29,788 bases of DNA, from NCBI GenBank assembly GCA_031425655.1, contig JANPJS010000023.1, positions 1-29,788 of the forward strand, in the 5' to 3' direction. The notes beneath the pieces were generated by a model that was given only the letters and a program-made list of their open reading frames with translations, was not told the origin of the DNA and ran no database searches. The stretch comes from Abditibacteriaceae bacterium (GTDB taxonomy: Bacteria; Armatimonadota; Abditibacteriia; Abditibacteriales; Abditibacteriaceae). Below, piece by piece: positions 1 through 29,788 of the stretch. Within the stretch, counting starts at the first letter, position 1, and each line of letters starts with the position of its first letter. The translations under genes and the position numbers were made by a program.

Positions 1-1
1 G

Positions 2-118
2 TGTGCCGTCGCGCGTAAACTGGCCCGCTTGTGTTGGTCGCTGGTCACCCACGGCACAACTTACGACCCCGACCGCGCTTACCAACAAAACTCCCAAAAG
101 GAGTCGCCGACCCCTTGA
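2..118 (+). CDS. IS110-family (DEDD recombinase/transposase) C-terminal end, 5'-truncated by the window edge
   Basis: Manual translation of frame +2 gives CAVARKLARLCWSLVTHGTTYDPDRAYQQNSQKESPTP* (TGA 116-118). AVARKLARxxWxxxxxGxxYDP is the typical C-terminal signature of IS110 transposases. It is not in the ORF track because there is no start codon in the window. Confidence 0.88.
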   Translation, partial: CAVARKLARLCWSLVTHGTTYDPDRAYQQNSQKESPTP

Positions 119-135
119 CTTCAACCATAGAATCT
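115..135 (+). promoter_or_regulatory. Orphan -35 box (TTGACT) of the IS110 circle-junction promoter
   Basis: TTGACT 115-120 is followed by 15 nt up to and including the CT core. Two more nt from the left end would give a 17-bp spacer in the excised circle. There is no -10 box at the right distance in the chromosomal flank. Confidence 0.65.
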
Positions 136-211
136 CTGGGCGGGCGCGTGTCCCCGCAAGAAATGCGGCTATCGTTGAAATGCGTTTCTCCTAAAAAAAC
201 AAAAGGTTCCT

Positions 212-274
212 GCCGACGAATCGGCTCCTCAAAGCGGCGCCAAGCCACCGCACTCCAGAGACAGCAACTTGGGT
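212..274. repeat. Right half of a REP-containing IS982-like MITE (same family as 8345-8507), interrupted by the IS110
   Basis: 212-278 aligns ungapped with 8445-8511 at 56/67 nt, including AAAGCGGCG..CCGCACTCCA and the terminal AGCAACTTGGGT. Confidence 0.8.
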
Positions 275-365
275 TAATGCCATTGGAGCGTTCGACATGG
301 TTGGTTAGTGCTTTGGCTCATTTTGTGTGAACGGGACGTGTTCCTTCAAACTGAAAGAGGTAAAA

Positions 366-917
366 ATGGTTCCCTCACTGCAACGCTGCCTCTGGATCGG
401 GAGTTTAGGGTTTTGCGCGGCCAGCGTCGTCGTTTTCGCTACGGTCGCCTTCGCCGAGCGGTGGATGTATCAGCATCTGGGTTTGGCCCTTTCTTACGCG
501 CTGTGGACGCTGCTTTACATCGTATCCGGCGCGGCGGTCTTTAATACGCTGGTGGTCGGCACCCGGCGCGGCCCGCGTTTTTTCCTGATTTTCGGATTGG
601 CCTTTTTAGGCTACGCCGCAGGTTGGATCGCCGCCTATTTCTCCTTGCGGGGCGCAGTAGGGGAGTGGTGCGCTTCACTGGCCGGCGCGCTGCTCATGGG
701 CTGCATCTTAGCCGCAGGTTTCAAAGTTCTGCGCTTAGCCCCATTGCTCTCGATGCTGCTGTTTGGCACCAACTCGCTGGGCTACTTCGTCGGTTCAGCC
801 TTGAATACATCTATCGGTGGCCAAGTGGGAATGCTGCTGTGGGGCATTGTTTACGGATTGTGTCTTGGCGCTGGGATTGGCGCCGTTCTTCACCGCGCTC
901 AAAGCGTTCGTGTCTAA
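366..917 (+). CDS. Hypothetical integral membrane protein (~5-6 TM helices)
   Basis: ATG 366 preceded by GAAGAGG. The product is Gly/Ala/Leu-rich with repeated hydrophobic segments. No family recognised. Confidence 0.8.
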   Translation: MVPSLQRCLWIGSLGFCAASVVVFATVAFAERWMYQHLGLALSYALWTLLYIVSGAAVFNTLVVGTRRGPRFFLIFGLAFLGYAAGWIAAYFSLRGAVGEWCASLAGALLMGCILAAGFKVLRLAPLLSMLLFGTNSLGYFVGSALNTSIGGQVGMLLWGIVYGLCLGAGIGAVLHRAQSVRV

Positions 918-975
918 AGGTTCTTTTCTTAGACATTATCGGGTTTAGGCAAAACTGTGCGACAGCGAGGCAGAA

Positions 976-1044
976 GCGGGGCTACGCACCCTTCCAAACC
1001 TTGCTTTTTCAGACCAATCCGTTTGGAAGAGGGCGTAGCCCCGC
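976..1044. repeat. REP-like inverted repeat (GTAG type), possible terminator between convergent genes
   Basis: GCGGGGCTACGCACCCTTCCAAAC (976-999) pairs with GTTTGGAAGAGGGCGTAGCCCCGC (1021-1044) at 22/24 and is followed by a T-run. Confidence 0.7.
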
Positions 1045-1203
1045 CTTTTTCCTGAAGCAAACCTTTATTCCCGATAAGGTCTATTTCTTCACAGCTTGCC
1101 GCCGCGCGAGTTGTGCTTCACAAAGATTCTGCGGCTGAAGTTGGGCGGGCGGAACTCGAAAAACTCCCTTGTTTCCTACCGAAAAGCATTCTGTTCTTGG
1201 TGT

Positions 1204-1935
1204 TCACGCCGACAAAAAACCGCCGTCCACCGGCAAGGTGGCTCCATGAATCATGGCGGCCTGCGGACTCAGCAAAAAAGCGACAAGTGAGGCCACGTCG
1301 CGGGGTAGGGCGAATTTGTTCAATGGGATTCGGGCCATCATCCCGGCGCTCTTTTGCGGGTCGCTCCATGCCATTTCCGCCATCGGCGTCAGTGTCACCG
1401 TCGGGTTTACGGCGTTGACGCGAATGCTATGCGGCCCCAATTCCAGCGCCATAACGCGCGTGAGTTGGTCGAGCGCACCTTTGGAGGCGCAATACGCCGC
1501 GTGGTCGGCCAGACCGCGCTGTGAGGCCGTGCTCGACACATTCACTATAGCGCCCTCTTGCCCGCGCGCGATTAAGCCTGCTGCCACCACCTGACTGATG
1601 ATGAGCGGCGCCCGCACATTCACGGCGATGGTTTGGTCGAAGGCCTCCGGCGAGGTTTCTAAAAACGACTGGGGAATGGAAATTCCGGCATTGTTGACCA
1701 GTAAATCTACGATCCCAGCCTCCTGCACGGCGCGGCGTGCCGACATCGCATCCGTCAAATCCGCAACGATGGGGGTGCAGCCGATTTCCCTGTGCAGAGC
1801 TTCCAAATCCGAAGCCGTGCGCGAAAGGGCGATCACATGGGCGCCCAGTTCGGCCAAAAGGCAGGCGATATCGCGTCCTATGCCTTTGCCGGCGCCGGTC
1901 ACCAAAACGCGTTTGTTCTCAAAATTAATAGTCAT
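1204..1935 (-). CDS. Classical short-chain dehydrogenase/reductase, L-xylulose/D-erythrulose reductase (DCXR)-like
   Basis: Motifs TGAGKGIG, NNAG, catalytic YCASK, and IRVNAVNPTVTLTPM, which is typical of DCXR-like SDRs. ATG at 1935 has GAGGA upstream; the ORF-track start at 2040 is over-extended. Confidence 0.9.
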   Translation of the reverse strand: MTINFENKRVLVTGAGKGIGRDIACLLAELGAHVIALSRTASDLEALHREIGCTPIVADLTDAMSARRAVQEAGIVDLLVNNAGISIPQSFLETSPEAFDQTIAVNVRAPLIISQVVAAGLIARGQEGAIVNVSSTASQRGLADHAAYCASKGALDQLTRVMALELGPHSIRVNAVNPTVTLTPMAEMAWSDPQKSAGMMARIPLNKFALPRDVASLVAFLLSPQAAMIHGATLPVDGGFLSA

Positions 1936-2264
1936 AAAATCCTCGCGGCCTGAAGCAATTTGAAGCAATTCACAACAATCCGGGCCAAAACAAAAAGCCG
2001 TCAGGGATAAAGCAAAAACGGCGCGCGTTGCAAGCGCCATGCGGCGACAACATTCGCCCAGGGAGCGATGATTTCTTCGGGCGGCGTGCCGTTAAAAGCA
2101 AGAGGAACCAAAAACACGAACGCAGGGTAGAAACGCACACTGAAGCGGAAGAATTCAAGCGCATAGATGCTTGTTTTTTTACCAACTGGCCGACGATAAC
2201 ACAATCAACGTGAACATGAAGAACTCCTCATAGTCCGAGCCGGTAACAACTTGGATTCTGACTG

Positions 2265-2314
2265 GTTATGCTTGTGCCACCCGGCGATTTATCGCCGGGT
2301 GGCACAAGCATAAC
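2265..2314. repeat. Perfect 24-bp-arm palindrome (REP-like hairpin)
   Basis: GTTATGCTTGTGCCACCCGGCGAT-TT-ATCGCCGGGTGGCACAAGCATAAC, with no mismatches. Confidence 0.9.
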
Positions 2315-2460
2315 GCGGCTCTTGGCACTACCATAGTTTCACCGCGTAACATGAGGGAGTAAAACAGCGAAATACCCATCCGCGTGCAGGCGTTCCCGCC
2401 ATCGGAACTCATCAACAAGCCATCATATTCGGTGGCGGTTGATAATTCGTGCGCTGCCAT

Positions 2461-4503
2461 TCAGCCTTGCACCTTAAGCGTCGGCGCCACTCCTATCATG
2501 CGCGTTGGATTGCCTTTTATGGTGTTAAAAAGGTCTAATTGCATGGCTTTTTGGTCTATCTCACGGATGACGCGCACATTAGAAAGCTCTGTGGTTTTTG
2601 TCCAGCGATAGCCCTGCTCCGGCCCGGCGACGGTAACCCATTCAAGCTCTTTGACCCACTTCAGGCCAAGCCTTTCGCTGATGATAACCGATAAACAGGC
2701 CGGGTCGAACAACGCTTTATCGCCATCGGGCACAATTTGCTTCAGATAACGGCCCAGCGCATGGTCAGCGTAGAGAGCGCCTTCGGTGCGCTTATTAATG
2801 GCGACGCGTGCGCCAACCGGCGCGGGCATGATCCACGTTTCGATGCCGCTTTGCGCCACGACAAACATTGACCATGGGTCGTTGTCGCCGTTGAATTCTC
2901 GGACAATGGCGTCGTTAGAACCGCCCAGCCAGATGATGCGAATGCGATCTTTGAGCGACACGCCTTCGCGCTCGGCTTGTAACAATGCCGACGCGATGTT
3001 GGTGCCGGGGCCAACGGGCACAATCCAGACGGGATTATACGGCGAGGCGCCCCGCGCTGCGGCTAAAATGGCTTCGCTGGCGGGGGTGACAATCGGCGCG
3101 GTGTCGTTCCATTTTCCACTGGCGGGAACCTTCAATCGCTCATTCGCGCCCCGAAAAATTACTGGCAGGCGATGTTCAGGCAGACCGCTTTCGCGCGACA
3201 ATTTGTAAACGTGCTGAATTTCCGCGAAGTTAACCGGCTCCTGACCTCCGCCATGATGAATGCTGTTGGTCGCCAAAACATCGAGGTCGCTGAACAAGGC
3301 GTAACCCAAGTAATGCTGATCGTCCTGTTCGTTCTTGGCATCGCTGTCGAGCAGCACTTGCGGCAAATGGCGAGTTGCCTCGCTATGAACACGCAACAAA
3401 GCCAGACAATCGTCCTGATGTTCTCCCGCGCCCGCCGTTAAACGCACCTGATAGATGCCGGGCCGGGCAAAGATGTGATTCACCCGTTGCCCGGTGCCGG
3501 TAGTGCCATCGCCGAAGTCCCACAGAAATTGCGTGGGCGCGCCTGCCATCACTTTGGCCGCGAAGGGAGCCGCCTGCGCTGCCATTACGGCGCCTTTGAG
3601 CGGTTCCATGTCCACCTGCACCGATGAAAGAACCGGCAGTGATTGGCGGGTAACAACCTGTTCTTTACCGTCAGAAACCGTCAGAATGACGCTATAATCG
3701 CCCTTCTTTTTGAAGATGTGCCGCACTTTTGGCCCTTCGGCTTCCGTGCCATCGCCGAAATTCCATTTCCACGAGCGAATGTCGCCCACGCTATTCTCGG
3801 CGGCAAACTCGGTTTCCTGTCCGGCACGCATCTGCTGCACAGAAGGCTTAATTTGGGCCGAAAAGGGCGGCACTTTGGCAACCAGCCACGATTTCCCGGC
3901 CTCGCCGCGAAAATGCGCGCTTTTGAGCGGCGTTTTATCGTCCTTGCTGAACACGCTGACACGCAGGGCATCGAAGCGAAGCGGCGCCACAGCAGCGCCG
4001 CCCCAAAAGTAAGCGCCGCGATCATACCAACCGCCGACGCCGCGCGCATGAGTGTTCCATGCGCCATCGCGGCGCAGTTCGATTTTCCACGCCGTGTCGG
4101 GCTGCGGTTGATTCGGATAAGCGCCGCTCAATGCGATGATGTTGGCTTCGACGGGCTGAGGCCATTCAGCCAGCCAAGACGCGGCCTTGTCTTCCGGCAC
4201 GACACCCAAGTCTTCGCCGAAGCCAACACCGTATTCGTGCCACTCGGAAGCAGTTTTGAAAACGTTTTTTTGGGAATCAAAAATTATGTGTTCTGGTCGG
4301 CCACGCCGGCCTTTGCCAAAGCTGTCCAAATTGCCGGAGATGCGTGCTTCACCGAGCAGGTTAGGCGTGGAGTCGGGAATGCGAATCGCGTCCGCAGCGC
4401 AGGCTAACGGCGTAGTCCGGCCAGTTAACAGCAGCGCAAACGCTACGGCTACAGTGGCTCGAACGGTAAAACCTGTTCGTGTTTCTCTATGTTTGGGAGT
4501 CAT
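2461..4503 (-). CDS. Secreted protein: N-terminal beta-sandwich, two PKD domains and a C-terminal inosine/uridine nucleoside-hydrolase-fold domain
   Basis: Signal peptide; PKD motifs WNFGDG..HIF..GDYSVILTV and WDFGDG..HIF..PGIYQVRLT; nucleoside hydrolase motifs LLDSDAKNEQDDQ, VGPGTNIA, EFN..NDP and LFDP. Confidence 0.85.
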   Translation of the reverse strand: MTPKHRETRTGFTVRATVAVAFALLLTGRTTPLACAADAIRIPDSTPNLLGEARISGNLDSFGKGRRGRPEHIIFDSQKNVFKTASEWHEYGVGFGEDLGVVPEDKAASWLAEWPQPVEANIIALSGAYPNQPQPDTAWKIELRRDGAWNTHARGVGGWYDRGAYFWGGAAVAPLRFDALRVSVFSKDDKTPLKSAHFRGEAGKSWLVAKVPPFSAQIKPSVQQMRAGQETEFAAENSVGDIRSWKWNFGDGTEAEGPKVRHIFKKKGDYSVILTVSDGKEQVVTRQSLPVLSSVQVDMEPLKGAVMAAQAAPFAAKVMAGAPTQFLWDFGDGTTGTGQRVNHIFARPGIYQVRLTAGAGEHQDDCLALLRVHSEATRHLPQVLLDSDAKNEQDDQHYLGYALFSDLDVLATNSIHHGGGQEPVNFAEIQHVYKLSRESGLPEHRLPVIFRGANERLKVPASGKWNDTAPIVTPASEAILAAARGASPYNPVWIVPVGPGTNIASALLQAEREGVSLKDRIRIIWLGGSNDAIVREFNGDNDPWSMFVVAQSGIETWIMPAPVGARVAINKRTEGALYADHALGRYLKQIVPDGDKALFDPACLSVIISERLGLKWVKELEWVTVAGPEQGYRWTKTTELSNVRVIREIDQKAMQLDLFNTIKGNPTRMIGVAPTLKVQG

Positions 4504-4504
4504 A

Positions 4505-6958
4505 TCAATGAGTATGCTGCTGAATCTGCTCCAGCGTTAAGGCACCACGACCTCCGATGCGACTGCCGAAGATTTGCAGACGTTGAATCGAACCACGAAA
4601 CTGGCGATCCAAGCCGTGGTTATGCATCGAACGATTGAAGTTGCCGATGGCAAGTTCGCCAATATCATCGCCTACGATGCCCGCGTTGTAAGTTGTTTTG
4701 CGATCCAGTTTGAGGTCTCTTGGAAGCGGTTTGTCGGATGGTTCGCTGAAATACCAGCACACATTCTCTTGCAATAGCGCCGCGTTGTAGGTGACAGCGA
4801 AGAGCGTCCATTTGCCGACAATCAATTTGCCGGGCGAGCTGTCGTTCTGCACGTTATCCGGCCATTCATTGACGGACAAACGCAAACGGCCATCGGCATG
4901 GCAAACCAAGTCAAAGCCGTCGCGGTTGCCATTCAAGCAAAAGGCGATGCGATTACCGCCGCTTCCGGTTTGCAGGCTTTCGGGTCGCACCCAGCCCATA
5001 ATCGTGAAAGAACGCAAGCCTCGCAAGGCTTCAATGCGTTTTTCCGCTTCGCCCCAGCCCCACGGCGCGCCTGCGGAGAAATGAAGGCTGCCATCGGCGT
5101 TGCGCTTGGCGGTGCCTTTCAAGCTCACGGCGGGAGTTTCACCGGCTGCGAATCCGAGGCGTGCCAAAGGGCCAACAGATTTTTGATCTACGACGACTTG
5201 TGCGAAGCTAATGGCGCTTTGGCCATTACGATCAGTAACTTTGAGCGACACGGTAAACAGGCCCGATTCCTTGAAAATATGTTGCGCTGTCTGACTATTG
5301 GCCTGGTTACCGTCACCAAAATTCCATTCCGCGCGCATCTCGGCGGGTGCGGTAAAAGTGACCGTCAACGGTGCAATACCTTCCAGCGTGGACGCGGTAA
5401 TTTTCGCTTCCGGGCGCAACGCTTCGCTGGGCGCATAGGGCGTGAAGCGATAGGCCATATCAGGCTTCTGGGCGCTGATTGAGTAGTTGCCGGGCTGCGC
5501 ACTGCCCATCGGCATAACGCTCATTTCCCACGGATCAATCCTGTCCACTTTGTAAGGCCGCTCGCCTTCTAACGTGACAATTTGCGCTTTGGTATCGGAA
5601 GCATAAAGCAAATAATACGCGGCGGGCTTGGCTAAAAGAAAACGGCCTTTGCCATCGCCAAGTGGCTGCAATTCGTGAAAAGGCGGCGCTTGTTTCATCA
5701 AGTCCCTCAGCCATTGAATGCGCGGCGGGCTTTGGCCGTGCAATACGCCGCCTTTGGCCCACCACAGAATGTCCTGCGGATGTTTATAGGTTTCACCATG
5801 CCCGACATAACAGCCGTTCAGCGTGCCCTGCCAAAACTTTTGCGTCATCTCCTTCGCGCTGAGATGGCCCCAACTGTGTGAAATATCGCCCTCGTAGCGG
5901 CACTCATCGTAAATCACCGGCTTGCGATACTTTTCGCGGAAACGCAAACCCGCGTTCATATCAGCGGTTTGGATGCTGGCGTGCGTGACCCACGGCTTGG
6001 TGTGGTCATACCAATCTCTGCCGTTATGAATGCCGCGCAGCTTTGCAAAAGGGTCTTCTTTCTGGAGGATCTGAAAAAACCTGTCCCAATTTTCCCATTG
6101 TTTATTGCCCCGGTGTCCCTGCGGGCGATTGGTCATGAAATCGTATTCGTTGGCTAACGACCACCAGACGTTGCGATAGGCCGCTAAACGCGCGATGCAG
6201 TAACGCAGATAGCGGTCGTCTTGCGCGTCGCTCATTTCCGAAAAGCCCCAGCGGTCGTAAGGGTGCCAGAGAATAATATCCGCTTCGATGCCCAATCGCT
6301 GCAAATCGAGAATCCGCTTTTCAAAGTGCCGCCAGAACTCCGGGTCTGGCCGGTCGAAATCGAAGCTACCGTCGCCCTTGCGCGCAAAAGCAAATCGCTG
6401 TGGCTCGTTTTTGTTGTAATCGTAGCTTTTGGGAAAAACGCAAAAGCGAATTTTATTGAACGGCGAGGCCGCCAGAGTTTTCAGTGTCTGCTCTTGAAGC
6501 TCTTCGCTTTGATGCGTCCACACATAACTCGTGGTGCCGAATTGATGATACGGCGTGCCGTCTTCGTAGCGTAAATAAAAGGTGTCGGCGACACGAACCG
6601 GGCCTCGGTTTCCGGCTTTGGGCGCCGTCACCTTGAAAGCGCCGATTTTGCCGCTGAGGGCGGGCGTGTTGCTGCGGGTTTCGTAGCGCCAATTTTCGGG
6701 CGCTGGCGGCATGAAGCGCACTTTATAAATGCTGCCGCCATCCCAGAAGCCGGGCACCGTGATGCTTTGCTTGCCGTTGGTGAACGTCGCGGACAACTGA
6801 ACATCATGGTAGGAATTGCCCGGCGCTTGATGGTTCAGCGTCACTTCGTAAACGCCCCATCGCTCAACCACTGGCTCTGTCGTCGTTTGTGCCCCGGCAG
6901 GAATAATACTCATCGTCAGACCGGCAGCTAAAAAGGAAGCGGGATTTGAAAAGGTCAT
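4505..6958 (-). CDS. Secreted putative glycoside hydrolase: DUF5060 + DUF4038 (apiosidase/GH140-like TIM barrel) + DUF5605 + PKD + LamG-like domain
   Basis: Motifs VERWGVYE, GFWDG, GTTSYVW, PFNKIRFCVFPK, LWHPYDRWG, WWSLANEYD, PVIYDECRYEG, GHGETY, WWAKGG; PKD WNFGDG; LamG-like SFTIMGWV..WTLFAVTY..FRGSI. Likely ATG 6958. The stop lies 1 nt before the next start, suggesting translational coupling. Confidence 0.85.
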   Translation of the reverse strand: MTFSNPASFLAAGLTMSIIPAGAQTTTEPVVERWGVYEVTLNHQAPGNSYHDVQLSATFTNGKQSITVPGFWDGGSIYKVRFMPPAPENWRYETRSNTPALSGKIGAFKVTAPKAGNRGPVRVADTFYLRYEDGTPYHQFGTTSYVWTHQSEELQEQTLKTLAASPFNKIRFCVFPKSYDYNKNEPQRFAFARKGDGSFDFDRPDPEFWRHFEKRILDLQRLGIEADIILWHPYDRWGFSEMSDAQDDRYLRYCIARLAAYRNVWWSLANEYDFMTNRPQGHRGNKQWENWDRFFQILQKEDPFAKLRGIHNGRDWYDHTKPWVTHASIQTADMNAGLRFREKYRKPVIYDECRYEGDISHSWGHLSAKEMTQKFWQGTLNGCYVGHGETYKHPQDILWWAKGGVLHGQSPPRIQWLRDLMKQAPPFHELQPLGDGKGRFLLAKPAAYYLLYASDTKAQIVTLEGERPYKVDRIDPWEMSVMPMGSAQPGNYSISAQKPDMAYRFTPYAPSEALRPEAKITASTLEGIAPLTVTFTAPAEMRAEWNFGDGNQANSQTAQHIFKESGLFTVSLKVTDRNGQSAISFAQVVVDQKSVGPLARLGFAAGETPAVSLKGTAKRNADGSLHFSAGAPWGWGEAEKRIEALRGLRSFTIMGWVRPESLQTGSGGNRIAFCLNGNRDGFDLVCHADGRLRLSVNEWPDNVQNDSSPGKLIVGKWTLFAVTYNAALLQENVCWYFSEPSDKPLPRDLKLDRKTTYNAGIVGDDIGELAIGNFNRSMHNHGLDRQFRGSIQRLQIFGSRIGGRGALTLEQIQQHTH

Positions 6959-6992
6959 TGGCTTAGTTTTTAAGTGGCTAAACAAAATTAAT

Positions 6993-7164
6993 TTAAACCG
7001 CAGAAACGCCGAGGGCACCGAGCAAGAGAGAGGTAGGAGAGGGGCTGGGCGCGGTGCCGGGAGGTGGCCGTGCCGGGAGGTGGCCAGTCTGGGCCAGGAT
7101 TGTGCGCCTGCTGTTGGCCCGAAGCTCTTTTTGCCTCTGCACTCTCGGCGTCTCTGCGGTTTAA
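6993..7164. repeat. ACCGCAGAG-type inverted repeat element with an internal 16-bp tandem duplication
   Basis: TTAAACCGCAGAAACGCCGAG (6993-7013) pairs with CTCGGCGTCTCTGCGGTTTAA (7144-7164) at 20/21. GTGCCGGGAGGTGGCC occurs twice in tandem at 7054-7085. Confidence 0.8.
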
Positions 7165-7256
7165 TCTCTTTCTGTCTGACTACTTAAAGCCGAGAAATTG
7201 TGCTTTCGCGATGCTTTTTTGTGTTTTCAATGTTGATCTGTGATTAATTGAGTCTC

Positions 7257-8225
7257 ATGGCTTTTCCGATTCATCGTCCGCGCCGCTTGCGCGCAACGCC
7301 GACGCTGCGCCGCATGGTGCGCGAAACCCATCTCTCGCCCGACGACCTCATCGCGCCGCTTTTCGTGCAGCTCGGCGAGAACCTGCGCGAACCAATCGGC
7401 TCGATGCCCGGCCAGTTTCGATGGTCGCCCGACAGCGCCGCCGCCGAAGCGCGCGAATTGTGGAATCTGGGCATTCCTGCCGTGATTTTGTTCGGCATTC
7501 CCGATAGCAAAGACGAAAGCGGCAGCGGCGCTTACGATGCGCGCGGCCCGGTTCCGCTGGCCATCAAGGCCATCAAAAGCGCGGTTCCCGAAATGGTCGT
7601 TATCGCCGACACCTGCGCCTGCGAATACACCTCGCACGGGCACTGCGGCATTTTACACGGCGAGCGCGTGGACAACGACCAAACGCTGCCCTTATTAAGC
7701 AAAGCCGCGCTCTGCTACGCACAAGCCGGCGCCGACATTATCGCGCCCTCGGACATGATGGATGGTCGCGTCGGCGCCATTCGCGCCGCTTTGGATGCCG
7801 GCCATTTCGCGGACGTGCCGATTATGAGTTACGCCGCCAAGTTCGCCGGTGCTTTTTACGGCCCGTTCCGCGATGCCGCCGACAGCACGCCCGCTTTTGG
7901 CGACCGGCGCAGTTATCAAATGGACATTGCCAATCGCCGCGAAGCCCTGCGCGAAATGGCGCTCGATCTGGAAGAAGGCGCCGACTTTTTGATGGTCAAA
8001 CCGGCGCTGTTTTGTCTGGATATTTTGCGCGAGGCGCGCGACCGTTTCAACGTGCCGCTGTGCGCTTACAACGTCAGCAGCGAGTATTCGATGATTAAAG
8101 CGGCAGGCCAATTGGGTTGGATTAACGAAGCGCAACTCATCGAAGAAACGCTGCTTTCCATCAAGCGCGCCGGAGCCGATTTAATCATCACTTACCACGC
8201 CAAAGAATGGGCGGCACGACAGTAA
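7257..8225 (+). CDS. hemB: Porphobilinogen synthase (delta-aminolevulinate dehydratase), Zn-binding type
   Basis: RPRRLR N-terminus, Zn site DTCACEYTSHGHCG, APSDMMDGR, SYAAKF..FYGPFRDA, MVKPA. ATG 7257. Confidence 0.98.
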   Translation: MAFPIHRPRRLRATPTLRRMVRETHLSPDDLIAPLFVQLGENLREPIGSMPGQFRWSPDSAAAEARELWNLGIPAVILFGIPDSKDESGSGAYDARGPVPLAIKAIKSAVPEMVVIADTCACEYTSHGHCGILHGERVDNDQTLPLLSKAALCYAQAGADIIAPSDMMDGRVGAIRAALDAGHFADVPIMSYAAKFAGAFYGPFRDAADSTPAFGDRRSYQMDIANRREALREMALDLEEGADFLMVKPALFCLDILREARDRFNVPLCAYNVSSEYSMIKAAGQLGWINEAQLIEETLLSIKRAGADLIITYHAKEWAARQ

Positions 8226-8605
8226 TTCACCGCAGAGAACGCGGAGGGCGCTGAGGAGACATGGAGTCAGGAGACACGGAGTCAGGAGACACGCAGTCAG
8301 GAGACATGGAGTCAGGAGACACGGAGACACGGAGACATAATATAACCCAAGTTGCTACCTATGCGGCAATTTGGAGTGCGCAAACTTGTTCGCGCCGTTT
8401 CGAGCCGACTTGTCGGCGTAAAACCTCCAAAACAGACGGGTTATGCCCACAAGTCGGCTCTTAAAAGCGGCGACAAGTCGCCGCACTCCATAGGTAGCAA
8501 CTTGGGTTAATATAGGAAGCTGTTTGTTGTTCTCCCCATCTCCCCATCTCCCCATCTCCCCATCTCCGTGTCTCCTCAGCGTCCTCCCCGTTCTCTGCGG
8601 TGAAT
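8225..8605. repeat. Large composite palindrome between convergent hemB and rhomboid genes
   Basis: Outer arms 8225-8261 and 8569-8605 are 35/37 complementary (ATTCACCGCAGAGAACG...). Inside are a 15-mer GGAGACAYGSAGTCA x4 plus GGAGACAY x3 (8255-8338) and CTCCCCAT x4 (8532-8563). Confidence 0.9.
8345..8507. mobile_element. 163-bp MITE with IS982-like TIRs and a 7-bp target duplication, carrying a GGAGTGCG/CGCACTCC REP doublet
   Basis: Perfect 19-bp TIR ACCCAAGTTGCTACCTATG (8345-8363) / CATAGGTAGCAACTTGGGT (8489-8507), flanked by TAATATA at 8338-8344 and 8508-8514. ACCC ends with ~7-bp AT-rich direct repeats are characteristic of the IS982 family. Confidence 0.75.
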
Positions 8606-9498
8606 CATTTTTCGGGCCACAATTGCTGCATTTCCTTCGCGGTTTGCGGGTTGGAGCGGCGAATCTCGCTTAAAGCTTCGTCAAAGGCCTTGCGGTCGCG
8701 CTGCTCGATGGCGATTAAGGCCAAATTCCGCCACGCCCAGCTTTTATCCGAGCCGAGCGCCATCGTTTGCAAATACCAATGGCGCGATGCCGCCAAATCG
8801 CCTTTTTGCTGCAATCGCACGGCTTGCTGCGCCGTCCACTCGGACGATAGTGGGCAATAAAACAGCGGCACGAACGACGCGGCCAACAGCAAAGCCACGG
8901 CAGGAATGAGCAGGGCAGGGCTGTGCCTTTTGGCATAGATTGCGCCGATGCCGACGCCGAAAATCAAGCCTCCAAAGTGCGCCGCGTTGCCGATATTCAT
9001 CCAGCCCAATTTGGTGAGGATAATGGCCAGCACGAACCACACCAGAAAGGTGTTGACCGTGCCGTCATGCACGATGGGCCGCGTATTGGGCAGCTTGTCG
9101 CGTCCCATCCAGGCAAAGCCGAAGAGCGCGTAAACCACTCCCGACAAGCCGATGCCGGTGTCGCCGGTGGACAATTGCATGGATGAACTGACCCACGCCG
9201 CCACGAAGACGAAAAGCGCCCACGGCAACGCGCCGATGTCGCGCTCCAAAGGCCCGCCGAGCAGCCACAGCCAGTAAAGATTAAAGAATATGTGCCAAAT
9301 CTCGAAATGCACGAACGCCGAAGTGATGAGCGCCCACGGCTTGCCTTCCCAGATCGCGGATTCGGGAAAGACGCCGAATTTCGCCAGATCAACGTAAAGG
9401 CGACTGTCGCCAAGCGTATTGACGCCTAAGAAAATCATCACGCACGCCGCAAGCACACAAACGGTCATCGGCGGCGGTTTTTGTTGGTTTAAAGGCAT
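8605..9498 (-). CDS. Rhomboid-family intramembrane serine protease with C-terminal TPR-like helices
   Basis: HFEIWHIFFN, catalytic GLSG, NAAHFGG, multiple TM segments, and a TPR-like tail (AWRNLALIAIEQ). Confidence 0.92.
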   Translation of the reverse strand: MPLNQQKPPPMTVCVLAACVMIFLGVNTLGDSRLYVDLAKFGVFPESAIWEGKPWALITSAFVHFEIWHIFFNLYWLWLLGGPLERDIGALPWALFVFVAAWVSSSMQLSTGDTGIGLSGVVYALFGFAWMGRDKLPNTRPIVHDGTVNTFLVWFVLAIILTKLGWMNIGNAAHFGGLIFGVGIGAIYAKRHSPALLIPAVALLLAASFVPLFYCPLSSEWTAQQAVRLQQKGDLAASRHWYLQTMALGSDKSWAWRNLALIAIEQRDRKAFDEALSEIRRSNPQTAKEMQQLWPEK

Positions 9499-9511
9499 GG
9501 AAAAGTTGAAA

Positions 9512-10720
9512 TTAAGACAGCAAAGTGTTCAGCACGTCGTCCAATTCCACGACGCGGGCGGCAGAGGTGAAACTCGCATCGGGCGGCCCGAAATCCACCT
9601 TAAGAAAAGCCTCCAACATGGTTTCGATGTCACGAACCGCGACCCAGCCATCACAGCGCTCGATGTATTCTTCGCTTTCAGTTTCGATGATTCCGGCGGC
9701 GACATAAGCTAAATTGGTCAAATGCACGAACGGCTTGGCATCCGCTAAAGTCGTCAGAGGACGCGCTGCATCGCCGCGCAGATAAGCGAAATACGCCGCG
9801 AAATTGCGCTCCAATAAATCGTCGCTGTCCGCCGGGCCACTTTCCACAGCGCCCGATTTCCACTCGATGCGCCACTCGTTCCTGAGATAAGTCAGCGTGG
9901 CGTCCTCGCATTCGACGACTTCGCGCTGATGTTGCGGCGGTTTGCCGGCGTGCGTGGCAGCGATGCGAAACTCGACGCCGTTCTCGAAAGTGCCGCGCGC
10001 GAACAGAGTGTCGTAGTTTTCAATGGCGTGTGCGCGCGAAAGCTCGGCTTTGATGGTGGAAACCATCGCCCAGTCGAAAAGTTCGCGCGTTCCGGCCCAG
10101 AACAGCAAGTTGTGAACGAAGTGCGCCATCGCGTTGCCGATGCACGAATCGAGAACCGGGCGCCCGTCCATGCAGATGCGTCCGGCCCACGGCGCCCGCT
10201 GAAAATACTCGACATCGCGCGGCCAATGGCCCAGAAAACTCACGCGTTTCAGCGCGCCGAATTCGCCGCTGAGCAAGCGCTGTTTCAAGGTTTGCCGCGC
10301 GCTTTCCACGATAAAATTAAAGCCGACATTGGTGGCTAATTTCGCCGCTTTTTCGACTGCGAGCATTTCCTCCAACTCGCGCCAGTGCAGCGTCGGCGGT
10401 TTTTCCAGATAGCAGGCCAAACCGCGCTCAACGCAGGCGCGGTGCATCGCGGCGTGCAGCGGAACCGGTGTCGGAATCGTGACGGCGTCAATGTCATCGC
10501 GCACGGCGTCGAGCATCTGCAAATAATCGTCGAAAACGCGCACGCCGCGCTGTTGAAAGTTCCAGTTGCACGCATCTTGCGCGAAATTATCGGGAAACGG
10601 GTCGCAAGTCGCCACGACGCGGCAAAGTCCGGCTTTTTCCAGCGTCAGCAAGGCGCCGTGATGGCTGGCCGCAAAGCCGCCCATACCGATAACCGCAATG
10701 TTAAGAACAGATTGACTCAT
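9512..10720 (-). CDS. Cytoplasmic Gfo/Idh/MocA-family oxidoreductase
   Basis: IAVIGMGG Rossmann motif, IPTPVPLH, YLEKPP. No signal peptide. Confidence 0.9.
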   Translation of the reverse strand: MSQSVLNIAVIGMGGFAASHHGALLTLEKAGLCRVVATCDPFPDNFAQDACNWNFQQRGVRVFDDYLQMLDAVRDDIDAVTIPTPVPLHAAMHRACVERGLACYLEKPPTLHWRELEEMLAVEKAAKLATNVGFNFIVESARQTLKQRLLSGEFGALKRVSFLGHWPRDVEYFQRAPWAGRICMDGRPVLDSCIGNAMAHFVHNLLFWAGTRELFDWAMVSTIKAELSRAHAIENYDTLFARGTFENGVEFRIAATHAGKPPQHQREVVECEDATLTYLRNEWRIEWKSGAVESGPADSDDLLERNFAAYFAYLRGDAARPLTTLADAKPFVHLTNLAYVAAGIIETESEEYIERCDGWVAVRDIETMLEAFLKVDFGPPDASFTSAARVVELDDVLNTLLS

Positions 10721-10881
10721 AATCAAGATACGCTTAGTTGCGCCGCGTTATCGGCGCAACGCCACGCGGCCTTTTATGTCGAAAAATGCCGCGATTAAAG
10801 CACTTAATCCAATAGAACAGAAAACGGCGCGGCCCGCAAATCGGCGACCGAATTGTTAAAACCACTCTGAGGAGTTTATTG

Positions 10882-12807
10882 ATGAAAACCAAAAATGTTG
10901 TGTTCGGCGGCGCCTTGCTGGCCGCTTTGCTGGGCCTCGCGCCGCGCGCCTGCGTGGCGCAGTTGAAGCCGGATATGCTGCAAAAGATTCATGACGCCAT
11001 GCCGACCAAGCCGCAAGTTGCGCCCGCGCAGGCGCGCAAAGTCCTGATCTACACGCGCGCCAACGGCTTTGTGCATTCTTCGATTCCTTACGGCGCCGAA
11101 GCGCTGCGAATCTTAGGCGAAAAGACCGGCGCTTACACCGCAACGATTAGCGACGATCCGGTTTCGTTCGAGCCGGACACTTTGAAGCAATACGACGTGG
11201 TTGTTTTTGAATCCACGACCGGCGACGCGCTTTTGCCCAAAGATTTTGGCAAATTGGACGAAGCCGCGAAAAAGACCGCCAAAGACAACGAAGCGCGCTA
11301 CAAAACGGGATTGCTCGATTTTGTTAATGGCGGCAAGGGCTTTGTCGGCATCCATGCCGCCACCGATTGCTATTACAGTTGGCCTGAATACGGCAAGCTG
11401 AGCGGCGGCTATTTTAGCGGCCATCCGTGGCACGAGAAAGTCGGCATCAGCAACCAAGACCCAACGAATCCAGTCAACGCCGCGTTTGAAGGCAAAGATT
11501 TCGAGATTACCGACGAAATCTACCAATTTAAGGATTACTCGCGCGGAAATCAGCGCGTTCTGACCGGTCTTGATTTAGCCAAGACCAACATGACTAAAGG
11601 TGGCATCAATCGCACAGACGGCGATTTCGCAGTCAGTTGGATCAAAAACTTTGGCCAGGGGCGTATGTTTTATTGCTCGCTGGGCCACCGCGAGGAAATC
11701 TACTGGAACCCGATGATTCTGAAGTATTATTTAGCGGGAATCCAGTTCGCGGCAGGCGATCTCAAAGCCGACACAGCGGCGCTGCCGTTGCCCGAAGCCA
11801 CCAAAGCGCAGCTTCGCGCCCTGCTCGAAACGCCGCGAGCGCCGGAAGATGTTAAAGATACGGTGCAGGGGCTTTACGCGGGCACTTATTTGCCGTCCAA
11901 ACAAGCCGGAGTCGCGCCCAAACCGGTCACGGTCAATGTGGTGGCGTGGGGCGGCGGCGAATATCGCGCCGTCGTGGATTTGCCGGACGGCGATAAAACC
12001 AAGCGCGTCGAAGTGCCGCTCAAAAAGGACGCGGGCGGCAAATTTACGGTGTCGGGCAACGCCGGCGATGCCGACTGGACGGGCGCTTTGGATAACGGCA
12101 AGCTCACGCTTTCGGGCGGCGGCGAATTCGACTTGGCGCGCTCCAATACCCAATCGCCGACATTGGGCCTAAAAGCGCCGGCCAACGCGGTCGTTCTGAT
12201 GCCTTTTGAAGACGGCAAGCCGACTAACATGAGCGAATGGCAAAACTCCAGGTGGCAGCTTATGACCGACGGCTCCGTAATGGTGAATGGCACCGGCGAT
12301 CAGCGCACCAAGCGCGAATTCGGCGATATGCGCTTGCACGTCGAATTCAAGCCGCCTCTTAAAGGCGAAGCGCGCGGTCAGGGACGCGGCAACAGCGGCG
12401 TTTATTTGCAAGACCGCTACGAAGTGCAGGTTCTCGATTCGTTCGGCTGGCCGCCGCGCGATAACGAATCGGGCGGCATTTATCAAATCGCGGTGCCCAA
12501 ACTCAACGCCGCGCTGCCTCCGACCGAATGGCAGACCTACGACATGGCGTTTCGCGCCCCGCGCCTCAACGCCGATGGAACGGTCAAAGCGCCCGCCCAG
12601 GTCACGGTTTACCTCAACGGCCAGCTTATTCACGACAACGTGGTCATTCCCCGCAGCACGGGCGGCGCGATTTCCAACACGCAGGTCGCCAAAGCGCCGC
12701 TGCGCTTGCAGGATCACCAGAATCCGGTGCGATTCCGCAATTTCTGGGTTGTTGAAGAGAATTTCGCCGATGACCAGCCGCTTCCCAGTCCTTTGAAAGC
12801 CAACTAA
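10882..12807 (+). CDS. Secreted ThuA-domain + DUF1080 (3-keto-disaccharide hydrolase) fusion protein
   Basis: RBS GAGGAG and signal peptide. ThuA motifs GFVHSSIP, GFVGIHAA, DEIYQF, FYCSLGH. DUF1080 motifs GRGNSGVYL..YEVQVLDS, WQTYD, LRLQDH..VRFRNFWV. Confidence 0.92.
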   Translation: MKTKNVVFGGALLAALLGLAPRACVAQLKPDMLQKIHDAMPTKPQVAPAQARKVLIYTRANGFVHSSIPYGAEALRILGEKTGAYTATISDDPVSFEPDTLKQYDVVVFESTTGDALLPKDFGKLDEAAKKTAKDNEARYKTGLLDFVNGGKGFVGIHAATDCYYSWPEYGKLSGGYFSGHPWHEKVGISNQDPTNPVNAAFEGKDFEITDEIYQFKDYSRGNQRVLTGLDLAKTNMTKGGINRTDGDFAVSWIKNFGQGRMFYCSLGHREEIYWNPMILKYYLAGIQFAAGDLKADTAALPLPEATKAQLRALLETPRAPEDVKDTVQGLYAGTYLPSKQAGVAPKPVTVNVVAWGGGEYRAVVDLPDGDKTKRVEVPLKKDAGGKFTVSGNAGDADWTGALDNGKLTLSGGGEFDLARSNTQSPTLGLKAPANAVVLMPFEDGKPTNMSEWQNSRWQLMTDGSVMVNGTGDQRTKREFGDMRLHVEFKPPLKGEARGQGRGNSGVYLQDRYEVQVLDSFGWPPRDNESGGIYQIAVPKLNAALPPTEWQTYDMAFRAPRLNADGTVKAPAQVTVYLNGQLIHDNVVIPRSTGGAISNTQVAKAPLRLQDHQNPVRFRNFWVVEENFADDQPLPSPLKAN

Positions 12808-12811
12808 TTCC

Positions 12812-13531
12812 ATGCAAAACAAACTCAGCAAAATCTGCGGCGCTCTGATTCTGATTTCCGGCGCCGCCCTTCCGCTTCACGTAGCGACCGCGCAGACACA
12901 ACAGCCGGTTAGCCCGGCCACTTCGACCGTCGTGGATAAAGACGGCTATGCCGTGTTGTTCAACGGCAAGGACACCACCGGCTGGGCCTACAAAGGCAAT
13001 GGCCCCAAAATCGAGAACGGCGAAATCTTCCTGACCAAAGGCAGCGGCGATTTGTGGACGACCGAGCAATTCGGCGATTACGTGCTGGATTTGGAATTCA
13101 AGACCGCTAAAGGCTCGAACAGCGGCGTTTTTATCCGTAATCCGAAACCGGGCGATTGGTATGGAGGCATCGAAGTTCAGGTGCTCGATTCGTTCGGCAA
13201 CACGACGCCCGGCAAGCACGACGCCGGCGCGATTTACGACGTTGTGGCGCCATCGAAGAACACCGTCAAAGCGCCCGGCGAGTGGAATCGTATGGTCATC
13301 ACGGCCAAAGGCCCAAAGCTGCAAGTCGCGCTCAACGGCGAGACGGTCATTGACATGAATCTTGATTTGTGGACGGAAGCCGGTAAAAACCCCGACGGCT
13401 CAACCAATAAATTCAAGACAGCCTACAAAGATATGCCGCGCCGGGGCCACATCGAGCTGCAAGACCACGGGCAGGACATCTGGTTTCGCAACATCCGCTT
13501 GAAAGAACTGAAAGATGAACCGGCAAAATAA
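12812..13531 (+). CDS. Secreted DUF1080 (3-keto-disaccharide hydrolase family) protein
   Basis: Signal peptide; LFNGKD..GW, NSGVFIR, EVQVLD, GEWN, GHIELQDHG..IWFRNIRL. Confidence 0.95.
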   Translation: MQNKLSKICGALILISGAALPLHVATAQTQQPVSPATSTVVDKDGYAVLFNGKDTTGWAYKGNGPKIENGEIFLTKGSGDLWTTEQFGDYVLDLEFKTAKGSNSGVFIRNPKPGDWYGGIEVQVLDSFGNTTPGKHDAGAIYDVVAPSKNTVKAPGEWNRMVITAKGPKLQVALNGETVIDMNLDLWTEAGKNPDGSTNKFKTAYKDMPRRGHIELQDHGQDIWFRNIRLKELKDEPAK

Positions 13532-13638
13532 GGCGTTTTGTTGCATATGAAACACCTTCTTTTGCCGCGAAAATCTGTCAAACTAAACTCACTCAAACCT
13601 TGCCTTACTTCGGCTACAAAGCCGGTTCAGGAGAAATA

Positions 13639-15078
13639 ATGGAAAAGCACGAAATGGAACAAGCTCCGGCTCTGCCGGAGACGAGCGACGAAGGCGTGAG
13701 CCGTCGCGGTTTTCTCAAGACGATTTCGGTGGCGGGCGCTGGCCTTGCCGCCGCGCAAGTGGCCAATGCGGCTCCGGCTAAGCCCGCCGCCAAACCCGCA
13801 CCCAAACCCGCACCCAAACCCGCTGCGGCCAAACCGGCGCCTGCCAAGCCGAAATTAGCGGACATTCGCGTGGCCATGATCGGGCCGGGCAATCAGGGCC
13901 GCAACCTGCTCACGCAATGCCTGCGCATCGAAGGTGTGCGCTTCGTGGCCGTCTGCGACATCTGGGATTACAGCAGTCTTTACGCAAAGAACATCCTCGG
14001 AAAGTTCGATCAGCCGGTCAAGGTTTACGAAGATTACCGCGAAATGCTGGCGAAGGAAAAAGACCTCGACGCCGTCATCATCGCTACGCCGGACTGGACG
14101 CACGTGCCGATGTCCATTGCCTGTCTTGAAGCGGGCTTGCACGTTTATTGCGAAAAAGAAGTGTCGAACAGCATCGAAGAAGCCGCCGATTTGGTGAAAG
14201 CCTGGCGCAAATCGGGCAAGATCGTGCAAGTCGGCCATCAGCGCCGCTCTAATCCGCGCTACTGGCAAGTAGACAGCCTTATTCACAAAGACAAGACGCC
14301 CGGCAAAATCACGCACTGCTTCGGGCAGTGGAACCGCTCGCGCAAGCTCGATCTGGGTTGGCCCAAAGATGCCGTGATGTCGGACGCCAAGCTCAAAGAA
14401 CACGGCTACGACACGATGCAGCGCCTTCGCAACTGGCGCTGGTATAAAAAGTTTTCGGGCGGCCCCATCGCCGACTTGGGTTCGCACCAGATTGACATCT
14501 TCAACTGGATTCTGCGTGCGACGCCGGTTTCGGTTCAGGCCACCGGCGGCGCCGACAATTACCCCGGCACCGAATGGTATGACAACATGATGACCATGCT
14601 CGATTACAAAACCGAGTGGGGCATGGTGCGCGCATTTTATCAAGTGCTCAATACCACCAGTTACGGCGGATATTACGAGGTTTTCATGGGCGAAAACGCC
14701 GCTGTGGAAATCTCGGAGAACGTCAACAAAGGCGCGATTTATCCTGAACCCGTGGCCAAGCAAAAAGCTTGGGTCAATGAAGCCGTGAATGCTGGAAAAC
14801 AGGGCCAAATTGACATTCTGATCAACTTGAATTCTTCATTGGGAGCATCCAGCAAAACTGGCGCATCCAAGAAGATTGTAGATCAAGCTCTGGCCGACAA
14901 GCCGCCGCACTTGCTGCATCTGGAAAACTTCTTCGGCGCAATCCGCGATCCGCAAAAAGTCAAAGTCACCTGCCCGCCGGACGACGCTTATCGCACCTGC
15001 GTCACTGTGCTGAAAGCCAACGAAGCCTTAGCCAAGGGCAGCAAGATCATTTACGACCCGAAAGACTTTGAGGTCTAA
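13639..15078 (+). CDS. Tat-exported Gfo/Idh/MocA oxidoreductase
   Basis: ATG 13639 with AGGAG; SRRGFLK Tat motif; PAKP linker; IGPGNQG, IIATPDWTH, VYCEKE (atypical for EKP), WRWY..SGG..DLGSHQID. Confidence 0.92.
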   Translation: MEKHEMEQAPALPETSDEGVSRRGFLKTISVAGAGLAAAQVANAAPAKPAAKPAPKPAPKPAAAKPAPAKPKLADIRVAMIGPGNQGRNLLTQCLRIEGVRFVAVCDIWDYSSLYAKNILGKFDQPVKVYEDYREMLAKEKDLDAVIIATPDWTHVPMSIACLEAGLHVYCEKEVSNSIEEAADLVKAWRKSGKIVQVGHQRRSNPRYWQVDSLIHKDKTPGKITHCFGQWNRSRKLDLGWPKDAVMSDAKLKEHGYDTMQRLRNWRWYKKFSGGPIADLGSHQIDIFNWILRATPVSVQATGGADNYPGTEWYDNMMTMLDYKTEWGMVRAFYQVLNTTSYGGYYEVFMGENAAVEISENVNKGAIYPEPVAKQKAWVNEAVNAGKQGQIDILINLNSSLGASSKTGASKKIVDQALADKPPHLLHLENFFGAIRDPQKVKVTCPPDDAYRTCVTVLKANEALAKGSKIIYDPKDFEV

Positions 15079-15172
15079 AGCGCAGATTTGAACGAGCGGC
15101 GTTTTGCCAACGTCACAGCGAAGATTTCAAGACGGTGTGCTGGGCGCATCGAACATTTTTCAGGAGAAAGCA

Positions 15173-15811
15173 ATGATACAGAAACAAAGCAGTTGGGTGG
15201 CAAAGGGCACTTTGGTGGCTGTTCTCGGATTGGCCGGCGCAGTGCAGCCCGTGCAGGCGGCAGGCGCGACTTACAAAGTTGTGCCCGCGCAAAGCAAATT
15301 TACCGTTTGGTCGAAGACGAGCAGCCCTCTGGCTAACCTGCGGCACACGCGCCAGCAACGCACCTCGGCTTTCACGGGCAACGTGGTGTTTTCGGCGCCG
15401 AACAAGCCGTCCACAGTGTCCATGAGCGTCAAGGCCGATTCGCTGAAAACAGTCGTCGAACACGACTTGAACACCAGCACGGCAGCGCGCGTGGACATGG
15501 TTACTTCGCGCGACATTCTGCAAGCCGCCAAATATCCGTCAATTACCTTCAAAGGCACCGGTTCCAACGTCAAAGTCGGCGCCGGCGGCGCGATTAGCGG
15601 CACTTTGAAGGGCAACCTGTCGCTGCACGGCGTCACGCGCGCGGTTTCGGTGCCTCTCAGCGGCAAGGTGAGCGGCAACACGGTCAATGCCAAAGGCAGT
15701 TTCACCATCAAACAAACCGACTACGGCATCACGCTGATTTCGATCATGGGTGGAATGCTGGCCGCGCAAGACCCGGTCACCATTGACTTCAATCTCGTCG
15801 CCAAGAAATAA
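15173..15811 (+). CDS. YceI-family (lipid/polyisoprenoid-binding) periplasmic protein
   Basis: ATG 15173 with AGGAG; signal peptide; L.A.KYPSITF, GNLSLHGVTR, FTIKQTDYGI. Confidence 0.9.
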   Translation: MIQKQSSWVAKGTLVAVLGLAGAVQPVQAAGATYKVVPAQSKFTVWSKTSSPLANLRHTRQQRTSAFTGNVVFSAPNKPSTVSMSVKADSLKTVVEHDLNTSTAARVDMVTSRDILQAAKYPSITFKGTGSNVKVGAGGAISGTLKGNLSLHGVTRAVSVPLSGKVSGNTVNAKGSFTIKQTDYGITLISIMGGMLAAQDPVTIDFNLVAKK

Positions 15812-15839
15812 GCATGGCCCAGCGACACGAAAGCTAACG

Positions 15840-15873
15840 AAAAGCGGTTCCACAGCGATGTGGAACCGCTTTT
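15840..15873 (+). terminator. Rho-independent (possibly bidirectional) terminator after the YceI gene
   Basis: AAAAGCGGTTCCACA-GCGA-TGTGGAACCGCTTTT. Confidence 0.8.
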
Positions 15874-15911
15874 CGCGCGTGGCGAATCGTAAGCGGGCGT
15901 AACGGCTCTAA

Positions 15912-16068
15912 GAAGTAGTTTGAAAAGTGGGGGCGACTCCCTTCCCCTTTGCCGTATCAAGGGGAAGGGTTGGGGATGGGGTTAAAAAACAGCAGAACCC
16001 CACCCTAACACCTGCCCAGAGGGCACCCGCCTTAAACGGCAAGGGGAGGGGACTTTTCAGAATATCTC
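15912..16068. mobile_element. 157-bp MITE-like element (degenerate IS5/IS1031-like TIRs, TAA duplication) carrying a CCCCT/AGGGG-type REP doublet
   Basis: Left GAAGTAGTTTGAAAAGT matches the reverse complement of the right end, GAGATATTCTGAAAAGT, at 13/17. TAA at 15909-15911 and 16069-16071. Inverted REP units at 15935-15983 and 15996-16054. Confidence 0.6.
16015..16028 (-). other. 14-nt cassette GGGTGCCCTCTGGG inserted in a REP unit (putative empty IS110 target), copy 1
   Basis: 16011-16031 is the exact reverse complement of 23540-23560 (21/21). The cassette is absent from the partner REP unit. Confidence 0.7.
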
Positions 16069-16079
16069 TAAGGAATACC

Positions 16080-17369
16080 ATGAATCCAAAGCAAAACAAC
16101 GAAAGCGGCGTTTCGCGCCGCAGGTTCTTAGCGGGCGCGGCGGCCACCATCGGCACGCCGTATATTCTGACTTCGGCGGCGCTGGGCCAGCCGGGCAGCG
16201 GCAAGGCTCCGGCCAACAGCCGCATCGTGATGGGCCAAATCGGCATCGGCAATCAGGGCAGCGGCTTGCTCGGCAACTTTCACGGCAAGAGTCAGGTGCA
16301 AATGATCGCCGTCTCCGATGTCAAACCGCCGATTTTGGACGCGGCCTACAAGCGCATCGGCTCGCCGCAGGGCGGAGCGTATCTCGATTTCCGCGACATC
16401 ATCGCGCGCCCCGACATTGACGCCCTCGTTATCGCCACTCCCGATCACTGGCACGCCATCATGTGCATCGAAGCCATGAAAAACGGCAAAGATGTGTATT
16501 GCGAAAAACCGCTTTCGTTGACTATCGCCGAGGCACGCGCGATGGTAGACGCGGCGCGTCGCTATGGCCGCGTTTTTCAAACCGGTTCGATGCAGCGTTC
16601 GATGGACACTTTTCGTTTCGCAGTTAATGCGATTCGCAACGGAGTCATCGGAAACATCAAAACAATGACTGTCGGCCTGCCGAACGATGGTCGGACTGCG
16701 TTGGAATATGGTTTGGGCCGAGGCCCGGACACCGCGCCTCCACCCGGTTTCGACTACGATATGTGGCTCGGCCCGGCGCCTCTGAGGCCTTACAATTCTG
16801 AGCGCGTCAGCGGCAACTACGGCGGCGGCTGGCGTTATTACCGTGATTACTCCGGCGGCATGATGACTGACTGGGGCGCGCATCACTTCGACATCGCGCA
16901 GTGGGCGATGGGCATGGACAATAGCGGCCCGACCGAGATTTATCCGGCAGGAACGGAAGGCTATCCCACGTTGACCTATAAATATGCGAACGGCGTCGTC
17001 ATGTCGCTCGGCCCTAAGGGATTTCCCAACGGCTTGAAGGTTGTCGGCGATGCCGGCGAAATATTTGTCAGTCGCAGCGAAGTCACGCCTGATGCGGCCC
17101 GGCGTTTCCGGCCCGGCCCGCTGGAAGTTAATGTCAATCGCGGGCGCGGGCACGACGAAGATTGGATTGAATGCATCAAAACGCGCGAAAAGCCCATCTG
17201 CGACGTGGAAATCGGCGCCCGCAGCGCGACGGTGTGCCATTTGGGCAACATTTGCCAATGGGTGCAACGTCCGATCAAATGGGACCCGGCCAAAGAAGAA
17301 ATCATCGGCGACCCGGAAGCCAGTCGTTGGTTGTCGCGCCCGTATCGCGCGCCGTGGCGTTTGGGCTGA
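16080..17369 (+). CDS. Tat-exported Gfo/Idh/MocA oxidoreductase
   Basis: ATG 16080 with AAGGA; SRRRFL; IGIGNQG, IATPDHWH, DVYCEKPL, WLGPAP, DWGAHHFD. Confidence 0.95.
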   Translation: MNPKQNNESGVSRRRFLAGAAATIGTPYILTSAALGQPGSGKAPANSRIVMGQIGIGNQGSGLLGNFHGKSQVQMIAVSDVKPPILDAAYKRIGSPQGGAYLDFRDIIARPDIDALVIATPDHWHAIMCIEAMKNGKDVYCEKPLSLTIAEARAMVDAARRYGRVFQTGSMQRSMDTFRFAVNAIRNGVIGNIKTMTVGLPNDGRTALEYGLGRGPDTAPPPGFDYDMWLGPAPLRPYNSERVSGNYGGGWRYYRDYSGGMMTDWGAHHFDIAQWAMGMDNSGPTEIYPAGTEGYPTLTYKYANGVVMSLGPKGFPNGLKVVGDAGEIFVSRSEVTPDAARRFRPGPLEVNVNRGRGHDEDWIECIKTREKPICDVEIGARSATVCHLGNICQWVQRPIKWDPAKEEIIGDPEASRWLSRPYRAPWRLG

Positions 17370-17385
17370 TTCGCCGAAATTTTCC

Positions 17386-18555
17386 ATGAAGACTCGTTTT
17401 TTGCTCACGCTTGGTTTGGTGGCCGCGCCGCTTTGGGCGCAGCCGCCGGAGCCGCGTAAATCTAAACCCGCCGCGCCGCCGATTTCGCTTGAAGAAGCGA
17501 ATAAGGTCTTGGGCGGGCCGACGCTCATCACATTGCATCTCAAGGACGCAACGCCGCAAAACATCGTTAAAGAATTTGCGCGTGTTTCCGGTGTCGCGGT
17601 GCGAATGTATTATGGTGGTTTGGAACGCGCCAAGACACTCTCGATTGATTTAGAGAATCAACCGTTCTGGTCGGCGATGCGCGAACTCTGCACCCTGTTA
17701 GGTGCCACTCCGCAGCCATTCAGCGGCGATTCCACCATAGTGCTGCAACCGGGCGCCGCCGGTTGGGCCGGCGGCGCGATGCTAACGCTCAGCCCGCTGG
17801 TTTCGCTGCGTCTCAGCCAGATCAGCCATACGCACACTTTCAAGCTGTCAAACGAGGGCGAAGGCATCAAAGCGGTCAGCGACGAGCATTCGCTGCCGAT
17901 TGTCGGCATGTTTTTGTTTGACCCTAAGGTGCGTCCTTTGTCCAATCCTATGCAAGTGACAATCACCGGAGCGGTGGATGAAAAAGGCGTAGCGATAACC
18001 AGCGAACCGGCTCACGCGTATAGCCAAATGCCGCTGATGTCCTCCCTGCAAATTCCGCTCAAGTGGCGCGCGGACATGGGCAAAAAGTTAGTGCGTTTGC
18101 GCGGCAACTTGAAATGTATCGTGATGAGCAAGCGTGAAGTCTGGGAAATTCCTGACGTGTTGAACGCGAAGGAAACCAGCAAAACCGTGCGCGGCCCGGA
18201 CGGGGACGAAATCTACACGTTTTTGGGAGTGCAGAAAACGGGAAACCAGTATCAGGTGCGCGTGAAGATCGAGCGCCCACAAGCGCTTATACATCCCAAT
18301 CAGCAGCCCGACGCTCAGCAGTTTTTATATGCACGGCGCGACGTGGGCCGCCTGATGAAATTGCAAGACGCCAATGGACGCAATTTGGGTTGGCAGGGTG
18401 GGGGCGGAGGCGATGATGCCATCGTAACTCACTTCGCCGAACTTCAAGACGCTGGCGAAAAATCGGAAGCCCCTCAGAAACTGATTCTGGAAATTCCCTT
18501 GGAATTCCGTGAACTCGAAGTGCCGTTTGAATTGAAAGATTTACCCTTGCCGTAA
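17386..18555 (+). CDS. Secreted hypothetical protein (STN-like N-terminus, beta-sandwich C-terminus)
   Basis: MKTRFLLTLGL signal peptide; TLITLHLKDATPQNIV..FARVSG; C-terminus EVPFELKDLPLP, reminiscent of planctomycete-type hypotheticals. The ORF-track extension to 17041 overlaps the preceding gene. Confidence 0.8.
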   Translation: MKTRFLLTLGLVAAPLWAQPPEPRKSKPAAPPISLEEANKVLGGPTLITLHLKDATPQNIVKEFARVSGVAVRMYYGGLERAKTLSIDLENQPFWSAMRELCTLLGATPQPFSGDSTIVLQPGAAGWAGGAMLTLSPLVSLRLSQISHTHTFKLSNEGEGIKAVSDEHSLPIVGMFLFDPKVRPLSNPMQVTITGAVDEKGVAITSEPAHAYSQMPLMSSLQIPLKWRADMGKKLVRLRGNLKCIVMSKREVWEIPDVLNAKETSKTVRGPDGDEIYTFLGVQKTGNQYQVRVKIERPQALIHPNQQPDAQQFLYARRDVGRLMKLQDANGRNLGWQGGGGGDDAIVTHFAELQDAGEKSEAPQKLILEIPLEFRELEVPFELKDLPLP

Positions 18556-18597
18556 CGACGCGGCACCACTTAGGAACTTACGTCGAAAGGATTCAGA

Positions 18598-21264
18598 ATG
18601 AACCGCAAGACAAGACGCCGCACGTTCGGCAAAAACTGGCGAATGCTCGTGCTGGGCGCGGCCTTATTGAACGCTCCGCTATTGCTGAGCACGGCCCGCG
18701 CGCAGAGCGATGCCGACATCGCCGCTTGGAAAACCGAGTTTCAAAACGCGCCTAAAACCAACGTGGCCAGCGCCAGAACCGCTTACGCCGCGCTGCTCGA
18801 CAAACTGCTGCCCGGCATGGCCAACGCCGATTACGACACGCGCTACCGCGCGCAGGACGCGTGGGAAAAGATCGCGCTGAACTCGGCACGTCCGGGCGCC
18901 GAATCCGAGCGGGCGGGCGCCGTTCAGGCGATGCTGGCCAAAATCGGCGCCGACACGCCGCCAATCGCACGCGAATGGCTGCTCAAGCAACTGGAATCCA
19001 TCGGTCGCGCCGACGCAGTGCCGGCTTTGACGCCGCTCATCAACGACGCGGACATGGTGATTCGCAATCGCGCCTTGCGTGGCTTGGCCGCGAATTCATC
19101 GCCCGAAGCCGAAACGGCGCTGCTGAATGCGCTTCAGCGCGCGACGACGCCCGAAACGCGCATCGCTTTCATCAACGCGCTGGCTTATCGCCGTTCAGAG
19201 GCGGCTGTCGCGCCGATTAGCGCGTTGCTGACAGCCGACGAAGCCGTTGCGATGGCCGCAGCCGACGCTCTGGGCAACATCGGAGGCACAACGGCAGCGC
19301 GTTCGCTGGGCGCGGCGCGGGCAGCAGCTTCGCCGAAATTGAAAATCGCGCTTCTCAATAATTCCATCAAGGCCGCCGATAGTCTGGCGGCTGCCAAGAA
19401 AGATGCCGGCGCGGCGGCGGTTTATCAGGAAATCTGGAATTCGCAGGAAGCGCCGCGCTTTCGCGTTGCGGCTTTGCGCGGTTTAGCCATGACGCGCGGC
19501 GTCGAAGCCTTGCCGATGGTGTTTCAAGCTCTGGGCGGCGACGATGCGTTTCTTTCCACAACGGCAGGTCGTTTGTTGGTAGATTTGCCGGGCGCCGAAT
19601 CGGGCAAAGCCATTGCGCGCCAGTTGCCCGGCTTGCAGCCCGCCGCGCAGGTCAGCGTGATTCAAGCTTTGGCCGAGCGCCGCGATTTGGCCTCGCGTCC
19701 CGCCGTTTTGGCTTTGGCCAGCAGCGCCGACCAAAACGTGAAATTAGCCGCCTTGCGCGCTCTTGGCGTTATAGGCGATGCTTCGGACACCACGATGCTG
19801 GCCCAACTGGCAGCGACCGACAAAACCCCGGTCGGCGCAGCGGCGCGTAGCAGTCTTGACCGTTTGCCCGGCGAACCGGCCAATATGGCGATGGTGAAGC
19901 TCTTTATGACTGCCACGCCTGAAGTGCGCGCCGAATTGGCACGCAGTCTGGCGGCGCGCCGCGCATCGAGCGCCGCGACTTCGATGTTGGCTTCGGCGGA
20001 AACCGGCAACGCAACCGAGCGACTGGAAGCGATTAAGGCGCTTGGCGTGCTGGGCGACGAAAAAGTGGTGCCGAATCTGGTGAAACTGCTCGTCAAATCG
20101 CCTAACGACGGCCATCGGGACGCTGCGCGGGATGCGCTCAAAGATATTTTGGACAATCGCACGCAAGACAAAACCATTGCGGGCAATGCTTTAGTCGCCG
20201 GCCTCAACGGTGCCGATCCCGCATCCAAGCGCGCCTTGTTTACGCTGATGAAAAGCACTGGCGGCGAGCAAACTTTGGCCTCGCTTCTGGCTGCGACGAA
20301 GGATGCCAATCCCGATGTGCAGGACGCGGCGATTCGCACCTTGGCGCAGTGGCCCGAAGGCGGCGCGGTGCCGATTCTCAGCAATTTGGCCACGACAACG
20401 CCGAATCTGGCTTATCACACGCTGGCGTTGGGCGGCGTGGTGCGTCTTAGCGCGCAACCGGCCTTTTCGACCGACGAGCGCGTCAAAATGCTGCAAAGCG
20501 TGCTGACGACGGCCAAGCGTCCCGACGAAAAGCGCGCCGCTTTGAACGCCTTAGCCAAAGTCGTTGACCCCGATGCGCTGGCTGCCGTGCGGCCTTTGCT
20601 CGATAGTGCCGATCTTAAAGAAGAGGCCGCGTTGGCTGCGGTCAGCATCGGAAAAAGCATGGGCGGCGACGATGTCAAAGCCGTGATGCAGCAGGTTATC
20701 GCAACCTCCAAAAACGCCGATACCGTAAAAGCCGCGACCGAAGTTCTCAACCGGCCCATTCCCACGGTTCACCTCTGGCAAATTGTCGGGCCGTTCCCCA
20801 ACGCCGACGGCAGCGGTTTTGATAAGGATTTCGGTTTGGAAAGAACCGTTGATCTCAAAAAGGCCTATACGCTCGAAGGCAACAAAAAGGCGAGCTTCAA
20901 GACCGTCACACCCAACGCGGAAACCGGCTACGTCAACTTGCTTGAGCAATACGACGTGAAGGAAAACGCGGCGGCTTACGGCGTGATTTACGTCAAAAGC
21001 CCGACGGCGCGCCCCGCTCATCTCACTGGCGGCTCGGACGACGGCATGAAAGCGTGGGTCAACGGCAAGCGCGTGGTGTCGAATAATGCGGCGCGTGCGG
21101 CCAATCCCAACGACGAACACGCCGATATTCAGCTTAAAGAAGGCTGGAACGAGATTCTCGTCAAAATCACGCAGGGCAGCGGCGATTGGGGTTTTTATCT
21201 TGATCTGCAAACGCCCGACAAAAAGCCCATGACCGATTTGCAATGGTCGGCACGACCGAACTAA
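18598..21264 (+). CDS. Secreted HEAT/PBS-lyase-repeat protein with a C-terminal beta-sandwich (GSDDG motif) domain
   Basis: Signal peptide; many AVPAL..L..D..VR..A..AL repeats; C-terminal WQIVGPF..GSDDGMKAWVNG..LKEGWNEILVKI..WGF. Confidence 0.88.
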   Translation: MNRKTRRRTFGKNWRMLVLGAALLNAPLLLSTARAQSDADIAAWKTEFQNAPKTNVASARTAYAALLDKLLPGMANADYDTRYRAQDAWEKIALNSARPGAESERAGAVQAMLAKIGADTPPIAREWLLKQLESIGRADAVPALTPLINDADMVIRNRALRGLAANSSPEAETALLNALQRATTPETRIAFINALAYRRSEAAVAPISALLTADEAVAMAAADALGNIGGTTAARSLGAARAAASPKLKIALLNNSIKAADSLAAAKKDAGAAAVYQEIWNSQEAPRFRVAALRGLAMTRGVEALPMVFQALGGDDAFLSTTAGRLLVDLPGAESGKAIARQLPGLQPAAQVSVIQALAERRDLASRPAVLALASSADQNVKLAALRALGVIGDASDTTMLAQLAATDKTPVGAAARSSLDRLPGEPANMAMVKLFMTATPEVRAELARSLAARRASSAATSMLASAETGNATERLEAIKALGVLGDEKVVPNLVKLLVKSPNDGHRDAARDALKDILDNRTQDKTIAGNALVAGLNGADPASKRALFTLMKSTGGEQTLASLLAATKDANPDVQDAAIRTLAQWPEGGAVPILSNLATTTPNLAYHTLALGGVVRLSAQPAFSTDERVKMLQSVLTTAKRPDEKRAALNALAKVVDPDALAAVRPLLDSADLKEEAALAAVSIGKSMGGDDVKAVMQQVIATSKNADTVKAATEVLNRPIPTVHLWQIVGPFPNADGSGFDKDFGLERTVDLKKAYTLEGNKKASFKTVTPNAETGYVNLLEQYDVKENAAAYGVIYVKSPTARPAHLTGGSDDGMKAWVNGKRVVSNNAARAANPNDEHADIQLKEGWNEILVKITQGSGDWGFYLDLQTPDKKPMTDLQWSARPN

Positions 21265-21265
21265 A

Positions 21266-21345
21266 GAATTGAGAATTTAGAATGAAGAATGGAGAAAGCA
21301 GATCGCTCGAACTTTTCTCTATTCTTCATTCTAAATTCTCAATTC
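21266..21345. repeat. Heptamer-built (AGAATNN) perfect inverted repeat
   Basis: GAATTGAGAATTTAGAATGAAGAAT (21266-21290) pairs with ATTCTTCATTCTAAATTCTCAATTC (21321-21345) at 25/25. Confidence 0.9.
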
Positions 21346-21361
21346 ACATTAAAGGAGTTTC

Positions 21362-22228
21362 ATGTTTTCGATTAACAAAATTTTATGTGGCGCCGGTGTG
21401 TTTCTGGCCGTAGTGGCTGGTAGCGCGCGAGCCGCAGAGCCGTTGCCCGACAGTTTGAAGACCGGCGAGTTCATCATCGGCTGTCAGGCATGGACGTTCA
21501 ACAAGTTCACGACTTTCGAGGCGATTGAAAAAACCAAAGCCGCCGGCGCCAAAGTCATCGAAATGTATCCGGGCCAAAAGATGTCGGCAGACGACGCGGT
21601 CGGCGTTGGCCCCGGCATGAACGCGGCGCAAATGCAAAAGCTCAAAGAAAAGTTGGCGAAGGAAGGCATCAAAGCCGTCGCCTTCGGCGTGACCGGCATC
21701 TCGAAGGACGAAAACGAGGCGCGCAAGCTGTTCGCGTGGGCCAAAGACATGGATATTGGCCTCATCAACACGGAATCGGCGGACGCCATTGATACTATCG
21801 AAAAAATGGTCAAGGAATTCGACATCAAAGTCGGTTTTCACGACCATCCGCGCCGCGCCGACAATCCGGGTTATCGGATGTGGGACCCGTTTTACATTCG
21901 CGATTTGGTCAAAGACCGCGATATGCGCATCGGAGCCTGCGCCGATACCGGACACTGGGTTCGTTCGGGCCTGAACCCGGTTTACTGCTTGAAAATTCTC
22001 AAGGGCCGCATCGTGGGTAGCCATTTAAAGGACTTGCACGTCTTTGAAGCAGGCGGCCACGATATGCCCTACGGCACCGGCGTCAGCGACGTGCCGGGCA
22101 TTCTCAACGAGTTCAAACGGCAGGGCTTTACCGGCCCGATTTCAGTCGAATACGAACACAAACAGGACAACAATCTGCCCGAAGTGACGCAGTCCATCGC
22201 TTTCGTGCGCGATTTCAAAACCAAGTGA
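21362..22228 (+). CDS. Secreted sugar-phosphate isomerase/epimerase-fold (AP_endonuc_2 TIM barrel) protein, candidate 3-ketoglycoside lyase
   Basis: RBS AAGGAG; signal peptide; GCQAWTF, GFHDHP, ADTGHW, HLKD, GTG, SVEYE. Confidence 0.9.
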   Translation: MFSINKILCGAGVFLAVVAGSARAAEPLPDSLKTGEFIIGCQAWTFNKFTTFEAIEKTKAAGAKVIEMYPGQKMSADDAVGVGPGMNAAQMQKLKEKLAKEGIKAVAFGVTGISKDENEARKLFAWAKDMDIGLINTESADAIDTIEKMVKEFDIKVGFHDHPRRADNPGYRMWDPFYIRDLVKDRDMRIGACADTGHWVRSGLNPVYCLKILKGRIVGSHLKDLHVFEAGGHDMPYGTGVSDVPGILNEFKRQGFTGPISVEYEHKQDNNLPEVTQSIAFVRDFKTK

Positions 22229-22246
22229 TTTTGGTTGGGAAAGTAG

Positions 22247-22280
22247 AAGGGACGGGCATTTTTTGCCCGTCCCTTTTGTT
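22247..22280 (+). terminator. Rho-independent terminator
   Basis: AAGGGACGGGCA-TTTTT-TGCCCGTCCCTT followed by TTGTTTT. Confidence 0.85.
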
Positions 22281-22347
22281 TTGAAAAAATTTACAACTTT
22301 CGCTTGAATTTTGCAGTCCTAAACGGGATTTTTGCAAGGAGAATCTA

Positions 22348-22866
22348 ATGAGCCAATGTAATGAAAAGGCGCACGCCTGCGGTAGCCGCCGCGAATTCCT
22401 CGTCCGCACCCTGACCGCCGCCGGTGGCGCGATGGTCGGTTTATCCATCGCCGCGAACGCCGCCGACGCGCCGGCCACACCGCCGGTCGCCGCTACAACG
22501 ACCACCACGACGACCACCACGACAGCGACATCCAGCGATGTCATTTTGGAACTGAGCGCGCATCCGGCGCTGGCGAAAATCGGCGGGTCGGAAATCATTG
22601 ACAGCCCCGCCGGAAAAATCCTCGTAATGCGCACCGGACAAGACACTTTCGCGGCGACTTCGGCGATTTGCACGCACAAAAAAGGCCCGCTCACCTACGA
22701 CGCCAAAAGCGGGAAGATCGTCTGCGACACGCATGGCGCCCTTTTCAGCACCGATGGCAAAGTCGTCGAAGGCCCGGCTAAAATTGACTTGAAGTCTTAC
22801 GTGTCAGGCCCCGCCGCCGTGCTGCACTTAGCCGACAAACCTGCCGCTACCGAAGCCGCGAAGTAA
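22348..22866 (+). CDS. Tat-exported Rieske [2Fe-2S] protein with a poly-Thr linker
   Basis: RBS AAGGAG; SRREFL; CTH and CDTHGALF ligand motifs; G.V..GPA. Confidence 0.92.
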   Translation: MSQCNEKAHACGSRREFLVRTLTAAGGAMVGLSIAANAADAPATPPVAATTTTTTTTTTATSSDVILELSAHPALAKIGGSEIIDSPAGKILVMRTGQDTFAATSAICTHKKGPLTYDAKSGKIVCDTHGALFSTDGKVVEGPAKIDLKSYVSGPAAVLHLADKPAATEAAK

Positions 22867-22886
22867 CCGCCTCTGCATCGTAAAAA

Positions 22887-22927
22887 GCAAGAGCCGCTCC
22901 CGAAATTTCGAGGGCGGCTCTTGTTGT
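22887..22927 (+). terminator. Probable rho-independent terminator
   Basis: GCAAGAGCCGCTCCCGAAATTTCGAGGGCGGCTCTTGT followed by TGT. Confidence 0.7.
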
Positions 22928-22945
22928 GTCAGGCTACGAATAATT

Positions 22946-22991
22946 TGGTTATTTAACCACTTGACACGCCTGGAGGTGACGCGAGTATAAT
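22946..22991 (+). promoter_or_regulatory. Sigma70 promoter TTGACA-N19-TATAAT with an upstream palindromic operator
   Basis: TTGACA 22961-22966, TATAAT 22986-22991, 19-nt spacer; palindrome TGGTTA-TT-TAACCA at 22946-22959. Confidence 0.65.
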
Positions 22992-23252
22992 TACTGTCAT
23001 ATTTATTTAACCGATAAATCATTCTTAATTTCAGGCGTTATCGCCATGTCGCAATCCTCAAGTTATTCTTCCCCTAAGTCGTCCGCTCGCAATTCGCAAT
23101 TCTTCCTTAACGAGTTTAGCCCGCCGTTTTCCTCCTGCTCCGCGCTTCCGTGCCGCGCTTTTGCGTGCCGGCGGCATTTTCGCGCCGCCACACCCGCGTT
23201 GCGCTTATTGGCGCCCACCTTTGCGATTTCGTGGCCCGCCGGCATAAAAAGC

Positions 23253-23402
23253 GACGTGGACTTGCGCCCGACCTACGTTCTGAACTGGCTGCCCGCTGCG
23301 GGCACCAGCACGATTATCAAAGTTCGCCTGCGTTATCTTTACAAAGGCGAGGAGTTCGGCAACTGGACGCCGTGGCAAAACTGGACGCTCCCCGGCGACT
23401 GA
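23253..23402 (+). pseudogene. 3' remnant of a small FN3/beta-sandwich-type protein gene
   Basis: DVDLRPTYVLNWLPAAGTSTIIKVRLRYLYKGEEFGNWTPWQNWTLPGD* has coding-like codons and an FN3-like strand F/G pattern (R.RY....GNW). The upstream part of ORF 23046..23402 is low-complexity hairpin DNA. Confidence 0.45.
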
Positions 23403-23404
23403 CC

Positions 23405-23565
23405 ACCCCATCCCCGGCCCTTCCCCTTGAAACGGCAAAGGGGGAGGGAGTCCCGCCGATTTTGCTTTGAGAAAAGTAATAGTTTTCTCGAAGCAGAAGG
23501 GACAGAACTCCCTTCCCCTGTCGTTCAAGGGGAAGGGCCGGCGGGTGCCCTCTGGGCAGGGGGTT
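23405..23565. repeat. CCCCT/AGGGG-type REP doublet (same family as 15935-16054) with a central hairpin
   Basis: Unit 23405-23452 is the near reverse complement of 15935-15982. The partner unit is 23507-23565. The spacer forms GCTTTGAGAAAA / TTTTCTCGAAGC. Confidence 0.85.
23543..23556 (+). other. 14-nt cassette GGGTGCCCTCTGGG inserted in a REP unit (putative empty IS110 target), copy 2
   Basis: The partner unit reads GGGCCGG-GG-ATGGGGT; this unit reads GGGCCGG-CGGGTGCCCTCTGGGC-AGGGGGT. Confidence 0.7.
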
Positions 23566-23624
23566 CGGCCTCAAGGCAAAACGCGCCGCCTCGGCGCGAG
23601 ATTTATTTAAGTTTGAGGAAAAAG

Positions 23625-24161
23625 ATGAACTATCTCCTCCGCACCTCTCGACTTGGCGCCGAGCGCGCCGCCCGCGTGAGCCATCGCTCACCGTTTTTGC
23701 TGCTGCCAGCCATGTTGCTGACCGGTTTTGGTCTGTCTGTGCCGTCGCAAGCGGCAAGCGCGGCGGGGCCGTGGGTGCAGCAACCCTTCGCGGCGCAAGC
23801 ACCGGCAGCTTCGGCGGCGAGTAGCGCCAAAGCCATCGCGCAACTCAAAGCAAGCGGGCAATACGACTCGCTCAGCGCGGCCATCGTGCGCGCTCGTTAT
23901 GGCGTGCGCGCCGTTGAGGGCGACGCTTCGTGCGTCTGGGCACAAAACCCAAATAACAATCTCAATAGCAGTTTCAGCGCGCGAGGCGTGCGTTTTCGCG
24001 TGACTGTGCCGCAACAGGGCACGCGCAAGGCAAAGGCTTATCAATCGGCGTGGCGGCTGCAAAGACTGGGCACGAGCGACGTATGGGTGGTGCAGGGGGC
24101 TTGCCCCCGCTGGTGGGGAATTTTTTGCGAGCAAAGCGTGCAACGTGCACACTTGCCGTAA
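23625..24161 (+). pseudogene. Truncated N-terminal part of a large secreted FG-GAP/beta-propeller-type surface protein
   Basis: RBS GAGGA and a signal-like segment. AIAQLKASGQYDSLSAAI..ARY, AQNP..NL.SSFSARGV and WRLQRLG resemble the N-terminal domain preceding FG-GAP repeats in large bacterial surface proteins. After ~24071 the frame runs into non-coding-looking DNA. Confidence 0.5.
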
Positions 24162-24193
24162 AGTTGGGTTACGCCCGTCGGGAGAACAACGTT

Positions 24194-27100
24194 ATGATGA
24201 AACAAATGATGAACAAGTCGTGCCGCGCGCTGCTGGCGTGCTTGATGCTGATGATCGGCGTGTGGTCGCTGCCGGCTCAAGCCCAGACCTTCAGCGCCAC
24301 CGGCAGCCTGACAACCGCGCGCAACGGTCACACGGCGACGCTGCTGGGCAACGGCAAGGTGCTGGTCACCGGTGGTGATAATAGCGGTGCTCTGGCGAGC
24401 AGTGAACTCTACGACCCGGCGACGGGCACTTTCAGCGCCACCGGCAGCTTGTCAACCGCGCGCTCATATCACACGGCGACGCTGCTGGGCAACGGCAAGG
24501 TGCTGATCACCGGCGGCTATAACTCCGGCAGTCCTCTGGCGAGCACCGAACTCTACGACTCGGCAACAGGCACTTTCAGCGCCACCGGCAGCATGGCGAC
24601 GGCGCGCGGCTTTCACACGGCGACGCTGCTGGGCAACGGTAAGGTGCTGGTCACCGGCGGCCTTAGCCCGGTCACTCTGGCGAGCAGCGAACTCTACGAC
24701 CCGGCGACGGGCACGTTCAGCGCCACGGGCAGTCTGACAACCGCGCGCTACGCTCACACGGCGACGCTGCTGAGTAACGGCAAGGTGCTGATCACTGGCG
24801 GCGATAATGGCCGACTTTCGAGCAGCGAACTCTACGACCCGGCGACGGGCACTTTCAGCGCAACGGGCAGCTTGGTGACGGGGCGCGCCTATCACATGGC
24901 GGCGCTGCTGGGCAATGGCAAAGTGCTGATCACCGGCGGCTATGGCTCCTCCGGTGGTCTGGCGAGCAGCGAACTCTACGACCCGGTGACCAGCACTTTC
25001 AGCGCCACCGGCAGCATGGCGACGGCGCGCAGCATTCACACGGCGACGCTGCTGGGCAACGTCAAGGTGCTGGTCACCGGCGGTGATAATAGCGGTCGCT
25101 TGGCGAGCAGCGAACTTTACGACCCGGCGACGGGCACTTTCAGCGCCACCGGCAGTCTGACAAACGCGCGCTACTATCACACAGCGACGCTGCTGGGCAA
25201 CGGCAAGGTGCTGGTCACCGGTGGTGATAATAGCGGTGCTCTGGCGAGCAGCGAGCTTTATACGACTCCGGCTTCTTTCAGCATCAACGACGTGACGGCC
25301 AACGAAGGGAATAGTGGCACGACTAATTTCACCTTGACCGTCACGCGCAGCGGCGACACCAGCGGCACATCCACCGTCCACTATGTCACGAGCAACGGCA
25401 CCGCCACGGCGGGCAGCGACTTCACCGCGATTGCAGACACCACGCTCACCTTCGCTCCCGGCGACACGACCAAGACCATCACAGTGGCGGTGACCGGCGA
25501 TCAGGGCCTTGAGCCAAACGAAACCTTCAACGTCACGTTGAGCAATCCGACCAACGCCAGCATCACCACCGCGACGGGCCTCGGCACCATCACCAATGAC
25601 GACACGGGCCTGATCGTGACGACCACCGCTGACACTACGAACGGCAGCGACAACGACAACTCGCTGCGCGAAGCCATCAACGCGGCTAATGCCAACGCCG
25701 ACGCCAGCACCATCACCTTCAATATCTCCGGTGCTGGCGTGCAAACGCTGGCTCCCGCCACCGCCTTGCCGACCATAACGGAGCAAGCGACGATTGACGG
25801 CTACACGCAACCCGGCGCCAGCGCCAACACGCTGAGTGTTGGCACCAATGCGGTGCTGCGCATCGAACTCACCGGCGCGGGCACGGTTGGTTTCGACGGC
25901 CTGATAATTACCGCCGCGACCTGCACGGTCAGGGGCCTGGCCATTGGCAACTGCCGTTACGGCATTCAGTTGACCGGCGCGGGCGCCACCGGCAACGTGA
26001 TAAGCGGCAATTACCTCGGCACCAGGGCCGATGGTGCCACTGCCCTCGCCAACAGCGTCGGTATCCAGATCTTTAGTGCCGTGGGCAATACCATTGGCGG
26101 CACCGCCGCCGGAGCGCGCAACGTCATTTCCGGCAACAGCGACTACGGCATCTGGATCTTCGCCGCCACGGCGACGGGCAACACAGTGAAGGGCAATTAC
26201 ATCGGCACCGCAGCCGATGGCGCCACCGCCTGTGCCAACTTGTATGGTGTTCAAATTGCCGACGGCGTGGGCAACACTATCGGTGGCACCAGCGCCGCAG
26301 AGCGCAACATCATCTCCGGCAACGTCAACACTGGCATAAGAATCGAGGGTAGCACGACAGGGGTGATGGGCAACGTGATAAGCGGCAATTACATCGGCAC
26401 GCAAGCTAATGGCACCACCGCCTGTGCCAATATCACTGGTGTCGAGATCATTGCTGCCGCCGTGGGCAATACCATCGGCGGCACCACCGCCGGAGCGCGC
26501 AACGTCATTTCCGGCAACAGCGGCAGCGGCATCGAGATCCACGGCGGCGGGACACGCGGCACTGTGATTAGGGGCAATTACATCGGCACGCAGGCTAATG
26601 GCGCCACCCCCCTCTCCAACAGCATTGGCATCTATCTCCAAGGTGGCCTTGGGAGCAACACCATCGGCGGCACCGCTGCCGGAGAGGGCAACGTCATCTC
26701 CGGCAACATCGCTGAGGGCGTCCGCATTTTTGCCGGGACGGGCAACAGCCTGCGCGGCAACAGCATCTACAATAATGGCTTTCTGGGTTTTGATTTGAAC
26801 AGCGACAGCGTGACCGCCAACGACACCGGCGACGGTGACACCGGCGCGAACAACCTGCAAAACTACCCGGTGGTGACTTCGGCGATCAGCAACGGCGTTG
26901 ACAGCACCGTCGCCGGAACGCTGAACAGCACGTCGAACACGACCTTCACGCTGGACTTCTACGACAACGCCGCCGCCGACCCCTCCGGCTTCGGCGAAGG
27001 ACAAACCTATCTCGGTTCGGGCACTGTGACCACTGATGGCAGTGGCAACGGAAGTTTCAGCACCACTTTGACGGGTGTCATAGTGACCTCCGGTCACGCC

Positions 27101-29743
27101 ATCACGGCCACGGCCACCGACCCCGGCGGCAACACCAGCGAGTTCAGCCAGACGATTGCACCCACAGTGCCTACCTTGACTATCAACGATGTAAGCGCCA
27201 CCGAAGGCAGCCCGGCTGCCTTCACGGTGACGGCGACCCTGCCGGCCACGCGCACCAGCGCCACGACGGTCACGGTGAAATTCGCCACAGCGAACGGCAC
27301 CACGAATCCGGCAACAGCGGGCAGCGATTACACCGCGATCTCACCAGCCCAAACGCTGACCATCACGATTTCGGCAAATACGCTTTCCGCGACCGGCACT
27401 GTCAGCGTGACAACCACCAACGACACCATTGACGAAGTGAACGAAACGTTCTTCGTCAACCTGAGCAACCCCACCAATGCCATAGTCAGCGATGCCCAGG
27501 GCGTGGGCACTATTACCGACAACGACACCTCGCTGATTACCATCAACGATGTGACGGTGCCCGAAAACGGCGGCCCGGCAGTTTTTACCGTCAGCCTCAG
27601 CACGGCTAACAGCCAGCAGGTGACGGTGAACTACGCCACGGCCAACGGAACGACCAACCCGGCGACGGCGGGCAGCGATTATACCACGACCAACGGCACC
27701 CTCACATGGACGGCAGGCACCACAACGGCGAAAACCATCAGCGTGCCTCTCCTCAACGATACTACAGTTGAGGCGAACAAAACCTTTTTCGTGAACCTCA
27801 GCGGAGCAACCAACGCGACCATCTCCGACGCGCAAGGCCTCGGCACCATCAGCGACGACGATGCCGTGTTCAGCATCAACGACGCAACCACTGGCGAGGG
27901 CGGCACGGCGACCTTCACGGTCACGGCGACCCGTTCGATTGCCGTCGCGCAGGCCATCACAGTGAGCAGCAACTACGCCACGGCGAACGGCATGGCGACA
28001 ACACCCGCTGATTACACGAGCAAAACCGGTGCGGTTTCAGTGACGATTGCCGCCAGTGGAACCAGCGGCACCAACAGCACCACCATCGCAGTGCCAGCCC
28101 TCAACGATGCTTTAACTGAGGGGAACGAAACCTTCTTCGTGAATCTGAGCGGTGCGACTAACGGGACTTACTCCGATAGCCAGGGCCAGGGCACGATTAC
28201 CGACCCGGCGCCTCCGTCGCTGACCATCAATGACATGAGTGTCAGCGAAGGCGGCACGGCCACCTTTACAGTCGCGGCGACCCTGACAGGCACGAGCACC
28301 AGCGCCACTACGGTCACGGTGAACTACGCCTCAGCGGACGGCACCACGAACCCGGCGACGGCGGGCACCGATTACACGGCGATTTCTCCGGCCCAAACGC
28401 TGACCATCACGATTCCGGCGAATACACTTTCCGCGACCGGCACCGTCAGCGTGGCCACCACCAACGACACCATTGACGAGGTGGATGAAACCTTCTTTGT
28501 CAACCTGAGCAGTCCCACCAATGCCACCATCGGCGACGCGCAAGGCGTGGGCACCATCACCGACAACGATACCTCACTGATTACCATCAACGATGTGTCG
28601 GTGCCCGAAAACGGCGGCCCGGCAGTTTTCACCGTCAGCCTGAGCACAGCTAACAGCCAGCAGGTGACGGTGAACTACGCCACGGCCAACGGAACGACCA
28701 ACCCGGCGTCGGCGGGCAGCGATTACACCACGACCAACGGCACCCTCACTTGGGCGGCAGGCACCACAACTGCGAAGACGATCAGCGTGCCGATTCTTGA
28801 CAATGCGGTGATTGAATCAACGGAAACATTCTTCGTAAACCTCAGCGGCGCCACGAACGCGACTATCTCCGACGCGCAAGGCATCGGCACTATCACTAAC
28901 GACGACCTGCCGAAAGTCTTCGTCAGCGACGTGCAAATGTTTGAAGGCGACAGCGGCAACCGCGCTCTCTACCTCACTTTCGCATTGAACGCCTCACCGG
29001 CAGCCGATGTAACAGTGACCTATGCGACGCAAGGCATCACCGCAACGTCGGGCAGCGATTACGGAACTGTTACGGGAAGTTACACCTTCCCCGCCAACAC
29101 GACGACTCTGAGCAGGGCGGTCGGTGTAATCATCGTCGGCAATACGGTCGCGGAGGCCGATGAAACTTTCATACTCAAGCTGACCTCGGTGACGGGAGCG
29201 ACGATTCTCAAAGCCAACGGCACCGCCACCATTGTCAACGACGACGGCACTTACACAGGCCCCGTCAACGTCGGCGTGACCCCGAATAACGGAGGAGGTG
29301 CGGCGGGCACACCAGTTACTTTCACTACGGTGCAATCTGATGCAAATGGAGCAGCCGACATTTCGCAATCGCAGTTCATCGTGAACACGACTATTGGTTC
29401 GCCCTATTTGGCGCGCTGCTACTACAACGGCACTAACCTTTACCTGATGAGCGACGCCGGCACTTTCGTAGGCGGCTTCACGCCCGGTAGCGCCAACGTC
29501 ATTTCCAACAGTCAGGTCAGCCTCAATTGCGCGGGCACGACAGTGGTGAGAAGCGGCAACACTCTAACGATTCAGTGGAATCTCACTTTCAATGCCTCTT
29601 ACACCGGCACGAAGAACCTTTTCCTCTATGCCAAAGATAACACCAACCAGATCGCCGGATGGGATAATCTTGGCACTTGGACGATTACCGGCGCAGGCAT
29701 TTTAAGCCCCGTCTCCAGCGCTGAAGACGAACCCAGTTCCTAA
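24194..29743 (+). CDS. ~1850-aa surface protein: 7 Kelch repeats, Calx-beta, CSLREA-like + right-handed beta-helix, 6 further Calx-beta domains and a C-terminal beta-sandwich
   Basis: RBS GGAGA (24181), ATG 24194/24197 and a signal peptide ending AQA. TFSATGS..R..HTATLL.NGKVL.TGG..SELYDP x7; INDV..EG..D...E.NETF.V.LS..TI.D.D x7; NSLREAI; GNYIGT/NTIGG/RNVISGN repeats; C-terminal SGNTLTIQWNLTF..TGTKNLFLYA..GW..LGTW. Confidence 0.95.
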   Translation: MMKQMMNKSCRALLACLMLMIGVWSLPAQAQTFSATGSLTTARNGHTATLLGNGKVLVTGGDNSGALASSELYDPATGTFSATGSLSTARSYHTATLLGNGKVLITGGYNSGSPLASTELYDSATGTFSATGSMATARGFHTATLLGNGKVLVTGGLSPVTLASSELYDPATGTFSATGSLTTARYAHTATLLSNGKVLITGGDNGRLSSSELYDPATGTFSATGSLVTGRAYHMAALLGNGKVLITGGYGSSGGLASSELYDPVTSTFSATGSMATARSIHTATLLGNVKVLVTGGDNSGRLASSELYDPATGTFSATGSLTNARYYHTATLLGNGKVLVTGGDNSGALASSELYTTPASFSINDVTANEGNSGTTNFTLTVTRSGDTSGTSTVHYVTSNGTATAGSDFTAIADTTLTFAPGDTTKTITVAVTGDQGLEPNETFNVTLSNPTNASITTATGLGTITNDDTGLIVTTTADTTNGSDNDNSLREAINAANANADASTITFNISGAGVQTLAPATALPTITEQATIDGYTQPGASANTLSVGTNAVLRIELTGAGTVGFDGLIITAATCTVRGLAIGNCRYGIQLTGAGATGNVISGNYLGTRADGATALANSVGIQIFSAVGNTIGGTAAGARNVISGNSDYGIWIFAATATGNTVKGNYIGTAADGATACANLYGVQIADGVGNTIGGTSAAERNIISGNVNTGIRIEGSTTGVMGNVISGNYIGTQANGTTACANITGVEIIAAAVGNTIGGTTAGARNVISGNSGSGIEIHGGGTRGTVIRGNYIGTQANGATPLSNSIGIYLQGGLGSNTIGGTAAGEGNVISGNIAEGVRIFAGTGNSLRGNSIYNNGFLGFDLNSDSVTANDTGDGDTGANNLQNYPVVTSAISNGVDSTVAGTLNSTSNTTFTLDFYDNAAADPSGFGEGQTYLGSGTVTTDGSGNGSFSTTLTGVIVTSGHAITATATDPGGNTSEFSQTIAPTVPTLTINDVSATEGSPAAFTVTATLPATRTSATTVTVKFATANGTTNPATAGSDYTAISPAQTLTITISANTLSATGTVSVTTTNDTIDEVNETFFVNLSNPTNAIVSDAQGVGTITDNDTSLITINDVTVPENGGPAVFTVSLSTANSQQVTVNYATANGTTNPATAGSDYTTTNGTLTWTAGTTTAKTISVPLLNDTTVEANKTFFVNLSGATNATISDAQGLGTISDDDAVFSINDATTGEGGTATFTVTATRSIAVAQAITVSSNYATANGMATTPADYTSKTGAVSVTIAASGTSGTNSTTIAVPALNDALTEGNETFFVNLSGATNGTYSDSQGQGTITDPAPPSLTINDMSVSEGGTATFTVAATLTGTSTSATTVTVNYASADGTTNPATAGTDYTAISPAQTLTITIPANTLSATGTVSVATTNDTIDEVDETFFVNLSSPTNATIGDAQGVGTITDNDTSLITINDVSVPENGGPAVFTVSLSTANSQQVTVNYATANGTTNPASAGSDYTTTNGTLTWAAGTTTAKTISVPILDNAVIESTETFFVNLSGATNATISDAQGIGTITNDDLPKVFVSDVQMFEGDSGNRALYLTFALNASPAADVTVTYATQGITATSGSDYGTVTGSYTFPANTTTLSRAVGVIIVGNTVAEADETFILKLTSVTGATILKANGTATIVNDDGTYTGPVNVGVTPNNGGGAAGTPVTFTTVQSDANGAADISQSQFIVNTTIGSPYLARCYYNGTNLYLMSDAGTFVGGFTPGSANVISNSQVSLNCAGTTVVRSGNTLTIQWNLTFNASYTGTKNLFLYAKDNTNQIAGWDNLGTWTITGAGILSPVSSAEDEPSS

Positions 29744-29760
29744 GGGCGTAACGGAATAAA

Positions 29761-29788
29761 ACGGCGGCTCGCGAAAGCGAGCCGCCGT
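29761..29788 (+). terminator. Terminator hairpin (U-tract would lie beyond the window)
   Basis: ACGGCGGCTCGC-GAAA-GCGAGCCGCCGT, a 12-bp perfect stem 17 nt after the stop codon. Confidence 0.8.

What the first reader, a model, noticed from the sequence alone, without database searches (positions are those of the whole stretch)
16011..23560. A 14-nt cassette (GGGTGCC-CT-CTGGG) written into REPs at different positions matches the IS110 junction: possible IS110 landing pads or excision scars
Seen: two REP doublets of one family each carry the identical 21-mer GGCGGGTGCCCTCTGGGCAGG (16011-16031 on minus, 23540-23560 on plus) in only one of their two units. Aligned to the partner unit, a GG inside a GG-GG-AGG context is replaced by CGGGTGCCCTCTGGGC (net +14 nt). 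The position differs: inside the stem arm (TAAGG^) in copy 1 and in the tail (GGGCCGG^) in copy 2. This argues for independent acquisition rather than inheritance with the REP. The IS110 right junction reads ...ATAGAAT-CT-CTGGGC-GGG (127-144), so CT core plus CTGGGC is identical to the cassette's right half, and that IS also sits inside a REP/MITE. Established: IS110 bridge recombinases recognise ~14-nt targets with a central core (CT in IS621), and IS621 targets REPs. Inference: GGGTGCC-CT-CTGGG is this element's target. It is not native to any one REP but is deposited into them, either as a scar left after insertion and excision or by a separate process that seeds target sites. That would differ from the textbook scarless model. 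Caveat: CTCTGGGC alone also occurs by chance in coding DNA here (twice in the HEAT gene), so the weight comes from its exact position at the predicted IS end.
Basis: partly seen in the sequence, partly recalled or inferred. Interest (0 to 1): 0.88.

Follow-up and report, generated by a model that had tools for sequence, protein, structure and literature searches.

The report
Tiny mobile hairpin hijacked by IS110
A 20-base hairpin-forming DNA cassette has been written hundreds of times into this bacterium's repeats, and also into tRNA and essential genes, each time replacing five bases, and an RNA-guided jumping gene has set its guide to use that cassette as a landing pad; the enzyme that writes the cassette is unknown and is probably not the jumping gene.

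Summary
GGGTGCCCTCTGGG occurs 102 times exactly in this genome (order-5 expectation 0.05). It is the bridge-RNA target of an IS621-like IS110: all 10 left junctions end in the cassette's left half, 10 of 11 right ends continue into its right half, and both target guides match.

The unit is not 14 nt. It is a 19-20-nt hairpin cassette, C-GGGYGCCCTYTGGG-C-(A)GG-N, that replaces 5 nt (fifth base G in 175 of 187). It sits at about 72 different sites in unrelated repeats, and also in tRNA genes, transposase genes and in frame in TyrRS and DXS.

The scar reading is not supported. Flanks vary around identical IS copies, the commonest haplotype mismatches the guide, long-loop variants obey the same rule, near-complete relatives carry cassettes without this IS110, and close IS110 relatives target other repeats.

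Best reading: an independent micro-element with an unidentified writer, squatted by a retargeted IS110. This scan noted similar micro-hairpins on other DNA; my look-ups found no note tying one to an IS110 guide.

The parts
2..118 (+). Last 38 codons and stop of an IS110-family (IS621-like) recombinase; the rest of the element is not assembled
   Evidence: 84% identical to the C101 piece that hits PF02371; the 38 aa alone hit no Pfam family; full-length relative has PF01548 + PF02371
115..120 (+). TTGACT, -35-like hexamer; joining the ends would place a TATGGT of the left end 17 nt downstream (inferred circle-junction promoter)
   Evidence: Sequence; no promoter is called in the linear window; no circle junction in the assembly
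127..135 (+). IS right end: left donor arm ATAGAAT (127-133) and CT core (134-135)
   Evidence: same end in 11 places of the genome and in related elements
136..145 (+). Right half of a cassette split by the IS (CTGGG right target, then C-GGG-C tail), inside a GGACACGC...GCGTGTCC hairpin repeat
   Evidence: the unsplit cassette in this repeat is at C61:1223 and a matching left junction at C212:6645
15936..16052 (.). REP-like doublet 1; the plus-strand unit is empty and shows the empty allele (GGATG) of copy 2's site
   Evidence: (I1)
16010..16029 (-). Cassette copy 1, 20 nt, replacing GGAGG in the hairpin arm (net +15); unoccupied IS110 target at 16015-16028
   Evidence: 5-bp hairpin with 3-nt loop
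23405..23566 (.). REP-like doublet 2 of the same family
   Evidence: I1
23542..23560 (+). Cassette copy 2, 19 nt, replacing GGATG in the tail (net +14); unoccupied IS110 target at 23543-23556

Best explanation
Two layers. (1) A non-coding micro-element, grammar C-GGG-N2/3-CCC-loop-GGG-Y-(N)GG-N, 19-24 nt, is written into DNA by substitution: it takes the place of 5 host bases, the last nearly always G, with no target duplication (shown by allele comparison). It lands in many sequence contexts; selection keeps it in repeats, spare tRNAs and dead transposases, and in essential genes only when the gain is 15 nt (inferred). Copies inside repeats are probably amplified further with their host repeat (inferred). 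The writer recognises a single-stranded 4-nt foot plus hairpin (inferred from the covarying stem); my best guess is a single-strand cut-and-join enzyme of the HUH/Y1 kind, about 0.35, not identified. (2) An IS621-like IS110 has set its bridge-RNA guides to one common haplotype of the cassette and inserts at its CT by ordinary bridge recombination (junctions and guides shown; activity inferred). By targeting the cassette the IS reaches dozens of harmless sites in unrelated repeats with one guide. Pad first, IS second; the IS does not make the pad.
For: Replacement rule: 201 of 292 cassettes had an unambiguous empty allele; net +15 in 157, +14 in 30, other in 14; fifth base G in 175 of 187 and in 19 of 20 distinct sites (allele tables). 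About 72 site clusters among 318 cassettes, one haplotype at up to 28 clusters. Stem-closing pair G-C 289, A-T 31, other 10 of 330; long-loop 23-24-nt variants also replace 5 nt. Exactly +5 aa at two TyrRS sites and one DXS site against same-genus orthologues. Target: left junctions 7 TG-type, 2 CG-type, 1 with a core change, of 10; right 10 of 11; guides GGGTGCCCT and CCCAGAG in the left end. Ten identical IS copies in G016 have right flanks CTGGG 6, TTGGG 3, CCGGG 1. Unoccupied haplotypes: 102 match the guide, 178 do not. G009, G011, G012 (1-3 contigs) hold 26, 35, 12 cassettes and no match to this IS110; G014 and G054 hold 74 and 13 and no PF01548 match. G005's relative has other guides matching a native repeat; four genomes with the IS clade have no cassette.
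Against: No writer was found: no RVT_1 in G000; Y1 genes are in 25 of 27 family genomes and do not track cassette number (G021: 31 Y1, 2 cassettes; G019: 1 weak Y1, 77 cassettes); no cassette flanks a Y1 gene in the 6 G000 loci read by eye or 5 loci scanned in relatives. Absence of the IS today does not exclude a lost ancestor, and multicopy IS bodies drop out of short-read assemblies, as here. The tree could not tell one from several origins of cassette-targeting guides. 91 of 292 cassettes had no clear empty allele. The DXS loop is length-variable anyway (G005 has the same length without a cassette; the motif was read in 12 of 26 loci). In relatives the replaced stretch is 5 or 6 nt and the tail differs. 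No read-level evidence of current movement.
Confidence: 0.8

Rival explanations
1. Scar model: the transposing unit includes the cassette halves, inserts at NNNNG sites by a 5-nt replacement, and the IS110 core later excises at CT and leaves the cassette.
For: Nearly every IS end in G000 and all 10 copies in G016 sit in a cassette; the genome with most cassettes has about 10 IS copies; a 28-nt left-end remnant at C64 shows that IS bodies do get deleted from these sites.
Against: Flanks differ around identical IS copies. Cassette borders lie outside the guide-paired 14 nt, whereas bridge recombination exchanges at the core (PMC11208160, passages). Long-loop variants are not targets yet follow the same rule. 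A 1.3-kb insert in single-copy TyrRS or DXS would have to be survived twice and once. Two preprints report copy-out that leaves the donor site in place (abstracts; sections). Cassettes without this IS in near-complete genomes.
Confidence: 0.07
2. An IS110-related RNA-guided protein, or this recombinase acting in trans by an undescribed route, copies target sites to new places (self-seeded landing pads).
For: The same guide pair is used by elements only 74% identical over the C-terminus (G000 and G016); target-loop-only and half-match reactions exist; the 16-nt core is conserved across a phylum.
Against: No PF01548 match in G014 and G054; majority haplotype and long-loop variants do not match the guide; relatives in cassette-rich G005, G301 and G302 insert elsewhere.
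Confidence: 0.08
3. No dedicated writer: a few ancient events were spread by gene conversion and repeat shuffling.
For: Many copies at one site share haplotype and terminal base (24 of 26 at the GATTCTTC cluster), so amplification with the host repeat is real; native repeats in relatives contain a similar short hairpin.
Against: About 72 site clusters in unrelated repeats, plus tRNA, transposase and housekeeping genes with no flanking homology, all with the same 5-nt arithmetic.
Confidence: 0.05

Closest known systems
IS621 and other REP-targeting IS110 elements (Durrant et al. 2024, PMC11208160, passages read; ISPpu10, 10.64898/2026.03.19.712850, abstract read)
   Same: CT core, bridge RNA in the left end with left and right target guides that both include the core, repeated hairpin DNA as target.
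   Different: The target is not a native REP segment but a second, tiny mobile cassette placed in dozens of unrelated repeats and in genes.
Small dispersed repeats (SDR) of Nostocaceae (Elhai et al. 2008; paper not held; seen only as summarised in PMC5861425 and PMC2884548; the 21-27-nt size is recalled)
   Same: About 20 nt, dispersed, thought mobile, one family inserted into another repeat (SDR5 in HIP1), mobiliser not known to me.
   Different: Reported only in Nostocaceae; here no fixed target word, a 5-nt replacement ending at G, other phyla, and use as an IS110 landing pad. Whether SDRs replace host bases I could not check.
REP/RAYT systems and intragenic REPs or RPEs (PMC6006769 and PMC3733652, passages read)
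   Same: Tetranucleotide at the 5' foot of a short hairpin; in-frame copies in housekeeping genes including tRNA synthetases; some REPs sit inside other palindromes.
   Different: Foot is CGGG, not GTAG/GTGG or CGTC; no REPtron found; inserts into other REPs rather than forming doublets of its own; substitution of 5 nt.

Membership tests
IS110 group (IS621-like) bridge recombinase | DEDD RuvC-like (PF01548) plus PF02371 domains | tested here: met
   Met in the full-length relative of G016 and for PF02371 in the G000 C101 piece; the window holds only the last 38 aa (84% identical to C101)
IS110 group (IS621-like) bridge recombinase | 2-nt core repeated at both ends, no further target duplication | tested here: met
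   CT at 9 of 10 left and 11 of 11 right junctions in G000; all 10 complete G016 copies
IS110 group (IS621-like) bridge recombinase | Left-end RNA with target guides matching the target and changing with it | tested here: met
   Guides GGGTGCCCT and CCCAGAG in G000, G003, G016; changed guides with changed target in G005; left-end fold z -2.26 in G000 and -3.27 in G016
IS110 group (IS621-like) bridge recombinase | Donor-binding loop guides matching the element's own ends | tested here: inconclusive
   A conserved GAAGAATC resembles the left donor; the right donor guide region is not assembled in G000
IS110 group (IS621-like) bridge recombinase | Circular intermediate and RNA-dependent recombination | not testable with these tools
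   No junction in the assembly; no reads were laid
IS110 excision scar | Scar sequence travels with the element and ends at the recombination core | tested here: not met
   Flanks vary around identical copies; borders lie 8 nt left and 9-10 nt right of the core
REP with RAYT (REPtron) | 5' GTAG or GTGG foot | tested here: not met
   Invariant 5' end is CGGG
REP with RAYT (REPtron) | A Y1 gene flanked by the repeat | tested here: not met
   None in 6 G000 Y1 loci (by eye) or 5 loci of relatives; most Y1 loci of the family were not examined
SDR elements (Elhai 2008) | About 20-27 nt, dispersed, inserted in other repeats | tested here: met
   19-24 nt; 214 of 247 in repeat context against 7.4% of random genome and 37% of non-coding positions. 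The size range of SDRs is recalled
SDR elements (Elhai 2008) | Sequence or structure identity with a described SDR family | not tested
   Primary paper not held
RPE / intragenic REP | In-frame copies in intact housekeeping genes | tested here: met
   TyrRS twice, DXS once, +5 aa each
RPE / intragenic REP | Membership of a GTAG- or CGTC-tagged family | tested here: not met
   Neither tag is in the cassette

The most novel reading that the evidence does not exclude
The cassette is written by an undescribed enzyme with a substitution chemistry (19-24 nt in, 5-6 nt out, variable last base) that is common across bacterial phyla, and in the strongest form writer and IS110 are a co-evolved two-step system in which pads are seeded first and then filled, possibly with an IS110-derived protein as the writer. 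The probability given is for an undescribed dedicated writer; the co-evolved two-step form alone is about 0.1.
Probability: 0.45. Interest if true: 0.9.

Novelty: new variant of a known kind. Interest (0 to 1): 0.72.

Why it matters
It shows a way for an RNA-guided transposon to solve the target problem: aim at a smaller mobile element that selection has already confined to harmless places, and so gain hundreds of sites in unrelated repeats with one guide. The cassette itself is among the smallest mobile DNAs and follows a strict 5-base replacement rule that known transposase chemistry does not explain. Here the rule, the sequence grammar, the empty alleles and a presence-absence panel of genomes are all in hand, so the old question of what moves 20-nt repeats becomes testable. 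A natural enzyme that writes a 20-nt recombinase landing pad next to almost any G would also be of use in genome engineering.

Tried and rejected
Reverse transcriptase as writer: no PF00078 match in G000. Y1/RAYT co-occurrence: uninformative, 25 of 27 genomes; no flanking cassettes. RNase P RNA as template: 14 of 20 letters resemble the cassette, picked after the fact, and the AGG tail is not kept in relatives; rejected. Bridge RNA as template: the two guides are about 40 nt apart and the CCT before the right guide is scaffold, also present with other guides; rejected. A home locus in low-copy genomes: G008's four copies share one short repeat-like context, G013's is in a tRNA, G006's are in transposases; none found. 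Target consensus beyond G at position 5: none. Repeat-context test with 12-mers: uninformative, background 88%; redone with 16-mers. Exact search for the empty tRNA allele in 60 relatives: none. Viral scan: 67 stretches, mostly single and in mixed contexts, near my rough chance estimate; not used. IS110 tree: 9 of 11 inner branches open. Sequencing runs: one holder, possibly the source, no RNA holder listed; no reads were laid, so polymorphism and circles stay unchecked. A Chloroflexota-wide survey was not run. The ISAs1 label for two interrupted genes is recalled; Pfam gave no family for either piece. Literature: 8 searches found no description of such a cassette or of IS110 target seeding; subscription papers, the SDR paper and preprint supplements were not seen.
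Full report
Observation. The 21-mer is at 16011-16031 (minus) and 23540-23560 (plus), in one unit of each REP-like doublet and at different offsets. The IS right end reads ATAGAAT-CT-CTGGGC-GGG at 127-144, after the last 38 codons of a recombinase. The window begins at base 1 of contig C23 of a 5.98-Mb, 327-contig genome.

The 14-mer is the IS110 target. The IS body is not assembled, but its ends are. Of 10 left junctions 7 read CGGGTGCCCT, 2 CGGGCGCCCT and 1 CGGGTGCCTT before TGTATGG; 10 of 11 right ends continue CTGGGC, and the eleventh is a diverged remnant. The left end holds GGGTGCCCT and CCCAGAG at the places of the left and right target guides, the layout described for IS621 (PMC11208160, passages). 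Ten complete identical copies in G016 carry PF01548 and PF02371 and the same guides. In G005 the guides differ and match a native repeat, so guide and target change together.

The real unit. Allele tables show a 20-nt cassette, C-GGGYGCCCTYTGGG-C-AGG-N, or a 19-nt form ending C-GG-N, standing where empty alleles have 5 nt. Of 292 cassettes 201 had an unambiguous empty allele: net +15 in 157, +14 in 30, other values in 14. The fifth replaced base is G in 175 of 187, and no other consensus appears in 20 distinct sites. The 318 cassettes within one mismatch of the 16-nt core fall into about 72 site clusters, and one haplotype occurs at up to 28 clusters. The window's repeat family has at least five sites. 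At a 16-mer count of 5, 214 of 247 cassettes lie in repeat context against 7.4% of random and 37% of non-coding positions. Window copy 1 is +15 and copy 2 is +14.

It is a family with a structure. A relaxed pattern gave 347 matches against 26 for the reversed control. The pair closing CCC-loop-GGG is G-C in 289, A-T in 31 and other in 10 of 330; loops include TCT, TTT, GCTTGC and ACTTGT; the 23-24-nt long-loop forms also replace 5 nt. These are counts of copies, not of events.

It also enters genes. In G000 variants add exactly five residues at two sites of the single TyrRS match (22 against 17 aa in 2 and 3 same-genus orthologues; the G003 empty allele is 5 nt ending in G) and at one site of DXS (27 against 22 aa in G001 and G003). 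The DXS loop is variable anyway: G005 has 27 aa without a cassette, and the motif was read in 12 of 26 loci. A tRNA gene with anticodon TCG in a G000 tRNA array spans 87 nt, and a tRNA with anticodon TTG in G013 has 32 nt for 18 model positions; both carry the cassette just after the D arm. Cassettes also interrupt IS1-, IS3- and IS4/5-type transposase genes, three times at the same RRHS-type motif of IS3-type genes in two genomes.

Cassette and IS110 are decoupled. The 16-nt core was found in 44 of 301 genomes of the phylum: 22 of 26 in the family (18 with four or more copies) and nine genomes outside it with four or more. The IS clade was found in 9 of the 300 other genomes at E 1e-40; four of these have no cassette. 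G009, G011 and G012 (1-3 contigs) have 26, 35 and 12 cassettes and no match with either query; four of their five PF01548 loci were checked and show no cassette halves. G014 and G054 have 74 and 13 cassettes and no PF01548 match. Two MAGs labelled Chloroflexota gave 142 and 73 relaxed matches (controls 6 and 4) while their IS110 relatives have other right flanks; the cross-phylum claim rests on these two unpublished genomes. A metagenome scan stopped at its limit; 130 matches fell in 102 contexts. Caveats: genomes are a sample, multicopy IS bodies collapse in short-read assemblies, and a lost ancestor cannot be excluded. In relatives the tail is shorter and 5 or 6 nt are replaced.

Why not a scar. 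Flanks vary around identical IS copies (G016 right flanks CTGGG 6, TTGGG 3, CCGGG 1). Of 280 unoccupied main-type cassettes 102 match the guide and 178 do not. The borders lie outside the guide-paired 14 nt. Long-loop forms are no target but obey the same rule. An IS stage in TyrRS or DXS would interrupt an essential gene (established knowledge). Two preprints report that IS110 elements copy out and leave the donor in place (10.64898/2026.08.31.748434, abstract and one results section; 10.1101/2025.10.25.684509, abstract and one results section). For the scar: almost every IS end here is in a cassette, and one site (C64) keeps 28 nt of left end after loss of the body.

Mechanism. Shown: the replacement rule, the many independent sites, the hairpin grammar, the guide match. 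Inferred: a writer that reads a CGGG foot plus hairpin on one strand, removes five bases and leaves a variable last base; selection and repeat amplification shape where copies survive; the IS110 reset its guides to a common haplotype. The foot-plus-hairpin layout resembles HUH substrates (PMC6006769, passages), hence my guess of a Y1-type enzyme at about 0.35, but no test supported it, and no reverse transcriptase was found. The IS110 tree is unresolved.

Comparison and verdict. The IS is a new member of the IS621-like group. The cassette works like the small dispersed repeats of Nostocaceae and like intragenic REPs, but fails the REP foot and REPtron tests, and SDR membership could not be tested because the paper is not held (PMC3733652 passages). 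Eight paper searches found no description of the cassette or of IS110 target seeding; 10.64898/2026.10.21.760802 (passages) and 10.64898/2026.03.19.712850 (abstract) did not describe it in what I saw. Earlier unchecked notes of this scan report similar micro-hairpins replacing 6-7 nt in other genomes; none returned ties one to an IS110 guide. Verdict: new variant of a known kind, interest 0.72.

Noticed in passing
G000 C64:20284 (minus): An IS left end of 28 nt followed directly by the rest of the host repeat; the body seems deleted between short GGTG(G)TGAGG-like matches. A true, different kind of IS110 remnant.
   Followed up: partly
L064:602-688 and L459:574-659: Two different tRNA genes in tRNA arrays of G000 and G013 carry the cassette at the same place after the D arm.
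   Followed up: partly
L238, L240 (G006), L224 (G003); G000 C281 and L220 (G006): Cassettes recur at the same coding motif of divergent IS3-type transposases, and at one motif of a second transposase family (ISAs1 label recalled, no Pfam hit). Site choice is less random than the G rule suggests; unexplained.
   Followed up: partly
G009 C3:2810438-2810816 (L101): A Y1 transposase-like gene is split at a cassette.
   Followed up: no
G000 C54:37953-39000 region (L001): A second, distant IS110 (34% identical over the C-terminus) sits in a native hairpin repeat, not in a cassette.
   Followed up: no
G000 C187, C304, C56, C194: Adjacent double cassettes 20-26 nt apart, each replacing its own 5 nt of one repeat.
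   Followed up: partly
window 8225-8605: A nested repeat block: 42-nt inverted arms around 15-nt and 8-nt tandem repeats and an inner inverted repeat related to window 196-278.
   Followed up: no
window 24050-29743: A 1897-aa ORF with 47-aa, about 63-aa and about 115-aa internal repeat series; probably a surface protein.
   Followed up: no
G000 genome-wide: Very many families of 7-8-nt tandem and hairpin intergenic repeats, all used as cassette hosts.
   Followed up: partly
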